The notes beneath the pieces were generated by a model. That model was given only the letters and a program-made list of their open reading frames with translations, did no database searches and was not told the origin of the DNA. Positions 1-64,000 of a DNA stretch of 64,000 nucleotides are shown one piece after another. How positions within the stretch are numbered: position 1 is the first letter of the stretch; each line of letters opens with the position of its first letter. The stretch is from a virus. The stretch is taken from IMG/VR virus record IMGVR_UViG_3300034093_003283; one strand, written 5' to 3'. The translations under genes and the position numbers were made by a program.

Positions 1-1
1 G

Positions 2-418
2 GGTCTAAAAATGTCACCACAAGTCAAGGCAATTGGTTGTTCCAACCTAAAAACTTTGATTGAAGGTGACAAACTATTGATAAATGACTTTGATACCTAT
101 TCGGAATTAACAACTTTTGTTCAACAAAAGAATTCTTTTTCTGCGGAAGAAGGTGCAAATGATGACATGGTAATGTCTTTAGTTATTTTTTCATGGGTAA
201 CAACTCAACAATACTTTAAAGAAATTGTCAACCACGACATTCGCAAACAAATTCAACTGGAAAATATGAACCAGATGGACGATGATGTTCTACCCGCACC
301 AATTATTGAAGATGGTTTAGAACATGATTTTGAGATAGTGGGTGGAGACCTGTGGGAAGTTGCAGACGGTTCAGAAGTATATTCAAACTTTACAAAAAAG
401 ATGATGGATCGGTTGTAA
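2..418 (+). CDS. gp17: Terminase large subunit, C-terminal part (5' truncated)
   Basis: Frame open from window start; VKAIGCSNLKTLIE...F.AEEGANDDMVM motif; precedes tail sheath. Confidence 0.9.
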   Translation, partial: GLKMSPQVKAIGCSNLKTLIEGDKLLINDFDTYSELTTFVQQKNSFSAEEGANDDMVMSLVIFSWVTTQQYFKEIVNHDIRKQIQLENMNQMDDDVLPAPIIEDGLEHDFEIVGGDLWEVADGSEVYSNFTKKMMDRL

Positions 419-485
419 ATCCGGCCTTTCATAAATACACATATGGTATTTTGCCAAAAGAACATAATAATTCAAGGAGAATAAA

Positions 486-2171
486 ATGGCATTTCAAATC
501 TCTCCAGGCGTAAATGTATCTGAGATCGACCTAACTACAGTCGTTCCATCAGTACAAACTACGACCGGTGCATTTGCTGGAACATTTCAATGGGGTCCAG
601 CAAATAAAATCAAATTGATTGGTGACGAAATAACACTAGCTAGCACATTCGGTAAACCAGACTCAACTACATCAACATCGTTTTTTACTTGTTCCAATTT
701 CTTGGCTTACGGCAACAGTTTAAATGTTGTCAGAGCTGTTGGTGATGCATCGTATAACGCATCAAGCGCTTCAGCTATATTAATAAAAAATGAAGATATT
801 TATGAAATTACATATTTGTTGTCAGGTAACTCCAATACATACGGATCTTTCGTTGCAAGATATCCAGGTGCACTAGGTAATTCTTTGAAAGTTTCTGTTT
901 GTGCTAAAGCAAGTCTTTTCTCAGGTTGGACATATGCTTCATATTTTACATCTGCACCAGGCACATCAGAATATGCAACGTCTGTAGGTGGTTCTCTTGA
1001 TGAAATGCACATTGTTGTTATTGATGAAGATGGCTTTTTCACTGGTGTTAAAGGAACAGTTTTGGAAACATATGGTTTCCTTTCAGCCGCATCTGACGCA
1101 GTAATTAATGGTGTTTCAAATTACTACAAACAAGTTATTTTTAATAACTCAAAATATGTTTATGCAATGGATCCAGTTTCTTATTCTGATACAAATAGTA
1201 CATGGGGCACAAGTGCAATCAATACTGTTTTTGTACAACCAACAGTAATTGCAAATATAAGTTTAAGTTCTGGTGTTACCAACGCACCATCAGATGGTAA
1301 TATATCAAGTGCATATGACTTATTTGTTAACAAAGAAGCTGTTGACATTTCATTAGTATTGACTGGTGCTCATAGTGTTACAGTTCAACAATATGTAATC
1401 GACAATGTTGCCATCACTAGAGCAGATTGTGTGGCGTTTGTTTCTCCAAGATACTCAGACGTTGTTAACCAAGCTGGAAGTGAATCTACTAATATCACAA
1501 ACTGGTTAGGTTCATTATCAAGAGCATCTTCATATGTTGTTGCAGATTCTGGATGGAAGTATCAACTAGACAAATACAACAACGTTTATCGTTGGATGCC
1601 ATTGAATGCTGACATTGCAGGTTTGTGTGTTAACACAGATACAGTAAGAGATCCATGGTTCTCACCTGCTGGTCTGAATCGTGGTGCGATCAAGAACTGT
1701 GTTAAATTGGCATGGAATCCAACCAAAACATTCCGTGATGCGTTGTATAAACAAGGTGTAAACCCTGTTGTTTCATTTCCAGGCCAAGGCACATTGTTGT
1801 TTGGTGATAAAACATTGTTGGCCAAACCATCTGCATTTGACAGAATCAATGTCCGTAGATTGTTTATTGTCTTGGAAAAAGCAATTGCACAAGCCGCAAA
1901 ATATTCATTGTTTGAATTGAACGATGAGTTTACCCGTGCTCAGTTTGTTGCTTTAGTAGTTCCGTTCTTGCGTGACATTCAAGGTCGCCGTGGTATTACT
2001 GATTTCAAAGTTGTTTGTGATTCAACAAACAATACAGCACAAGTAATTGACAGCAATCAATTTGTTGGTGATATCTACATCAAACCTGCTCGTTCAATTA
2101 ACTACATTCAGTTGAACTTTGTTGCTGTTGGAACTGGTGTTGACTTCACTACAGTTGTTGGCGCAGCCTAA
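486..2171 (+). CDS. gp18: Tail sheath protein
   Basis: SPGVNVSEIDLT N-terminus, PWFSPAGLNRG, FDRINVRRLF. Confidence 0.97.
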   Translation: MAFQISPGVNVSEIDLTTVVPSVQTTTGAFAGTFQWGPANKIKLIGDEITLASTFGKPDSTTSTSFFTCSNFLAYGNSLNVVRAVGDASYNASSASAILIKNEDIYEITYLLSGNSNTYGSFVARYPGALGNSLKVSVCAKASLFSGWTYASYFTSAPGTSEYATSVGGSLDEMHIVVIDEDGFFTGVKGTVLETYGFLSAASDAVINGVSNYYKQVIFNNSKYVYAMDPVSYSDTNSTWGTSAINTVFVQPTVIANISLSSGVTNAPSDGNISSAYDLFVNKEAVDISLVLTGAHSVTVQQYVIDNVAITRADCVAFVSPRYSDVVNQAGSESTNITNWLGSLSRASSYVVADSGWKYQLDKYNNVYRWMPLNADIAGLCVNTDTVRDPWFSPAGLNRGAIKNCVKLAWNPTKTFRDALYKQGVNPVVSFPGQGTLLFGDKTLLAKPSAFDRINVRRLFIVLEKAIAQAAKYSLFELNDEFTRAQFVALVVPFLRDIQGRRGITDFKVVCDSTNNTAQVIDSNQFVGDIYIKPARSINYIQLNFVAVGTGVDFTTVVGAA

Positions 2172-2198
2172 TAAATAAAACGACAATAGGAGAATACA

Positions 2199-2741
2199 AT
2201 GGCATTCAACGTAGCAGAATTTAGAGCGAATATGATTGGTGACGGAGCCCGTCCTAATCTGTTCTCAGTCTCTTTAGTTTTTCCAACACTAGCCGTAAAC
2301 GGCGCACTAGCTGGTCAGAAAGTTAATTTCATGGCCAAAGCTGCACAACTACCAGGTTCAACAATTGGTACTGTACCAGTTTTTTACTTTGGTCGTGAGA
2401 TGAAGTTTCCTGGTAACAGAACTTTTGCCGACTGGACATTGACAATCATCAACGATGAAGATTTCGCAATACGAAATTCTTTAGAATCTTGGATGAATGC
2501 AATCAACAGCCATGCAACTAATGTCCGTTCTGGTGCTGCAATTGGTTCAACAGGTTACTCTGTAGATGCAAGTGTGACACAATACGGCAAGACAGGAAAT
2601 GAGCTTAAGAAATACAACTTTGTTGGTATGTTCCCACTAGACTTGGCACCAATTGATTTGGATTGGGGTTCAAATGATGCAATTGAAGAATACACTTGTA
2701 CGTTTGCTTACCAATTCTGGGAAACAAATACAACAACTTGA
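2199..2741 (+). CDS. gp19: Tail tube protein
   Basis: GARPNLF, GREMKFPGNRTFADW; synteny. Confidence 0.95.
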   Translation: MAFNVAEFRANMIGDGARPNLFSVSLVFPTLAVNGALAGQKVNFMAKAAQLPGSTIGTVPVFYFGREMKFPGNRTFADWTLTIINDEDFAIRNSLESWMNAINSHATNVRSGAAIGSTGYSVDASVTQYGKTGNELKKYNFVGMFPLDLAPIDLDWGSNDAIEEYTCTFAYQFWETNTTT

Positions 2742-2748
2742 TATATGC

Positions 2749-2777
2749 GGAGGGCCTTGGGCCCTCCATGTTTTTTT
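2749..2777 (+). terminator. Rho-independent terminator
   Basis: GGAGGGCC-TTG-GGCCCTCC hairpin followed by T run. Confidence 0.75.
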
Positions 2778-2800
2778 GATTTTATAATTACACACAAAAT

Positions 2801-4531
2801 ATGGCAAATACAAACAAGTTCTCACTGTTCGGTTTTACAATTTCTCGTCAACAAGATGAGGATGATAAAGTCGTTCAACAATCTTTTGCGCCACCAACTT
2901 CGGATGACGGCGCATTAACTATTACATCTGCCGCTTACTACGGTACATATGTTGACTTAGATGGCACCGCAAAGAATGAGGTAGAACTTATTTCTCGTTA
3001 CCGTGAAATGGCAATGCAACCAGAAATTGAATCTGCGATAGATGACATAGTTAATGAAGCTATTGTACAAAATGATGATGGCAAAATTACTGAAATTGTT
3101 TTAGATGATTTAAAACAACCAGATAAAATTAAGAAGGCCATTAAAGAAGAATTCAATACCATTCTTCGTTTGTTTAATTATCAAAATATGGCACAAGATA
3201 TTTTCCGCCGTTATTATGTTGACGGCAGAATGTATTATCACCTTATTATTGATCGTGAGAACCCACAAGAAGGTATTAAAGAGTTAAGATATATTGATCC
3301 ACGTAGATTGCGTAAAGTGCGTGAGATTAAGAAACAAAAAGATGAACGCACAGGTGTGGAGATTATGAACCCTGTAAATGAGTACTACATCTACAATGAC
3401 AAGGTAGTCTCAGGATCAGCCTCAAACTTTGGACCAGTCGGTACACGCATCACAACAGATTCGATCATCTCGGTGGTTTCTGGCCTTATGGATTCACGTA
3501 GGGCAGTTGTGTTGTCATATCTACACAAGGCAATCAAGCCATTGAATCAATTAAGGATGATTGAAGATGCAACAGTTATCTATAGGATTTCACGTGCTCC
3601 TGAACGCCGTATCTTTTATATTGACGTTGGCAATCTTCCTAAGTTAAAAGCGGAACAATACCTCCGTGACATTATGGTCAAGTATAAGAACAAACTTGTC
3701 TATGATGCAAACACAGGTGAAGTCCGTGATGACCGCAAGTTTATGTCCATGATGGAAGACTTTTGGTTACCACGTAGAGAAGGTGGCAAAGGTACAGAGA
3801 TTACTACACTACCAGGTGGACAAAACCTAGGTGAGTTGGAAGATGTTAAGTACTTTCAAAAGAAATTATACGGTGCATTGTGTGTACCAGTTTCTAGATT
3901 AGAACCGAATCAAAGTTTTTCTCTTGGTCGTACCTCAGAGATTACTAGAGATGAATTGAAGTTCTCCAAATTTGTTGATAGACTACGTAACAAATTTTCG
4001 GATGTTTTTGACCAGGCTCTTCGTGTACAGTGTGTACTTAAAGGCATATGTACCAATGAAGAATGGAACTTGTTTAAAGAACACATTCACTATGATTTTA
4101 TCAGAGATAATAATTTCTCCGAATTAAAAGAATCGGAATTAATTAATCAAAGATTGTCTTTGTTGGGTGCAGTCGATCCTTATACGGGCCGGTATTTTTC
4201 ACAAAAGTGGATACAACAAAATGTGTTGCGTTTATCGGATGATGAGATTGAAGAAATGCAGGAACAAATTGACAAAGAAAAAGAAATGGGTCTTGGTTTG
4301 CCAGTTGCAGTAACTAACGATGTTGCACAACAACAAATGATGGGTCAGGTTCAAACTGACCAAATGGTACAACAGGCAAAGTTGATGCCCGATCAAGGTC
4401 AAGCTGATGGAGGTTCTGGTGGTTCTACATCAGCCAGCCCAAAAGCAAAGAGTTCTAGTGGTTCGAAGCCAGTTAAAGGTGATTTGAGTTTAGAAGATAC
4501 TACCTTCACTAGATTAAAACGCATATTATAA
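2801..4531 (+). CDS. gp20: Portal protein
   Basis: RAPERRIFYIDVGNLPK, EDFWLPRREGGKGTEI. Confidence 0.97.
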   Translation: MANTNKFSLFGFTISRQQDEDDKVVQQSFAPPTSDDGALTITSAAYYGTYVDLDGTAKNEVELISRYREMAMQPEIESAIDDIVNEAIVQNDDGKITEIVLDDLKQPDKIKKAIKEEFNTILRLFNYQNMAQDIFRRYYVDGRMYYHLIIDRENPQEGIKELRYIDPRRLRKVREIKKQKDERTGVEIMNPVNEYYIYNDKVVSGSASNFGPVGTRITTDSIISVVSGLMDSRRAVVLSYLHKAIKPLNQLRMIEDATVIYRISRAPERRIFYIDVGNLPKLKAEQYLRDIMVKYKNKLVYDANTGEVRDDRKFMSMMEDFWLPRREGGKGTEITTLPGGQNLGELEDVKYFQKKLYGALCVPVSRLEPNQSFSLGRTSEITRDELKFSKFVDRLRNKFSDVFDQALRVQCVLKGICTNEEWNLFKEHIHYDFIRDNNFSELKESELINQRLSLLGAVDPYTGRYFSQKWIQQNVLRLSDDEIEEMQEQIDKEKEMGLGLPVAVTNDVAQQQMMGQVQTDQMVQQAKLMPDQGQADGGSGGSTSASPKAKSSSGSKPVKGDLSLEDTTFTRLKRIL

Positions 4532-4544
4532 TTAGGAGATAAAC

Positions 4545-4736
4545 ATGGCAACAGCAAGAGAAATAGTAGACTATGCAGAACAAGATAACGCAAAAGAAAT
4601 GCGGGATGCTTTGTATTCTGCATTGCAAGACAAGGTAATGGCGCACATTGAAGCACACAAACAAGTGGTTGCACAGAACATAATGAACCCACCAGAAGCA
4701 GCTGTTGAAGATGAAGCGATTCAAGCATCAGCTTAA
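4545..4736 (+). CDS. Small acidic prohead core protein (gp67-like)
   Basis: Size, composition, position after portal; AGGAG RBS. Confidence 0.55.
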   Translation: MATAREIVDYAEQDNAKEMRDALYSALQDKVMAHIEAHKQVVAQNIMNPPEAAVEDEAIQASA

Positions 4737-4750
4737 TTTTGTCATATTGG

Positions 4751-4758
4751 TATAAATA
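4751..4758 (+). promoter_or_regulatory. T4-type late promoter TATAAATA
   Basis: Exact gp55 consensus in intergenic gap. Confidence 0.75.
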
Positions 4759-4785
4759 TTATTCAAACAATAACAGGGATTTCAA

Positions 4786-5307
4786 ATGGCAAATGCATTT
4801 TCATATCAAGTCATTAAAGACACAACAGAACATGCCGTTATTAAGTTAACAGGCAAGTTTGATGGTACAGGACAAGAAGATAATCACTTTAGAATTACAG
4901 CTAATACGTTGTCGGGTGCATTAGATAGTTCCAAAGCAAATTTACTTTCATCAACCGCAAACACAGGACCATTGGCATTTTATGGTTTGTCATTAAATCG
5001 TATGTGGTATGATTGTTCAACTGATGGTGATGTACAATTATTCTGGCACGCCGATACAGCTGTAACATTAATGATATTGAACGGTAACGGTGAATATGAC
5101 GGTGCCGGCAACTGGACAACAATTCCAAACAATGCAAAAGGTACCGCTGGTTGCAAAGGCGACATTGGTATACAAACCCGTGGTATGGTTGCAAACAGTT
5201 CTTATACAATTGTACTAGAATTACGTAAAGACAATGAACACTACCAACGTGGACAGTTCAACGATCCTGCTGCCTTCAATTATGGTAGTTACGGAATAAG
5301 ACCATAA
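4786..5307 (+). CDS. Hypothetical virion-module protein
   Basis: 173 aa ORF between portal and protease genes. Confidence 0.6.
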   Translation: MANAFSYQVIKDTTEHAVIKLTGKFDGTGQEDNHFRITANTLSGALDSSKANLLSSTANTGPLAFYGLSLNRMWYDCSTDGDVQLFWHADTAVTLMILNGNGEYDGAGNWTTIPNNAKGTAGCKGDIGIQTRGMVANSSYTIVLELRKDNEHYQRGQFNDPAAFNYGSYGIRP

Positions 5308-5315
5308 GGACCAAC

Positions 5316-5960
5316 ATGAAACTCATTAAAGAAATTACCGAATCAGTAAACTATTTGGTGGAAGAAAATGATGGAAAGAAAACTCTTTTCATTGAAGGTC
5401 CATTTTTAGTTTCTGAGAAGGTTAACAAAAACGGCCGCATGTATAAAGAAGAAACCATGCGTAAAGAAGTTGGTCGTTATGTAACCGAGTATGTTGATAA
5501 AAATCGTGCCTTTGGTGAACTGGGACATCCAGACACCCCATCTATCAATCTGGATCGTGTGTCTCACATTATTGTGGGATTACGTCAAGAAGGAACTGCT
5601 TGGATAGGCAAAGCTAAAATTCTTGAAACACCAATGGGTAACATTGCAAGAAGTCTTATCGAAGGTGGCGCACAACTAGGTGTGTCTTCCCGTGGTATGG
5701 GTTCTCTCAAAGCTATCAACGGCGTTAACATAGTTCAAGATGACTTTCATCTGGCCACAGCGGCAGATATTGTAGCAGACCCTTCTGCGCCTGGTGCTTT
5801 TGTACAAGGTATTATGGAAGGTAAAGAGTGGATGATGGTAAACGGATCATGGACTGAGGTTCAGTACGAAGAAGCTAAGAGAGAAATCAAACAAGCTTCT
5901 AGTAAAGACATTGAACGTGTAAGTTTAAAAATATTCGAAAACTTCATCAAAAAACTTTAA
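5316..5960 (+). CDS. gp21: Prohead core protease
   Basis: GELGHP, LGVSSRGMGS, DIVADPSAP. Confidence 0.97.
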   Translation: MKLIKEITESVNYLVEENDGKKTLFIEGPFLVSEKVNKNGRMYKEETMRKEVGRYVTEYVDKNRAFGELGHPDTPSINLDRVSHIIVGLRQEGTAWIGKAKILETPMGNIARSLIEGGAQLGVSSRGMGSLKAINGVNIVQDDFHLATAADIVADPSAPGAFVQGIMEGKEWMMVNGSWTEVQYEEAKREIKQASSKDIERVSLKIFENFIKKL

Positions 5961-5961
5961 T

Positions 5962-5969
5962 TATAAATA
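5962..5969 (+). promoter_or_regulatory. Late promoter TATAAATA
   Basis: Exact consensus upstream of scaffold gene. Confidence 0.75.
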
Positions 5970-5998
5970 TCCAATATAAAATCAAGGAGATTCTCAAA

Positions 5999-7246
5999 AT
6001 GGGAAAATTTAATCTGACAGACGCCGCTAAATCAATTCTTACAGAAGGCGCAAAGGAAAACTTTGAAGCTTCTGTAGCTCGTGGCCACAAAGAAGGTTCA
6101 TCTAAACTACCTACATCTGTTGCTTATGGCATGAAAGATGCTGGCGAAGTTGCTGGTGAAATCAAGAAACAAGATGACGAAACTGGTGATTACACCAAAG
6201 GTGTTCCAACAGCTACACCTCCTGGCGCAACACCACCTGTCGGTTCACAACCTGGCAGCAAACTATCTGGTCCTGCCGATTCACAAGGTGCTGAACACAA
6301 AGCTGTTCAAGCAGCTGCAACAGACTATTCTGCCATTCGTGACAGAATTAAAGCTAAACTTGCACCACAAATGATGCAAGCAAATCCAGGTGCAACATTC
6401 CAATCTTATGCTGAAGAAACAGAAGAAGAAGTTGTTGCTGAAGAAAGCCACGAAGATGCTGGTGAGGACAAAGCAATGATTAAGAAAATGATGAAGAAAC
6501 AAAAAATGAAAGAACAGATGGACCAAGATGTTGGTGCATTACTTTCTGGTGAAGAATTGTCCGAAGAATTCAAAACAAAAGCAACCACAATTTTTGAAGC
6601 AGCCGTTATTGCTCGTTCACAAGCCATTTTGGAAGAAGTTGAAGAAGCAATGTACGAAGAATTCGAAGCTTCAGTTGAAGAGGTTAAGGAAGAATTGTCT
6701 AAGAAATTGGATGACTACATTAACTACATGTCAGAAGAATGGTTCAAAGAAAACCAATTGGCAATCGAAAAAGGACTACGTGCCGAAATCGTTGAAGATT
6801 TCATCCGTGGTATGAAAACTTTGTTCGAAGACCACTACATTGACATTCCAGAAGAAAAAGTAAACGTTGTCGAAGAATTGACAGACAAGGTTGAAGAATT
6901 GGAAGACTCATTAAACGAACAGATTCAGACTGCCGTTCAAATGAAGAAACAAATTAACGAATACAAAAAAACAGAGGCTATACATGCAGTATGTGAAGGC
7001 CTAACGCAGACTCAAGTGGAGAAATTGAAATCACTCGCAGAGAGTGTTGATTTTACCACAGAAGAGGAATTTGGTCGTAAATTGGAAACATTGGTAGATT
7101 CATACTTCCAGTCTCCAATTAAAGCGATTGAAAGTTCTGTATTGCACGAAGCAGTGGAAGTTGAGGAAGACAAGAAGCCATCGGCATCTGTTGATCCTGA
7201 AATTGCACAGTACGCACAAACAATCTCTAAATCATTGGTTAAATAA
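5999..7246 (+). CDS. gp22: Prohead scaffold protein
   Basis: LSEEFKTKATTIFEAAV; acidic coiled coil; synteny. Confidence 0.92.
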   Translation: MGKFNLTDAAKSILTEGAKENFEASVARGHKEGSSKLPTSVAYGMKDAGEVAGEIKKQDDETGDYTKGVPTATPPGATPPVGSQPGSKLSGPADSQGAEHKAVQAAATDYSAIRDRIKAKLAPQMMQANPGATFQSYAEETEEEVVAEESHEDAGEDKAMIKKMMKKQKMKEQMDQDVGALLSGEELSEEFKTKATTIFEAAVIARSQAILEEVEEAMYEEFEASVEEVKEELSKKLDDYINYMSEEWFKENQLAIEKGLRAEIVEDFIRGMKTLFEDHYIDIPEEKVNVVEELTDKVEELEDSLNEQIQTAVQMKKQINEYKKTEAIHAVCEGLTQTQVEKLKSLAESVDFTTEEEFGRKLETLVDSYFQSPIKAIESSVLHEAVEVEEDKKPSASVDPEIAQYAQTISKSLVK

Positions 7247-7288
7247 ATAAACTTTACCAATAAAAGATACTCATAAGGAGAACACTAA

Positions 7289-8626
7289 ATGTATCTAACC
7301 GAAGAACTACAAAAAAAATGGGCACCTGTGCTTGAGCACGAAGGTCTAGAGTCCATCAAAGACCCATACAAGAAAGCTGTTACAGCGCTTGTTTTGGAAA
7401 ACCAACAACGTGAGATGGCTTCTGCTCAATCTCAGTTGAATGAGACCACATATTCTGCAGCTCCAACAAACGCTACAGGTTCTGGCATTTCTAACTACGA
7501 TCCAATCTTGATTAGTTTGGTTCGCCGTGCATTGCCTAACTTGATTGCATATGATGTTGCAGGCGTTCAGCCAATGACAGGCCCAACCGGCTTGATCTTT
7601 GCAATGCGTGCTCGTTATAACAACCAAAGCGGTGCAACTGGTAACGCTAATGAAGCATTCTTCAATGAAGCAAATACCATATTCACTGGTAATAGTTCCG
7701 ATGCAAACCCATACGGTTTCAAAGGTAACGTTACAACTGACTCAGCAAGCGGATTTGGTTTTGCAAATACTTCAACTGGTATTGGCATGCCAACAACTAA
7801 AGCTGAAAGCCTTGGTGCTGATGATTCAACAGGTGTATTCAATCAAATGGCATTCACCATTGAGAAAGTTACTGTAACTGCTCAAAGCCGTGCGTTGAAA
7901 GCTGAATACTCACTAGAACTTGCACAAGACTTGAAAGCAATCCATGGTTTGGATGCTGAAACAGAATTGAGCAACATTCTTTCTACTGAGATTCTTGCTG
8001 AAATCAACCGTGAAGTTATCCGTACAATCTATACATGCGCTGTTGCAGGTGCTCAGTATGGTACTACAACTGCTGGTTCTTTCGACTTGGACACAGACTC
8101 TAACGGTCGTTGGTCAGTTGAACGTTTCAAAGGTTTGATTTTCCAAATTGAACGTGATGCTAACGTAATTGCTAAGCAAACTCGTCGTGGCAAAGGTAAC
8201 GTGATGATTGTATCGTCTGACGTTGCTTCCGCAATGGCAATGGCTGGTGTGTTGCAATACACTCCTAACCTATCTGCTGACCTACAAGTTGATGACACAG
8301 GCAATACATTTGCTGGTTTGTTGCACGGTCGTATCAAAGTTTACATTGATCCATATTTTGGTGGTTACACAAGCAACCAAGAATTGGTTACAGTTGGTTA
8401 CAAAGGTACTTCACCTTATGATGCTGGATTGTTCTATTGCCCATACGTTCCTTTGCAAATGGTTCGTGCAATTGACCAGTTCACATTCCAACCAAAAATT
8501 GGATTCAAAACACGTTACGGCATGGTTGCAAACCCATTCGCAACTGGTTTGACAACTGGCAGCGGTGCATTAGACAGACGTAGCAACGTTTACTATCGTA
8601 TCTTCACAGTTAAAAACTTGATGTAA
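7289..8626 (+). CDS. gp23: Major capsid protein
   Basis: GVQPMTGPTGLIFAMR, RALKAEYSLELAQDLKAIHGLDAE. Confidence 0.98.
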   Translation: MYLTEELQKKWAPVLEHEGLESIKDPYKKAVTALVLENQQREMASAQSQLNETTYSAAPTNATGSGISNYDPILISLVRRALPNLIAYDVAGVQPMTGPTGLIFAMRARYNNQSGATGNANEAFFNEANTIFTGNSSDANPYGFKGNVTTDSASGFGFANTSTGIGMPTTKAESLGADDSTGVFNQMAFTIEKVTVTAQSRALKAEYSLELAQDLKAIHGLDAETELSNILSTEILAEINREVIRTIYTCAVAGAQYGTTTAGSFDLDTDSNGRWSVERFKGLIFQIERDANVIAKQTRRGKGNVMIVSSDVASAMAMAGVLQYTPNLSADLQVDDTGNTFAGLLHGRIKVYIDPYFGGYTSNQELVTVGYKGTSPYDAGLFYCPYVPLQMVRAIDQFTFQPKIGFKTRYGMVANPFATGLTTGSGALDRRSNVYYRIFTVKNLM

Positions 8627-8673
8627 TCCCAGGGTACCAGGGATGGGAAGAGTCACCACTAAGAGTGACATTT

Positions 8674-8703
8674 AAAGACCACCTTCGGGTGGTCTTTTTT
8701 TTT
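8674..8703 (+). terminator. Rho-independent terminator after gp23
   Basis: AAAGACCACC-TTCG-GGTGGTCTTT then T run. Confidence 0.92.
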
Positions 8704-8732
8704 GGCTCCTAAATACTGATAGAGGAGATAAC

Positions 8733-9245
8733 ATGACTGCAATAACTAGATCACCAGAAAATACCAATTTACTTCAACCCACAAAATTTTTATTGTCATT
8801 CGATAGAATTAGGGCCACACAGTATTTTTGTCAGTCGGTTAATCTACCGGGCGTTTCTTTGGGTGAGGTTAATAGAGCCACTCCATTCTTAGACATGTAT
8901 TCACCTGGTACCAAACTAACGTATTCTCCACTTGATGTTGAATTTTTGGTTGATGAAGAATTACAATCATGGAAAAACATATATGATTGGTTCACCTCAA
9001 TTGCTGATCCAGATGGTTTTGAAAAACGCAACGGTAGTAAAGAACTACAAAACAACAAACATTTTTCAGACGCAACATTAACTATTCTAAGTGGATTAAA
9101 CAATCCAATTCTAAGAATACAATATACAAATTTATTCCCGTTGAGTATAAATGATATTCAATTTGATACTACACAATCCGCAGACACCATTATAACCGCA
9201 AGCGCAACATTCAGGTATCAATCATACAAATACTTGACAGTTTAA
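8733..9245 (+). CDS. gp3: Tail completion protein
   Basis: YFCQSVNLPG, FLVDEELQSW; synteny. Confidence 0.85.
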   Translation: MTAITRSPENTNLLQPTKFLLSFDRIRATQYFCQSVNLPGVSLGEVNRATPFLDMYSPGTKLTYSPLDVEFLVDEELQSWKNIYDWFTSIADPDGFEKRNGSKELQNNKHFSDATLTILSGLNNPILRIQYTNLFPLSINDIQFDTTQSADTIITASATFRYQSYKYLTV

Positions 9246-9287
9246 TACTTTTGTGATATAATGTTTTGATTATGGCAATTATAAATA
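9234..9287 (+). promoter_or_regulatory. Sigma70-type promoter plus late promoter for uvsY
   Basis: TTGACA(9234)-17-TATAAT(9257); TATAAATA at 9280. Confidence 0.8.
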
Positions 9288-9290
9288 ACT

Positions 9291-9725
9291 ATGGAAACAC
9301 TTGAAATAATATTAAAAATGTGGGAATCGGATGCAGTCATCGACCAAACCGAACCCAGCAAAGAACTATTAAAGATACCTGTATATCACAGTAAATATCT
9401 TGGCATTCTGACCAAACATAAAATCGCATCAAAGAAAGCTCATTTTGATTACCTACGTATGCGTAAGGTAAAGTGGGAATACTTTACTGGCAAAATGTCA
9501 CAAGATGAATTGACTGAATATGGTTGGGAACCTTTTCAGTTTGCATTGAAGTCTGACATTAATACTTACTTGGAAGCAGACAAAGACCTTATCAAATTAT
9601 TGGAGAAAAAGGTCTACCATGAGGAAGTCGTTTCAGTTATTGAATCTATTATGGCCGAATTGAAACAAAGAACATGGCAACTGCGAGACTTTATATCATG
9701 GGAGAAATTCGTTGGTGGACAGTAA
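9291..9725 (+). CDS. uvsY: Recombination mediator UvsY
   Basis: KIPVYHSKY, KWEYFTGK, YLEADKD. Confidence 0.88.
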   Translation: METLEIILKMWESDAVIDQTEPSKELLKIPVYHSKYLGILTKHKIASKKAHFDYLRMRKVKWEYFTGKMSQDELTEYGWEPFQFALKSDINTYLEADKDLIKLLEKKVYHEEVVSVIESIMAELKQRTWQLRDFISWEKFVGGQ

Positions 9726-9936
9726 AACGTTAAAAAATAGAGAACGTAAAGCTCGTAGAAATCATAGAGACAGACAAAATACCAGAATGAATTTTGGTAA
9801 ATATAAAGGTTTCTATTTCAAAGATGTTCCCACCGATTATTTGGAATGGGCAGCCAAACATTGGGTTGAACCACAATATAGACCCATATTAATATTAGTA
9901 GTTGAAGAAATTGAATACAGACATTTTAATAACTAA
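9712..9936 (+). CDS. Small FGKYKG-motif protein (DUF3820-like)
   Basis: MNFGKYKG..FKDVPTDYLEW. Confidence 0.6.
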   Translation: MVDSKTLKNRERKARRNHRDRQNTRMNFGKYKGFYFKDVPTDYLEWAAKHWVEPQYRPILILVVEEIEYRHFNN

Positions 9937-11398
9937 ACGGAATGAAGTATACGCCAAAGTGACCTGTGAGAAGCACGTTGCAAAGGAATTATCTGAGTAC
10001 TTCACGTTCTTTGTGCCTGGTTACCAGTTCGTTCCAGCCTATCGGAATCGCATATGGGACGGTAAGATCCGTCTATTCAATCTACAGAGCAGTCAATTAT
10101 ATCTTGGTTTGATTCCATATCTTAAAGAGTTTTGTGAAGAACGTGAGTATGCATATTCACATGACATTATTGAAGATGAATATTCAGTCTATCATGCACA
10201 AAAATTCTTTGACATATTGAATCTACATTCACAAGGTAAACAAATTGGTGTAAGAGAACACCAACAAAATGCATTTATTGAGGCCATGCAAAAACGGAGA
10301 GTCTTACTGTTATCTCCCACTGCATCAGGCAAATCACTTATCATATATTTGTTGTTCAGACAGTTGTTGCAGTATCAACAGTTAAAAGGTTTAATCATTG
10401 TTCCAACAACAACATTGGTTGAACAGTTGTATTCAGACTTTGCAGACTATTCATCCGTTAACGGATTCAATGTGGAAGAAAATGTACACAGAATCTATCA
10501 AGGTAAAGATAAACTAACGGACAAGAATTTAACAATCTCCACATGGCAGTCACTCTACAAGTTACCACCAGAATACTTCCATCAATTCCAATATGTCATT
10601 GGTGATGAGGCACACCTATTCAAGGCACAATCATTAACATCAATACTAACATCTTGTGTTAATTCAAAGTATAGAATTGGATTGACTGGTACATTAGATG
10701 GCACAAAAACACACAAATTGGTATTAGAAGGTTTGTTTGGACCAACGAAAAAGGTCATATCAACTAAAGAGTTGATTGACAAGAATCAATTATCAGCATT
10801 CAACATAAAGTGTCTGATACTGAAACATTCGGATGAAGTATGCAAAGAAATGAAAGATGCAACATATCCAGATGAGTTGAAGTATTTGATTGAGTCTGAA
10901 AATAGAAATCGTTTCATTCGTAATTTGGCAATCAGTCTGGAGAAAAATACATTGGTTCTTTTTCAGATGAAGAAACATGGTCGTGCATTATACGAAATGA
11001 TTAAACAGAAGGCAAATGGTCGTAGTGTTTATTTTATTGATGGTGATGTAGACACTGTTGTCAGAGAAGAAGTTAGAAAGATTATGGAAATAGAAAACGA
11101 TGCAATCACTGTGGCCAGTTTTGGTACCTTTTCTACTGGTACAAACATTAGAAATTTACATAACATCATATTTGCAAGCCCAAGTAAATCAAGAATTAGA
11201 AACCTACAATCTATAGGTCGTGGTTTAAGGCAAAATGAAGGTAAGGAAATGGCCACATTATATGATGTTGCTGATGATCTTAGAATTAAAAAACACACAA
11301 ACTTCACATTACAACACTTCATCGAAAGAGTGAAGATATATAATGAGGAGAAGTTTCCTTTTAAAATTTACAATATAGGACTTAAAAATGGCCATTAA
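9902..11398 (+). CDS. uvsW: SF2 helicase UvsW
   Basis: SPTASGKS, DEAH, QSIGRGLR; start uncertain. Confidence 0.95.
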   Translation: MKKLNTDILITKRNEVYAKVTCEKHVAKELSEYFTFFVPGYQFVPAYRNRIWDGKIRLFNLQSSQLYLGLIPYLKEFCEEREYAYSHDIIEDEYSVYHAQKFFDILNLHSQGKQIGVREHQQNAFIEAMQKRRVLLLSPTASGKSLIIYLLFRQLLQYQQLKGLIIVPTTTLVEQLYSDFADYSSVNGFNVEENVHRIYQGKDKLTDKNLTISTWQSLYKLPPEYFHQFQYVIGDEAHLFKAQSLTSILTSCVNSKYRIGLTGTLDGTKTHKLVLEGLFGPTKKVISTKELIDKNQLSAFNIKCLILKHSDEVCKEMKDATYPDELKYLIESENRNRFIRNLAISLEKNTLVLFQMKKHGRALYEMIKQKANGRSVYFIDGDVDTVVREEVRKIMEIENDAITVASFGTFSTGTNIRNLHNIIFASPSKSRIRNLQSIGRGLRQNEGKEMATLYDVADDLRIKKHTNFTLQHFIERVKIYNEEKFPFKIYNIGLKNGH

Positions 11399-11741
11399 AA
11401 TAGTAAGATTTAAAGACGGTCTAGATGTAATCTGTGACTGTGTGTATACCTCAGATGACATGGTGGAAATTACTGATCCAATGTTGTTTGAATTAAGAGG
11501 TACCAATTTAATGTTACAGTGTTGGTTGCCTATGGCAGTAATCAAAGAGAACAAGGTACAGATTGATGTGGAAACCATTTTGTGTTTGATGGATCCAACC
11601 GAAGACTTTGAAGAATATTACCTTAATGCATCAACAAAATTAAACGAATCAACTAAAAAAGAAAGAGAAGTGGTACTTACAGATGAGGTACTCTCCGCTT
11701 TTGAGGAAAAGGAATCTAGTAAGAATTCCTTAATACATTAA
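11388..11741 (+). CDS. Hypothetical protein
   Basis: 117 aa ORF between uvsW and gp55. Confidence 0.6.
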   Translation: MAIKIVRFKDGLDVICDCVYTSDDMVEITDPMLFELRGTNLMLQCWLPMAVIKENKVQIDVETILCLMDPTEDFEEYYLNASTKLNESTKKEREVVLTDEVLSAFEEKESSKNSLIH

Positions 11742-11842
11742 TAAGCTAATAAAAAAATTAATATATTAATATCATCCGGGGTACACCGTGGACTTTAACA
11801 CATGTCAAGCCCTTTGTCAACAACTTTTTATGGTACATTTGA

Positions 11843-12388
11843 ATGAGTAAACAGAAACATTATATAAACAATCAAGACTTCCTAAAGGCACTTGTCGATT
11901 ACAAAGCCCGTTGCGTAGAAGCCGAACAATGTGGTAAACCTAAACCAATCATTCCAAATTACATTGGTGAGTGTTGGATGAAAATTGCCGAAGGCCTATC
12001 ACACAAACCAAACTTCATTAACTACACATACCGAGATGAAATGGTTTCCGATGGTATTGAAAATTGTTTGATGTACTTTGAAAACTTTGATCCAACAAAG
12101 TCTTCCAATCCATTTGCATACTTTACTCAAATCATTTACTTTGCCTTCCTAAGACGCATACAGAAGGAAAAGAAACAGCTGTATGTCAAGTATAAAGCCA
12201 CAGAGATGTATGGTATTTTGGATGAGTTTGAAATGTTAGAAGGTGAAGATGGTTCAAGTAGACAATTTGAACTGTATGACAACATAGCTGAATTTATTGG
12301 TAACTATGAGGACTCTAAGAAGGCAAAGAAAGCCGAAAAAGATGCGGCAAAGAAACCAAAAGGGCTTGAAAAATTTATTGAGGAGTGA
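11843..12388 (+). CDS. gp55: Late transcription sigma factor
   Basis: HYINNQDF, NPFAYFTQIIYFAFLRRIQKEKKQ. Confidence 0.95.
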   Translation: MSKQKHYINNQDFLKALVDYKARCVEAEQCGKPKPIIPNYIGECWMKIAEGLSHKPNFINYTYRDEMVSDGIENCLMYFENFDPTKSSNPFAYFTQIIYFAFLRRIQKEKKQLYVKYKATEMYGILDEFEMLEGEDGSSRQFELYDNIAEFIGNYEDSKKAKKAEKDAAKKPKGLEKFIEE

Positions 12389-12392
12389 TATA

Positions 12393-12854
12393 ATGAAAAC
12401 TTATGGTGAACTTTTACCTGGTTTAAAAGTGATTGTGCATAAAAAACACACTGATGACCGTGGTGATTTCTGTGAACTTTGGAAAATAAATGATGATGGT
12501 ATGAGAGGTAACTTTCGGCAAGTCAATATAGCAACATCAGTTTTTAATGTGTTGCGTGGTATGCATAGGCAAAATCAAACTAAACTTGTTATGCCTTTGA
12601 GTGGCAGAATATTTGATGTTGCATTGGAACCAGAAACTGGTAAATGGTTTGGTATTGAGTTGGATGAAAGTAATGCACTATTCATACCAGCACAATACGC
12701 CCACGGTTATTTGGTTTTATCTGAGAACTCAATAGTACAATATTTCGTTGACGCACCATATAACAAACCAGAAGAAGAAAATTTCAAATGGAATGATTAT
12801 AACATAGAGTGGCCAATCACAGTGCCACCAATATTATCTGCAAAGGATTTATAA
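12393..12854 (+). CDS. rmlC: dTDP-4-dehydrorhamnose 3,5-epimerase
   Basis: DDRGDFCE, VLRGMH, AHGY, ILSAKD; start moved to ATG after AGGAG. Confidence 0.88.
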   Translation: MKTYGELLPGLKVIVHKKHTDDRGDFCELWKINDDGMRGNFRQVNIATSVFNVLRGMHRQNQTKLVMPLSGRIFDVALEPETGKWFGIELDESNALFIPAQYAHGYLVLSENSIVQYFVDAPYNKPEEENFKWNDYNIEWPITVPPILSAKDL

Positions 12855-13318
12855 TGAAAAAAATTGGATTTAATTGTAGTACTTTGGATTTGTTTCATGC
12901 TGGCCATGTCACGATGTTGAAAATTGAAAAACAATATTGTGACTATTTGATTGTGGCAGTACAATCCGACCCAACTATTGATAGACCAGATACCAAAAAC
13001 AAACCAGTACAGTCTTTGTATGAAAGGTTTGTTCAAGTGTCATCCTGTAAATATGTTGATGAGGTGTTGGTATATGAAACCGAAGAAGATTTGGAAAATA
13101 TTTTTAAGACACAAATAATTCATATACGTTTCTTGGGTGATGAGTATAAATCAAAACCATTTACAGGAAAACAATATTGTCTTGATACTGGTATAGAATT
13201 GTTTTTCCATGATAGACAACATCCATATAGTAGTTCTAAATTGAGACAAAGAGTATATGATGCTGAGGTTGAACGAATGAAAAAATTAAATGTGGAATAT
13301 AATGAATGTCAAAAGTAG
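12854..13318 (+). CDS. tagD: Glycerol-3-phosphate cytidylyltransferase-like
   Basis: DLFHAGH, YSSSKLR; TAATG coupling. Confidence 0.8.
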   Translation: MKKIGFNCSTLDLFHAGHVTMLKIEKQYCDYLIVAVQSDPTIDRPDTKNKPVQSLYERFVQVSSCKYVDEVLVYETEEDLENIFKTQIIHIRFLGDEYKSKPFTGKQYCLDTGIELFFHDRQHPYSSSKLRQRVYDAEVERMKKLNVEYNECQK

Positions 13319-14376
13319 CAATAATAACTGACCAACACTTTGGTGCAAGAAATGATTCCACACTTTTCTTAGATTTCTATGAGAAGTTTTATAAAGAAAC
13401 ATTCTTTCCGACACTGATAAAGGAAAAGATCGAAACACTATTGATTCTTGGTGATACCTTTGATCGTAGAAAGTACATCAATTTCTTTTCGTTGAAACGC
13501 ACCAAAGAAATGTTCTTTGATCCACTATCTGAAATGGGTATACAGGTGCATATGTTGGCCGGTAACCACGATACTTACTTTAAGAATACCAATGATGTTA
13601 ATTCATCCGACTTACTTCTTGGTGAGTATGGTATCACATTAAATGTTATTGACCATCCAGCCGAAATATATGTTGGACCACATAAGATTTGTATGATGCC
13701 TTGGATTTGTGCAGAAAATTATGAAGATTCTTTACAGACATTAAAGGGCACCGATGCAAAGTTTTGTATGGGCCATTTTGAAATTGCGGGCTTTGCCATG
13801 TATCGTGGCATGCCATCTGAAGGAGGGTTAGATCGTGGAATTTTTAGGAAGTTTAGTCACACTTTTAGTGGTCATTACCATCACAAATCTTCTAGTGATG
13901 ATATCTACTATTTGGGAAATCCGTACGAACTTACTTGGCAAGATTATAATGACCCTCGGGGTTTTCATTTGTTTGATTTGGATACTCACCAACTTGAATT
14001 CATAGAGAATCCAAACAAGATGTTTCATCGTATTATGTACGATGACAAAGTGAATACCATTAAAGAACTTGATGGTATGGATTTCAAACCATATACAAAC
14101 ACCTATGTGAAAGTGGTTGTAATAAACAAAACCAATCCGTATTTGTTTGACAAGTTCATGAATAACCTGTATAATGTGAACCCAGCAGACATTACAATTG
14201 CTGAAGATTTTACAGACTTGGAAGATGGTGATGAAGTGGTTGATGAAGCGGAAGACACACTCACCATATTAAACAAGTATGTTGATGGCATTACAGAAGA
14301 AAGTATTGACAACGACCGGTTAAAAACATTATTGAAAGAACTCTACGTAGAGGCACTGAATACTGAACAAGCATGA
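13306..14376 (+). CDS. gp47: Recombination nuclease subunit (Mre11-like)
   Basis: TDQHFG, GDTFD, GNHD, SGHYH. Confidence 0.95.
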   Translation: MSKVAIITDQHFGARNDSTLFLDFYEKFYKETFFPTLIKEKIETLLILGDTFDRRKYINFFSLKRTKEMFFDPLSEMGIQVHMLAGNHDTYFKNTNDVNSSDLLLGEYGITLNVIDHPAEIYVGPHKICMMPWICAENYEDSLQTLKGTDAKFCMGHFEIAGFAMYRGMPSEGGLDRGIFRKFSHTFSGHYHHKSSSDDIYYLGNPYELTWQDYNDPRGFHLFDLDTHQLEFIENPNKMFHRIMYDDKVNTIKELDGMDFKPYTNTYVKVVVINKTNPYLFDKFMNNLYNVNPADITIAEDFTDLEDGDEVVDEAEDTLTILNKYVDGITEESIDNDRLKTLLKELYVEALNTEQA

Positions 14377-16091
14377 TTTTATTTCAAAAGATTAAGTGGA
14401 AGAATTTACTTTCTACTGGAGCTCATTTTACTGAGATTGATTTTACCAAGTCTAATAATACATTGATTATTGGCCACAATGGTGCAGGTAAATCCACAAT
14501 TTTGGATGCACTGTGTTTTGGATTGTTTGGTAAACCTTTTCGTAAAATCAACAAACCACAATTACTAAATTCCGTTAATAATAAAGAAGCTGTTATTGAA
14601 GTACATTTCAATATTGGCCAAAAGAAATACAAGGTCATTCGTGGTATTAAACCAAACGTATTTGAAATTTATCTGAATGATGTATTGCTGAACCAAGATG
14701 CAGCTGCAAAAGACTATCAAGAGATACTAGAGAATAATATTCTCAAATTAAATTACAAGTCTTTTACGCAGGTTGTCATTCTTGGTTCAGCATCCTTTGT
14801 TCCATTCATGCAATTATCAGCATCAGACCGCAGAGCAATCATTGAAGACCTATTAGATATTCAAATCTTTTCTTCAATGAACAATGTTATCAAAGAGAAG
14901 AATTCGGCCATCAAAGATGATTTAAGTAAATCTAAGTATGCCATTTCTCTTACGGAAGAAAAGATAACATTACAAAAACAAAACATTGAAGAACACAAAA
15001 AGAACCATGATGCAGATATCAACCGCAAACGGGAAGAAATTGGAAAATCAAAGATGCAAATGGGCAAATTGCAAAATGATATTCAATTGATTAACAAACA
15101 TATTGCAGTACTACAGAATAAGGTTGGTGATAAGAAAGAGAAACTGGATAAAAAATCCAAAGGCTTATTTCAAATTAAAGGTAAAGTACAAACTAATATT
15201 GACCGAAATCAAAAAGAGATTGACTTTTATGAAACCAACCACGATTGTCCAACATGTAAACAATCCATTACACCTGAGTGGAAAGATTCTCAGGTACAAG
15301 AAAAATCACAAAAAATTACCACACAAAAAACTGGCTTGGTTGAGATTGAGCAGGAGTTAAACAAAGTAACTACTGAAATGAAATCTATTACGGATATCAT
15401 TACACACATTAGTGAACACAGTGGTGAAATTATTAAACACACTTCTACTATATCGGCAATAAGCAATTACATCACTAAATTAAACAATGAGATAGATGAG
15501 TTGACCAACAAACAGACTGGCACGGAAGGCGGTGACCAGAAGTTAATTGAGTTGAATGCCGCATTGAATGAGTATAAGACAAACTATGAAAGTGTTTTGA
15601 TAGAAAAACATTATCATGAATTTGCAGGTAGTTTATTGAAAGATGGTGGCATTAAGACACGGATCATTAAACAATACTTACCAATCATGAATAAGTTGAT
15701 TAACAAGTACTTGTCTGCAATGGACTTCTTTGTTAACTTCAACATCAATGAAAACTTTGAAGAAACAATTAAGAGTAGGCACCGTGATGAATTCTCTTAT
15801 GCCAATTTCTCCGAAGGTGAGAAAATGCGTATTGACTTGGCCCTATTGTTTACTTGGCGACAGATTGCCAAACTAAAAAATAGTACCAATACTAATTTGT
15901 TGATACTTGATGAGGTATTTGATTCTAGCCTTGATACAGTAGGCACAGAAGAATTTCTAAAGTTGATACATGAAATGGGAACAGACACCAACGTGTTTGT
16001 TATCTCTCACAAAGGTGACCAGTTATTTGACAAGTTCCGTTCGGTTATTAAGTTTGAGAAAAAAGGAAACTTTTCAAGGATTGCAAAATGA
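14373..16091 (+). CDS. gp46: Recombination ATPase subunit (Rad50-like)
   Basis: GHNGAGKS, CPTC hook, FSEGEK, LDEVFD. Confidence 0.96.
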   Translation: MILFQKIKWKNLLSTGAHFTEIDFTKSNNTLIIGHNGAGKSTILDALCFGLFGKPFRKINKPQLLNSVNNKEAVIEVHFNIGQKKYKVIRGIKPNVFEIYLNDVLLNQDAAAKDYQEILENNILKLNYKSFTQVVILGSASFVPFMQLSASDRRAIIEDLLDIQIFSSMNNVIKEKNSAIKDDLSKSKYAISLTEEKITLQKQNIEEHKKNHDADINRKREEIGKSKMQMGKLQNDIQLINKHIAVLQNKVGDKKEKLDKKSKGLFQIKGKVQTNIDRNQKEIDFYETNHDCPTCKQSITPEWKDSQVQEKSQKITTQKTGLVEIEQELNKVTTEMKSITDIITHISEHSGEIIKHTSTISAISNYITKLNNEIDELTNKQTGTEGGDQKLIELNAALNEYKTNYESVLIEKHYHEFAGSLLKDGGIKTRIIKQYLPIMNKLINKYLSAMDFFVNFNINENFEETIKSRHRDEFSYANFSEGEKMRIDLALLFTWRQIAKLKNSTNTNLLILDEVFDSSLDTVGTEEFLKLIHEMGTDTNVFVISHKGDQLFDKFRSVIKFEKKGNFSRIAK

Positions 16092-16864
16092 ATTTCAATG
16101 AATATCTGTCCCATCAAAGAAATGTGGTGGACAAAGAGGTACAAGGCTGGTTTTATCCAATTGATATTGTTCTTATGTATGGCATATTACAAGGTATGCA
16201 ATTCAATTTGGATGGTGATATTTGTGAGATTGGTGTTGCAAATGGCCGAAGTGCCATTAATATTTGTAATTTTAAAAACACCAAAGATAATTTCTATCTA
16301 TATGATATCTTTTCCGAAGAACAAAGAGTTATAGCAGATAACAATATTAAAAAGTTTAGTAAAGGTGAAAACCTAATTTGGAAATTAAATGACACAATGG
16401 AATTATTCCCAGATGATTTGATATTCAAAGATCAATTAAAGTTTTTACATATTGATGGATGCCATGAACATCCTGTGGTACTAAATGATTTAATTTTATT
16501 TGCAGACAAAATGAAAGATTACGGAGTTATTGCTGTAGATGATTTCAATGACTGGGAGTATCCTGGTGTGAACAGTGCTGTGTGTGAATTTATAATGTCG
16601 AAATACAATTATAAAAATTGGAGAATATTTACTATTGGTAATAATAAAGCCTTTCTATGTCAAAGGAAATTTCACCAACAGTATCAAGAAAAATTGTTAT
16701 CTTTCATAAAGAAAGCAATGGCAGAGATGAACATGTTGTCGTTCAGTGGTTTAACTATTAGGCCAGTATACGATGAAAATGTTTTGTTGTGTGATTCCCG
16801 ATCCAAAGTGGTTGATGTGGATGAACTGTACAAAAAATTGTTTGATAAACCAACCATAGGATAA
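16088..16864 (+). CDS. Class I SAM methyltransferase (Methyltransf_24-like)
   Basis: EIGVANGRS, HIDGCH, VDDF. Confidence 0.8.
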   Translation: MNFNEYLSHQRNVVDKEVQGWFYPIDIVLMYGILQGMQFNLDGDICEIGVANGRSAINICNFKNTKDNFYLYDIFSEEQRVIADNNIKKFSKGENLIWKLNDTMELFPDDLIFKDQLKFLHIDGCHEHPVVLNDLILFADKMKDYGVIAVDDFNDWEYPGVNSAVCEFIMSKYNYKNWRIFTIGNNKAFLCQRKFHQQYQEKLLSFIKKAMAEMNMLSFSGLTIRPVYDENVLLCDSRSKVVDVDELYKKLFDKPTIG

Positions 16865-16867
16865 ATT

Positions 16868-17473
16868 ATGAACACAGAAGATATTATTTTATATGACACA
16901 GAAGAAACGATTAAGGTTGCACCAGCAACTGAAAAGGTTGAAACATTTGATTTAGTGGCACCAGACCATCCAGCTCTATACAAAGTTTTACCTGAATTTA
17001 ATTTTGAAAATGTACCAATCAATCCAAATAGTTTTGCATCCACTTTGGTTGAAACTTGTAAGAAGTATAATGGTATTGGTCTTTCTGCTAATCAGTGTGG
17101 TTTTGAATACCGTGTATTTGTTATGGGTTCAGGTGAAGAATATGTGGCATATTTCAATCCAAGAATTATTTCATCAAAAGGTGAAACACACATGGAAGAA
17201 GGTTGCCTTTCTTTTCCCTTTCTAAATTTGAGAATCACCAGGCCTGCCGAAGTGGAAGTAGAATATCAAGACTTTACCGGTATTACTCGTACCAAAACAT
17301 TTACTGGTATAACTGCTCGTTGTTTTCTCCATGAGCTTGACCACATGAACGGAATAGTGTATACTAGTAGAGTGAAACCACTGGCGTTACAATTTGGTTT
17401 GAAGAAACTGGATAAGATTAGACGCAAGTATTTTAATCCTAAAAATATGAAACAACTGCAAGCAAGAACTTAA
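16868..17473 (+). CDS. def: Peptide deformylase
   Basis: GIGLSANQ, EGCLS, HELDH. Confidence 0.95.
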   Translation: MNTEDIILYDTEETIKVAPATEKVETFDLVAPDHPALYKVLPEFNFENVPINPNSFASTLVETCKKYNGIGLSANQCGFEYRVFVMGSGEEYVAYFNPRIISSKGETHMEEGCLSFPFLNLRITRPAEVEVEYQDFTGITRTKTFTGITARCFLHELDHMNGIVYTSRVKPLALQFGLKKLDKIRRKYFNPKNMKQLQART

Positions 17474-18738
17474 TGGCAACACCTATAGATTATGTTGATG
17501 CTCAATGGGATGTGTGGTCGAGAACCAATGATGCATCCAGATTTGAACATATTGACACAGAGTTATTAAAAGAAACTCTCATTCAAAATTTGACATATGC
17601 ATCCAAAATGGATGTGCGTGAGTATACCTTATATCAGAAATGGTGTGAGGTACAGGAGAAGTATCCAACACGTACAATTACCACACTGTTTGGTGATGAT
17701 AAACAGTTGATTGATATAACACAAAAGAATTTGGTTGAGAAGGTTAAAAAGAATTTCTGGATGCCAGAAAGTCCAGATGATTATGAAAAGTTAAGACCTA
17801 TTCTACAAATATCAAATGGTACTGGTGCAGAAACCTGGAACACTATTCGTACATTCTCATCTACAATGAAAAACAATAGTAACATTGGCCGCAATCTGTT
17901 TTACACAGTAATTGATGGTCAATCAGGAAAATACCTTGGTGTTATTTGTATATCGTCCGACTTCTTGGATTTAACTCCAAGAGATTCTGCAATTGGTTGG
18001 CCAAGAGATGTTAAGACGCAACAAGGAATGATTAATCACACGGCCATAGGTTCAACAATTGTACCACTACAGCCGTTAGGATTTAATTATATGGGTGGCA
18101 AATTGTTGGCATTATTATGTCTATCTGATACAGTACAAAATGATTGGAAGGTTCGTTATGGAGATACACTGGTTGGCGTCACTACAACCTCTTTATATGG
18201 TAATACCAAGTCTAATGGTCTATCTCAATATGATGGCCTGGAACATTGGAACAAAATGGGATTCTCTAGTGGCTCGGTTGCTTTCGAACCCACTAGGAAG
18301 ACTATGAAGATGATCTTTGATTGGATCAAAGAAAATCACACTCGTAAATATTTCGAATGGTGGGAAGCCAAGAATCAAAATGGTTTGCCACTTAAACGTG
18401 ACCATAAGAATCGGTCACTAAACTTTGCATATTCTAAATTAGGAATACCAAAAGAATTGATTCGCACTGAGCATCAGAGAGGTATCTATTTTTCACCTCT
18501 CTACAATAACACCAATGAATTTCTCAGGAAAGAAATTGGTGATAAAGAACTGGTCAAATCATTTGATACCAGTACTGAAACTTTGGCAAACATTTGGAAA
18601 ACCAAATATGCCAAAGGACGTATATCAATGTTGAAGAAAAAGAACAATGTATCTTATGAATCATTGTTCTATGATGACTTGATATACCTGTCTTGGGAAG
18701 AAACCAAGGCAAAATATCTACCACAAGTTGGTAGATAA
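17473..18738 (+). CDS. DUF4338/DruA-like protein, paralog 1
   Basis: GFNYMGGKLLA, TTTSLYG, SQYDG. Confidence 0.65.
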   Translation: MATPIDYVDAQWDVWSRTNDASRFEHIDTELLKETLIQNLTYASKMDVREYTLYQKWCEVQEKYPTRTITTLFGDDKQLIDITQKNLVEKVKKNFWMPESPDDYEKLRPILQISNGTGAETWNTIRTFSSTMKNNSNIGRNLFYTVIDGQSGKYLGVICISSDFLDLTPRDSAIGWPRDVKTQQGMINHTAIGSTIVPLQPLGFNYMGGKLLALLCLSDTVQNDWKVRYGDTLVGVTTTSLYGNTKSNGLSQYDGLEHWNKMGFSSGSVAFEPTRKTMKMIFDWIKENHTRKYFEWWEAKNQNGLPLKRDHKNRSLNFAYSKLGIPKELIRTEHQRGIYFSPLYNNTNEFLRKEIGDKELVKSFDTSTETLANIWKTKYAKGRISMLKKKNNVSYESLFYDDLIYLSWEETKAKYLPQVGR

Positions 18739-18759
18739 ACAAGTATACCGCAAATATAC

Positions 18760-18788
18760 TTGACACACACACTAAGTAATAGTATAAT
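18760..18788 (+). promoter_or_regulatory. Consensus sigma70 promoter
   Basis: TTGACA-17-TATAAT. Confidence 0.85.
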
Positions 18789-18844
18789 GTGAATTCTTGC
18801 ACAACGCAAGTACTTTGTTTAACTTTGTCATTAGGAGATTTATC

Positions 18845-19114
18845 TTGACTAAACTATCCGCAAAAACCCGCATCCTTAATTTCTTGAACAAGAAAGAGGG
18901 ATACAACACACTTTCGACCGCACAGGCTCGTGCTCGTTTCGGCATCCAAAACGTTGCCGCACGTATTGACGAACTCCGTCAAGAAGGTCATGTAATTTAC
19001 ACCAACACCAAATCCCGTGGTGATGGTAGCAAAGTTGCCGTGTATCGTATGGGCACACCAACCAAATCTATGGTTCGTGCTGCTATCAAAGCTGGTTACA
19101 GCTTCACTGCCTAA
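18845..19114 (+). CDS. Small winged-HTH DNA-binding protein
   Basis: TTG start after AGGAG; AQARARFGIQNVAARIDELRQEG. Confidence 0.7.
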   Translation: MTKLSAKTRILNFLNKKEGYNTLSTAQARARFGIQNVAARIDELRQEGHVIYTNTKSRGDGSKVAVYRMGTPTKSMVRAAIKAGYSFTA

Positions 19115-19127
19115 TTAGGTGAATTGT

Positions 19128-19164
19128 GGGGAGACCACTTCTAGTGGTACTCCCCTTTTTTTTT
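19128..19164 (+). terminator. Rho-independent terminator
   Basis: GGGGAGACCAC...GTGGTACTCCCC plus T run. Confidence 0.85.
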
Positions 19165-19179
19165 ATTTTTGGAGAGTAA

Positions 19180-19998
19180 ATGGAAATTTCAATTAAAAAA
19201 GAGGAACTTCAAAAGAAAAGTATTTTTGTTGCGACACCAATGTATGGCGGCATGAATCATGGACTGTATGCGAAAGCTTGTCTTGATTTACAAGCCGTTT
19301 GTATGCAATATGGTGTGAGTGTGAAATTTTCATATCTTTTCAATGAGTCCCTAATCACTAGAGCAAGAAATTATCTCGTAGATGAATTTCTAAATCGTTC
19401 AGATTGTACACACATGTTGTTCATTGACGCTGACATTCATTTTGATCCTAAAGATGTTATTGCACTTCTGGCTTTGGATAAAGATGTTATTGGTGGACCT
19501 TATCCTAAGAAAGCCATTAAATGGTCTTCTGTTAAGAAAGCTATGACTAAAAATCCAGATATGGATGCTGGAAACTTGGACAAAGTTACAGGTGATTATG
19601 TATTTAATCCTGTACGTGGTACTGATAAGTTCTCTGTTTCTGAACCACTTGAGGTTATGGAAATTGGAACTGGTTTTATGATGGTTAAACGTGAAGTGTT
19701 TCCTAAATTTGCGGAATCATTCCCACAGTTGCGTTACAAACCAGATCATGTTGGCCAAGCTCACTTTGATGGTTCACGATACATTCATGCTTACTTTGAT
19801 ACAATGATCGACACCGTAGATTCTGCAACAGGTGGTGGTTCTGACCGTTACCTATCAGAAGATTATATGTTCTGTCAGCTATGGCGCAAGACAGGCGGTT
19901 CGATTTGGTTGTGCCCTTGGATGCGTTTGGATCACATTGGAACATATCACTTCAAGGGAGATATGCCTGCCGTAGCAAACTTTGTTGGAGAAATGTGA
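19180..19998 (+). CDS. GT-A fold glycosyltransferase-like protein
   Basis: ESLITRARN, FIDADI (DxD), GTGFM, SEDYMFC. Confidence 0.75.
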   Translation: MEISIKKEELQKKSIFVATPMYGGMNHGLYAKACLDLQAVCMQYGVSVKFSYLFNESLITRARNYLVDEFLNRSDCTHMLFIDADIHFDPKDVIALLALDKDVIGGPYPKKAIKWSSVKKAMTKNPDMDAGNLDKVTGDYVFNPVRGTDKFSVSEPLEVMEIGTGFMMVKREVFPKFAESFPQLRYKPDHVGQAHFDGSRYIHAYFDTMIDTVDSATGGGSDRYLSEDYMFCQLWRKTGGSIWLCPWMRLDHIGTYHFKGDMPAVANFVGEM

Positions 19999-20651
19999 TG
20001 ATTGTCGGCCTCGTAGGTTTCATTGGTTGCGGTAAAGGTACCGCTGGTGATATTTTAAAAGATGTTGGTTTTAAACAACTTAGTTTTGCCGGTGGTGTCA
20101 AAGATATTGCGGCAGTTATGTTTGATTGGCCAAGAGAGTACCTAGAGGGCGACACAAGCACATCCAGAGAGTGGCGGGAACAACCAGATAAATTCTGGTC
20201 TAAAAAATTTGGCAAGGATTTTACACCACGATTAGCCCTACAGTTACTTGGTACTGAGGTTGGTCGTGGTATTTTCCATGAAAATTTTTGGGTCGATAGG
20301 TTAGAAAGACTTATTGATAGAGAGAAAAATTATGTCATTACCGATGTACGATTTCAAAATGAAATTGATTTTGTGCATAAGAACGGTGGTGTTGTGGTTG
20401 AAGTCCAGCGTGGTATTACACCACACTGGTATGAAATTGCATCACAAGCAAATAGGGGTTCACATAAAGCCGAAAGTTTTATGTATGAAAATGGTCCACA
20501 TGAATCTGAATGGAGATGGATAGGTGGTCATATTGACCACACCATTGACAATGATGGTACTGTGGAAGACTTGAAAAATAATTTAATAAAGTGCTTGACT
20601 CGTTCTTACGGATCGAATACAATAAGTGAATTGACTGAAGGAGTATCGTAA
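19998..20651 (+). CDS. gp1: Deoxynucleoside monophosphate kinase
   Basis: GFIGCGKGT P-loop, PRLALQLLGTE, ITDVRFQNE. Confidence 0.88.
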   Translation: MIVGLVGFIGCGKGTAGDILKDVGFKQLSFAGGVKDIAAVMFDWPREYLEGDTSTSREWREQPDKFWSKKFGKDFTPRLALQLLGTEVGRGIFHENFWVDRLERLIDREKNYVITDVRFQNEIDFVHKNGGVVVEVQRGITPHWYEIASQANRGSHKAESFMYENGPHESEWRWIGGHIDHTIDNDGTVEDLKNNLIKCLTRSYGSNTISELTEGVS

Positions 20652-21328
20652 TGAAATTATCGAATGAGACCTTAACGGTTCTTAAAAACTTTGCCAACAT
20701 TAATCCTGGCATTGAGTTTAAGACTGGTAAGAAATTGACAACCATTTCTGCAACCAAGACTGTCTTGGCAAAAGCCGGAATTAAAGATGACTTTCCACAA
20801 GACTTTTGTATCTATGATTTGAACCAATTTTTGTCGGTTCAATCCTTGTACAAAGACGGTGAAATTGATTTCGATAACGAACATGTTATCTTCAAGGTTG
20901 GTCGTAAGAAACTAAACTATCGCAAGACTGCAAAGAGCATGATTGTAACTCCACCAGATAAAGATTTAACTCTTCCTTCTATAGATGTTTCTTTCACACT
21001 AAAAGAAGATGAATTGGCTTCTGTTCTTAAAACTGCAAGCATTCTACAATCACCAAATATTGCCATCACATCTGATGGTGAAAAGATTTACATTACAACT
21101 TGTGATTCGAAAGACAATTCTGCACATACCGATTCAACAGAAATTGCTGATGGTAATGGCAAAAAGTTTAAGGCATTATTCTTAACTGAAAACTTTAAGA
21201 TGATCGCCGGTACCTATGAGGTACAAATTTCTTCAAAAGGATTATCCTATTTTAGAAATTCAAAAGAAGATATGCAATACTGGATTGCTATCGAAGCTAA
21301 AGAATCTGATCTAACTTTTGGAGAATAA
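20651..21328 (+). CDS. gp45: Sliding clamp
   Basis: MKLSNETLTVLKNFANIN, IYDLNQFL. Confidence 0.94.
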   Translation: MKLSNETLTVLKNFANINPGIEFKTGKKLTTISATKTVLAKAGIKDDFPQDFCIYDLNQFLSVQSLYKDGEIDFDNEHVIFKVGRKKLNYRKTAKSMIVTPPDKDLTLPSIDVSFTLKEDELASVLKTASILQSPNIAITSDGEKIYITTCDSKDNSAHTDSTEIADGNGKKFKALFLTENFKMIAGTYEVQISSKGLSYFRNSKEDMQYWIAIEAKESDLTFGE

Positions 21329-21329
21329 T

Positions 21330-21512
21330 ATGATTTGGATTACAGAATCAGCAAGCGGCAACAAGATTGCCGTTAATCCCACATACATTGTGGCCGTGTT
21401 CACCATTTCCGAAGGTGACCAAAAAGGTAAAACAGCAATCAATTTAACCAATGGTAATGTTGTTGTTGATGAATCTGATTATGATGTTATCGGAATGATT
21501 GTTGCAAAATGA
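21330..21512 (+). CDS. Hypothetical protein
   Basis: Short ORF with GGAG RBS. Confidence 0.55.
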   Translation: MIWITESASGNKIAVNPTYIVAVFTISEGDQKGKTAINLTNGNVVVDESDYDVIGMIVAK

Positions 21513-21784
21513 CTAAAGTTAATACACTATTCGGTTCCTTTGATGATGAAGCATTGAAGAAACTCAAAGGTTATGTGGATGAAGCAGTTCACCACATGCA
21601 CAAGAACGATTCAAACAGTGCTGCAATCAAAGACATTATTGACCTTGCATATGATGAGTTGAAGATTCCTAAAAAGATTCTTAAACGCATGGCAAAAACA
21701 CAACACAAGAATTCATTCCAAACTGAGGTTGCGGAATCTAAAGAATTTGAAGCACTATACGAAAGTATGGTTGAGGTGAAGTAA
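21509..21784 (+). CDS. dsbA: Double-stranded DNA-binding protein (T4 DsbA-like)
   Basis: IKDI..A.DEL.I..K...R...HK...AE..E...LY pattern. Confidence 0.7.
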   Translation: MTKVNTLFGSFDDEALKKLKGYVDEAVHHMHKNDSNSAAIKDIIDLAYDELKIPKKILKRMAKTQHKNSFQTEVAESKEFEALYESMVEVK

Positions 21785-22122
21785 TGCAACAGTTGGAGAT
21801 TCAATTCTTTTATCCATTGACGGATCAAAAGACATTGGATTTGGATTTTACTCCAAGTGAACAATGGAATGTTGAACACCGAAAGAAATTGAATATTACT
21901 TATGGTGGCAATTTTTTGATTGGTAGTGGTGGCACTGGTCTTACTATATCATCGTCATCACCAACGGCAGGTTCTTTTGTTATAAGACCACCTTCTGTGA
22001 AAAATGTTGGTAAGTGGGAAATCACAGATTCTGTGTTTGTGTATAGACCCACTAAGCCAAATGCAGTCGTAAGATTTTTTGCCAAGTTACTGCTTGGCTT
22101 TAAATGGCATGACGAAATTTAA
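21784..22122 (+). CDS. Hypothetical protein
   Basis: 112 aa ORF, TAATG coupling. Confidence 0.55.
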   Translation: MQQLEIQFFYPLTDQKTLDLDFTPSEQWNVEHRKKLNITYGGNFLIGSGGTGLTISSSSPTAGSFVIRPPSVKNVGKWEITDSVFVYRPTKPNAVVRFFAKLLLGFKWHDEI

Positions 22123-22142
22123 TTATATTATGGAGAATTTGA

Positions 22143-23078
22143 ATGTCGCAACACATTTTGTGGGTGGAGAAGTATCGTCCTAAAACCATTGAAGATTGTA
22201 TTCTTCCTGATGGTATCAAGTCAACATTTCAGGAGTATGTAAACCGTAAAGAGATTCCCAATCTCTTGTTGGCGGGTTCTGCTGGTGTCGGTAAAACTAC
22301 AATTGCAAAGGCTCTCTGTGAAGAAGTCGGTTGTGATTATATTATGATTAACGGTTCAGATGAATCGGGTATCGATGTTCTACGGAACAAAATCAAAAAC
22401 TACGCATCATCCATGTCCTTGTCAGGCGGCCGCAAGGTTGTCATCATTGACGAAGCGGACTATCTAAATCCAAATTCAACTCAACCTGCCATGCGTGGTG
22501 CGATTGAGGAGTTTGCATCCAACTGTTCTTTCATCTTCACATGTAACTTTAAGAACAGAATCATTGATCCAATCCATTCTCGTTGTACTGTTGTTGACTT
22601 CAAAATCAATGGCAGTAAACAAAAGATGGCTGCGGCTTTCTTTAAACGTGCTGAGTGGATTCTGGAACAAGAAGGTATAACCTACGACAAAGCCGTGGTC
22701 GCTGCCGTTATCACCAAACACTTTCCTGACAACCGCCGTGTTCTTAATGAATTGCAGCGTTACAGTGTTAGTGGTACAATCGACAAAGGCATTCTTGCAT
22801 CGGTTTCTGATGTGCAGATGAATGAGCTGGTGTCTTCTATTATGAACAAGGACTTTGCTTCTTGTCGAAAATGGGTTACAAACAACCTCGACAATGACGT
22901 TACCAGAATATTTAGAAACATCTATGATTCATTGTATGACAAATTAAAACCAAACTCTGTACCACAAATGGTTCTGATATTGGCCAAGTATCAATATCAA
23001 TCGGCCTTTGTTGCAGACCATGAAATCAATTTGATTGCTTGTTTGACGGAACTTATGGTTGAATGTGAATTCAAATGA
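22143..23078 (+). CDS. gp44: Clamp loader large subunit
   Basis: LWVEKYRP, GSAGVGKTT, DEAD, SRC. Confidence 0.96.
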   Translation: MSQHILWVEKYRPKTIEDCILPDGIKSTFQEYVNRKEIPNLLLAGSAGVGKTTIAKALCEEVGCDYIMINGSDESGIDVLRNKIKNYASSMSLSGGRKVVIIDEADYLNPNSTQPAMRGAIEEFASNCSFIFTCNFKNRIIDPIHSRCTVVDFKINGSKQKMAAAFFKRAEWILEQEGITYDKAVVAAVITKHFPDNRRVLNELQRYSVSGTIDKGILASVSDVQMNELVSSIMNKDFASCRKWVTNNLDNDVTRIFRNIYDSLYDKLKPNSVPQMVLILAKYQYQSAFVADHEINLIACLTELMVECEFK

Positions 23079-23464
23079 GTCCGTTCGACTATGCTGATTT
23101 CATCCTAAGAAAAAAGACACCAGAAGGTGACTTAGATTTCAAGGATTATGCTCCATTTCTAATCAACAGGTCTTTATCTAATCACCTGGATTGCGTGTTG
23201 TTTGTTAACGAAATCAACATGTGGCCTGGTCTGGACAAGGACATGCAATACCAGTATCTTCTAAATAGTATCAGGCCCATGAAACGGAAGTTTGTTCCGT
23301 GGCAAAAAGCCGATTCTGATAGGAATATTGAGTGTGTGAAAATCTATTTTGGTTATTCAAACGCCAAGGCTAAAGAAGCCCTTCGTATTCTTACTGATGA
23401 ACAAATCGCTGATATAAAAACAAAAATAGATACAGGCGGAGTGAAGAATAATGATAGACATTAA
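23075..23464 (+). CDS. gp62: Clamp loader small subunit
   Basis: YAPFLINRSLS, YFGYSNAKAKEAL. Confidence 0.9.
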   Translation: MSPFDYADFILRKKTPEGDLDFKDYAPFLINRSLSNHLDCVLFVNEINMWPGLDKDMQYQYLLNSIRPMKRKFVPWQKADSDRNIECVKIYFGYSNAKAKEALRILTDEQIADIKTKIDTGGVKNNDRH

Positions 23465-23858
23465 AGACCTAGTTGAAGTGACATTGGATGAAAAAGATGA
23501 TTTTTTAAAAGTTCGTGAAACACTGACACGGATCGGTGTTGCGTCCAAGAAGGACAAGACACTATATCAATCTTGCCACATACTCCACAAACGTGGTCAA
23601 TACTATGTGGTACATTTCAAAGAGTTGTTTGCCCTAGATGGTAAACCAACCGACATTACCGAAAATGATCTATCACGTAGGAATGCTATTGCAAACCTAT
23701 TGGAAGATTGGGGTCTAGTAAAGATTGTCAACAAGAAACAGACCGAGGTACCTGCACCTATCTTTCTTTCACAGGTAAAGATTCTTTCTCATAAAGAGAA
23801 GAATGAGTGGCAATTAACTCCAAAGTACAATATTGGTAAAAAACCACAACCAGCTTGA
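23451..23858 (+). CDS. regA: Translational repressor RegA
   Basis: FLKVRETLTRIG, LYQSCHILHKRGQYY. Confidence 0.96.
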   Translation: MIDIKDLVEVTLDEKDDFLKVRETLTRIGVASKKDKTLYQSCHILHKRGQYYVVHFKELFALDGKPTDITENDLSRRNAIANLLEDWGLVKIVNKKQTEVPAPIFLSQVKILSHKEKNEWQLTPKYNIGKKPQPA

Positions 23859-23883
23859 CAACCTGTATAAATAATACTATAAT
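23855..23883 (+). promoter_or_regulatory. Sigma70 promoter with nested late promoter
   Basis: TTGACA-17-TATAAT with TATAAATA at 23866 in the spacer. Confidence 0.8.
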
Positions 23884-23888
23884 AATGG

Positions 23889-23945
23889 TGCCGTGCTCTT
23901 TGAGGCGGCAATTTTTTAATCTTGCTTTTTAAGGAGAAAACTATG
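23889..23945 (+). promoter_or_regulatory. ROSE-like RNA thermometer in hsp20 5' UTR
   Basis: TCTTGCTT pairs with SD AAGGAGA with bulged G; upstream GC hairpin. Confidence 0.65.
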
Positions 23946-24383
23946 ACAGGATTACTGTTTCCAAAATTCGACCAACTGTACCCAAACATGATTGGTCTAG
24001 ACCAGATTACCGATATGTTGCAAGCTGCAACCAAAGATATTGCGAAATCTGTACCAACTTATCCCCCATACAATATCAAACAAATCAAAGACAACAAGTT
24101 CGTCATCGAAATGGCTGTTGCTGGATTTGGAAAATCTGATATTGAAATTACCATGGAAGGTAATAAGTTGGCCATCAAAGGTGCCTCTAAAGAGGATGAT
24201 AACCAGGACTATCTCTACAAAGGTATTGCCAACCGTGCATTTGAACGCACCTTCACATTGAAGGATACGATTGAAATTAAAAATGCTGAATTGGTTAATG
24301 GTATGCTTAAGGTGTGGTTGGAAAATATGGTGAAGGCTCAAGACGCCATCAAGAAAATTTCCATTCAAACAAAGGAAGACTAA
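23943..24383 (+). CDS. hsp20: Small heat shock protein (Hsp20/IbpA family)
   Basis: YPPYNI, IEMAVAGF, YKGIANRAF, NGML. Confidence 0.95.
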   Translation: MTGLLFPKFDQLYPNMIGLDQITDMLQAATKDIAKSVPTYPPYNIKQIKDNKFVIEMAVAGFGKSDIEITMEGNKLAIKGASKEDDNQDYLYKGIANRAFERTFTLKDTIEIKNAELVNGMLKVWLENMVKAQDAIKKISIQTKED

Positions 24384-24469
24384 TGTTTAAAAAACTATTT
24401 TCAAGTATATTGGAAGCCATAGAGGCTATCAAGAAACACAGGTCAGACCGTACCTTAAAAGGTAGATAA
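24383..24469 (+). CDS. 28-aa peptide coupled to hsp20 (not in ORF track)
   Basis: TAATG overlap; MFKKLFSSILEAIEAIKKHRSDRTLKGR; ends just before terminator. Confidence 0.5.
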   Translation: MFKKLFSSILEAIEAIKKHRSDRTLKGR

Positions 24470-24473
24470 CCAT

Positions 24474-24510
24474 AAGGGGTCTTGACAGACCCCTTTTTTT
24501 GTTGTATAAT
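24474..24510 (+). terminator. Terminator fused to a sigma70 promoter
   Basis: AAGGGGTC-TTGACA-GACCCCTTTTTTT; TTGACA-17-TATAAT(24505). Confidence 0.85.
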
Positions 24511-24519
24511 GGTGTCATT

Positions 24520-24714
24520 ATGAAAACTGTTAAAACTTCCATTCGCAAATTACGCAACCGCTTGAACCCAAGTGAAATCTATTTTACTCAATCTGATTGG
24601 GATCCCAAAGAGATTGATGGTGTACTATTTCTGCCTGTGGCGGAACAGATACCTATTCCTAGAGGCCGCATGTTAAAATGGATGCGTAAAGATTCTTTAG
24701 AATATGTTAAATAA
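24520..24714 (+). CDS. Hypothetical protein
   Basis: ORF directly after promoter. Confidence 0.5.
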   Translation: MKTVKTSIRKLRNRLNPSEIYFTQSDWDPKEIDGVLFLPVAEQIPIPRGRMLKWMRKDSLEYVK

Positions 24715-24715
24715 C

Positions 24716-24790
24716 GCCCATATAGCTTAATGGTAAAGCAGGGAACTCATAATTCCTTGAGTGGGGGTTCAATTCCCTCTGTGGGCACCA
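24716..24790 (+). tRNA. tRNA with CAT anticodon (Ile2 or Met)
   Basis: Cloverleaf, loop CTCATAA, CCA end. Confidence 0.88.
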
Positions 24791-24804
24791 ATTGAAAGTG
24801 ATAT

Positions 24805-25323
24805 GTGAAACAAAAATTTCGTGATGCTTATATGAAGGTGGCAGAGACTTTTGCAGAACTGTCTTCCGCCAGACGCCTTCATGTTGGCGCAATTATAGTG
24901 AAAGATGATAGAATTATATCTATTGGATACAATGGTATGCCATCTGGTTGGGATAACAACTGTGAAGATAAAGAATACATGGACCAAACGGCGGGTGGTT
25001 GGTTGTCACCTGAAGAAATTGAAGAACAGTGGCCATGGAGTGAACAACAGTTACCAAAAACTGAAGACCTTCCATGGCTTCGTTATAAGTTAAAAACAAA
25101 ACCGGAGGTTCTTCATGCAGAAACTAATGCAATCGCTAAGCTGGCAAGATCGAATGAATCTGGCCTTGGGGCTCATCTCTTTGTTACTCATGCACCTTGT
25201 TTGGACTGTGCCAAGCTTGTTTACCAATCTGGTATCAATAGTGTTTATTATCGCAATAGTTATCGTATCCAAGATGGCTTACAATTCTTGGATAAAGCAG
25301 GAGTGAAAGTGGAAAAGATGTGA
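24805..25323 (+). CDS. cd: dCMP deaminase
   Basis: HAETNAI, PCLDC, GYNG. Confidence 0.92.
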   Translation: MKQKFRDAYMKVAETFAELSSARRLHVGAIIVKDDRIISIGYNGMPSGWDNNCEDKEYMDQTAGGWLSPEEIEEQWPWSEQQLPKTEDLPWLRYKLKTKPEVLHAETNAIAKLARSNESGLGAHLFVTHAPCLDCAKLVYQSGINSVYYRNSYRIQDGLQFLDKAGVKVEKM

Positions 25324-25366
25324 ATCTCTAAATAAGCCTGGGACATTATTGTCCAAAGGAGTTCCC

Positions 25367-25879
25367 ATGCGTGTTAGGGTAGTGAATTGTCCAGACAAAG
25401 ACTTCAAGCCTTTTGTAGAAAGAGCTGCCCAATTCTACGCCAAAGAACTTGTGCCTAACACCAGAATACGAAACAACTGTTTTACTGAAATTAAATTTGA
25501 TGAATCCATACAAGAATATGGGTTTGCAAGTGTTAAAGAATACAATACAAGAAACAAACCAAGACAATTTTTGATAGAGATTCATCCAGGCATTGGGTCC
25601 AGAAGAATACTAGAAACACTGGCCCATGAAATGGTTCATGTCAAACAGTACATTCAAAATGAAACCAACGACCAGCTGACCAAGTGGCGGGGTAAAAGGA
25701 TCAATTCTGACAAAGTGGACTATTGGGTGCAACCATGGGAAATAGATGCATATGGCCGTGAGACTGGACTACTAACAAAGTTTGCAATTTCAGAACATCT
25801 CTGGGAAATATTTGAAGATTTTGTTAACCCTGGAGAACCAATAGTTAAACAATCAATCCGTTGGAAAATAAAATCTTAA
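25367..25879 (+). CDS. Zinc metallopeptidase-like protein
   Basis: AHEMVHVKQY (HExxH), PWEIDAY. Confidence 0.7.
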   Translation: MRVRVVNCPDKDFKPFVERAAQFYAKELVPNTRIRNNCFTEIKFDESIQEYGFASVKEYNTRNKPRQFLIEIHPGIGSRRILETLAHEMVHVKQYIQNETNDQLTKWRGKRINSDKVDYWVQPWEIDAYGRETGLLTKFAISEHLWEIFEDFVNPGEPIVKQSIRWKIKS

Positions 25880-25899
25880 AAATATTTTTAAAAAACCGC

Positions 25900-25928
25900 T
25901 TGCCAAGGCTCAAAGTTTACTATATAAT
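25900..25928 (+). promoter_or_regulatory. Sigma70 promoter of tRNA-array leader
   Basis: TTGCCA-17-TATAAT with AT-rich upstream tract. Confidence 0.8.
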
Positions 25929-25960
25929 ACAAACATATTTAATTTTTTAGAAAGAAAAAA

Positions 25961-26080
25961 GTGTCTCTCATATCCCATAAGCCCTTTACGTTACAACTAG
26001 AGTATCGCACAATGAATTGCGCCGATAGCTCATGGGCGATTACAACCGGGTTTTGTGTAGATGAGGGATGGGACGGATAA
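25961..26080 (+). CDS. Putative leader peptide containing all 20 amino acids
   Basis: GTG..TAA, 39 codons: MSLISHKPFTLQLEYRTMNCADSSWAITTGFCVDEGWDG; 33 distinct codons. Confidence 0.65.
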   Translation: MSLISHKPFTLQLEYRTMNCADSSWAITTGFCVDEGWDG

Positions 26081-26100
26081 AAAAGTTCTAAAAAAGACTC

Positions 26101-26145
26101 CAAACACAAGACCCTAGACCTAAAAAATCTAGGGTTTTTTGTTTG
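26101..26145 (+). terminator. Terminator (attenuator 3:4 helix)
   Basis: GACCCTAGA-9 nt-TCTAGGGTT plus T run; 5' arm also complementary to 26048-26058. Confidence 0.8.
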
Positions 26146-26227
26146 TTGTTTCAATACAACACAGTGGTTGCCAGAATCTTTGGTTCTGATACAATACACA
26201 CTTGTTCTTTAAAAATTTGTTGTAGTT
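26144..26227 (+). promoter_or_regulatory. Palindrome + promoter + boxA-like unit 1
   Basis: TGTTGT-N6-ACAACA; TTGCCA-16-TACAAT; GTTCTTTAAAAATT. Confidence 0.7.
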
Positions 26228-26230
26228 TAT

Positions 26231-26304
26231 TCCCGAATGGTGTAGTGGCAGCACAGCAGACTTTGACTCTGTTAGTATAAGTTCGATTCTTATTTCGGGT
26301 GCCA
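26231..26304 (+). tRNA. tRNA-Gln(TTG)
   Basis: Cloverleaf, CCA. Confidence 0.9.
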
Positions 26305-26396
26305 TATTCAAACACATTATAGTGACGCATGAGCAGGTCACCAACTTCCGCTGGTTACGACAATCGTAAGTGAGTGAAGATAGTGTGTTTCAATAT
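26304..26396 (+). ncRNA. Structured inter-tRNA element A
   Basis: 16/17-bp closing stem, internal hairpins. Confidence 0.5.
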
Positions 26397-26489
26397 GGAA
26401 GATAATGCAGGTGGGATGGTCCGCCGACTAGCCTTGAAAACTAGGTTCTCTCAAAAAGGGATGGGGTTCGACTCCTCTGTCTTCCGCCA
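26397..26489 (+). tRNA. tRNA-Ser(TGA), 8/4-type fold
   Basis: 8-bp acceptor, 4-bp T stem, long variable arm, G73. Confidence 0.85.
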
Positions 26490-26497
26490 AATTTTAA

Positions 26498-26571
26498 CTG
26501 GGTATATGATAGTGGCAGTCGCCGAGGTTTGGAACCTTGTAGTGCAAGTTCGATTCTTGCTACCCAGACCA
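26498..26571 (+). tRNA. tRNA-Pro(TGG)
   Basis: Cloverleaf, CCA. Confidence 0.85.
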
Positions 26572-26576
26572 AAAAC

Positions 26577-26666
26577 GGAGAGTGGGCAGGATGGTAATGC
26601 AGCGGATTGCTAATCCGTAGGCTCATGAAAGTGGGCCACAGGGTTCGACTCCCTGACTCTCCACCA
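26577..26666 (+). tRNA. tRNA-Ser(GCT)
   Basis: Long variable arm, CCA; discriminator A. Confidence 0.9.
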
Positions 26667-26668
26667 AT

Positions 26669-26760
26669 GCCAGCGAGACTTGGTAGTCAGAGAGGTCTTA
26701 TACACCTTTTAGCGCCAGATTAGCGTTCTTGATAGGGTTCGATTCCCTACGCTGGTACCA
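26669..26760 (+). tRNA. tRNA with TAT anticodon (Ile), atypical
   Basis: Loop CTTATAC, 4-nt D loop, long variable arm, CCA. Confidence 0.75.
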
Positions 26761-26768
26761 GATTTTAT

Positions 26769-26844
26769 GTTGGTGTGACCCGAATGGCTAGGGAGCAGAT
26801 TGCAAATCTGTTATATGCAGGTTCAAATCCTGTCACCAACTCCA
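26769..26844 (+). tRNA. tRNA-Cys(GCA)
   Basis: Cloverleaf, U73, CCA. Confidence 0.9.
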
Positions 26845-26848
26845 AACA

Positions 26849-26954
26849 TGTTGTAGAAATACAACAGTGCTGGTTGACAAAAGATGTGGTTGTGTTATAC
26901 TTCATACATGAATTGAGAAATCAATCAAACGTTCTTTAAAAATTTGTTGTAGTT
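26849..26954 (+). promoter_or_regulatory. Palindrome + promoter + boxA-like unit 2
   Basis: TGTTGT-N6-ACAACA; TTGACA-16-TATACT; same 24-nt boxA-containing repeat. Confidence 0.75.
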
Positions 26955-26958
26955 AATT

Positions 26959-27033
26959 GCACCTATCGTCTATCGGTTAGGACGCTGCCCTTTCAAGGCG
27001 GAAAGAGGAGTTCGATTCTCCTTAGGTGTACCA
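26959..27033 (+). tRNA. tRNA-Glu(TTC)
   Basis: Cloverleaf, CCA. Confidence 0.9.
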
Positions 27034-27155
27034 TTTGTTTTGCTGATGTAAGCCATGAGGTAAACGTCAACCTTGAGTAACTCTGTATAGAAACGGTAAT
27101 TGCTGCAGCTAATTCCGTTGAGCATAGCAAATAGTGCGTCAGCAAAACAAATGGT
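27030..27155 (+). ncRNA. Structured inter-tRNA element C
   Basis: About 21-bp terminal inverted repeat enclosing about 85 nt. Confidence 0.5.
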
Positions 27156-27162
27156 AGTTTAT

Positions 27163-27237
27163 GGAGGTATAACTTAACGGCGAAAGTAGCTGGCTTTTAA
27201 CCAGTAAATCAGAGTTCGATTCTCTGTGCCTCTACCA
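27163..27237 (+). tRNA. tRNA-Lys(TTT)
   Basis: Cloverleaf, CCA. Confidence 0.9.
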
Positions 27238-27315
27238 TATAAAAACACATTTCAATAGTTTCGACTGTGATGGATAGTTTCTGTTTAGTACAGTATCCGA
27301 AGTGTGTTTCTATAT
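27237..27315 (+). ncRNA. Structured inter-tRNA element B
   Basis: Closing stem nearly identical to element A. Confidence 0.5.
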
Positions 27316-27408
27316 GGAGCAATTGATGCTATGGCGTGTGCATCGGCGGACTGTAAATCCGTCCCCTCCGGGTAAACAATCTTGGTTCGACTCCAAGTTG
27401 CTCCACCA
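27316..27408 (+). tRNA. tRNA-Tyr(GTA)
   Basis: Long variable arm, CCA. Confidence 0.88.
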
Positions 27409-27410
27409 AA

Positions 27411-27596
27411 TCCCGGTACTACTTCCGTTAAAGTAGCGTTTGATTAGCGATAGAGATCCGGTGGCAGAAGACCGTTAGCGGAGTAATCCTGAATCTGATA
27501 GGCAGAATCTCACTGCACACAGACTCCGAATAAATGAGATGGACAGAGTAACTGCTCAATTAAGGGCTGGCGTGGAACCCAGTAGCTTATACTAAT
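27411..27596 (+). ncRNA. Putative multi-hairpin ncRNA
   Basis: Non-coding spacer with several short helices. Confidence 0.45.
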
Positions 27597-27598
27597 TT

Positions 27599-27673
27599 GG
27601 TCTCAAAGTGTTCATGGACGCACGTATGCCTGTCACGCATAAAGAAGGGGATCGTTACCCCTTGGGACCGCCA
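27599..27673 (+). tRNA. tRNA-Asp(GTC)
   Basis: Cloverleaf; variant T loop ATCGTTA. Confidence 0.87.
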
Positions 27674-27681
27674 AGTTTTAT

Positions 27682-27757
27682 TCCGCAGTAGCTCAGTCGG
27701 TAGAGTAGATGACTGTTAATCATTTGGTCGGTGGTTCGAGCCCACCCTGTGGAGCCA
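27682..27757 (+). tRNA. tRNA-Asn(GTT)
   Basis: Canonical cloverleaf. Confidence 0.93.
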
Positions 27758-27765
27758 ATTTTTTC

Positions 27766-27842
27766 CCGTGTGTAGCTCAGCTAGGTAGAGCTCTTGGTTT
27801 GGGACCAAGTGGTCGCATGTTCGAATCGTGTCACACGGACCA
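27766..27842 (+). tRNA. tRNA-Pro(TGG), second unrelated copy
   Basis: Canonical cloverleaf. Confidence 0.9.
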
Positions 27843-27895
27843 ATTTCGCCTTTGTTGACGGCGTATAATAGGATAAGTTGTCAACAACAAATTTT

Positions 27896-27970
27896 GGGCT
27901 GGTAGTGATAATGGGAGCACAGGGGCTTTGCAAGCCTTTAGTCGGGGTTCGATCCCCCGCCGGTCCACCA
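27896..27970 (+). tRNA. tRNA-Ala(TGC)
   Basis: G3:U70 pair, CCA. Confidence 0.92.
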
Positions 27971-27975
27971 AATTC

Positions 27976-28050
27976 GGTTCAGTAGCACAGTGGTAGTGCA
28001 ACTCCTTCATACGGAGTAGGTCGTTGGCTCGTATCCAACCTGAACCACCA
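27976..28050 (+). tRNA. tRNA-Met(CAT), atypical T loop
   Basis: Loop TTCATAC; T loop CTCGTAT; CCA. Confidence 0.8.
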
Positions 28051-28054
28051 GTAT

Positions 28055-28130
28055 GGGTCTTTAACTCAGTGAACAGAGTACTTGGCTACGAACCAAGAAG
28101 TCGTAGGTTTGAATCCTACAAGACCCTCCA
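28055..28130 (+). tRNA. tRNA-Arg(ACG)
   Basis: Cloverleaf, CCA. Confidence 0.88.
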
Positions 28131-28351
28131 AGCCGTTCCGCTTTGTTAGCGGATACTGTGACCCACAGGATAGAAGTGAGGTGACTCTCACGGGTGGTAG
28201 TCTTTAAACCGAAAGGCCGCTGGCAGTGCGATAACGGTCCTGGTCGGGAAGCGGGTGGAGGGTGTGTGTTACAAGGCGTTGAACCAAACGGGGAGCCAAG
28301 TAACAACGGTGCGAGCTGACACACTAAATTACCGCCGCAGGACGCAGAGCA
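28131..28351 (+). ncRNA. Putative GC-rich structured ncRNA (about 220 nt)
   Basis: Nested helices, GNRA loop, GC far above background. Confidence 0.6.
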
Positions 28352-28356
28352 TTTAT

Positions 28357-28430
28357 ACCCCGTTAGCTCAAAGGTAGAGCACCCGGCTGATAACCGGGAG
28401 ACAGAGGATCGTTACCTCTACAGGGTACCA
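28357..28430 (+). tRNA. tRNA-Ile(GAT)
   Basis: Cloverleaf; T loop ATCGTTA. Confidence 0.87.
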
Positions 28431-28436
28431 AATTTT

Positions 28437-28510
28437 TTCTCGCTGGTGTAATGGCAGCATAGCGGTCTCCAAAACCGTTGGTTGGGGTTCGAGTCCCTAG
28501 CGGGAAGCCA
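28437..28510 (+). tRNA. tRNA-Trp(CCA)
   Basis: Cloverleaf, G73, CCA. Confidence 0.9.
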
Positions 28511-28531
28511 ATTTTTATAAAGGTGATTGAT

Positions 28532-29020
28532 ATGAAAAAGTTCGACATAGAAGAAGTCAAAACATTCCTTGCAAAACAAGGACAAGATACCAAAGTGTAC
28601 CTTGGTGCTGACTCTGAAAGAATTAGAGTTAACGGTGTTTGGTATGCTGATTATGCTTTGGCTGTCGTAGTTCATATTGATGGCCGCCACGGTTGTAAGA
28701 TATTTGGTTATGTAGATAGAGAAATGGATTATGACCATAAGAAAAGTAAACCTGCTATGCGTCTGATGACAGAAGTATACAAGGTTTCAGAATTGTTCCA
28801 AAACTTGGCTGACGTATTAGAAGATTTTCATGTTGAAGTTCATTTGGACTTGAACAAATCTGATGAATTCGGAAGTTCATGTGTTGTGCAACAAGCAATA
28901 GGTTATATCAAAGGTACATGTAACATGACACCGATGGTTAAACCAGATGCACCTGCTGCTAGTTTCTGTGCCGATAGATTGAAAAGAATCTTGGCCGAAC
29001 AAGAAGCAGTGCATGTCTAA
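28532..29020 (+). CDS. RNase H-like YkuK/DUF458 family protein
   Basis: YLGADS, RLMTEV, EVHLDLN, KPDAPAAS..AD. Confidence 0.75.
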   Translation: MKKFDIEEVKTFLAKQGQDTKVYLGADSERIRVNGVWYADYALAVVVHIDGRHGCKIFGYVDREMDYDHKKSKPAMRLMTEVYKVSELFQNLADVLEDFHVEVHLDLNKSDEFGSSCVVQQAIGYIKGTCNMTPMVKPDAPAASFCADRLKRILAEQEAVHV

Positions 29021-29051
29021 CAGACCTCCAAAGTAATTAAGTTTACTTTGG

Positions 29052-29127
29052 GCAGTGCTTAGTGTAGTGGTCTGCACCTCTCGCTGTGACCGAGATAGTA
29101 TGAGTTCGATCCTCATAGTGCTGCCCA
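29052..29127 (+). tRNA. tRNA-His(GTG)
   Basis: G-1:C73, CCA. Confidence 0.88.
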
Positions 29128-29137
29128 AAGTAAATTT

Positions 29138-29212
29138 GCCTTGTTAACTCAGCGGTAGAGTGTCTCCCTTACAAGGAGAAGGTCGGCGGTTCGATCCCGT
29201 CACAAGGTACCA
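29138..29212 (+). tRNA. tRNA-Val(TAC)
   Basis: Canonical cloverleaf. Confidence 0.92.
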
Positions 29213-29216
29213 ACAT

Positions 29217-29292
29217 GCTGCTTTAGCTGATGTGGTCATAGCGCTGGTTTGAAGAACCAGTGAAAGAGGTTCGATCCCTCTAGGCAGCACCA
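29217..29292 (+). tRNA. tRNA-Phe(GAA)
   Basis: Cloverleaf, CCA. Confidence 0.88.
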
Positions 29293-29300
29293 ATTATTAT

Positions 29301-29377
29301 ACCCAAGTGACGAAATTGGCAAACGTGTCTCTCTCAAAAGGAGAATTTTGTGGGTTCGAATCCCATCTTGGGTACCA
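29301..29377 (+). tRNA. tRNA-Leu(CAA), short variable loop
   Basis: Variable region only ATTTT. Confidence 0.87.
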
Positions 29378-29378
29378 T

Positions 29379-29452
29379 GCTCTCATAGTATAATGGCATT
29401 ACACATCCTTGGTAAGGATGAAAACCAAGTTCAATCCTTGGTGGGAGCACCA
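29379..29452 (+). tRNA. tRNA-Thr(GGT)
   Basis: Cloverleaf, CCA. Confidence 0.9.
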
Positions 29453-29601
29453 ATATTTTTTATTTCATCCAGTACAAAAAGCTGTTGCCTTGTTTCAAAG
29501 GATGGTGTAAAATCATTGCTGTTGGTGAATGATTTTGTTTCTTGATATGATTCCAATTTATTGGCCATATCGTATAAATCTTTAACATAATTTTTTTCCA
29601 T
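29431..29601 (-). CDS. Small antisense ORF inside tRNA array
   Basis: 56 aa filling an AT-rich spacer; AATAAATA just upstream on minus strand. Confidence 0.4.
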   Translation of the reverse strand: MEKNYVKDLYDMANKLESYQETKSFTNSNDFTPSFETRQQLFVLDEIKNIGAPTKD

Positions 29602-29614
29602 AGAAGTATTTATT

Positions 29615-29691
29615 GCCCCGGTGACGGAATTGGTATACGTGTTGGTCTTAGAAGCCAAATTTTGAGAGTTCGAGTCTCTCCTGGGGCACCA
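29615..29691 (+). tRNA. tRNA-Leu(TAG), short variable loop
   Basis: Variable region only ATTTT. Confidence 0.87.
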
Positions 29692-29698
29692 AGTTTTT

Positions 29699-29768
29699 AG
29701 TTACAGTCAGTACTGTGGGAAGTACAGGTGGACAACACCAGGACAAGGTTCGAATCCAAACTGTAATT
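29699..29768 (+). ncRNA. tRNA-like element without normal anticodon arm or CCA
   Basis: Terminal stem, GGTTCGAATCC T loop, two small hairpins. Confidence 0.45.
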
Positions 29769-29771
29769 TTT

Positions 29772-29846
29772 CTGGCGTTAGTATAATGGACAATACAGTA
29801 GGCTTCTACCCTTCTAATGGGAGTTCGATTCTCTCACGCCGGACCA
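29772..29846 (+). tRNA. tRNA-Arg(TCT)
   Basis: Cloverleaf, CCA. Confidence 0.88.
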
Positions 29847-29850
29847 GATT

Positions 29851-29933
29851 GCGAGTATGGTGGAATAGGTAGACACAAGAGACTTAAAATCTCTCGCTTC
29901 GGCGTACCGGTTCGATTCCGGTTACTCGTACCA
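29851..29933 (+). tRNA. tRNA-Leu(TAA)
   Basis: Class II cloverleaf. Confidence 0.92.
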
Positions 29934-29951
29934 AGTATACCAAAATATTGG

Positions 29952-29980
29952 TTGACAGTTGAATAGAAAGCATATATAAT
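29952..29980 (+). promoter_or_regulatory. Sigma70 promoter before tRNA-Gly(GCC)
   Basis: TTGACA-17-TATAAT. Confidence 0.8.
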
Positions 29981-29989
29981 AACTCTATT

Positions 29990-30064
29990 GCGGGTATGGT
30001 GCTAGTGGTAACACAAGACCTTGCCAAGGTTTAGTTGTGAGTTCGATTCTCACTACCCGCTCCA
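29990..30064 (+). tRNA. tRNA-Gly(GCC)
   Basis: Cloverleaf, U73. Confidence 0.92.
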
Positions 30065-30069
30065 GATTC

Positions 30070-30143
30070 GCCCTATTAGTATAATGGTATTACACCTGTT
30101 TTGTAATCAGGTTACGGCAGTTCGATTCTGTCATGGGGCACCA
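30070..30143 (+). tRNA. tRNA-Thr(TGT)
   Basis: Cloverleaf, CCA. Confidence 0.9.
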
Positions 30144-30151
30144 AATAAGTA

Positions 30152-30180
30152 TTGACTACAACAGATTTTTAGTGTATAAT
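30152..30180 (+). promoter_or_regulatory. Sigma70 promoter before tRNA-Gly(TCC)
   Basis: TTGACT-17-TATAAT. Confidence 0.75.
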
Positions 30181-30189
30181 AGTTTATGT

Positions 30190-30263
30190 GCGGGATTAGT
30201 TTAATGGTAAAACAGCAGATTTCCAATCTTCGGTCATCAGTTCGATTCTGATATCCCGCTCCA
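30190..30263 (+). tRNA. tRNA-Gly(TCC)
   Basis: Cloverleaf, U73. Confidence 0.9.
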
Positions 30264-30269
30264 TTTAAT

Positions 30270-30336
30270 GCGGTCGTTATAGAACAGTTTAGGTGTCCAA
30301 CTTAAGCAGTATGTGCGAATCATACAGGCCGCTCCA
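30270..30336 (+). ncRNA. Minimal tRNA-Gly(TCC)-like RNA
   Basis: GCGGTC/GGCCGC-TCCA end, TCC in 7-nt loop, reduced D arm, T loop TGCGAAT. Confidence 0.55.
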
Positions 30337-30354
30337 TTTATTTTTGAGGTCATT

Positions 30355-30600
30355 ATGAACATCACACCACTTGCAAATAAAATTGTTATTAAACGAATCG
30401 AAGGTTCTAAGCAAACAGAATCAGGCATCATTCTACAGAGAACAGATGAACCTGATAGAGCAGAAGTTATGGCCATCGGTCCTGATGTTGATGAAGTTTC
30501 TGTTGGTGATATTGTTCTTTTGGATTGGAATGCTGCAATGAAATCCGGCGACTACTATGTTGCCAAAATTGATGGCGTAGTTTTCGTATACGGAGAATAA
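30355..30600 (+). CDS. groES: GroES-like co-chaperonin
   Basis: ITPLANKIVIKR, TESGIIL, AEVMAIGP, VGDIV. Confidence 0.88.
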   Translation: MNITPLANKIVIKRIEGSKQTESGIILQRTDEPDRAEVMAIGPDVDEVSVGDIVLLDWNAAMKSGDYYVAKIDGVVFVYGE

Positions 30601-30601
30601 A

Positions 30602-30823
30602 ATGTCTGATGGTGGTAAAGGTTCTAACCCAAGACCATTTAGTGTTTCACAGGAAACATTTGGTGATAACTTTGATGCAATCTTTCGTAAGCCATCACCA
30701 AAAGAAATAGAAGATGCTAAAGCCGAACAAGAAGAATTCGATAGAATCTTAGAAGATAATCTTAAACGCACTAGGCATGAATTCGATAAAAACGTTATTA
30801 TGAAACCTGAATTTTTCGAATAA
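30602..30823 (+). CDS. Hypothetical protein
   Basis: MSDGGKGSNPRP; GGAG RBS. Confidence 0.6.
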   Translation: MSDGGKGSNPRPFSVSQETFGDNFDAIFRKPSPKEIEDAKAEQEEFDRILEDNLKRTRHEFDKNVIMKPEFFE

Positions 30824-30830
30824 ATATTAT

Positions 30831-30903
30831 AGCGGGTTGGTGAAACAGTATCACAGTGGGCTCATAATCCTCAGTTCCGGTGCAAATCCGTGACCCGCAA
30901 CCA
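30831..30903 (+). tRNA. Initiator-like tRNA-Met(CAT)
   Basis: 1:72 mismatch, GGG in anticodon stem, CCA; atypical T arm. Confidence 0.7.
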
Positions 30904-30904
30904 A

Positions 30905-31678
30905 TTACTCTCTATACATATTAGATAAGAATTCTGCCTCAGGAATTCTAGTTCTTGTATTCTTACTACCAAGAACAACAACAATCCTATTCCCAATATT
31001 AGTGTCCAAGAATAATGTTATGCATCCACCAGATGCACTAATGTATCCTGTTTTACTGACAACAATATTTTGGTGAGTGCCAATCAATGGATTGGTATTA
31101 CGAAAAACAAACCACTTATTTTTAATTTGTATTTTTATTTCAGACTTACGGCTAGCGTATCTGATGTTGCCATAGAAACTCGCTTCTCTTGTAAGTTTAA
31201 TTAATTGTCTTGCAGTACTAACATTTCGTGCATCTAATCCAGTTGGTTCATACACAACCGTATTTGTCATTTCCAAACTTCTAATTTTTTGGTTCATTGC
31301 TTGTACACATTCGACCAATCCACCAGGATAATGTTCACAAAGAGTTAGTGCAGCTCTATTGTCACTGGCTGTTATTGTTAGGTTTATTAATTCCAACCTA
31401 GTTAATTTTTGATTGTTTCTTGGTAACTTGTCGGCCAATTTTGTTGTCATTGTTATTTTTTCATCAACATTTTGGTTTGCATCTAAGACAACCATAACAG
31501 TCAACAGTTTTGTTATACTAGCAATTGGCCGGACCACATCAATATTTTCACCATCAATAATATTACCACGTATATCCGATATCAACCAGGATTTTGCGGT
31601 GATGGGTTTTGCTGAGACAACTTGTTGATTAAAAAGTATGGTGAAAAATAGCAAATAAGTAAAAATTTTGTATAACAA
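30905..31678 (-). CDS. D-Ala-D-Ala peptidase, S11/PBP7-like
   Basis: Signal peptide; SITK, SDN, KTG motifs. Confidence 0.9.
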   Translation of the reverse strand: MLYKIFTYLLFFTILFNQQVVSAKPITAKSWLISDIRGNIIDGENIDVVRPIASITKLLTVMVVLDANQNVDEKITMTTKLADKLPRNNQKLTRLELINLTITASDNRAALTLCEHYPGGLVECVQAMNQKIRSLEMTNTVVYEPTGLDARNVSTARQLIKLTREASFYGNIRYASRKSEIKIQIKNKWFVFRNTNPLIGTHQNIVVSKTGYISASGGCITLFLDTNIGNRIVVVLGSKNTRTRIPEAEFLSNMYRE

Positions 31679-31703
31679 TCAAACACCTCATCAAAGTTTT
31701 GAA

Positions 31704-31994
31704 TCATGGTGATTCAATTTGTGGTTTACAAGCTCTAGCATTATTAAATGAGGTTGTGTATATGGATTTCTTTTCACCTTTTTGACTGGTGGTAACCAAA
31801 CATTTGTATTCACAGACTTGTAATCCTTTTTCATTCGTAAAACTCTTTTCCAATTGACAATAGTTCTTATCGTTAATTGAAGATGCTTTTGTATATATGA
31901 TAGCATCCGGCATAAAATTTATATTGATGGTCGGATGAGTAACCATCAACGTTGCACTGGTTGTCAACAATGTAAAAAGTAATTTATTTTTCAT
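31704..31994 (-). CDS. Hypothetical exported Cys-containing protein
   Basis: Hydrophobic N-terminus, 4 Cys. Confidence 0.5.
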   Translation of the reverse strand: MKNKLLFTLLTTSATLMVTHPTININFMPDAIIYTKASSINDKNYCQLEKSFTNEKGLQVCEYKCLVTTSQKGEKKSIYTTSFNNARACKPQIESP

Positions 31995-32137
31995 CTATAG
32001 TCTTTGGTATACCACCAAACAAAGGTCAATAGTCCTGATCCGACCAATAGAATGAATACGTAAAAGAATAAAATAAATTTACCAAGACCAACATTGTCAA
32101 ATACCCATTCTAAAAATGTGTACTTATTTTTTTTCAT
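31991..32137 (-). CDS. 48-aa membrane peptide (not in ORF track)
   Basis: MKKNKYTFLEWVFDNVGLGKFILFFYVFILLVGSGLLTFVWWYTKDYR; ATGA overlap. Confidence 0.55.
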   Translation of the reverse strand: MKKNKYTFLEWVFDNVGLGKFILFFYVFILLVGSGLLTFVWWYTKDYR

Positions 32138-32951
32138 CTGGTGTTATTAGTTTTTTGTTTTCTTCTTGATTTTTCTCATCAAGATATTTGATTGCTTGTA
32201 AAATTCTTTCGGTTCTTAATTGCTTCTCTCTTTCCAACTCTTGTTGGTATGTTCTTTGATGCAATTCTGGCCATCTTTTTTTCTTATCAAAATGTATCCA
32301 GGTAAACAAAGCACCCATTATGACAAAAATCATTATTATTCCAACAATCAATGAAATTTCCATTGAAAGGGCTTCCATTCTTTTTCTGCGTTTTGCCGCT
32401 TTGATTGCATCTTCTTTTTCTCTGACCAATCTAGCAACTTTTTGTTCCTGTATAATTTGTCCACGCATTTCTTGGAATCGTGTCCACAAATCTTTTAGGT
32501 CTGCTGGTACGTGATAAATCATTTGTTCACGCAATTCAACTTCCATCTGTTCAAGTCTGGAACGAATCAATACACGTTGCAATGCTCTACGGCTTAGTGA
32601 TACATCACCAACGTATACCTCTTTAGATTTCTTTTCTTCTTCATAGAACAATTCTTCAATCTTGTCCATAGCATCAAAGAATGTTCCCAATTGGTCTCCA
32701 ATGACGGACATAACATCATTTGGATCCTTCTCAATATTTGCTCTTGTTTCTTTTTTCTTTTGCTCAAACTGTTGGCGTTGTTCTTTGGTAGCCGGTTTGT
32801 TTTCATGTTGCTTGTTGAATTGCTTATCCAAATCGTCAAGCACACCCTTCACATCACCGGCTGCGCTTTTGATATCTTTGTAGAGTTGGCAACCTTTCTT
32901 TATGGCTGCCACAGCCCCATTTGCAAGGGCCAGGAGGGTTAACGGATCCAT
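32124..32951 (-). CDS. Coiled-coil membrane protein
   Basis: 275 aa, one TM helix near C-terminus. Confidence 0.65.
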   Translation of the reverse strand: MDPLTLLALANGAVAAIKKGCQLYKDIKSAAGDVKGVLDDLDKQFNKQHENKPATKEQRQQFEQKKKETRANIEKDPNDVMSVIGDQLGTFFDAMDKIEELFYEEEKKSKEVYVGDVSLSRRALQRVLIRSRLEQMEVELREQMIYHVPADLKDLWTRFQEMRGQIIQEQKVARLVREKEDAIKAAKRRKRMEALSMEISLIVGIIMIFVIMGALFTWIHFDKKKRWPELHQRTYQQELEREKQLRTERILQAIKYLDEKNQEENKKLITPDEKK

Positions 32952-32970
32952 CTTTTATACCATTTTTGTA

Positions 32971-33032
32971 TTGACTTTATGACAAAACAATGATATACTA
33001 CGATCTCAAAACACACTATATACTTATTTATA
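32971..33032. promoter_or_regulatory. Face-to-face promoters: sigma70 (+) and late (-)
   Basis: TTGACT-17-TATACT on +; TATAAATA at 33025-33032 on -. Confidence 0.7.
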
Positions 33033-33074
33033 TGGTATTCTTTTGTTTATCCCATATCCTATAAAGGTTTTATT

Positions 33075-33386
33075 ATGACTATAATTGTACTCAAACTCAT
33101 CACCCACGAAGAAGTTTTAGGTGAAGTGAAATCCGAAACACCATCAACATTTACCTTATCTAATCCCGTAGCAATTGCTGTTGTGCGAGGCCAAGATGGC
33201 CAACCCAATGTTGGATTTGCGCCATTTCCAACGCACGCTAACCATGGCAAAAATTCAACTATTGACATTGACAAGAAGAATGTAGTATACTACTATATTC
33301 CTGCTGAAGATTTTATTACAAACTACAATGAAATTTTTGGTTCAGGTATCATTCTCCCAGGACAAAAACAAATTATTACAGGTTAA
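33075..33386 (+). CDS. Hypothetical protein (Sm-like fold possible)
   Basis: LKLITHEEVLG; coupled to gp43. Confidence 0.6.
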   Translation: MTIIVLKLITHEEVLGEVKSETPSTFTLSNPVAIAVVRGQDGQPNVGFAPFPTHANHGKNSTIDIDKKNVVYYYIPAEDFITNYNEIFGSGIILPGQKQIITG

Positions 33387-35941
33387 TGGCTAATTTCTAC
33401 ACAAATGTTCAATCTTTCGGTGGCAAGATTCTTTATCGTGGTGTCAAAGACGGTAAACGAATCAAACTAAAGATTGATTATGAACCACAATTGTATCTTC
33501 CTGCTCGGCGTGGTAATGGTACACACAAATCTCTTGATGGTATAGACCTCGTACCAAAGCGATTTGATGGCATCCGTGAAGCAAGAGACTATGTAAAACA
33601 ATTTGAAGATGTTGCTGGTGGTACAAAAATCTATGGTAACACCAGATTTGAATATGCATTTATCGCAGAACAACATACCGAAATGGTTGATTGGGATGCT
33701 GATAAAGTTTCTGTTGGTGTAATTGATATTGAGGTTGGTTCAGAGAATGGTTTTCCAGACCCATATCTGGCCAACGAACCAATCACCGCAATTGCCATAA
33801 CCTATCTAAATGGCATGACCCATGTTTTTGGTTGTGGTGATTACAATAATTATGACGATAATGTAACATACGTAAAATGCAGAGATGAATGGTCTCTTTG
33901 CAAAAGATTCTTGGAATTGTGGTCACACAATACACCAGATGTTATCACTGGTTGGAACACCAAGTTCTTTGATATACCATATCTTGTGAATCGTTTTCGT
34001 AAGATTCTTGGTGAAGATGAAACTAGAAAATTATCTCCGTGGAACTTTATCACAGAACGAAAAACCAATATCAATGGCCGACAATTGATTGCATATAGTC
34101 TTGTTGGTGTTGAATCACTCGACTATATTGAATTATACAAATGGTATGCGCCGGGTGGTAAGTCACAAGAATCGTATCGATTGGATAATATCGCACAGGT
34201 GGAACTTGGTGAAGGTAAAATCTCATATGATGAATTCGATAACCTTCATGCATTGTATCGCCTCAACTTCCAAAAGTTTATTGAATACAACATCAAAGAC
34301 GTTAAGTTGATTATAAAATTGGAAGACAAACTTAAGCTTTTGGAATTGGCCTTAACTCTTGCATATGATACCAAATGTAACTATGAAGATGTATTTGCAC
34401 AAACACGTATGTGGGATGCACTGACATATTCGTATCTGTTGAATCGTGGTATCATTGTACCACCCCGTGAAGTACAAGATAAAGATGCTGCGTTTGAAGG
34501 TGCGTATGTAAAAGACCCACAAGTTGGTATGCACAATTGGGTTGCATCGTTTGACTTGAATAGTTTGTATCCACATTTGATGATGCAGTATAACATTTCA
34601 CCAGAGACACTAATCGAACCACAAGACTATACACCTGAAATGCGAGAAGTTATTTCTCAAGGTGTAAGCGTTGATAAATTGTTGATTAAGTCGGTTAATC
34701 TATCAAATCTGACTGATTGCACAATTACACCAAACGGACAATTTTTTCGCACAGATAAGATTGGTTTCTTACCTGCAATGATGGAAGAGATGTATCAAGA
34801 CCGTAAAAAGTTTAAGAAGATGATGTTGATTGCTCAACAGGAGTATGAAAATGAAAAAGACGAATTCAAAAAATACGAAATTGACAAACGTGTGGCTAGA
34901 TTTAATAACCTACAACTCGCAAAGAAAGTATCCCTCAACTCTGCCTACGGCGCTTTGGGAAGCCAGTATTTTAGGTTTTATGACCTACGCATGGCTCTGG
35001 GAGTTACAACAGCAGGCCAACTATCAATCAAATGGATTGAAGCAAAAATCAACCAGTACATGAATAAGCTTTTGTCCACAGACAATGTGGACTATGTGAT
35101 TGCATCAGACACAGATTCTATTTACCTACGCCTTGGTGATTTGGTTAACAAGGTCTATGGTGTTGATGGTGTTGTTAAAATGCCTGCACAAAAGATTATT
35201 GAATTTATGGATCGTGTTTGTGAAGACAAATTACAACCACACATTGATAGATCATACCAAGAGTTGGCAGATTATGTTCATGCATTTGCACAAAAGATGC
35301 AGATGAAACGTGAAGGTCTTTCTGATAAGGGTGTGTGGACTGCCAAGAAGCGTTATATTCTAAATGTGTATAACAATGAAGGTGTGCAGTATGCTGAACC
35401 ACACATGAAGGTGATGGGTTTGGAAATGATTAAATCATCCACACCATCTGCCATCCGTGAGAAGATGAAATTATCTATTAAGTTGATGATGACTGGTACA
35501 GAACAAGAGGTGCAAGACTTTATTGCCAAGTTTAGGCAGGAGTTTAAAACACTGCCTGCGGAAGAAATATCTTTCCCTAGAGGATTGAATGGGCTAAATA
35601 CTTATTCCGATCCAGTAATGTTGTTCAAAAAAGGCACACCAATCCATGTTCGTGGTGCGATTGTGTACAATCATTATCTGAAACAAAAAGATTTGACTAA
35701 GAAGTACCCATTGATTCAAGAAGGTGAAAAACTTAAATTTACCTATCTGAAAATGCCAAATCATTTCAAAAATGATGTGATTTCTTTCCCATCAAGAATA
35801 CCAAAAGAGTTTGAGCTTGACAACTACATCGACTATGATGTACAATTCGACAAGGCCTTTCTGGAACCAATCAGTGTAATTCTACGTTGCATGAATTGGT
35901 CGGCTGAAAAAACAAATTCATTAGAGGACTTTTTTACATGA
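33386..35941 (+). CDS. gp43: Family B DNA polymerase
   Basis: DIEV exo, SFDLNSLYP, LNSAYG, DTDS. Confidence 0.98.
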   Translation: MANFYTNVQSFGGKILYRGVKDGKRIKLKIDYEPQLYLPARRGNGTHKSLDGIDLVPKRFDGIREARDYVKQFEDVAGGTKIYGNTRFEYAFIAEQHTEMVDWDADKVSVGVIDIEVGSENGFPDPYLANEPITAIAITYLNGMTHVFGCGDYNNYDDNVTYVKCRDEWSLCKRFLELWSHNTPDVITGWNTKFFDIPYLVNRFRKILGEDETRKLSPWNFITERKTNINGRQLIAYSLVGVESLDYIELYKWYAPGGKSQESYRLDNIAQVELGEGKISYDEFDNLHALYRLNFQKFIEYNIKDVKLIIKLEDKLKLLELALTLAYDTKCNYEDVFAQTRMWDALTYSYLLNRGIIVPPREVQDKDAAFEGAYVKDPQVGMHNWVASFDLNSLYPHLMMQYNISPETLIEPQDYTPEMREVISQGVSVDKLLIKSVNLSNLTDCTITPNGQFFRTDKIGFLPAMMEEMYQDRKKFKKMMLIAQQEYENEKDEFKKYEIDKRVARFNNLQLAKKVSLNSAYGALGSQYFRFYDLRMALGVTTAGQLSIKWIEAKINQYMNKLLSTDNVDYVIASDTDSIYLRLGDLVNKVYGVDGVVKMPAQKIIEFMDRVCEDKLQPHIDRSYQELADYVHAFAQKMQMKREGLSDKGVWTAKKRYILNVYNNEGVQYAEPHMKVMGLEMIKSSTPSAIREKMKLSIKLMMTGTEQEVQDFIAKFRQEFKTLPAEEISFPRGLNGLNTYSDPVMLFKKGTPIHVRGAIVYNHYLKQKDLTKKYPLIQEGEKLKFTYLKMPNHFKNDVISFPSRIPKEFELDNYIDYDVQFDKAFLEPISVILRCMNWSAEKTNSLEDFFT

Positions 35942-36933
35942 TTTTCCTAACATTCCTGACAGCAATGGCGCTGTCGGGAGTTGCTGCTTATTATTCTGTC
36001 ATTGGATTGGCAGCAATATTTCCAGGTTCGTTTTGGCCTGTTGTTCTTATGGGTTCTGTACTTGAAGGTGCAAAACTGGTAACTGTTTCTTGGTTGTATC
36101 GTAATTGGAAAGAAATTCCAATACTGATGAAATCATATCTGGTTATAGCCTGTTTCATTTTGATGCTTATTACATCAATGGGCATTTTTGGTTATTTGTC
36201 AAAGGCACACCTGGAACATTCTTCTGATGCTGCACCATTGGTAAATAAAATTGCACTCATTGATGAAAAGATAAAAGTATCTAAGGAGAATGTTGATGTT
36301 AATCGCAAGGCACTCAAACAGATGGATGAGGCTGTGGACCAAGTTATGGGTCGCTCAAGTGATGAAAAGGGTGCCGAGAAAGCAGTGGTTATCCGTAGAG
36401 GGCAACAAAAGGAACGTGGAAGAATCTTTGCTGAAATCGAAGCCGAACAGAAAAAAATTGGCAGTCTTAATGAGGAACGGATGCCTATGGCCACAGAAGC
36501 TCAGAAGACCGCTGCGGACTTAGGACCAATTAAATATGTTGCAGAATTAATTTATGGTTCTGGTGATGCCGATGTGGTAGACAAAGCAGTCCGCCTGGTA
36601 ATCATGTTAATCATGGTTGTATTTGACCCGTTAGCTGTGTTATTATTGATTGCAGCAAACATGTCGATGCAAGATAGGCGTGTAAAGGAAATTGTACAAA
36701 AGCCGAATGAAGAATTGCCACCTGCGCCACCAATCAAAGAAGAATTGATAGAAGAACCTGAATCCAAAAAGGAAGAAACTGTAGAGATTAGAAAAGACAA
36801 CATGATTATAATTGATGAAGCCACTGGTGAATCAATACCACCAATTACTTCATCTGAACAACAATTACCTAAAAAGTTAGAACCTAAGTATGATTATGAT
36901 GAACCATATTCGTTTCGTGAAAAAGGAAAATAA
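35938..36933 (+). CDS. Multi-TM coiled-coil membrane protein
   Basis: 3 N-terminal TMs, ITSMGIFGYLSKAH, VFDPLAV. Confidence 0.7.
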   Translation: MIFLTFLTAMALSGVAAYYSVIGLAAIFPGSFWPVVLMGSVLEGAKLVTVSWLYRNWKEIPILMKSYLVIACFILMLITSMGIFGYLSKAHLEHSSDAAPLVNKIALIDEKIKVSKENVDVNRKALKQMDEAVDQVMGRSSDEKGAEKAVVIRRGQQKERGRIFAEIEAEQKKIGSLNEERMPMATEAQKTAADLGPIKYVAELIYGSGDADVVDKAVRLVIMLIMVVFDPLAVLLLIAANMSMQDRRVKEIVQKPNEELPPAPPIKEELIEEPESKKEETVEIRKDNMIIIDEATGESIPPITSSEQQLPKKLEPKYDYDEPYSFREKGK

Positions 36934-38001
36934 ATGAGCATTCTCGACAAAATTAAAAAGAACAGCAGTATCAAAGATTCTGCCATCTTATCAAAATCAA
37001 AATTCTTTAATGATAAAGATATGATTCCAACCGCAGTGCCAATCATTAACGTGGCACTTTCTGGTAAGTTAGACGGTGGTCTAACACCAGGTCTTACAAT
37101 GTGGGCCGGTCCATCTAAACACTTTAAGACAGCATTCAGTTTATTGATGGCCAAATCTTACTTGGACAAATATCCAGATGCAGCACTCCTATTCTATGAT
37201 TCGGAGTTTGGTACTCCACAGTCTTATTTTGACAGTTTTGGTATTGACACAGAGCGGGTGCTCCATACTCCTCTTACAGATATTGAACAACTCAAGTTCG
37301 ACATAATGGCTCAATTGACACAACTTGAGCGTGGTGATAAATTGATTATCGTCATTGATTCAATTGGCAACTTAGCATCAAAGAAAGAAGTTGAAGATGC
37401 TTTGGCTGAAAAATCAGTTGCTGATATGTCTAGAGCAAAACAAGTCAAGTCTTTGTTCCGTATGGTAACACCACACTTGTCTTTAAAAGATATTCCAATG
37501 GTTGTTGTTAATCACACATACATGGAAATTGGAATGTTCCCGAAAGCAATCGTTGGTGGTGGTACTGGTTCATACTACTCTGCTGATAATATTTTCATCA
37601 TCGGTCGCCAACAAGAAAAAGACGGTACAGAAGTTACCGGTTACAATTTTATTATTAACGTAGAGAAAAGTAGATATGTCAAAGAAAAATCTAAGATACC
37701 TGTTAGCGTATCTTTTGACGGTGGTATTAGCACTTGGTCTGGTTTGCTCGACCTTGCTTTGGAATCCAAGCATGTGGTCAAACCAAAGAATGGTTGGTAC
37801 CAACGTGTTGATTCTGACGGTGTGATTGAAGAAAAGAATTACCGTGAAAAAGAAACTGACACTAAAGATTTCTGGATGCCTATTCTTAAACAGAAATCTT
37901 TCCGTGATTTTGTTGAGAACAAATATCGTGTAGCAGCCGGTGAAATTATGACAAGCAACATTGACGAAACATTCGATGTTGAAACTATGAATGGTGCATG
38001 A
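36934..38001 (+). CDS. uvsX: RecA-like recombinase
   Basis: AGPSKHFKT, YDSEFG, DSIGNLAS. Confidence 0.96.
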   Translation: MSILDKIKKNSSIKDSAILSKSKFFNDKDMIPTAVPIINVALSGKLDGGLTPGLTMWAGPSKHFKTAFSLLMAKSYLDKYPDAALLFYDSEFGTPQSYFDSFGIDTERVLHTPLTDIEQLKFDIMAQLTQLERGDKLIIVIDSIGNLASKKEVEDALAEKSVADMSRAKQVKSLFRMVTPHLSLKDIPMVVVNHTYMEIGMFPKAIVGGGTGSYYSADNIFIIGRQQEKDGTEVTGYNFIINVEKSRYVKEKSKIPVSVSFDGGISTWSGLLDLALESKHVVKPKNGWYQRVDSDGVIEEKNYREKETDTKDFWMPILKQKSFRDFVENKYRVAAGEIMTSNIDETFDVETMNGA

Positions 38002-38321
38002 TGATAGAAGGTATTGATTATTGCTTCATCTATCCAAAAGATGACAAGTCTTCCGTTCATATTAAATTTTTGGATGGACCATACAAAGATACCATCTTCA
38101 AGTATGGTAAGGTAAAGTTCAAAGAAGAAAATGAACAAGTCTATTTACTTTTTGCTTACGATGTGTTAGAATCGACAGTCAAGAAGCCAGCCAAACTGGA
38201 AAAAGATGGCGACTTTAAAAATTATATTGGTGACTTATTGGTAGAAATAATGTCATCTAACATGGAACAGGAAGTGGTTGATGAAACTGGAACAGACGAT
38301 CTTAAAGAATCTAATTTATAA
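37998..38321 (+). CDS. Hypothetical protein (gp40 position)
   Basis: Between uvsX and gp41. Confidence 0.5.
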   Translation: MMIEGIDYCFIYPKDDKSSVHIKFLDGPYKDTIFKYGKVKFKEENEQVYLLFAYDVLESTVKKPAKLEKDGDFKNYIGDLLVEIMSSNMEQEVVDETGTDDLKESNL

Positions 38322-39675
38322 TGAAGAATATCTACGCAAGGTTTTGCCATTCTTAAAATCGGAATATTTTACAGACAGAACAGATAAGACATTATACCAT
38401 GAAATTGCATCGTTCACAGAAACTTACAATTCTCCACCAACGATTGAAGCGCTTGTATTGGCCGTCAAAGAGAGGCGTAACCTCACAGATGATGAAGTGG
38501 AGAAGTGTGAAACTTATCTCCAAGAAATTGCAAAAACTAAGGATGAAGAATCCAAGGTTCAATGGCTTACTGACAAAACCGAACAATTCTGTCAAGAGAA
38601 AGCGATATACAATGCAGTACTGGGGGCTATTTCCATACTTGACGGGAAAGACAAGACCCAAGACAAAGGTGCGATTCCCAAGGTATTATCGGACGCTCTG
38701 GCTGTAAGTTTCGATAATTCAGTTGGCCATGACTATCTAGAAAACTCGGAAGAACGATATGAATTCTACCATCGTAAAGAAGAACGAATCCCCTTTGATT
38801 TGGATTTCTTTAACAAGATCACAAAAGGTGGTCTACCTACTAAAACGCTTAATATCGCTCTTGCCGGAACTGGCGTGGGAAAAAGTTTGTTCATGTGCCA
38901 TGTGGCTGCGGGCTGTATGGTACAAGGCAAGAATGCACTTTACATCACCATGGAAATGGCTGAAGAAAAGATCGCAGAAAGAATAGATGCGAATCTATTG
39001 AATGTTACAGTTGATGACCTTGTAAATTTACCTAAAGAGATGTATGATAAGAAGATTGCTAAGCTCCGTGAAAAGACTATTGGAAAACTCATCATTAAAG
39101 AGTACCCTACAGCATCTGCGAGCACCACTCATTTTCGCACCTTACTCAATGAGCTTAACCTTAAAAAGTCTTTTGTTCCTGATATTATCTTTATTGATTA
39201 TCTTAACATTTGTTGTAGTGCTAGAGTTAAAGCTGGTGCTAACGTCAACAGTTACACCTATGTTAAGGCTATTGCCGAAGAATTGCGTGGACTTGCAGTT
39301 GAATACGGAGTACCAATTGTATCTGCAACACAAACAACAAGAAGTGGTTTTACTTCATCCGACCCAGGACTTGAGGACACAAGTGAGAGTTTTGGTCTGC
39401 CAGCAACCGCAGACTTGATGTTTGCTTTGATTTCTTCCGAAGAATTGGAAGAACTTGGTCAGATTATGGTCAAACAGTTGAAGAATCGTTACTCGGATCC
39501 AACAATGTATAAACGATTCACCTTGGGTATTGACAGAGCAAAGATGCGCCTGTATGATGTGGATCAATCTGGTCAAAATGGCATCACTGATTCCGGTCAA
39601 CCAGATAAACCACTCAACACATTTGGCAATAGAGAAAAACCACAAAAGAAATCATTTGATGGATTTAAAGTATGA
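38281..39675 (+). CDS. gp41: Replicative helicase
   Basis: AGTGVGKS, IDYLNI, SATQTTR, QLKNRY. Confidence 0.97.
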   Translation: MKLEQTILKNLIYNEEYLRKVLPFLKSEYFTDRTDKTLYHEIASFTETYNSPPTIEALVLAVKERRNLTDDEVEKCETYLQEIAKTKDEESKVQWLTDKTEQFCQEKAIYNAVLGAISILDGKDKTQDKGAIPKVLSDALAVSFDNSVGHDYLENSEERYEFYHRKEERIPFDLDFFNKITKGGLPTKTLNIALAGTGVGKSLFMCHVAAGCMVQGKNALYITMEMAEEKIAERIDANLLNVTVDDLVNLPKEMYDKKIAKLREKTIGKLIIKEYPTASASTTHFRTLLNELNLKKSFVPDIIFIDYLNICCSARVKAGANVNSYTYVKAIAEELRGLAVEYGVPIVSATQTTRSGFTSSDPGLEDTSESFGLPATADLMFALISSEELEELGQIMVKQLKNRYSDPTMYKRFTLGIDRAKMRLYDVDQSGQNGITDSGQPDKPLNTFGNREKPQKKSFDGFKV

Positions 39676-40778
39676 ATTTAACCAAAGATGATGCATTACA
39701 TTGTGCCAAAGTATTTCAAGATTACTTTGGTAACTTTCATCGTGTCGATGATTATATGCGTGACCAGAAATTGGCATCTTTGTCTGGTCTATCTTCCAAT
39801 CCTTTGTTTCCATTAGAAGATGATTTATTCTCAGACTTCACAATGCATCCAAATGATATGGATTTTGAAGTACTAGAAATACCACAAGAGACTTGGGAAA
39901 CATTACTCAATATTACCAGTTCACATATCAACATTTCACCAGTTGGCCGTCAGATAAGATTGGCCGTCAAAGAGAAGAACACAGGAAAGTTCGTTGGATT
40001 CATTCGATTAGGTTCACCTGTAATCAACATGAAACCACGCAATGAAATGCTTGGACAAGTGTTTACACAGAAACCGGAATGGTCCAAACGATTCAATGGG
40101 TCTGCAATGATGGGTTTTGTGATTGTACCAGCGCAACCTTTCGGTTTCAATTACCTTGGCGGAAAGTTACTTGCAGGTATATGTACATCACATGAAGTCC
40201 GTGAGATTGCAAACAAAAAGTATGGTATGAATCTGTGTTTGTTTGAGACTACCAGTTTGTATGGAAGTTCTAAGACCGTATCACAATATGATGGTATGAA
40301 ACCATATATTCGTTATAAAGGTTTGACTGACAGTGATTTCATTCCCATGATGCATGGTAAACCTTATGAAGATTTACGCAACTTTGTGGAAGATAAGGTT
40401 GGTGATATTGTTGATGAAGATGTTTCAAGTAAGAAGTTAAAGACTACCATGAGGATTATAGCTTTAACTAAAGCTGCACTTAAAGGCCAACCTGAAGGGG
40501 CATCATTCATGGAAACGATTGTCAATGCAAAAAAGTTGACAGAGCAAAAAAGATATTACATCAGTGATTATGGTTACAAAAACATGGTAGACTACGTTAA
40601 CTGTAAGACCGATATGCTTATTCCTGGTGAAAACTATGAGAAACACAATCTGGTAAACTTGATTGCATGGTGGAAGAACAAGGCATCAAACCGATTCGAC
40701 ACACTAAAGACTGAAAATAGATTGAGAACCGAATTAGAGGTTTGGACTTCTGGAAAGCCTATTGATATTATCAGATAA
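39672..40778 (+). CDS. DUF4338/DruA-like protein, paralog 2
   Basis: GFNYLGGKLLA, ETTSLYG, SQYDG. Confidence 0.65.
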   Translation: MNLTKDDALHCAKVFQDYFGNFHRVDDYMRDQKLASLSGLSSNPLFPLEDDLFSDFTMHPNDMDFEVLEIPQETWETLLNITSSHINISPVGRQIRLAVKEKNTGKFVGFIRLGSPVINMKPRNEMLGQVFTQKPEWSKRFNGSAMMGFVIVPAQPFGFNYLGGKLLAGICTSHEVREIANKKYGMNLCLFETTSLYGSSKTVSQYDGMKPYIRYKGLTDSDFIPMMHGKPYEDLRNFVEDKVGDIVDEDVSSKKLKTTMRIIALTKAALKGQPEGASFMETIVNAKKLTEQKRYYISDYGYKNMVDYVNCKTDMLIPGENYEKHNLVNLIAWWKNKASNRFDTLKTENRLRTELEVWTSGKPIDIIR

Positions 40779-40799
40779 ATACTTTTATTTGGGGTGAAA

Positions 40800-41507
40800 A
40801 TGGATACCAACAATAAAGGTTTTTTATATGAAAATACAATTAATAAAAATTTAAAAGCTGCAGGTGTGCAGAAAAAGTCTTTTGCTGGTGCAGGTGCAGA
40901 TTCGAATGCTCCGGATGCAGAAATAACTTTTAAAGGTAAAGATTACAAAGTTGAAGTTAAGTTGGATTTAAATGTTGATTTCGGACAAGGTTCACTTGAT
41001 TATGATTTAGATAAAGAAAAATGGAAACTCGGCGGCGCAAAGACTGCATCAGCAGAACAAATGAGAGAGTTTTTAACACAAATTGGTGTTCTTGATATGG
41101 TGAATAAAGAATGGGGACCAAAAGGTCCCCCAAGACGTTATACCGTACCAACAAGTAAATATAAAAAAGAAGATGTTGATTTTGACTATAAAAATTTCAA
41201 AGATTTTTTTGTTGATATACCAAAAACTTCAGTAGCAAATTATTATAATAGTAAAAAAACATATTATATACAAATTGGTGGTTATGGTTTATACCATATG
41301 GGTAAAGACATTGCTAAATTAGGCACAGAAGAATTTAAATTAAATTTGCGTTTGAGAGTTAGATTGAAACGTGGTGGAAGTAATCCAATTTACAACTATC
41401 GATTCACCACAGCAATTCAGGCGGTAAAGAATTCCTTGAAAAAATCAGATTCTGACCTTGATGATAAAGATTATTTAAAGGCTTTGGCTGCTAGAGGTAA
41501 AAAATAA
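40800..41507 (+). CDS. Putative PD-(D/E)xK nuclease
   Basis: G..YE, PD, EVK pattern. Confidence 0.55.
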   Translation: MDTNNKGFLYENTINKNLKAAGVQKKSFAGAGADSNAPDAEITFKGKDYKVEVKLDLNVDFGQGSLDYDLDKEKWKLGGAKTASAEQMREFLTQIGVLDMVNKEWGPKGPPRRYTVPTSKYKKEDVDFDYKNFKDFFVDIPKTSVANYYNSKKTYYIQIGGYGLYHMGKDIAKLGTEEFKLNLRLRVRLKRGGSNPIYNYRFTTAIQAVKNSLKKSDSDLDDKDYLKALAARGKK

Positions 41508-41809
41508 TGCCACTAACCGATTTTGATAAAATTTTAAAGAGTTACGAAGATTCAGAAGATGATTTTGGATTCTCTGCCGTATCTGAGCAAGAATATAACT
41601 CAGCCATCAAAGAGAGTGTTAAGACTGTTGAGACAGTTAAAAATACTTTATCTGAAACTGAACAACGAATGGTTGAACTTGAGAAGATGATTATTCCTTT
41701 CCTAAAGAAACTACATAGTACAGGTGATAAAGAATACATCTATTGGCCAAACCGTAAACCTGCAATTGAAAAACAAATAGAGAAAATATTAAAACTGACT
41801 AGAGGATGA
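41507..41809 (+). CDS. Hypothetical protein
   Basis: DDFGFSAV, KEYIYWPNR. Confidence 0.6.
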   Translation: MPLTDFDKILKSYEDSEDDFGFSAVSEQEYNSAIKESVKTVETVKNTLSETEQRMVELEKMIIPFLKKLHSTGDKEYIYWPNRKPAIEKQIEKILKLTRG

Positions 41810-41812
41810 TTT

Positions 41813-42523
41813 ATGTCTGCGACTGTGATTTTGCCAACTACTGGTGTTCCGGAGTTGAGAAGTGCTGTTCAAAGTGTACTTGAACAAACCTATGATACTA
41901 AATGTTATGTTGTTGCTGATGGTTTTAAATGCCATTCAAACACTAGAATAATAACAGATGATTTTTTAAGCCGAAAAAATCTGGAAAGATGTTATTTGCC
42001 TATCAATGTTGGTGCCAATGGTTTTTATGGTCACCGAACCTATGCCGCATTCACACACTTAATTGATACCAAATATGTTTTGTATTTGGACCAAGATTGT
42101 TGGCTCGATCCAGACCACGTTGAAAATTGTATTCAAACAATTGAACAAAATGATTTGGATTGGTCATATTCACTCAGAAAAATATATGACAAAGATGGCA
42201 ATTATATTACAAATGATGACTGTGAATCATTAGGTAAATGGCAATCTTATCATGGTATCAATCATATAGATACAAATTGCTATTGCCTCAAGACTGAAAT
42301 TGCGATAAAATTAGCACAAGTCTGGCATGGCGGTTGGGGACAAGATAGAGTTTGGTTACAGGTGTTATCACAACATTTTCCTAAGTATGAATGTACCAGA
42401 AAATACACAGTAAATTATAGAGTAGATGGTAATGCAGGTTCAGTCAATGCCGACTTCTTTCACAATGGTAATAAAATAATGAATGAAAAATATAATGGAG
42501 TTTTCCCGTGGCAAAAAATTTAA
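41813..42523 (+). CDS. Glycosyltransferase family 2
   Basis: VILPT, SVLEQTY, YLDQD, GQDR. Confidence 0.85.
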   Translation: MSATVILPTTGVPELRSAVQSVLEQTYDTKCYVVADGFKCHSNTRIITDDFLSRKNLERCYLPINVGANGFYGHRTYAAFTHLIDTKYVLYLDQDCWLDPDHVENCIQTIEQNDLDWSYSLRKIYDKDGNYITNDDCESLGKWQSYHGINHIDTNCYCLKTEIAIKLAQVWHGGWGQDRVWLQVLSQHFPKYECTRKYTVNYRVDGNAGSVNADFFHNGNKIMNEKYNGVFPWQKI

Positions 42524-43365
42524 TAATCGGTGCTTTTACAGGTTACAATTACAATCAATTGAAACCATGGGTTGAATCAATTGATTCTTGTGGTTTTGTT
42601 GGTGACAAAGTGATGGTTGTTGGTGATGCATCGCAAGACACTAGGAACGAATTACTCAAACAAGGTTTTCGGTTACATGATATGCCAAGAATTAATGCAC
42701 CAATACATGTTGCAAGATTTTGGTCAATCTATGACTTTCTTCATAACAACTGGGAAGAATATGATATTGTTGTAACCACAGATGTTAAAGATGTATATTT
42801 CCAAAGAGACCCTTGTGCATGGATTAAGGAATACACAGACAAACCATTGGTTGCTGGTTCCGAATCTTTACGTTATAAAGACGAATCTTGGGGTGATGAA
42901 AATTTGATGCAGGCTTATGGTCCAGAAGTTTACGAAAGATTCAAAAACAATATCATCTATAACGTAGGAACCTTTGGTGGCCAATCCGATTATGTTAGAG
43001 ATATGTGTTTCAACATCTTCACCAATTCACTCAACAGGCCAATTCCTATTGTTGACCAGGCGGTCTATAATGTTTTAATCAATACACAACCTTATAAAGA
43101 TAATGTATTGTTTACCAACCAGGAAGATGGCTGGGCGGTACAACTTGGCACTACTGGTGACCCATCTAAGATGGAACGTTTCCGACCAAACTTAACTGAA
43201 CCCGAACCACTATTTGATTACAATAAAAAAGTAATTACAACATCGGCCGGTGAACCACATTGCATTGTACATCAGTATGATCGTGTTCCACTTTGGCAGA
43301 GTTTGGTTAGAAACATGTTTAACCAAGAAGACCCCAATCAATTTTTTACATTTAGGACTACATAA
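42508..43365 (+). CDS. GT-A glycosyltransferase-like
   Basis: TDVKDVYFQRDP, NVGT, DQAVYN, HQYDR. Confidence 0.7.
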   Translation: MAKNLIIGAFTGYNYNQLKPWVESIDSCGFVGDKVMVVGDASQDTRNELLKQGFRLHDMPRINAPIHVARFWSIYDFLHNNWEEYDIVVTTDVKDVYFQRDPCAWIKEYTDKPLVAGSESLRYKDESWGDENLMQAYGPEVYERFKNNIIYNVGTFGGQSDYVRDMCFNIFTNSLNRPIPIVDQAVYNVLINTQPYKDNVLFTNQEDGWAVQLGTTGDPSKMERFRPNLTEPEPLFDYNKKVITTSAGEPHCIVHQYDRVPLWQSLVRNMFNQEDPNQFFTFRTT

Positions 43366-43835
43366 TGAGTGAATTAATAATGATTCCAGTAAAAACAGAA
43401 TCTGATGTTGAAACGTTGCGGCAAATTAGAAATGTTTGCAAAAATTTTATGACAAGACATACCGATGAAATAACATACGAACAACAACAAAACTGGTATA
43501 AAAACATTGACAAAGACACCAATAAACTTTATTTGTTACATAAAATATATTGTGGATCCGTTGGTGATATTATTGGTTATGGATACATAAGAATTGAAGA
43601 TGGTTGTGTACTATTAACGGGTGGTTTAATTGAATCTGAGAGAGCTAAAGGATATGGCCACATCCTTTTTGAATATCTTGTAAAGAATTCTGAACAGTTT
43701 AAAATACCAATTAAATTAGAGGTATTAAAAACAAACATGAAAGCATTTTCTGTTTACAACAAAATTGGTTTTAGGGTTACCGCAGACGATGGTAAAGTAA
43801 TTAAAATGGAGTATTATTATGATTCAGTTATTTAA
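43365..43835 (+). CDS. GNAT acetyltransferase (sugar N-acetyltransferase-like)
   Basis: RAKGYG, LEVLKTN..AFSVYNKIGF. Confidence 0.8.
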   Translation: MSELIMIPVKTESDVETLRQIRNVCKNFMTRHTDEITYEQQQNWYKNIDKDTNKLYLLHKIYCGSVGDIIGYGYIRIEDGCVLLTGGLIESERAKGYGHILFEYLVKNSEQFKIPIKLEVLKTNMKAFSVYNKIGFRVTADDGKVIKMEYYYDSVI

Positions 43836-44895
43836 AGTTAGAATGTCGGAGAGAGCTCCGGAAGAAGTTGGTAAAGTTTTACTATCCGGATTTATTGGCC
43901 AAGGTTCAAAAGTTGAAGAATTTGAAACTGCTTTACAAAAAGAATTAAAAACCAGTCAAAGACCGGTAACAATAAATTCTTGCACCTCAGCAATTGATTT
44001 GGCTCTACATCTATGTGGTGTACAACCTGGTGATGAAGTTATTGCAACTCCACAAACTTGTTTTGCTTCACAAGTGGGTATCATTCATCGGCACGCTAGA
44101 ATTAGATGGGCAGATATTGACCCTGTAACCGGACTAATGGATCCAGAATCTGCTAGGAAATTGGTTAACGAAAAAACAAAAGCAATTGTTGCAGTTAATT
44201 GGGCAGGTAGAATTTGTGATTTTAAAACACTAAAGTCATTTGGTGTTCCTGTTATTGAAGATGCTGCACATACATGGGATTCTTTTCTGGAAGAAAAACC
44301 TGAACGTGGTGATTACATTTGTTATAGTCTACAAGCAATTAAGTTTTTAACAAGTGCTGATGGTGGTCTTTTGGTTTGTCCAAATGAAGAAAAAACAGAA
44401 GAAGCTAAAATTCTTAGATGGTATGGTTTAGACAGAACTAAATCAGAATCATTTAGGTGTACACAAAATATTAAAAGAGCTGGCCACAAATATCATATGA
44501 ATGATGTTAATGCTATGATTGGTTTATGTAACATCCCAGAAGCCAGAGAATCCGTGTTACAACAAAGACAAAATGCAAAATTTCTTATTGAGAATGTTAA
44601 GAATCCAAATTTAATAATGCCAACATATGATGAAACTTGTTCATTTTGGTTGTTAAGTATGCATGTCTTATCTGGAAGAAAAGCAGAATTTATAAAATAT
44701 TTGGAAACCAATGGTATTGTTTCCAGTCCAGTACACTTTAGAAATGACATGTACGATTCAACAATTCAATTCAAAGAAGGTGAATTGCCTGGTGTTACCA
44801 GTTTTGATGCATCTCAAACCTGTGTTCCTATTGGTTGGTGGTTGAGTGAATCTGATTTGCTTAAAATTGTAGATGTAATGAATAAATTTAATTGA
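43819..44895 (+). CDS. DegT/DnrJ/StrS sugar aminotransferase
   Basis: NSCTSA, IEDAAH, SLQAIK..TSADGG. Confidence 0.92.
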   Translation: MIQLFKVRMSERAPEEVGKVLLSGFIGQGSKVEEFETALQKELKTSQRPVTINSCTSAIDLALHLCGVQPGDEVIATPQTCFASQVGIIHRHARIRWADIDPVTGLMDPESARKLVNEKTKAIVAVNWAGRICDFKTLKSFGVPVIEDAAHTWDSFLEEKPERGDYICYSLQAIKFLTSADGGLLVCPNEEKTEEAKILRWYGLDRTKSESFRCTQNIKRAGHKYHMNDVNAMIGLCNIPEARESVLQQRQNAKFLIENVKNPNLIMPTYDETCSFWLLSMHVLSGRKAEFIKYLETNGIVSSPVHFRNDMYDSTIQFKEGELPGVTSFDASQTCVPIGWWLSESDLLKIVDVMNKFN

Positions 44896-45632
44896 TGGCT
44901 TCTTTATCATTTTACATTCCTGGATTTTACGAAGAAGCTTCAATTGAAGTTATTAAAAGTATACGTAAATTTTATCCAGAAAACACTATTATTATATCTT
45001 CCGATTCTGGTCCTAACTATTATGATGTTTCAAAAGAATACAATTGTAATTTTCAATATTACGATTATCATATAGGATATTCCGTAAAACCTTACGGCCT
45101 AACAAAGTACAAAGCTTTAGAATTTCTTAAAAGATTTTATGTTGCTTGCCTTTTATCCAAAGAAACACATATAATGTGTGCTGAAGATGATATTACTTTA
45201 TTGGGTAAAGTTCATATAGAAGATTCTTGGGAATTATATGCACATCCAGTAACAAATTGGGTACCAGAGTTTTTATTGGATTTTTGTAAACAAGTTTCTG
45301 GTGTTTATCCATCTAGGCCATATTACGGTGCCGGCGGAGGCACCATCTTTAAAGTCGATACATTCATACAAAATTACTTTTTCATAGTAAATATATTCGA
45401 ACAACACTATGAAGAAATACAAAAACATTATCCAACTTTTGGTTACTATGATTGTTTTTTGACGATATTCTATTTCTTATGTGGAAAAGAATATGTAATC
45501 AATAATGGCATATTCGAAATTAAGCCATTCAACAAAAATTTCGATCTTTCTACTGTGGATAGTACAAAATATCCCATAGTACATCTTTACAAAAATCATT
45601 ATCCCAAAGATTACGGAGGCTTTTTATGGTGA
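44895..45632 (+). CDS. Glycosyltransferase-like hypothetical
   Basis: EDD and GGGT motifs; cluster context. Confidence 0.5.
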   Translation: MASLSFYIPGFYEEASIEVIKSIRKFYPENTIIISSDSGPNYYDVSKEYNCNFQYYDYHIGYSVKPYGLTKYKALEFLKRFYVACLLSKETHIMCAEDDITLLGKVHIEDSWELYAHPVTNWVPEFLLDFCKQVSGVYPSRPYYGAGGGTIFKVDTFIQNYFFIVNIFEQHYEEIQKHYPTFGYYDCFLTIFYFLCGKEYVINNGIFEIKPFNKNFDLSTVDSTKYPIVHLYKNHYPKDYGGFLW

Positions 45633-46159
45633 ACACATATATTACATTACACAAATGTCCAGGTTTCGGACTTACAGAACTTCTATCAAATAAGATTGAT
45701 GTTGTTGGTCTTGAAATTGGTTGTGATGTTGCTGCAACAACTGAATATTTATTGGAAACTCTTCCGAGTTTAACATTACATTCTATTGATCCATATACAC
45801 AATATATGGATTGGAATGGCACAATTGTTCCTAGTCGTGAAAATGATTATCAGACTGCCATGAATAAATTGAAAAAATATGGCAAACGATTCTTTATGCA
45901 TAAAAAAGATTCTGCTGTATGTTATGATGAATTCGAAGATGGTTTCTTTGATTTTATTTTTGTTGACGGTATACACACATATGATGGAGTAATGTCAGAT
46001 TGTATGAAATATTATTCTAAAGTTAAACCTGGAGGCATCTTTTCTGGCCACGATTTCAGTATGATACCTGATGTTAACAGAGCGGTCAATGAGTTTGCAG
46101 CTTTACATGGTAAACAAATATTGAACACAGAAGTTGATGTTTGGTATTGGTACAAATAA
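45626..46159 (+). CDS. SAM methyltransferase (Methyltransf_24-like)
   Basis: EIG, IDPY, FVDGIH, GGIFSGHD. Confidence 0.85.
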   Translation: MVNTYITLHKCPGFGLTELLSNKIDVVGLEIGCDVAATTEYLLETLPSLTLHSIDPYTQYMDWNGTIVPSRENDYQTAMNKLKKYGKRFFMHKKDSAVCYDEFEDGFFDFIFVDGIHTYDGVMSDCMKYYSKVKPGGIFSGHDFSMIPDVNRAVNEFAALHGKQILNTEVDVWYWYK

Positions 46160-46161
46160 AA

Positions 46162-46971
46162 ATGAAAAAATACATATATTATCACATATATCTGACAGAT
46201 GAAACTGGATGTTGGTATAATTTATTCTTAGATCAATTGTATGATGTTATTGATTCTGGTCTATATGACAATATAGAAAAGATGTATGTTGTTTGTATTG
46301 GCCGCAGAAGTGAGATAGAATTATTTGCGGGCATATGTAATTGTTATCACAAGATTGAAATTTTAAATAAGCTTTATCTAGATGAGGATAAAGTAGAGGA
46401 TTTGTCATTGGCATACACCTCCACTGTTGATTATGAAAAAAATAATTTACATGATGAAACTTCAACAATGTGTCATTTACAAGAACATGCAAAAAGAGAA
46501 GATGCACAGTTCTTATACTTCCACTCAAAAGGAGTTACAGCTGCATGGAGAATGAAGGTGGAAAGACACTCACAAGCTTTCATTAATTATTACCTATGGA
46601 GAAAATTCTTGGCTTGGGGATGTATTGAAAACTGGAGAATTTGTACAGAAAAATTAGAGAACCATTCTTGCGCCGGTGTTAATTTTGGTTCATGGCCTGT
46701 ACCTCATTATTCTGGTACATTTTGGTGGACAAAATCTGAATATGTTAGAAAACTACCAAACATTAAAGAAAATGATTGGTGGACAAACTTAATGAAAACT
46801 ACACCATTGAACACCTATGATTCCAACAGAGGTAAACCAGAGATGTGGATTGGCACACGCTTTGATAATGATTTTTATAATATTATTAGTTCAAGTATAA
46901 TGCCACCACAAGGAACACCAATACAAAATCATTGGCCAAGGTCAAAATATGAAGGTGCTGTTAATAAATGA
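46162..46971 (+). CDS. Glycosyltransferase-like hypothetical
   Basis: LYFHSKG, HYSGTFWW, EMWIG. Confidence 0.5.
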   Translation: MKKYIYYHIYLTDETGCWYNLFLDQLYDVIDSGLYDNIEKMYVVCIGRRSEIELFAGICNCYHKIEILNKLYLDEDKVEDLSLAYTSTVDYEKNNLHDETSTMCHLQEHAKREDAQFLYFHSKGVTAAWRMKVERHSQAFINYYLWRKFLAWGCIENWRICTEKLENHSCAGVNFGSWPVPHYSGTFWWTKSEYVRKLPNIKENDWWTNLMKTTPLNTYDSNRGKPEMWIGTRFDNDFYNIISSSIMPPQGTPIQNHWPRSKYEGAVNK

Positions 46972-47666
46972 AAAACATTTTTATAGTTACCTCATGTTTA
47001 CAACCATCTTTCCAAGGATACAATGTAATTAATTTTGAAGATCGTTACACACAAACTATTGAGACTTTCGATAGTGTCAGAAGGCAAACGAAAGATTCTT
47101 TGATTGTATTTTCAGATAGTTCTGTGCATCCATTGGATGATTGGAAAATGGATGTCATAAAATCCAAGGTTGATATATTTCTTGATTTCAGTAAAAATGA
47201 ACAAGCTCAAGAGATTAATAAACATGGATTAAAAAGTGTAGGTGAAAACTTTCTATTATTAAGTAGTATACATCACCTAAAAAGTCTTTATGATTTTACA
47301 ACTATGCAAGGCCGAATGTTTAAATTGGGTGCAAGAGTAAATTTACAAGATTCTTTTGATTTAAAAGATTATGATAATTGTTATGGTAAATATGTATTTA
47401 AAAAAAGGTTAAACAGCTGGATGCCAGAAGAAATACAAAATTCATATGGTTCCACACACATACTGGAAACCAGACTATATTCATGGTGTTTTTCTTTAAT
47501 TGATGAATATATTCAAGTTATACATAAAAATTTTGAATTGTTCAATAGAGGTCTAGATACAGAACACTCACATCTAATTAACATTCCTTCAGACAAATTA
47601 TTGGAATATGATATGGTAAACACTGGATGTGTTTTGGCTCTGAATGGTGAATATATGTTGGATTGA
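46968..47666 (+). CDS. Hypothetical protein (glycan island)
   Basis: 232 aa ORF overlapping upstream gene. Confidence 0.55.
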   Translation: MKNIFIVTSCLQPSFQGYNVINFEDRYTQTIETFDSVRRQTKDSLIVFSDSSVHPLDDWKMDVIKSKVDIFLDFSKNEQAQEINKHGLKSVGENFLLLSSIHHLKSLYDFTTMQGRMFKLGARVNLQDSFDLKDYDNCYGKYVFKKRLNSWMPEEIQNSYGSTHILETRLYSWCFSLIDEYIQVIHKNFELFNRGLDTEHSHLINIPSDKLLEYDMVNTGCVLALNGEYMLD

Positions 47667-47721
47667 GCATTATATATCTAATCGAATAATTCAAAAAACC
47701 GTAATGTAACTTAAAAAGTTG

Positions 47722-47729
47722 TATAAATA
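47722..47729 (+). promoter_or_regulatory. Late promoter TATAAATA
   Basis: Exact consensus heading the 47.8-56 kb block. Confidence 0.75.
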
Positions 47730-47773
47730 ACCTCACGGGCAACCAAAGTGTGTTGCGTTTCTATAGGTAAACA

Positions 47774-48976
47774 ATGTTATCTTTCAAGAGCTTTTTAACC
47801 GAACAAGAGGATCCCGATGAGGGCGCCAGCCGTCAGATTAAACACCTGACGCATGTGGAAGACCGTCCCCTACAAACAGGTGAAAAAGGCACAGCACATG
47901 CTATCAAGTCATTGACAGCTTCAGCTGAACACATCAAGGCAGGTAAGAAGACTTCCGAACTTACCACAAAATATGATGGTTCACCTGCACTTGTTTATGG
48001 TCACCATCCAACCACTGGTAAATTCTTTGTTGCATCCAAATCAGCTTTCAACAAGACACCAAAGATTAACTATACACCAAAAGACATTGATAAGAACCAC
48101 GGACACGCACCTGGCCTAGCTGCCAAGTTAAAAGATGCGCTGACTCATTTGTTCAAGACTTCACCTAAACAAGGTGTTTATCAAGGTGATATGATGTTTG
48201 GTACCGACAAGGGTGATAAACAACAAGAGAAAAATGGCGGACATTCTTTCCATCCAAATCCGTCTGGTCTAACTTATACTGCTCACGGCCAACATGCTGC
48301 CGATGTTAAGAAAGCAAAAATTGGTGTTGTGACACACTTGTCATATCAAGGTAAAGATGCAGGCAATTTAAATGTATCACACGAAGTTGACCATGAAAAC
48401 TTCAAGAAACATCCAGATGTATTCTCAGTTGATCCAAGAATGGACACAGCAAAAGTTCATTTCAGTCCAGAAGAACAAAAGAAATTCAACAAACATATTG
48501 CAATGGCTCAATCGGTACATGACACCCATGGTGATGACATGTATGCTGGTACAAAAGCACATCATGGAGTTGGTGGTTCATTGGAAACCTATATGAATCA
48601 TACAGTTAGAACAAGTGAAGAACCCAATCATCAAAACTTTAAGAATTGGTTAGAAACCGATACAAATAAAAAAATTGATAAACTTAAAGTTGAAAAGAAT
48701 CGTACAGCCAAACAAGCTGATCTTAAAGCTGAACTTGGTAAAATTGAAAGAAATAAAAAACACTATAACAATGTATTTAAAATGCATGGCCATTTACAAA
48801 AGGCCAAAGATACTCTCATTGGTGTTATGAATCAACACCAAGAATTTCAACACTCACATGCCGGTGAAGATGCTAATCCAGAAGGATATGTTTTCCATCA
48901 CAATAACGAATCGGACAAATTTGTTAATCGTGCGGAATTCTCTAAGAGAAATTTTGCTGGGATCAGAAACATATGA
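47774..48976 (+). CDS. ATP-dependent ligase-fold protein
   Basis: TKYDGS (KxDG), QGDMMF, EGYV, KFV. Confidence 0.6.
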   Translation: MLSFKSFLTEQEDPDEGASRQIKHLTHVEDRPLQTGEKGTAHAIKSLTASAEHIKAGKKTSELTTKYDGSPALVYGHHPTTGKFFVASKSAFNKTPKINYTPKDIDKNHGHAPGLAAKLKDALTHLFKTSPKQGVYQGDMMFGTDKGDKQQEKNGGHSFHPNPSGLTYTAHGQHAADVKKAKIGVVTHLSYQGKDAGNLNVSHEVDHENFKKHPDVFSVDPRMDTAKVHFSPEEQKKFNKHIAMAQSVHDTHGDDMYAGTKAHHGVGGSLETYMNHTVRTSEEPNHQNFKNWLETDTNKKIDKLKVEKNRTAKQADLKAELGKIERNKKHYNNVFKMHGHLQKAKDTLIGVMNQHQEFQHSHAGEDANPEGYVFHHNNESDKFVNRAEFSKRNFAGIRNI

Positions 48977-50775
48977 AAAAGTTTTTAGAAAAAATACAAG
49001 AAGATGCACAGACGCATACACCTGCGGTAATGGCATTTGGTCGGATGAATCCTCCAACTATTGGCCATGAGAAATTGGTTGATAAGGTAAAGCAGATAGC
49101 AAAAGACTATAAAGCACCGCACCATATTATTGTTTCACATTCTATGGATGCAAAGAAGAACCCACTAGACACCACAAGCAAAATCAAACACGCAAAGAGA
49201 TTCTTTCCTGGTGCAAATATAACTTCATCCAGTAAAGAGAAACCAACTTTCTTGCAACACGCTGCAGCATTACATGCAGCTGGCCACGATCACTTGATAA
49301 TGGTTGCAGGTTCAGATAGAACCTCTGAGTATGAACAAAAACTAAATCAATACAACGGTGAAGGTCCAGGCAAACTATTCAACTTTAAAAAGATTGAAGT
49401 TAAGTCTGCTGGCCAGCGTGATCCTGATGCCGAAGGTGCAGAAGGTATGTCAGCCTCCAAGATGCGTGAACATGCAAAGAGTGGTGACTTCAACTCCTTC
49501 AAACAAGGTGTACCAGCACACGTACCTGAGAAACATGCAAAAGAATTGTTCCGTGATGTTCGTAAAGGTATGGGTATAAATGAGAATTACAATCGTGGTC
49601 TTTTCAGAGCCATATTTGTGACAGGTGGTCCTGGTTCTGGTAAAGACATTATCATTCGTGAAGCAATTCCAGAAACTAAGGCTGTAGAATTGAATTCAGT
49701 ACAGGCTTTCGAATATCTAATGGATAAACAAAAGTTATCTGAAAAGACAAATGACCACCGCAGAGAAGCAATCCGCAATCGTGGCCCATTGATTATTAAT
49801 GGACCGGCAGATGACCACTCCAGAATACTTACCATCAAAGAAGAACTAGAAGAATTAGGTTATAGTACCACTATGGTATTTGTTGACACAACCAACGAAG
49901 CCAGTAAAGAGAGAAATGAAAGATTGACAAAAACACTTGCCGAATCAATTAGATATGATAAGTGGAAACTTGCACAGACAAGTAAGCAAGCATACATTCA
50001 AAACTTTCAGAATTTTATGGAATTCAATAACAGTACTACATTAGATGAAATTGAAGAAGATATTTCTGACACTTACGAAAAAATAAATACATTTATTGAG
50101 AACAGAAAATTTAATGAAATTGCGTTCTCTTGGTTGGAAAATCACGGTAAATATAATATAACTGACTCTGTTTTTAAGGAAGATGAAAATGTTAAAAAGA
50201 ATTTTAGATTTGTTGAAAATTACAAAACCAAGCGCACCGGTACAGGACAAGCATCCACTGGACATCCAAAAGTATCAGCCGGAACAGGCCCCAGTGCAGA
50301 CGGTCCAAGTGACATTACCCCAGACAATCGTGCAGGAGACTCCAACGCCGACAATATCAAGTGGGACAGAAACGCCAAGCGTGGAGGTTACACCTTCAGA
50401 ACCTACACCGAAGACTCCGGCCCCACAGTTAAAGTCTACCCAGCCCCGAAAGAAAGCAACTTCAGCAAAGACAAAGAAAAAATAAAGAAAAAAGGCTTGG
50501 TTGATTCTCCTACTGTTAGTCAGAGGATGAGGAATGTTTCAGGAATCAGCCAAGAATTTGATACTCGCCAACAGGGAACAGTATACCCTATGTCTGGTCT
50601 TGGCGATGTGACATATAGAGAACAAGTCGATTTTAAACGATTTAGAGAATCATTTAATGATCCATCGGATTCCGAAATGGGAGTAGCTGGTGTTTTAGGT
50701 GGTTCTACAAATAAAGAGCCAATGGAAAATCCAAACGATAAGATGGGTTACTTTAACAAGAAGAAAAAGAAATGA
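48973..50775 (+). CDS. HIGH-type nucleotidyltransferase fused to P-loop kinase
   Basis: FGRMNPPTIGH, MSASKMR; GGPGSGK. Confidence 0.8.
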   Translation: MKKFLEKIQEDAQTHTPAVMAFGRMNPPTIGHEKLVDKVKQIAKDYKAPHHIIVSHSMDAKKNPLDTTSKIKHAKRFFPGANITSSSKEKPTFLQHAAALHAAGHDHLIMVAGSDRTSEYEQKLNQYNGEGPGKLFNFKKIEVKSAGQRDPDAEGAEGMSASKMREHAKSGDFNSFKQGVPAHVPEKHAKELFRDVRKGMGINENYNRGLFRAIFVTGGPGSGKDIIIREAIPETKAVELNSVQAFEYLMDKQKLSEKTNDHRREAIRNRGPLIINGPADDHSRILTIKEELEELGYSTTMVFVDTTNEASKERNERLTKTLAESIRYDKWKLAQTSKQAYIQNFQNFMEFNNSTTLDEIEEDISDTYEKINTFIENRKFNEIAFSWLENHGKYNITDSVFKEDENVKKNFRFVENYKTKRTGTGQASTGHPKVSAGTGPSADGPSDITPDNRAGDSNADNIKWDRNAKRGGYTFRTYTEDSGPTVKVYPAPKESNFSKDKEKIKKKGLVDSPTVSQRMRNVSGISQEFDTRQQGTVYPMSGLGDVTYREQVDFKRFRESFNDPSDSEMGVAGVLGGSTNKEPMENPNDKMGYFNKKKKK

Positions 50776-50984
50776 AAAAATTCACAGAGTTTGTCAAAGA
50801 ATCGACACCAGCAACACAGCAACATGACGCTCAGGAATTGAAGCGTCAAAAAACCCATTTGATGAATAAATCAAAAGAGTATTCTGACCAGGCTGAAAAA
50901 GAGAAACACTTTGGCCACGGCGGAGCAGCGGAAGCTAAAGGTGAAACAATGGCCCAGGCCGCACAAAATGTTAAAAAGTTTTAA
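50772..50984 (+). CDS. Putative internal head protein
   Basis: N-terminus MKKFTEFVKE. Confidence 0.55.
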   Translation: MKKFTEFVKESTPATQQHDAQELKRQKTHLMNKSKEYSDQAEKEKHFGHGGAAEAKGETMAQAAQNVKKF

Positions 50985-51273
50985 AGAATTCATGATAGAA
51001 ACTGCCGCATGGCAGCGTTCTGCTGGAAAAAATCCAGATGGTGGCTTAAATAGAAAAGGTATTGCATCTTATCGTGCAGAAAATCCTGGTTCAAAATTGT
51101 CGATGGCTGTTACAACAAAACCATCAAAATTAAAACCTGGATCTAAGGCAGCAAATAGACGTAAATCCTTTTGTGCTAGAATGTCGGGAATGAAAAAGAG
51201 ATTAACTTCTGCGGCAACCGCCAAGGATCCAGATTCAAGAATCAATAAATCACTACGCAAGTGGAATTGCTAA
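50968..51273 (+). CDS. Basic hypothetical protein
   Basis: MLKSFKEFMIE; GKNPDGGLN, RRKSFCARM. Confidence 0.65.
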   Translation: MLKSFKEFMIETAAWQRSAGKNPDGGLNRKGIASYRAENPGSKLSMAVTTKPSKLKPGSKAANRRKSFCARMSGMKKRLTSAATAKDPDSRINKSLRKWNC

Positions 51274-51288
51274 AAACGGAGAACAAAA

Positions 51289-52176
51289 ATGATAGACCTA
51301 AGAAAAAAAGATGACATGATTGCAGCAATTGAACAAATTCTTCAACAAGAAGCACTCAAGGGCAATCAACATTTAATTGATAAAAATAAAAACAACAAAG
51401 TTGATCCAGAAGATTTTAAAATTCTTCGTGGTGAAAAGAAAACTGTCAAAGAAGAAGAAACTGTTGATGAAGGCATCAAAGAACTTGCCAAGAAAGCTTT
51501 CAAAGCAGTTACTGGTGGTTCAGATGAAGACCAACGTAAAGACCTACAACGCAAGATGGGTCTACCACAAACTGGTAAGAAACCAACTCCTCAAAAAGAA
51601 GAAGTTGTTGATGAAAGCCTACTAGGCCAATTGAGAGATCGTGGTAATGTTGCTACAGGTCAAAAACAACAAGATCGTAAGAATTTTGATACAAATACTG
51701 GTGCTGCATTAAAACCAAATAGCACAATTAGTGGTATTAGAGCTAAGATGCAAAACAAAGTCCAAGAGGAATCTGAACAAATTGATGAGTTGTCTAAAAG
51801 CACTCTTGGTTCTTATATTAAAAAAGCAGCTGCTGACTCCACAATTTCTCGTAAAATTGGAGCTGATTTTGAAAATCGAGCAAATTCAAAAAGAAGTCCT
51901 GCAATGAAAGATGCATCTACAGCACTTTCAGATAAGTTTAAATCCGATTCACGTAAACGTAAAGCTAATGTCGATAAAGCAGTTGATCGTTTAACAAAAG
52001 AAGAAAAACAACCAAAAACTCTCCGTCAATTCAAAGAAGGCTGGGAAGAAATGATGGCCGATGTTAAGAAACGTGCAGAGCCAAAACCAAATGGTGGTTC
52101 AGGTGTCAAACAAGGTTCTCGTTACGGTGGTTCTAAACAAAAAGACACACCAGAACAGGACACAGAAAAAAAGTAA
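51289..52176 (+). CDS. Charged modular protein; likely -1 frameshift extension to 52337
   Basis: Repeated (V/I)xE motifs; ends in A_AAA_AAG_TAA. Confidence 0.7.
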   Translation: MIDLRKKDDMIAAIEQILQQEALKGNQHLIDKNKNNKVDPEDFKILRGEKKTVKEEETVDEGIKELAKKAFKAVTGGSDEDQRKDLQRKMGLPQTGKKPTPQKEEVVDESLLGQLRDRGNVATGQKQQDRKNFDTNTGAALKPNSTISGIRAKMQNKVQEESEQIDELSKSTLGSYIKKAAADSTISRKIGADFENRANSKRSPAMKDASTALSDKFKSDSRKRKANVDKAVDRLTKEEKQPKTLRQFKEGWEEMMADVKKRAEPKPNGGSGVKQGSRYGGSKQKDTPEQDTEKK

Positions 52177-52222
52177 CTGAGGCAAAAGGACCAACCAGTC
52201 AGGAAGACGGACCTTTTGTCTC
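52167..52222 (+). other. Programmed -1 ribosomal frameshift signal
   Basis: A_AAA_AAG, 5-nt spacer, 11-bp stem 52179-52189/52212-52222. Confidence 0.75.
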
Positions 52223-52345
52223 TAACATCAATGATGCAGAAGATTTGAAGCCATTGAATCACGCAAGATACTTGGCCAAAAAATCTTTGAAAAGAGTTAA
52301 GAACGAAATGATGGGTAAAGCAGGTACATCAGAATAAGGTAAAAA

Positions 52346-53926
52346 ATGAGCAAAGCGCTAACAATAAAATCAATAGTAAAAGGCACCGCAGATAAGCCAA
52401 CTTTCGGTACCAATCCTAGAGATCCGTGGTCCGCAAAAGCAAACATTGCGGAAGATGCTGCTTTAAACACATACTTGAAATCTAGAGGTATCAATCCAGA
52501 ATTTGCAACAAAAGACCAGAAGGTTTCGCATTCCAAGACAGGACAATTCATCAAGTGGAAAAGAGACCACATGATAGAGTCCATCACAGAAGCAATTGAC
52601 AAGATGGATGTTATCATGTTTGATATTCCATTGTTGATTCGTATGTTAGAGTATGCTCGTGAAGATGCAAAGACTGATATGGATTTGCACAAGGTTGTTG
52701 AGAAGTTAATACACATTCGTAAAAAAGGTGTGTTGACTATGAAAGACTATACCTTTGTGACAAGGCTAAGAGAAGGCCTTGAACTTGATGAAAATCATGT
52801 TGCAATCGCAATGGGTCAAATGATGGACGATGAAGGTAGTATGGTTTTGAATCAGTTGGACCAAATGGAACGTGCCGTAAACATGGTTCGTGATTACATT
52901 GGTACAGACTATGAAAAACAACTACCTGCATGGGTTCAGTCAAAACTAACATTGGCATCCGACTATATTGATACTGTTGGTAACTATCTAAACAGTAAGA
53001 ATGAAGATGTTAATGAAGCTGCATCAGCTTCTATCCGTATGTACAAGGCCTTGCAACAAGCCAAAGAGAAACGTGAACGTGAAGAACGCTTGGGTAACGA
53101 ACTGTTGAACAAGAAACCACCAGAACAAAAGCCTGTACAAAAAGAGGAAGTGAAAGACGAATATGCTCGTAAGGTCAACAAATATTTAAAAAAGAAATAT
53201 GCACCAGAACAGAAACCTGTGCAAAAAGAGGAAGTTGAAATTGACGAAGGATGGAAAAGAGCATTAGGTGCTACCGCAATAGCAGGCACTATGGCCCTGG
53301 CCAGTGGTGCCCACGCAAGAGTCAGTGGTGACCATGTGGACAACCCAGAAATTAATCGACTAACAGGTCAACCAAAAGTTACACAACAAATTTCTCCTGG
53401 CGCCACAAAACCCGCAGCGACAAATCCAGGGTTTAAGAAAGAATACTTACAAAGCGTTGCAGATGGAACACACCCAAGACCTTTGATTAGTAAAGAACGT
53501 GCTCAGGAATTACTTCAACAACATAAAGACAGTGATAAAGGCACTCAAAAGAACGAAAACTATCAGGACCCAATGGCCGCAACATCTATGCCAAACGGCG
53601 GAGCAAACAGTCCAGATGATGTTATGCCAAAAGATAAAAATAAGAAACTGATTCAAATGTCTAAGTCTGCTCGAATTATTAAGTCCATCTACAAAAGGAA
53701 GGGCATGAAAGAGGAGATTTATGACCACGAAAAGGAAGATAAGTCTGTTGCAACCTATGGTAAGAAACCAAAAATCCAAAGAGCAACAGATAATTCCAAT
53801 ATGGAGAAACCACAAGCCGCTGCAGTTATGACGGGTGGCACCACCTTAACTGGTGAAAAGAGAGATACCATCGAAATCGATCCTATGATGAAGATGCGTA
53901 GTAGACCCGATTCTGGAAAAAGATAA
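52346..53926 (+). CDS. Modular hypothetical protein
   Basis: LPAWVQSK motif; PEQKPVQKEEV twice. Confidence 0.65.
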   Translation: MSKALTIKSIVKGTADKPTFGTNPRDPWSAKANIAEDAALNTYLKSRGINPEFATKDQKVSHSKTGQFIKWKRDHMIESITEAIDKMDVIMFDIPLLIRMLEYAREDAKTDMDLHKVVEKLIHIRKKGVLTMKDYTFVTRLREGLELDENHVAIAMGQMMDDEGSMVLNQLDQMERAVNMVRDYIGTDYEKQLPAWVQSKLTLASDYIDTVGNYLNSKNEDVNEAASASIRMYKALQQAKEKREREERLGNELLNKKPPEQKPVQKEEVKDEYARKVNKYLKKKYAPEQKPVQKEEVEIDEGWKRALGATAIAGTMALASGAHARVSGDHVDNPEINRLTGQPKVTQQISPGATKPAATNPGFKKEYLQSVADGTHPRPLISKERAQELLQQHKDSDKGTQKNENYQDPMAATSMPNGGANSPDDVMPKDKNKKLIQMSKSARIIKSIYKRKGMKEEIYDHEKEDKSVATYGKKPKIQRATDNSNMEKPQAAAVMTGGTTLTGEKRDTIEIDPMMKMRSRPDSGKR

Positions 53927-53961
53927 ATAGTAACATAACCCTCGGTTAAAAGGAGAATAAA

Positions 53962-54831
53962 ATGTCATCTTGGGGAAATAACGATAACGCAGCTAACGCA
54001 CCATACTGGGCTGTTGAAACAGTACAAACAACAAATGCACCGGTTGCATCCGCACCAACAGCAGCAAACGTTGCATTGTTGTATGGTAACACACAATTCC
54101 AGGCATATACACAAGGTATGACTGTTGGATTATTCATGGTAGATGCTACAGAAACCACTGCTGGTGGTGATAATGTAGTAGATATCTCATTGTCAAATCA
54201 AGGTGCAGGATATGTTGAAGCACCTGGTGTTTCTATTGTAGCTAGTGCTGGTGCATATAGTGCAAGTGCCACCGCTACTATTTCTGCTGGACTGGTGAGT
54301 AATATTACAGTTGCAAACACTGGTGTTGGTTACACATCAACTCCAGCAGTTACAATTCAAGTACCTGTTTTAACTGTTCCTACAGCTACAGTAATTGTTG
54401 CCAATAACGTAATAATGTATACCGCACACGGGCAAGCAAATAGTGCGGCTCTTGTTTTCAACTGGGGCGGCTCTGCTAACATTAATGGTCTAACAAACGC
54501 AAACACATACTATGTTGTGCCTGTTGATGCAAATCGTTTCTCGTTGGCCAACACCGCAGCCCTTGCAGCAAACAATTCTGTTATTGACCTTTCATCAACT
54601 GGTGAAACAGGACAATTCTTTACTATTGTTGATGCAACCAGAGCAACAGCAATTGCAAGTCGTGGTTTAAGTCAAAGTGTTGATGGATCAGAACATGCAA
54701 CACACACTGGTTGGAACATAAAAACAGTTGGTTCCGGTGGCCGTGCAGGTCGTGTTCAGTATGAAACGTTAGTTGCCATTTCCGAAATTATAGGTGATGG
54801 TTCGGACGATATTACTTTACCTGACGCTTAA
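53962..54831 (+). CDS. Putative virion structural protein
   Basis: Ala/Thr/Gly rich, GxGY..xPxVxI repeats; GATAAATA upstream. Confidence 0.6.
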   Translation: MSSWGNNDNAANAPYWAVETVQTTNAPVASAPTAANVALLYGNTQFQAYTQGMTVGLFMVDATETTAGGDNVVDISLSNQGAGYVEAPGVSIVASAGAYSASATATISAGLVSNITVANTGVGYTSTPAVTIQVPVLTVPTATVIVANNVIMYTAHGQANSAALVFNWGGSANINGLTNANTYYVVPVDANRFSLANTAALAANNSVIDLSSTGETGQFFTIVDATRATAIASRGLSQSVDGSEHATHTGWNIKTVGSGGRAGRVQYETLVAISEIIGDGSDDITLPDA

Positions 54832-54858
54832 TAAAAGGGGCTTCGGCCCCTCTATAAT

Positions 54859-55245
54859 ATGTTTGATGAATTGAATGAAGATAATTTTATGATGTATGCT
54901 ATGAAATGCTATACATCACCACACTGTATTATGTCGGAATTTGAGGGAGATATTAAAAGAACGAAATACCTGAAAAGGTTATTCCGTAGATACAAGATAA
55001 CAAAATCCCTCAAAGAACGATTGATTATAAACCATATCATTTTATTGAACAATGTTTTTGGTCCAGAAGCAACTGCAAGAATATTGTTCTATAAGACTGA
55101 TGTTCGTGATTATGATATTCTAAAAACTTTTTTGGATTATCTAGATATCATGCCTGATTTTGTTTATGGTGTAAATGGAAAAACTATAGTATCATCAGAA
55201 ATACCACTAGATATAAATGTCGCAGAGATATTAAGAAACATATGA
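54859..55245 (+). CDS. Hypothetical protein
   Basis: KYLKRLF, ERLIINHIILLNNVFG. Confidence 0.65.
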   Translation: MFDELNEDNFMMYAMKCYTSPHCIMSEFEGDIKRTKYLKRLFRRYKITKSLKERLIINHIILLNNVFGPEATARILFYKTDVRDYDILKTFLDYLDIMPDFVYGVNGKTIVSSEIPLDINVAEILRNI

Positions 55246-55895
55246 AAACATTCAAAGATTACTTAGAAGAAAAAGGTCGTTGCTGGCCAGGTCATAGACC
55301 TGTTCCGGGTAAAAAACCTTTTTCTCCAGGTAGCTGCACAAAAGAAGAACTTGAATTGCAAGAAGATTTGCGAAAGTGGTTTAAACAAAAATGGGTTCGC
55401 ATGGACACCAAGGGAAACATTAAAGGTGATTGTGCTCGTGAACCTGGTGAAGGCAAACCAAAATGCCTACCTCAATCAAAAGCACAAGCATTAGGCAAAG
55501 AAGGTCGTGCCAGTGCAGCAAGAAGAAAACGCAGAGAAGATCCTAATCCAGAACGCCGTGGTGCACCTATCAATGTTGCTACCGAAGAAGTTGAACAGAT
55601 TGATGAAAAAAATGTTCCAACTAGTCCGGAAAAATGGGCTCGAGCAAAAGCAGCTGCTAAATCAAAATTTGCAGTATATCCATCAGCATATGCAAATGGC
55701 TGGGCGTCCAAAAAATATAAATCAATGGGTGGTGGATGGAGAGCAACATCGGAAGAAGTCATGTCAGCTGCACCAACTAACGCTGTCGGCACTGGTAACA
55801 TTGCAGGTTCAGGTGGTGCAGGTGGAGAACCAGGTGTTTCTAAGAAAAGAAATCCACTAATGTCATTCTATAAACGAAAACCTCCAAAGATGTAA
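55242..55895 (+). CDS. Modular basic protein, putative internal head protein
   Basis: MKTFKDYLEE; YPSAYANGW. Confidence 0.6.
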   Translation: MKTFKDYLEEKGRCWPGHRPVPGKKPFSPGSCTKEELELQEDLRKWFKQKWVRMDTKGNIKGDCAREPGEGKPKCLPQSKAQALGKEGRASAARRKRREDPNPERRGAPINVATEEVEQIDEKNVPTSPEKWARAKAAAKSKFAVYPSAYANGWASKKYKSMGGGWRATSEEVMSAAPTNAVGTGNIAGSGGAGGEPGVSKKRNPLMSFYKRKPPKM

Positions 55896-55896
55896 T

Positions 55897-56343
55897 ATGT
55901 GGATTCTTCAATGGTTGCCTAACTGGATCTTTTACGGGATATTTTTTGCAGGTCTATTAGGTCTGTTGGCCACTTATATAATGAAATTTATACCGCTTGT
56001 GTATGTGTATCGGACACCAATACAAGCGGTTTCTGTTTTGTTGATTGCAATAGGCACTTATATGTCCGGTGCAATATCAAATGAAGAAGCATGGCAGAGT
56101 AGAGTGAAAGAGATGGAAGCTAAAGTGGAAGCGGCTGCGGTAGAATCAGCACAAGAGAATGTAAAGATAGTTGAAAAGGTTGTAAAGAAAACCGAATACA
56201 TCAAAACCCGTGGCCAAGATGTTGTTAAATACATCGACAAAGAGATTGTCAAATATGATACTAAGTTTCTTCCAGGCGGTCAATGCGAGATACCAAAAGA
56301 ATTTATTGAAGCACATAATAGAGCTGCCGAGGCACCTAAATGA
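55897..56343 (+). CDS. Inner-membrane spanin-like (Rz)
   Basis: N-terminal TMs, coiled coil, C-terminal Cys; before lipoprotein and lysin. Confidence 0.6.
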   Translation: MWILQWLPNWIFYGIFFAGLLGLLATYIMKFIPLVYVYRTPIQAVSVLLIAIGTYMSGAISNEEAWQSRVKEMEAKVEAAAVESAQENVKIVEKVVKKTEYIKTRGQDVVKYIDKEIVKYDTKFLPGGQCEIPKEFIEAHNRAAEAPK

Positions 56344-56648
56344 AAAACATTGAAAAACAACAAAAGATTAGCACTATCCTGTTTGTTATAATAACAGCAA
56401 TATTCTTTTTTGCAATGTTATCGGGATGTTCAACTACAGTTCCAGTCACAGCTAAATTTCCAAATGCGCCAGAACAATTACTAGCTAAATGCCCTCAATT
56501 AGAAAAATTAGGTAATGAAGTAAAATTGAGTGATATAAGTAAGACGATTACTGCAAACTATACAACTTATTATGAATGTGCTGTGAAACATGATGCCTTT
56601 ATTGAATGGTATAACGTACAGAAAAACATTTTTGAAAGTGTAAAATAA
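56340..56648 (+). CDS. Outer-membrane lipoprotein spanin-like (Rz1)
   Basis: Lipobox LSGC, Pro-rich, two further Cys. Confidence 0.65.
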   Translation: MKNIEKQQKISTILFVIITAIFFFAMLSGCSTTVPVTAKFPNAPEQLLAKCPQLEKLGNEVKLSDISKTITANYTTYYECAVKHDAFIEWYNVQKNIFESVK

Positions 56649-57271
56649 TGGAACTATCTAAAGAACAACTAAAACAATTATTGCCGAAGAATCCATACAT
56701 TGACCAGTGGCATCATGCCCTAGAGCAGTTGTTGCCAGAATATGAAATCAATACACCACAACGTATTGCAGCTTTCATTGCACAATGTTCACATGAATCT
56801 GGTGGTTTCACAGCATTACAAGAAAATCTAAACTACAAGCCACCAACTCTACGCAAGTTGTTTGCTAAGTATTTTCCTAATGATGAAATTGCAATACAGT
56901 ATGCATCTAAGCCAAATAAACAAGAAGCTATTGCTAATAGGATATATGCTAGCCGTATGGGCAATGGCGATGAATCTTCTGGTGATGGCTATAGGTATCG
57001 TGGCCGTGGTCTTATCCAGTTGACTGGTAAAGACAACTACACATTCTTTGCTGGCTCATTACAAATTTCTGTAGAAGAAGCAGCCGAGTACATGGCAACA
57101 TTTGAAGGAGCCGCACAGTCAGCTTGCTGGTTCTGGGAAACAAACAACTTGAACCAATGGGCGGACAAAGGTGATATTGTTACATTGACAAAACGAATCA
57201 ACGGTGGTACCATTGGTCTTGATGACCGAATCAAACATTACGAACATGCACTTCATGTTTTAGGAGTTTGA
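56648..57271 (+). CDS. GH19 endolysin
   Basis: FIAQCSHES, YRGRGLIQLTG, INGG. Confidence 0.92.
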   Translation: MELSKEQLKQLLPKNPYIDQWHHALEQLLPEYEINTPQRIAAFIAQCSHESGGFTALQENLNYKPPTLRKLFAKYFPNDEIAIQYASKPNKQEAIANRIYASRMGNGDESSGDGYRYRGRGLIQLTGKDNYTFFAGSLQISVEEAAEYMATFEGAAQSACWFWETNNLNQWADKGDIVTLTKRINGGTIGLDDRIKHYEHALHVLGV

Positions 57272-57272
57272 T

Positions 57273-57572
57273 ATGAACGATAAAAAACTATTTTTTGTTG
57301 CAATGGGCTTACTAGTATTGCCGCTTGCACTAGCCTTCTTTGGAGGTGATAGATTTCGTTATCCATGTCAAGACCCAGATAACTGGGAAAAAGATATTTG
57401 TAAATTACCAAGATGTGATGTGACAAGAACATGTCCTGAACATATTTTTAAAGGTCAACGTGACCCCAGAATAGGACCCCCAAAAGATGGACAAACTCAA
57501 ACAACTACGGCAGTGGTTCCAACACCGGCTTGCCAAGCACCAACAACACAAGGAGCAAATTGTGGAAAATAA
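57273..57572 (+). CDS. Exported Cys-rich protein
   Basis: Signal anchor, FRYPCQDP, several Cys. Confidence 0.6.
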   Translation: MNDKKLFFVAMGLLVLPLALAFFGGDRFRYPCQDPDNWEKDICKLPRCDVTRTCPEHIFKGQRDPRIGPPKDGQTQTTTAVVPTPACQAPTTQGANCGK

Positions 57573-58059
57573 TCAAATGTACACCGAAGACCAGTTGATG
57601 GCTAGATTGAAATTCTTTATTGGAATTTGCTTAGCCCTAACACTAACAGGCATTGTATTCGTTGTTCTATACTCAATCATTTTTGTTACACAGCCATTGA
57701 ATGCTATCAGTCCTATTGACCAGAAATTCTTTGAGTTGATTATTCCTATCGCTACATTCTTGACTGGTACTCTATCTGGTATCATGTTGGCGGGTAACGA
57801 TAAGGATGCACAGAAGGCTGCACTACAAGCGGCTAACAAAGGCTGGGACAAACCACCAACACCAATACAAAAAAATGAAACAACAACCAGCGCACCTTCC
57901 TTCTCTCCAACACCTAGCGTTTCTTCAACAGTCACGAACTCGTTTGGAACACAATCAATGGGCAGCGGAAATAGCTTTGGAAGCGTATCTCAGCCCCAAG
58001 TTGTCACAGGCTTCGGAGGCAAACCAGCCCCAGCGCCAGCCCCACAACCAGAACTATAA
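57562..58059 (+). CDS. Two-TM membrane protein (holin candidate)
   Basis: GTG after AGGAG; 2 TMs, low-complexity tail. Confidence 0.55.
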   Translation: MENNQMYTEDQLMARLKFFIGICLALTLTGIVFVVLYSIIFVTQPLNAISPIDQKFFELIIPIATFLTGTLSGIMLAGNDKDAQKAALQAANKGWDKPPTPIQKNETTTSAPSFSPTPSVSSTVTNSFGTQSMGSGNSFGSVSQPQVVTGFGGKPAPAPAPQPEL

Positions 58060-58275
58060 ATGAACTTCATACTAAGTATGTTATCAGACGGCACTAATAG
58101 TACCGTTTCTAGTAAAAGAGTAGTTACCCTTCTCGCATTCTTGTTATGCGGCGGAGGGTACATTGCTATGGTATATGGTTACCCAATAGATTCAAAGATT
58201 TTTGATTCTATGATGTATATTGTAATAGCAGGCTTAGGTTTTACAGCATCCGAAAAATTCACTAAAAAGGAATAA
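58060..58275 (+). CDS. Small two-TM holin-like protein
   Basis: SSKR motif, 2 TMs, charged C-terminus. Confidence 0.5.
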   Translation: MNFILSMLSDGTNSTVSSKRVVTLLAFLLCGGGYIAMVYGYPIDSKIFDSMMYIVIAGLGFTASEKFTKKE

Positions 58276-58277
58276 AA

Positions 58278-58484
58278 ATGAAATCAGTAGTATTATCCAT
58301 CGCTTTATTGTTTGGTATGTCAACAGCAGTTTACGCTGAGGCTGAAAAAACAAAAGTGTGTGTTGATGTTAAAGACAAAGAAGGTAAGCCTGTTAAAGAT
58401 GCCAAAGGCAATGTAAAACAGAATTGCAAGGAAATGAAAGTGCATAAGAAACTAGAGGGCACAGAAGTTCCTGTGAAAAAATAA
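58278..58484 (+). CDS. Small secreted basic protein
   Basis: Signal peptide, 2 Cys. Confidence 0.55.
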   Translation: MKSVVLSIALLFGMSTAVYAEAEKTKVCVDVKDKEGKPVKDAKGNVKQNCKEMKVHKKLEGTEVPVKK

Positions 58485-58790
58485 ATGGCAACCACTGTAG
58501 AAAGAATTGGTATAGTTGAAACTAAGGTAGAAAACCTTAGTGAAAAGCTGGATGACTTGAAGGTTGATGTTAAGGAGATGCATGATTGCCTTGACAAGAC
58601 CAGAGACAGCTTGACAGATAAACTAAATGAGATGTATAATGCATCGTGTGAGCAACACTCCGAATTGGCCAAGAAGATTGGTAACCTGGAACAAATCCGT
58701 CAAAAAATGATTTGGATGGTAGCTGGTGGTGTTGCATTTGCCGGCATTCTTTCCGGTCATTTTGAAAAAATCGTTGCTTTTATCAATTGA
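58485..58790 (+). CDS. Coiled-coil protein with C-terminal TM
   Basis: Heptads then hydrophobic helix. Confidence 0.55.
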   Translation: MATTVERIGIVETKVENLSEKLDDLKVDVKEMHDCLDKTRDSLTDKLNEMYNASCEQHSELAKKIGNLEQIRQKMIWMVAGGVAFAGILSGHFEKIVAFIN

Positions 58791-58802
58791 TTGTTGTATA
58801 AT
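58774..58802 (+). promoter_or_regulatory. Sigma70 promoter for primase
   Basis: TTGCTT-17-TATAAT. Confidence 0.65.
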
Positions 58803-58834
58803 CTAGATTCTTTGCAATCTTTCTACTTTTTGTT

Positions 58835-59845
58835 ATGTCCGTTTTTATTGATAGAACCTTTCTGCTAAGGGTATCCCCGAAGCTTCAAAAATTCACACAG
58901 AAGAAGACTGACCTGTATAACTTCAGGTGTCCTCTCTGTGGCGATTCTTCCAAAAACAAAACCAAAGCTCGTGGTTATATTTTTGCCAAAAAGAACAACT
59001 ACTTTTATATGTGCCACAATTGTGGTGCATCCATTAACTTTTATAATTTTCTGGAAAAAGTAGACGAATCTCTTTGTAAAGAATATGCTTTGGAACGGTA
59101 TAAAAATGCCGACACGGGAACTAAAAATGAAAAACCAACCTTTGATGAATTTAAAACTGAAGCACCAAAGTTCAAAAAGAAATTGCAAATTCCTTCCATT
59201 GAATCGTTACCAGAAGCGCATTTTGCTAAGGCATATGTTCAATCCCGTAAAATTCCAGAGGCCTTTCATTCGGACTTATATTTTGCAGAGGACTTTAAAG
59301 GCTTTGTTGAAAAACTCGGTATCGAAAAGGAAGGTCTCAAGGAAGAGGACCCAAGATTGGTAATTCCTTTCTATGATGAAGATAAGAATCTAGTGGCCTT
59401 TCAAGGTCGAGCACTTGGTGAATCTAAGCTTAGATATATTACCATAAAGACCGACAACGACAACCACAAGTTGTTCGGCACAGACAGGATCAATCAGGAA
59501 GAGATGATTTATGTTGTGGAAGGTCCTATTGACTCCATGTTCTTAGAGAATGCCGTGGCCACTGCCGATTCAAATTTGATGGCCGCAGCTAAACATTTCG
59601 ACAAGTCTAAGATTGTATTGGTGTACGATAATGAACCACGAAATAAAGAACTACATAAGCAGATGGACAAGGCCATTGAGGAACACTACAATGTGGTAAT
59701 CTGGCCAGAAATGATTGAAGAAAAAGATGTAAATGATATGGTTTTGAATGGATTCTCACCTGACGAAATCCAAGATATCATAAGTAAACATACATTTGTG
59801 AATCTTAGAGCAAAAATGGAATTTATCAACTGGAAAAAGACTTGA
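58835..59845 (+). CDS. gp61: DNA primase
   Basis: CPLCGDS, CHNC, VEGPIDS, DNEPRN. Confidence 0.96.
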   Translation: MSVFIDRTFLLRVSPKLQKFTQKKTDLYNFRCPLCGDSSKNKTKARGYIFAKKNNYFYMCHNCGASINFYNFLEKVDESLCKEYALERYKNADTGTKNEKPTFDEFKTEAPKFKKKLQIPSIESLPEAHFAKAYVQSRKIPEAFHSDLYFAEDFKGFVEKLGIEKEGLKEEDPRLVIPFYDEDKNLVAFQGRALGESKLRYITIKTDNDNHKLFGTDRINQEEMIYVVEGPIDSMFLENAVATADSNLMAAAKHFDKSKIVLVYDNEPRNKELHKQMDKAIEEHYNVVIWPEMIEEKDVNDMVLNGFSPDEIQDIISKHTFVNLRAKMEFINWKKT

Positions 59846-59859
59846 ATGGAGATTTTGTT

Positions 59860-60504
59860 ATGAATGTAAAATTGATATCATACACACAGGGAGCAGACGG
59901 CAAGAATTTGTTGGAACAGGTTGCATATGCAGCCAGAGTCTCAAATCCTGCCAATCAAAATAATAGCGATACAGCTGAAAAGTTGGTTCGTTATCTTATC
60001 AAAAATCAACATTGGTCACCATTAGAAATGGTGAACATTTGTCTGGAGATAGAAACTACTAGAGATATTGCAAGGCAGATTTTGCGGCATCGTTCCTTTT
60101 CCTTTCAGGAATTCAGCCAGCGTTATGCTGTTGCGGACCTTGGTTGGGAATTAAAAGAAGCCAGATTACAAGATACTAAAAATAGACAAAACAGTATTGT
60201 GACTGACAACTTGGCCTTACAGGCCTGGTGGGAAACACAACAAAAAAGAGTTATAGATGCATCTCAAAGTGCATATGATTGGGCCATTCAAAATGGCATA
60301 GCAAAAGAACAAGCGAGGGCAGTGCTGCCGGAGGGTATAACAGTTTCTCGCTTATACATGAACGGAACGCTTCGTAGTTGGGTTCACTATATACAACTCC
60401 GCAGTGAAAAGGGAACACAAAAAGAACATCGTGATGTTGCGATACATTGTGCAGGTGTAATTGAACCAATTTTTCCTATGATTAAGGAATATGTAAATGC
60501 CTAA
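59860..60504 (+). CDS. thyX: Flavin-dependent thymidylate synthase
   Basis: RHRSFSFQEFSQRY. Confidence 0.96.
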   Translation: MNVKLISYTQGADGKNLLEQVAYAARVSNPANQNNSDTAEKLVRYLIKNQHWSPLEMVNICLEIETTRDIARQILRHRSFSFQEFSQRYAVADLGWELKEARLQDTKNRQNSIVTDNLALQAWWETQQKRVIDASQSAYDWAIQNGIAKEQARAVLPEGITVSRLYMNGTLRSWVHYIQLRSEKGTQKEHRDVAIHCAGVIEPIFPMIKEYVNA

Positions 60505-61294
60505 ACTTATTAATGATGTGAATTGGTTATCTTTAAGAGAAGGATTTTTAAACAATGAACCTTTTAATCATGTCATCATTGATAATTTTTTTACGGAAGA
60601 AACGGTAAATAATCTTTTATTGGAATTTCCAGATTATGAAAGTGAGAAATGGGATTTTCATTATTCGAATGCGATTGAAAATAAAAAGGCTTGCAACCAT
60701 TGGGATAAATTTCCAAAAACAACATACTTGGTTATGAGTTATCTTTGTGGACCAGAATTCAAAAAGATTGTGAAAGATATTACAGGACAAAAAAGTGTTC
60801 AAGCTGATGTTGGATTACATGGCGGTGGATGGCATGCTCATAAAACAAATGGTAAATTAAACATTCATTTGGATTATTCAATACATCCAAAATTAGGTTT
60901 AGAGAGAAAATATAATTTAATAATTTATTTAACACCAAATTGGTTACCTGAATGGGGTGGAGAACTGGAATTGTGGTCGCATGACAATGAAACAAATAGT
61001 GCAAAAGAATGTGTTAAAAGTATAGAAAATAAATTTAATCGTGCGGTGTTATTTCACACATTACAAAATTCTTGGCACGGTTTACCAGACAACTTAAATT
61101 GTCCAGATGGTGAAATGAGGAGAAGTCTTGCTATATACTATGTCACAGAACCAAGTGAAATTGCATCTCCAAGAAGTAAGGCTCTATTTGTTCCACATGG
61201 TGACCAAGTAAATGATGAATCTGTATTAAAATTGATAGAACAGCGAAGCAATATTGAAACAGCAAATCTGGTGTATAGAGAGAATAAAAAATAA
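60497..61294 (+). CDS. 2OG-Fe(II) oxygenase
   Basis: HLD, WGGEL, SWHG, RRS. Confidence 0.85.
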   Translation: MPKLINDVNWLSLREGFLNNEPFNHVIIDNFFTEETVNNLLLEFPDYESEKWDFHYSNAIENKKACNHWDKFPKTTYLVMSYLCGPEFKKIVKDITGQKSVQADVGLHGGGWHAHKTNGKLNIHLDYSIHPKLGLERKYNLIIYLTPNWLPEWGGELELWSHDNETNSAKECVKSIENKFNRAVLFHTLQNSWHGLPDNLNCPDGEMRRSLAIYYVTEPSEIASPRSKALFVPHGDQVNDESVLKLIEQRSNIETANLVYRENKK

Positions 61295-61321
61295 TGTATT
61301 GTAATAATAAGGAGTATATCA

Positions 61322-61681
61322 ATGAACAGTAAAGACGATGTTAAAACATTTATGATTGCATGTGGCCAAACTAAAAATGATTTTGGTCCTCAGGCAGAAT
61401 TGTATGTCGATTTGGTTATTGAAGAATTTAAAGAACTTATGACAGCATATGGCAACAGAGACAAAGTGGAAATTGCCGATGCATGTGCAGATTTGAAATG
61501 GGTCATTGAAGGATTGGAACACTCTTTAAATATTCCACAACAAGAAGTGTGGGATGAAGTATCAAGAAGCAATTTGGCCAAAATCAGCCCTAGTGGTAAA
61601 GTAGAAAAAAGAGAAGATGGTAAAGTGTTGAAACCTGAAGGTTGGACACCACCTAATATTAAAGCAATTATAAAGAGGTAA
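61322..61681 (+). CDS. MazG-like NTP pyrophosphohydrolase
   Basis: EEFKE, DACAD, SNLAK, DGKVLKP. Confidence 0.85.
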   Translation: MNSKDDVKTFMIACGQTKNDFGPQAELYVDLVIEEFKELMTAYGNRDKVEIADACADLKWVIEGLEHSLNIPQQEVWDEVSRSNLAKISPSGKVEKREDGKVLKPEGWTPPNIKAIIKR

Positions 61682-61687
61682 AAAGAT

Positions 61688-63472
61688 ATGGAATATATGG
61701 GTGTCAAAATAGACTTGGAAAAAGATAAACTATTTGATGAATTGGGAATAAAACGATTACAAGAATCGTACATGAAAGATGATGAAACCTCACCACAACA
61801 AAGATTTGCGTTTGTATCAAAAAGTTTTGGAAGTAATCCTGAACATGCTCAGCGCCTTTACGATTACGCCTCTAATCATTGGCTCAGTTATTCTACTCCA
61901 ATTCTTTCTTTTGGTCGTTCTAAGCGTGGGATGCCTATTTCGTGTTTCCTTAACTACATTGAAGATACTGCGGAGGGTCTAGTTGAAAACTTATCTGAAA
62001 CCAATTGGCTTAGTATGTACGGCGGCGGAGTGGGTATTGGCTTCGGCATTAGGTCTGCTGATGACAAGTCTACTGGTGTTATGCCTCACCTTAAAATTTA
62101 TGATGCATCTTCTTTGGCTTATCGTCAAGGCCGGACTCGCCGTGGTTCTTATGCCGCTTATCTTGACATATCTCACCCTGATATTATTCCGTTCCTAGAA
62201 ATGCGTAAACCAACAGGTGACCAAAATGTACGTTGCCTGAATTTACATCATGGTATTAATATCACCGATGACTTCATGTCACTTATTGAAAAATGTATGT
62301 TGGATCCAGAAGCAGACGATAGTTGGCAATTGAGAGATCCACACTCTGGTGAAGCGAGAGAAGTGGTCTCTGCAAAACATCTTTGGCAACAGATTCTTGA
62401 AATGCGTATGCACACCGGTGAACCATACATTCACTATATTGATACAAGCAATAGAATGTTGCCACAGTTTCTAAAAGACAAAGGATTGAAAGTGCATCAA
62501 TCAAATCTTTGTTCAGAAATTATTTTACCAACTAATGAACAACGTACCGCAGTGTGTTGTTTGTCCTCTTTAAATTTGGAACACTATGATGAATGGAAAG
62601 ACCATCCTACTTTTCTTCGTGATGTTGCTGAAATGCTTGACAATGTTCTTCAGTATTTTATCGATAATGCTCCTTCCACCATTCAGCGTGCAAAGTATTC
62701 TGCCAGTCGTGAGCGCAGCATTGGTGTCGGTGCTTTGGGTTTCCATGCTTATCTACAACGGAAGGGTGTCGCTTTTGAAGGTGTAATGGCCAAAGTCACA
62801 AACAATCAAATGTTCAAACAAATTAGAAGGGGATTAGATGAAGCTAATATCAGTTTGGGAAAAGAACGTGGCGAAGCTCCAGATGCTGTTGGCAGCGGTC
62901 AACGTTTCAGTCATCTTATGGCTATTGCTCCAAATGCTTCTTCGTCTATCATTATGGGAAATACTAGCCCTAGTATCGAACCTTATCGTGCTAATGCTTA
63001 TCGTCAGGACACGTTATCTGGCGCATTTCTAAACAAGAATCGTTGGCTAGATATAATCATCAAAGGTCTAACACAAACAGAGGAAGAATATAATGATATT
63101 TGGTCATCAATTATTGCAAATGATGGTTCAGTTCAACATTTGAATATTCTTGATGAAAATCAAAAAGCAGTATTCAAAACATCCATGGAAATTGACCAAC
63201 GTTGGGTGATTGAATTAGCTGCTGACCGACAAATGTACATCGATCAAGCACAATCGTTGAATTTGTTCTTCCGTCCAGATGCACACATCAAGTACATTCA
63301 TGCAATACACTTCATGGCATGGAAGAAGGGTGTGAAAACACTTTACTACTGCCGTTCAGAGAAATTGGCCAAGGCAGACAAAGTATCCAAGAAAATTGAA
63401 CGACAAGTTATCAAAGAACTGGATATGATTCAAGTAGCACAAGGAAATGACTGTATAGCCTGTGAGGGTTGA
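61688..63472 (+). CDS. nrdA: Ribonucleotide reductase class I alpha subunit
   Basis: SNLCSE, APNASS, TLYY, C-terminal CIAC; no ATP cone. Confidence 0.95.
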   Translation: MEYMGVKIDLEKDKLFDELGIKRLQESYMKDDETSPQQRFAFVSKSFGSNPEHAQRLYDYASNHWLSYSTPILSFGRSKRGMPISCFLNYIEDTAEGLVENLSETNWLSMYGGGVGIGFGIRSADDKSTGVMPHLKIYDASSLAYRQGRTRRGSYAAYLDISHPDIIPFLEMRKPTGDQNVRCLNLHHGINITDDFMSLIEKCMLDPEADDSWQLRDPHSGEAREVVSAKHLWQQILEMRMHTGEPYIHYIDTSNRMLPQFLKDKGLKVHQSNLCSEIILPTNEQRTAVCCLSSLNLEHYDEWKDHPTFLRDVAEMLDNVLQYFIDNAPSTIQRAKYSASRERSIGVGALGFHAYLQRKGVAFEGVMAKVTNNQMFKQIRRGLDEANISLGKERGEAPDAVGSGQRFSHLMAIAPNASSSIIMGNTSPSIEPYRANAYRQDTLSGAFLNKNRWLDIIIKGLTQTEEEYNDIWSSIIANDGSVQHLNILDENQKAVFKTSMEIDQRWVIELAADRQMYIDQAQSLNLFFRPDAHIKYIHAIHFMAWKKGVKTLYYCRSEKLAKADKVSKKIERQVIKELDMIQVAQGNDCIACEG

Positions 63473-64000
63473 ATGAAACCCACTATAGCATTGTTTATAC
63501 ATGATCCAAAGTGCTCAGTGCAAAGTGGTAATGGAATTATCAAAGCCTTAAATTCAAAGTACGAATTCAAAATATTTTCAAAGAATGAGTTGGAAGATGA
63601 TTTCTTTGATGATGTACAAATGATTGCAGTACCGGGTGGCTTTGGTGATTCCGATTCATATGATAGATTATTTAATTACAATGCATATCGTGTGAAAGAA
63701 TTTGTAAAGAATGGTGGTCACTATCTTGGTATTTGCATGGGTGCATATTGGGCAGGTAAACACTATCTCGATATTCTAGGTGTTGTAAAAGTTGAACAAT
63801 ATATAAAAAGACCAAACACAGATACAAGGCGACCACATGCAAAGAATATGCCAATCGTATGGAATGGCATAGATGATAACATGTTCTTTTATGACGGCTG
63901 TGCATTTGGACCAGGTCAGTATGAGATTGTTGCAAAGTATATGAATGATGATCCGATGGCTATCATAAAAGGTAGAATTGGTCTTATTGGTTGTCATCCC
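63473..64000 (+). CDS. Class I glutamine amidotransferase-like (BPL_N-type) protein, 3' truncated
   Basis: Own translation: VPGG, GGHYLGICMGAY. Confidence 0.75.
   Translation, partial: MKPTIALFIHDPKCSVQSGNGIIKALNSKYEFKIFSKNELEDDFFDDVQMIAVPGGFGDSDSYDRLFNYNAYRVKEFVKNGGHYLGICMGAYWAGKHYLDILGVVKVEQYIKRPNTDTRRPHAKNMPIVWNGIDDNMFFYDGCAFGPGQYEIVAKYMNDDPMAIIKGRIGLIGCHP

Follow-up and report, generated by a model that had tools for sequence, protein, structure and literature searches.

Between a metalloprotease-like gene and the tRNA array of a T4-like phage lies a short cassette that is probably a ribosome-mediated (leader-peptide) attenuator of the array, sampling nearly all amino acids. Within this reading, assignment to attenuators of the leader-peptide kind is the part we hold with good confidence, and for the proposal that amino-acid completeness is itself a selected sensing property the balance is even. 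Sequence comparison supplied the anatomy, conservation, co-variation, composition and signs of translation of the cassette, and recovered the structural features of such attenuators: a short promoter-proximal open reading frame (ORF), an intrinsic terminator and a mutually exclusive antiterminator with one strand in the end of the ORF. A regulatory codon run or enrichment for a cognate amino acid, by which members of the class are also recognized, was not found in the leader studied here, which spreads 20 amino-acid types over 39 codons. It also counts against the reading that, in this phage and most of its relatives, a second promoter behind the terminator can express the array without the leader promoter.

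The cassette was analysed in a window of 64,000 nt, the whole stretch of DNA considered here, which is part of the 111-kb IMG/VR record IMGVR_UViG_3300034093_003283. T4-like phages that infect freshwater and marine bacteria have proteins similar to those of the source, which appears to be an uncultured freshwater T4-like phage. All genes surrounding the cassette lie on the + strand, in the left-to-right order 176-aa metalloprotease-like gene, leader cassette, tRNA array. The first of these (25349-25879, +) encodes a SprT/WLM-like protein with an HExxH motif, weak SprT-like and WLM-like matches and a match to phrog_10499; across hundreds of IMG/VR contigs, this gene is the constant left-hand neighbour of tRNA arrays. 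Relatives were gathered through the 176-aa protein, with one query yielding 80 IMG/VR loci and a second adding 76 more, and nucleotide and profile searches placed the cassette directly downstream of the homologous gene in ~50 IMG/VR loci. A tRNA array follows in every leader locus, and the cassette carries no annotation in any record examined. Near and distant DNA searches of the phage GenBank collection returned no relative of the cassette region, and the neighbouring gene's protein matched distant T4-like phages only. In Stenotrophomonas phage DLP_6, the 176-aa gene homologue does not adjoin tRNAs, and a simple scan of the tRNA region revealed no clear cassette. Relatives with few tRNAs mostly lack the cassette, as does a relative with 20 tRNAs (L137); it is therefore an accessory module and not a universal one. 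Lake-water metatranscriptome contigs from four studies span 25955-26103 at 99-100% identity, and close relatives of the phage appear to be widespread in lakes, with DNA carry-over possible in metatranscriptomes. These contigs, which show only that RNA libraries contain the region, end before the terminator, an end that we rejected as evidence of termination or transcription; the break is probably an assembly effect, since the terminator hairpin is found in more than one context (loose ends at 26111 and 26143).

The promoters of the region are sigma-70-like. The leader promoter P1 (25900-25928, +; TTGCCA-17-TATAAT) agrees with the consensus at 11 of 12 positions, keeps both hexamers in the aligned relatives and has a predicted start near 25935. 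Downstream, the leader ORF runs from a GTG at 25961 to a TAA ending at 26080 (+), comprising 39 sense codons and a stop, behind a purine-rich Shine–Dalgarno (SD) sequence, AGAAAG (SD and start codon, 25949-25963, +), that is weak by comparison with the AGGAG or GGAG typical of the phage's other genes. The frame encodes all 20 amino-acid types with 33 distinct codons, and its first 27 codons are all different. An earlier sequence-only reading of the window had pointed to this promoter, to this ORF and its codon diversity, to a terminator at 26110-26140 and to the antiterminator pairing described below, adding as reservations the weak SD and a second promoter; every one of these elements proved to be present.

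Several lines of comparison indicate that the leader frame is probably translated, because it stays open, changes length in threes and carries matched start signals across relatives. It is open in every relative (~50 loci), and 25 representatives, partly found through their translation, hold 0 stops in this frame against 45 and 79 in the other two. Five leaders too divergent for the profile and found by position (L030, L031, L072, L081 and L075) are open too. Wherever the distance between conserved anchors differs, it does so by a multiple of three. The start takes two interchangeable forms, either a leaderless ATG 6-7 nt after the -10 box, as in many relatives, or an SD-led form with an inserted 25-30 nt and AGAAAG, AGGAAG or GGAG placed 6-8 nt before an ATG, GTG or TTG. 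Searches of Pfam and PHROGs at E up to 1 returned no family for the peptide of the window or for that of L031, and the peptide of L072 gave only a chance-level PHROG match (E = 0.29). In two further loci (L122, 6808-6813; L126, 1333-1338), the leader ATG meets the stop of an upstream small basic-protein gene, abutting it directly in L122 and lying 10 nt apart in L126; neither leader shows a promoter of its own, and the arrangement suggests translational coupling or co-transcription with the upstream gene.

The RNA from 25935 to 26145 folds more stably than shuffled sequences (z = -3.7). When leader and neighbouring gene were compared over the same locus pairs, synonymous divergence was 0.218 in the leader versus 0.487 in the gene, and non-synonymous divergence was equal (0.085 versus 0.084), a pattern indicative of constraint on the nucleotides themselves. 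Consensus folding of MAFFT alignments with RNAalifold, whether of the entire element or of its mid-ORF hairpin, gave no or almost no consensus pairs, the 3' arms being misplaced by indels, and helices were assessed instead by per-sequence folds and by duplex tests comparing arms of the same locus with arms mixed between loci. By these measures, three helices covary among relatives that keep the frame open: a mid-ORF hairpin (H1), the antiterminator (2:3) and the terminator.

The antiterminator joins segment 2 (26048-26058, +; pairing extendable to 26068) to segment 3 (26104-26114, +), which overlaps the terminator 5' arm by 3 nt (26112-26114). The two strands are complementary at 11 of 11 positions with one G-U pair, and segment 2 is a near-copy of the terminator 3' arm and the start of the T-run. 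All 33 representatives can form this duplex, at -13 to -24 kcal/mol and overlapping the terminator 5' arm, and arms from the same locus pair better than mixed arms (-17.3 versus -13.1 kcal/mol, p < 5e-5). A sequence-only alignment gave 79% paired with 5 of 11 pairs changed on both sides, and a slid register scored nearly as well; these weaker column counts arise because indels and T/A runs make the pairing register ambiguous. Where the terminator stem is altered (L030, L049 and L078), segment 2 is altered along with it. The leader stop codon (26078-26080, +) lies between segments 2 and 3, and in 33 representatives the stop falls about 0 to 18 nt after the segment-2 core and 11-30 nt before segment 3. 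The intrinsic terminator (26112-26140, +) consists of a 7-bp stem (26112-26118/26128-26134), a 9-nt loop and a T6 run (26135-26140), with 84% of cells paired and 5 of 7 pairs changing on both sides; a simple terminator scan missed this + strand hairpin only because its loop exceeds 8 nt. H1 (26000-26031, +) was found in 19 of 19 representatives tested, its arms pairing at -13.9 kcal/mol within loci versus -10.1 when mixed (permutation p < 5e-5), and its inner stem is swapped or lengthened between clades by compensating changes that preserve pairing; it is a possible RNA polymerase pause site.

Upstream, the C/A-rich segment 1 (25976-25984, +) is a candidate anti-antiterminator that pairs with segment 2 in the minimum free energy fold. 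Its same-locus duplexes reach -11.2 kcal/mol versus -10.2 for mixed ones (p about 0.01), and because this co-evolution is weak the state adopted without translation is uncertain. Of the 1:2, 2:3, 3:4 layout proposed from the window alone, the 2:3 helix and the terminator held, and the particular 1:2 pairings listed for it did not. Those pairings between early and late leader (TCCCAT/ATGGGA and others) are not conserved; they involve the C-terminal extension, which outside the window's clade occurs in just one relative. H1 and a weak early segment are conserved instead. In Rfam, nothing beyond tRNAs passed the gathering threshold over the region, whether T-box or other family, and the best match, Thr_leader (23.5 bits versus a threshold of 55, E = 0.45), covered the terminator only.

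Beyond the terminator, promoter P2 (26168-26195, +; TTGCCA-16-TACAAT) precedes the first tRNA and would bypass the attenuator in this phage; a strong promoter of this kind is found in 28 of 38 leader loci, window included. In several lineages, together at least 16 loci, the interval from terminator to first tRNA contains no promoter; the first tRNA then begins 2-16 nt past the T-run or is separated from it by a gap holding a boxA-like motif alone. The 2-16 nt spacing between terminator and tRNAs recurs in at least 14 loci. Since no promoter follows the terminator in loci that lack P2, array transcripts there would have to read past it. The boxA-like motif of the window (TGTTCTTTAAAAA...; 26203-26219, +) lies ~28 nt before the first tRNA and has a second copy at about 26931-26947; it is also found downstream of the terminator in the P2-less loci L022, L078 and L072. 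By analogy with the E. coli rrn boxA, on which the role of NusB/NusE is based, the motif suggests rrn-type antitermination of the tRNA-array transcripts. Following tRNA promoters, it is kept in 30 of 38 leader loci and reads CGCTCTTTAAAAA in L022 and TGCTCTTTGACAA in L072. The array itself (26231-30263, +) holds 28 genes called by ARAGORN and a tRNA-Ser(TGA)-like gene (26397-26485, +), making 29 that cover all 20 amino acids. The additional gene received no ARAGORN call and matches the Rfam tRNA-Sec model at 33.7 bits, and relatives have a called tRNA-Ser(tga) at the corresponding position.

The direction of the switch and the signal to which it would respond are inferred as follows. P1 would start a transcript opening with the translated 39-codon frame as its first 120 nt, and pairing of segment 2 with segment 3 would sequester the first bases of the terminator 5' arm. 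A ribosome that has travelled through the frame and come to rest close to the stop, over segment 2 or immediately behind it, would leave segment 3 free, allowing the terminator (26112-26140) to form and transcription to stop. A ribosome delayed earlier in the frame would permit the 2:3 helix as soon as segment 3 is made, and polymerase would read through, past the boxA-like site, into the tRNAs. Because the frame represents nearly every amino acid by one codon or a small number of codons, tRNA synthesis would go up whenever almost any of them was decoded slowly. P2 would provide the basal tRNA supply of this phage, and P1 read-through a regulated supplement.

Masked folding with a 28-nt ribosome footprint in 31 relatives, which yields equilibrium predictions, is consistent with this order of events. 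Of the 31 relatives, 26 adopted the terminator fold as free RNA; with a ribosome at codon 6 or codon 12, masking segment 1, the antiterminator formed in 24 and 21, respectively, and with one at the stop the terminator formed in 27. For nascent RNA ending before the terminator 3' arm, the antiterminator formed with the ribosome anywhere up to ~5 codons before segment 2 and did not form when the ribosome occupied segment 2. The window's clade carries a six-codon extension that places the stop 19 nt past segment 2, and here the masked fold with a ribosome at the stop keeps the antiterminator; because a terminating ribosome would not cover the segment-2 core in this clade, any block would have to act sterically or through timing.

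The composition of the leader is unusual under the codon usage of the window, the post hoc probabilities being about 6e-4 for at least 33 distinct codons in 39, about 3e-3 for all 20 amino acids and about 2e-5 for at least 27 non-repeating codons. Among 37 unique peptides of 31-41 residues, 22 contain all 20 types and 12 contain 19, and of five more divergent leaders (L030, L031, L072, L081 and L133) four have 20 types and one has 19; with uniform amino-acid frequencies, such completeness has P = 0.002-0.08 per sequence. Chimeras resampled by column averaged 17.9 types versus 19.35 in the real sequences (P < 5e-5), a comparison over 17 representatives below 65% identity that treats related sequences as independent. 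Singletons of His, Cys, Val, Pro, Gln and Asn occupy different positions in different clades yet are retained. At least nine types are dictated by RNA motifs, with Gly-Phe-Cys-Val in segment 2 and Glu-Tyr-Arg-Thr plus Asp in H1, and the only Gly and Val codons often lie at positions where a ribosome that stalled would itself mask segment 2. The conserved property appears to be completeness in amino acids and not in codons, because the synonymous spread is merely that of unbiased usage. The sequence-only proposal of all-codon sensing thus survives in part: amino-acid completeness is kept across diverged relatives, and sensing of every synonymous codon is not supported. Six of the seven codons named in that proposal do lack a Watson-Crick cognate among the phage tRNAs, and U34 wobble tRNAs probably read them. 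A link to anticodon-nuclease defence is speculation.

Short leaders bear on how composition may relate to the array. L122 and L126 have leaders of 21 and 22 codons, six of them Leu, that share the terminator/antiterminator layout, and their arrays are small (Leu, Pro, Thr and Met in L122; Leu, Trp, Pro, Thr, Asn and Met in L126). Residues drawn from the array's own set make up 14 of 21 in the L126 leader (P = 2e-4), 9 of 20 in the L122 leader (P = 0.01) and 11 of 24 in the L085 leader (P = 0.02), these three short leaders being the only ones so enriched; a Trp codon and tRNA-Trp are both present in L126 and both absent from L122. We tentatively suggest, at slightly less than even chances, that the leader acts as a decoding test strip whose amino-acid content co-evolves with the phage tRNA repertoire: ribosome speed over codons served by phage tRNAs would be gauged, and shortage of any would increase transcription of the array. 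The array of the window is complete, and its leader would therefore be complete; leaders before small arrays would be rich in Leu, Pro and Thr, in some cases with Trp and Asn. If correct, the test strip would amount to homeostatic, possibly anti-tRNase, control of the virus-encoded tRNA supply. For the L018 clade, we rejected a leader that mirrors its array: with 16-18 amino-acid types, the leader shows no enrichment for the clade's 10-13 tRNA types and has no Gly codon despite a tRNA-Gly.

Whether completeness matters at all is the point on which the nearest alternative differs. In that account, which we regard as unlikely, the attenuator is real and senses only the timely arrival of a ribosome, that is overall translation capacity or coupling, and completeness is a by-product of RNA motifs, unbiased codons and ancestry. 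The types fixed by segment 2 and H1, the unbiased synonymous usage and the L018 clade, whose 16-18 types do not match its array, all speak for it, and few independent events stand behind the chimera result. Against it, all 20 types in 31-39 residues are improbable even with uniform frequencies (P = 0.002-0.03 per sequence), sequence-unrelated leaders reach 19-20 types too, and the short leaders favour the amino acids of the few tRNAs behind them; the six shifting singletons, kept in spite of their changes of position, also count against it.

Two further accounts dispense with attenuation. The cassette could be a small protein-coding phage gene of the usual kind that has a promoter and a terminator of its own and happens to lie beside the array, the tRNAs being made from P2 or by leakage through the terminator, an improbable explanation in our view. 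Its separate transcription signals, the position of P2 as the next promoter in 28 of 38 loci, a non-synonymous divergence as low as that of the neighbouring protein gene, and the two Cys and conserved Trp of many members fit such a gene. However, Cys is not conserved in several clades, Pfam and PHROGs offered no family match, and the conserved residues coincide with RNA helices whose interiors change residues while pairing is kept. A protein gene would also leave unexplained the composition, the complementarity, maintained by co-evolution, of the ORF's end and the terminator 5' arm, and the placement of tRNAs just 2-16 nt past a terminator in 14 or more loci. In the second account, which is very improbable, the cassette is a structured RNA without coding function, whether an sRNA or a riboregulator to which a protein or a tRNA binds, and the open frame is incidental. 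The folding stability and the constraint on synonymous sites would suit it, and the tRNA region of T4 is known to encode stable RNAs whose function is unknown; yet the frame is conserved in many lineages with indels in threes and matched start signals, and no Rfam family matched.

Read as a leader-peptide attenuator, the cassette resembles trpL, hisL, leuL, pheL, thrL and the multivalent ilvGMEDA leader in having a promoter-proximal short translated frame, an intrinsic terminator ahead of the genes under control, an antiterminator overlapping the terminator 5' arm, a stop placed so that a finished ribosome would prevent the antiterminator, and a possible upstream partner for segment 2. It differs from these enterobacterial leaders in that it is phage-encoded and the genes regulated would be tRNA genes rather than those of biosynthetic enzymes, and in representing nearly every amino acid by a single codon or a few instead of carrying a run of one codon type. 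Other differences are the bypass promoter of most members, the weakly supported 1:2 helix and the many leaderless mRNAs. T-box riboswitches similarly tie the state of the tRNA pool to terminator read-through through an alternative antiterminator, but they recognize uncharged tRNA by direct binding, need no translation and regulate genes for synthetases and amino acids.

Stalling on an upstream ORF is reported to relieve a terminator in the mycobacterial whiB7 leader and in B. subtilis vmlR, the signal being slow translation generally and not the lack of any one amino acid (e.g. PMC10274678, PMC9226507). The mechanism proposed here shares with these leaders the sensing of general translation slowness through a short upstream frame; unlike the cassette, whiB7 and vmlR are bacterial resistance or stress genes and respond chiefly to antibiotics or particular starvation. 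To our knowledge, neither an amino-acid-complete frame nor an output of tRNA genes is a feature of those systems. Phage tRNA arrays are usually treated as constitutive aids to codon usage or as spares against loss of host tRNAs, and we know of essentially no account of how their expression is controlled. A literature search that covered few subscription journals returned no description of attenuators before phage tRNA genes. If the reading is right, this would be the first leader-peptide attenuation known to govern tRNA genes and the first such attenuator designed to monitor many amino acids, or all of them, in place of a single one, and the cassette would offer a compact natural sensor of global decoding capacity.

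Two other elements were observed around the cassette position. An inverted repeat, TGTTGT-N6-ACAACA (26144-26161), separates the terminator from the -35 box of P2 and is preserved in the aligned relatives with compensating changes; it may serve as an operator or form a second hairpin. In 12 relatives (L043, L045, L048, L050-L052, L058-L060, L064, L077 and L113), a conserved tRNA-like RNA of ~85 nt, ending ...CCACCGCTCCA and receiving no ARAGORN call, is located downstream of the 176-aa gene, some 20-110 nt past a TTGACA promoter, and in these few-tRNA relatives it sits at the position of the leader cassette.

Follow-up and report, generated by a model that had tools for sequence, protein, structure and literature searches.

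A probable programmed -1 frameshift site that joins a conserved C-terminal module to a mosaic protein of T4-like lake phages

The locus and its neighbourhood

The stretch of DNA analysed here, hereafter the window, spans 64,000 nucleotides of a 111-kb contig (38% G+C) from an uncultured T4-like lake phage, and is found in many lake-water metagenomes. T4-type genes for the tail sheath, portal, prohead protease, scaffold and major head protein occupy window 0.5-8.6 kb, while DNA polymerase, helicase and primase, and ribonucleotide reductase are encoded further along the contig. The gene of interest, encoding a protein of 295 residues, has replication genes on one side and a lysis cassette on the other (Table 1), and is surrounded by a block of hypothetical genes including DUF6267, a cytidylyltransferase-like protein, DUF6321 and DUF7207. 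In the product of the gene immediately downstream, the linker PEQKPVQKEEV occurs twice, and a hydrophobic segment, GATAIAGTMALASGAHA, lies at the centre. Searches for terminators in the gene block returned none that was convincing, and the late-promoter motif TATAAATA displayed no overall enrichment (6 found versus 4.5 expected). The copies on the + strand precede the scaffold gene and the gene before the prohead protease, among others, a placement consistent with T4-type late promoters at a count that is not above chance.

The 0-frame ORF terminates at a heptamer of the X_XXY_YYZ type, and the -1 frame continues across the stop codon as KK VTEAKGPTSQEDG...GKAGTSE (in full KK-VTEAKGPTSQEDGPFVSNINDAEDLKPLNHARYLAKKSLKRVKNEMMGKAGTSE, of which the peptide GPTSQEDGPFVSNINDAEDLK forms part), with no ATG, GTG or TTG ahead of codon 27. 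These elements had been read from the letters of the window in the original prediction, and the ORF ending in GAA AAA AAG TAA, the AGGA upstream, the 11-bp stem 5 nt past the heptamer, the 54-codon open -1 frame that ends at 52335-52337 and lacks a usable early start, and the phage-encoded tRNA-Lys(UUU) were all recovered from the sequence at the same coordinates. Folding prolonged the stem, and the -1 ORF does reach to the next gene as had been claimed, the start at 52346 lying 8 nt after its stop.

Table 1. Features of the locus and its surroundings, in window coordinates (CTS, capsid-targeting sequence of T4)
Feature	Position	Strand	Remarks
Late-promoter motifs TATAAATA	4751, 5962, 9280, 23866, 47722	+	all five intergenic, 11-77 nt ahead of ORF starts
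tRNA-Lys(UUU)	27163-27237	+	sole Lys tRNA of a 28-gene tRNA array
CTS-like leader	47774		MLSFKSFLTE
CTS-like leader	48973		MKKFLEKIQE
CTS-like leader	50772		MKKFTEFVKE
CTS-like leader	50968		MLKSFKEFMIE
0-frame ORF (P0001)	51289-52176	+	295 aa; last codons GAA (52165) AAA AAG TAA; protein end EKK-stop
EF-hand/dockerin-like loop DKNKNNKVDPEDF	51379-51417		aa 31-43 of P0001; N-terminal, family-conserved
SD-like AGGA	52157-52160	+	6 nt 5' of heptamer; putative stimulator
Slippery heptamer A_AAA_AAG	52167-52173	+	in 0 frame; inside run of 7 As, 52166-52172
0-frame stop TAA	52174-52176	+	directly 3' of heptamer; -1 frame reads GTA A across
-1 extension	52173-52337	+	54 codons, VTEAKGPTSQ...GKAGTSE; TAA stop 52335-52337
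Predicted stimulatory hairpin	52179-52222	+	5-nt spacer after heptamer; 11-bp lower stem, 3-bp apical stem, 5-nt loop
Downstream gene (P0003)	52346-53926	+	526 aa; directly behind extension in all relatives
CTS-like leader	55242		MKTFKDYLEE
Lysis cassette, membrane protein	55897-56343		
Lysis cassette, small lipoprotein-like ORF	56340-56648		LSGC lipobox
Lysis cassette, GH19 chitinase-type endolysin	56648-57271		

The 295-aa protein is rich in Lys and Glu (64 K+R and 51 D+E), and is composed of short conserved modules, which have been shuffled between homologues. Searches against PHROGs and Pfam gave no function, the only PHROG match being one of unknown function, and a feature search of the ESM Atlas yielded unnamed viral clusters only, all below 0.9. 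The N-terminal loop, DKNKNNKVDPED, scores below threshold as EF-hand_7 (E = 0.009), homologues reach 24.6 bits against the Pfam EF-hand cut-off of 25.4, and some relatives in which body and module share one frame carry precomputed EF-hand and Dockerin_1 hits. An AlphaFold model of such an in-frame homologue is largely non-globular with isolated helices (pLDDT 55, pTM 0.17), and includes a low-confidence helix-loop-helix around the EF-hand-like loop. Overall, the protein would be a mosaic, mostly disordered, EF-hand-like phage protein.

The module in relatives: frameshifted, fused or separate

Three queries against IMG/VR, namely the 295-aa protein, the product of the downstream gene and the module encoded by the extension, recovered 201 loci, which were sorted by the 300 nt around the junction into 56 distinct contexts. 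The module lies in the -1 frame behind AAAAAAG-TAA in 37 of the 56 contexts and behind AAAAAAG-TAG in two (L190 and L192), is fused in frame in 15, and appears as its own 60-aa ORF with an ATG in the remaining two (L030 and L075). Heptamer and stop are preserved in all 39 frameshift-type junctions, which represent about 50 IMG/VR contigs and, by sample numbers, more than 40 metagenome datasets, and in these relatives the extension is found in the -1 frame without exception. No cultured phage yielded a homologue: when the 295-aa protein was compared by tblastn to 50,697 records of cultured or deposited phages there was no match, and searches with the DNA and the neighbouring genes matched distant T4-like cyanophage genes only.

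In the in-frame relatives, which are more distant, the transition from body to module falls at the homologous position. The window junction reads ...GSRYGGSKQKDTPEQDTEKK/VTEAKGP, and a 349-aa form would run ...TEKK-VTEAKGP...GTSE; the corresponding in-frame junctions are ...KPEQEVKEGKDP in L066 (longer reading ...GSRYGGSKQKDKPEQEVKEGKDP), EKPVKEAKDP in L133 (...DKPEHDDEKPVKEAKDP), DTDKKVNES in L037 (...DKPEQDTDKKVNESKRP) and DDDKKKVTES in L055 (...DKPEQDDDKKKVTESKRP). A common body is shared by L071, where the reading is in frame (...YATATKAAKNEEVVTEAKRPESD), and L068, where it is frameshifted (...YATATKSAKNEEKKK-stop, then VNEAKRPESD). A module profile furthermore matched 85 longer proteins in a collection of 5.8 billion, with the module C-terminal in all 9 sequences read out of these 85, several of which have EF-hand or dockerin-type Pfam hits. 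The predicted transframe product is, at the level of sequence, equivalent to the in-frame homologues. The separate module ORFs (L030:4206-4388 and L075:4239-4421) possess a leader, MKSFKEFKSLME, directly ahead of the module.

Substitution patterns speak for translation of the extension in the -1 frame. In 23 unique main-clade sequences, pN/pS in this frame amounts to 0.21 over the entire extension and to 0.10 within codons 20-41; values for the 0 and +1 readings of these nucleotides are far higher, at 1.6-5.4. The extension is 83-100% identical among relatives, as compared to 35-92% for the gene body, which within the frameshift group falls to 35-40% identity with many indels. Judging by these figures, the 54 codons are a real and strongly conserved protein tail. 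Throughout the frameshift group the -1 frame is open for just 3-18 codons 5' of the module, and a start codon is absent ahead of the conserved residues. The -1 ORF hence bears the marks of a coding sequence without a start of its own, conserved as a fusion. The module is predicted to form a 25-residue basic amphipathic helix (residues 22-46, pLDDT 82-91), preceded by a conserved GP-S..D.PF motif, and modelled by itself it is one single helix.

In addition, the last 10 extension codons (52290-52320), situated 25-55 nt ahead of the next gene's start, display only 0.02 differences per synonymous site versus 0.50 just upstream (25 unique relatives), which may stem from a signal of the downstream gene that overlaps these codons, or merely from shallow divergence.

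That no recoding takes place here, the arrangement being due to an assembly or sequencing error, to independent translation of the -1 ORF or to a dead remnant, we hold to be very improbable. Homopolymer runs are prone to error, and one contig (L202) does have eight As at the site, as in the single-ORF assembly error that the original prediction had considered; the run of seven is however identical in about 50 independent contigs, in a separate DNA contig (X13, identical over 51289-52438) and in two metatranscriptome contigs (X16, 52041-52201; X17, 52060-52194), which cross it as A7 but hide any minority of A8 transcripts, and an error of this kind is thereby excluded. Independent translation is opposed by the missing start codon ahead of the conserved part, and pN/pS values of 0.1-0.2 rule out a dead remnant. 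RNA contigs of some runs show gaps over parts of the gene.

Two single contigs deviate at the junction. The Logan contig L202 has an extra A in two A7 runs (L202:715-735 and 895-905), the frameshift site being one of them, and the other, 180 nt upstream, breaks the frame of the body. Its A8 was considered as an in-frame variant or as a trace of RNA slippage, and set aside on both counts; because the second run is likewise extended and the body broken, homopolymer error is the simplest explanation, with polymerase stuttering at both runs an alternative if the run were RNA. In the JGI contig L203, a 23-nt deletion relative to the other main-clade sequences (L203:740-780) places the extension in frame (GSRYGG/TGHRRKKVNEAK) with the A7 run retained, which may be natural, as a constitutively fused variant, or the result of misassembly.

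The distribution of junctions also bears on a second explanation, that a one-base deletion in an ancestral A8 run has simply been tolerated (a 'savior' or compensated change), with the 295-aa protein as the sole relevant form or as a by-product of no use, and the long form arising adventitiously by low-level slippage with no selected stimulators involved. In-frame relatives read AAA AAA GTA A.., where loss of one A creates the heptamer and the TAA at once, and frameshifted forms occur beside in-frame sisters in several module lineages (as in L068 and L071), fitting recurrent indels. Against this, the arrangement has outlasted divergence of the body to about 40% identity, the extension is under strong purifying selection, and the arms of the downstream hairpin are constrained at synonymous sites (see below). 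Such persistence, selection and arm constraint would be unexpected for a neutral accident, and we therefore consider a tolerated deletion improbable. Recoding at the window junction is instead very likely on the comparative evidence.

The frameshift signal and the proposed shift

The heptamer is per se unremarkable, AAAAAAG being found 35 times along the + strand of the 111-kb contig. The case consequently rests on comparison with the relatives, and it is because the site is kept there, and for that reason only, that the signal stands above chance; the X_XXY_YYZ-type heptamer in the 0 frame recurs in the 39 distinct junctions. A_AAA_AAG is the dnaX site and the most shift-prone heptamer in E. 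coli (PMC5009743), a ranking that may not carry over to the host of the phage. A single Lys tRNA decodes both AAA and AAG in E. coli (PMC5009743), and it may be speculated that the tRNA-Lys(UUU) of the phage contributes to the slip. The SD-like AGGA is positioned 9 nt from the heptamer in the commonest relatives, and is absent from one subclade and from the clades with long A-runs.

Downstream of the heptamer, the arms GAGGCAAAAGG (52179-52189) and CCTTTTGTCTC (52212-52222) form 11 bp, one G-U among them, and on folding this lower stem is prolonged by an A.A mismatch followed by CC/GG. The hairpin has a minimum free energy of -18.8 kcal/mol (z = -3.76), a stability reached by none of 200 shuffles. 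It is not an intrinsic terminator, since no T-run follows 3' of it. The stem was not returned by RNAalifold from a set of 20 sequences in which divergent clades were represented, and support was taken from a pairing count of the named structure in its place: for the 13-bp helix, 91% of cells are paired over 20 aligned junctions, versus 42-65% with the partner slid. Base-pair covariation is sparse because the stem scarcely varies.

Our preferred test of the hairpin was synonymous-site diversity, determined for 25 unique sequences. The codons of the 5' and 3' arms yielded 0.076 and 0.055, respectively, as compared to 0.25 for the loop codons, 0.28 for the upstream 0-frame codons and 0.50 for the codons past the stem, rendering the arms some 7-9 times less variable than the post-stem codons. 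The sole substitutions in the arms, AAA to AAG (A-U to G-U) and GGA to GGT (A.A mismatch to A-U), keep or improve the pairing, and the latter raises the predicted stability to between -26 and -28 kcal/mol in L019 and L025. A stable RNA structure about 5-9 nt downstream of the slip site thus appears to be under selection. The original prediction had proposed conservation of heptamer, stem and -1 ORF in homologues as a check, and heptamer and -1 ORF are indeed kept in the 39 junctions, with constraint on the stem arms.

These elements probably direct a programmed -1 ribosomal frameshift, with A_AAA_AAG as slip site and the 3' hairpin as stimulator, from which proteins of 295 and 349 residues would result. 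Ribosomes translating the 295-codon ORF would arrive at the heptamer with tRNA-Lys on AAA and AAG, and be paused by the hairpin that starts 5 nt downstream, a pause to which the stop codon next to the heptamer and the AGGA before it may also contribute. Part of them would then move back by one base and read AAA AAA GTA ACT..., adding the 54-residue module to yield the 349-aa form, while ribosomes that do not slip would terminate immediately at the TAA and release the 295-aa form. The two forms had been anticipated in the original prediction, and are strongly supported by the invariant site, the -1 coding signature, the constraint on the stem arms and the in-frame fused homologues. Such a shift would likely serve to set the ratio between a form that carries the most conserved part of the protein, the C-terminal module, and a form that lacks it.

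The identical protein would result if RNA polymerase were to stutter on the template run of seven Ts and add an A, the A8 transcripts encoding the 349-aa form in a single frame. Related clades with A9 or A10 runs point in this direction, as runs of such length slip more readily in transcription and slippage sites usually comprise nine or more: in L068, L099, L130, L132, L190 and L192 the hairpin is weak or absent (-8 to -10 kcal/mol), whereas L098 and L188 combine a long A-run with a hairpin. The A8 of L202 could be counted here as well, was it not for its second extra A, which points to homopolymer error. For the window, on the other hand, seven As are short for efficient polymerase slippage, the structure sits downstream of the run at a spacing typical of ribosomal stimulators and under synonymous constraint, and the two metatranscriptome contigs, from different studies, cross the run without an indel. 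Transcriptional slippage at this site is in our assessment unlikely, and a slip by the ribosome rather than by RNA polymerase is favoured. As the A9/A10 clades are mostly without a strong hairpin, the hairpin is not required for the arrangement in general, which suggests that lineages may differ in the mechanism of slippage.

Several features are shared between the proposed ribosomal frameshift and that of E. coli dnaX, which likewise employs A_AAA_AAG, a 3' stem-loop a few nt downstream and an upstream SD-like element for the production of two forms from one gene (PMC5009743). The outcome is different, for the shift in dnaX truncates the product, the -1 stop following soon after, whereas in the lake phage it is the 0 frame that stops immediately and the shift that adds 54 residues. 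The genes are moreover unrelated, and the Rfam covariance models are not matched by the phage site: a search of the hairpin region returned no family, and none of the frameshift families even at E <= 10. The upstream SD of dnaX is located about 10 nt from the heptamer, as compared to 6-9 nt for AGGA in the lake phage and its relatives (6 nt in the window). The label 'dnaX-like' given in the original prediction accordingly holds as an analogy of mechanism, and does not extend to the known Rfam elements or to the spacing of AGGA. In the IS3 family (IS911 orfA-orfB), A_AAA_AAG and a downstream structure similarly join an ORF to a -1 ORF, with the 0-frame stop near the site; unlike these, the lake-phage gene is no transposase or mobile element, its hairpin is simple and the shift adds a short C-terminal module. 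By analogy, the mechanism would be a -1 signal of the known dnaX/IS3 type, homologous to neither, in a gene family that is new. No prior description of this frameshift was found in the literature searched.

A possible place in the phage head

The gene was originally labelled a putative head protein, an assignment that is not established by our analysis: the head module (portal, protease, scaffold and major head protein, window 2.8-8.6 kb) lies about 43 kb away, and the hints of capsid targeting are circumstantial. A block of genes with CTS-like leaders extends over window 47774-55895, three of its ORFs being detected by a strict motif scan and two by eye, and the same scan of the 111-kb contig detects just these three ORFs, all flanking the frameshift gene. 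The starts of the 295-aa protein (MIDLRKKDDMIAAIE) and of its relative P0004 (MINIKKFDSVAE) are loosely CTS-like, and both fail the motif scan; the leader of the stand-alone module ORFs is CTS-like by eye. The phage encodes a gp21-type prohead protease (window 5316-5960; phrog_207 head maturation protease, 1.7e-75), and [LIVMA]-x-Glu sites occur at apparent module borders, including VTE/AKGP at the junction. Furthermore, a late-promoter motif is situated 52 nt 5' of the block's first gene, and two head genes are likewise preceded by one. On this sequence evidence, it is possible that the 295-aa protein is packaged in the head and proteolytically processed.

Internal proteins of T4 provide the closest setting for such a role, bearing a CTS, MKTYQEFIAE, that is removed by the gp21 protease (PMC8442874, PMC3012670). 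CTS-like leaders on the neighbours and on the L030/L075 module ORFs, a gp21-type protease and variable, mosaic genes are common to both systems. In contrast, the N-terminus of the 295-aa protein is only loosely CTS-like. To our knowledge, T4 internal proteins are not frameshifted. Among virion proteins, T7 gene 10A/10B and the major head protein of Lactobacillus phage A2 are cited as -1 shifts in PMC10885494. These resemble the present case in that a -1 shift near the end of a late gene gives a minor, C-terminally extended form beside a major one. The T7 and A2 proteins are however major capsid proteins, whereas the lake-phage protein has no capsid fold, its gene is placed outside the head module and its location in the virion is putative.

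Taken further, and tentatively, the family might represent mosaic capsid-internal polyproteins of T4-like lake phages that the prohead protease would cleave at [LIV]-x-Glu linkers, releasing small peptides. The module would then be a separately functioning peptide, delivered interchangeably by in-frame fusion, from its own CTS-led gene or by a frameshift cassette governing its copy number, with lineages employing either a short run and a hairpin (ribosomal) or a long A-run (polymerase). We regard this picture as rather doubtful as a whole.

The locus adds a well-supported recoding site to the T4-like phages, beyond the usual tail-chaperone and capsid genes, with a case built on natural 'experiments' in the form of fused, frameshifted and split sister genes. 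Gene callers cut the family short and lose its most conserved part, and the locus is consequently misannotated in many lake phage genomes. The lineages with A7 and a hairpin, set against those with A9/A10 and none, offer a compact system in which ribosomal and transcriptional slippage can be compared as evolutionary alternatives. If it is true that the protein is packaged, it would be the first internal head protein under frameshift control.
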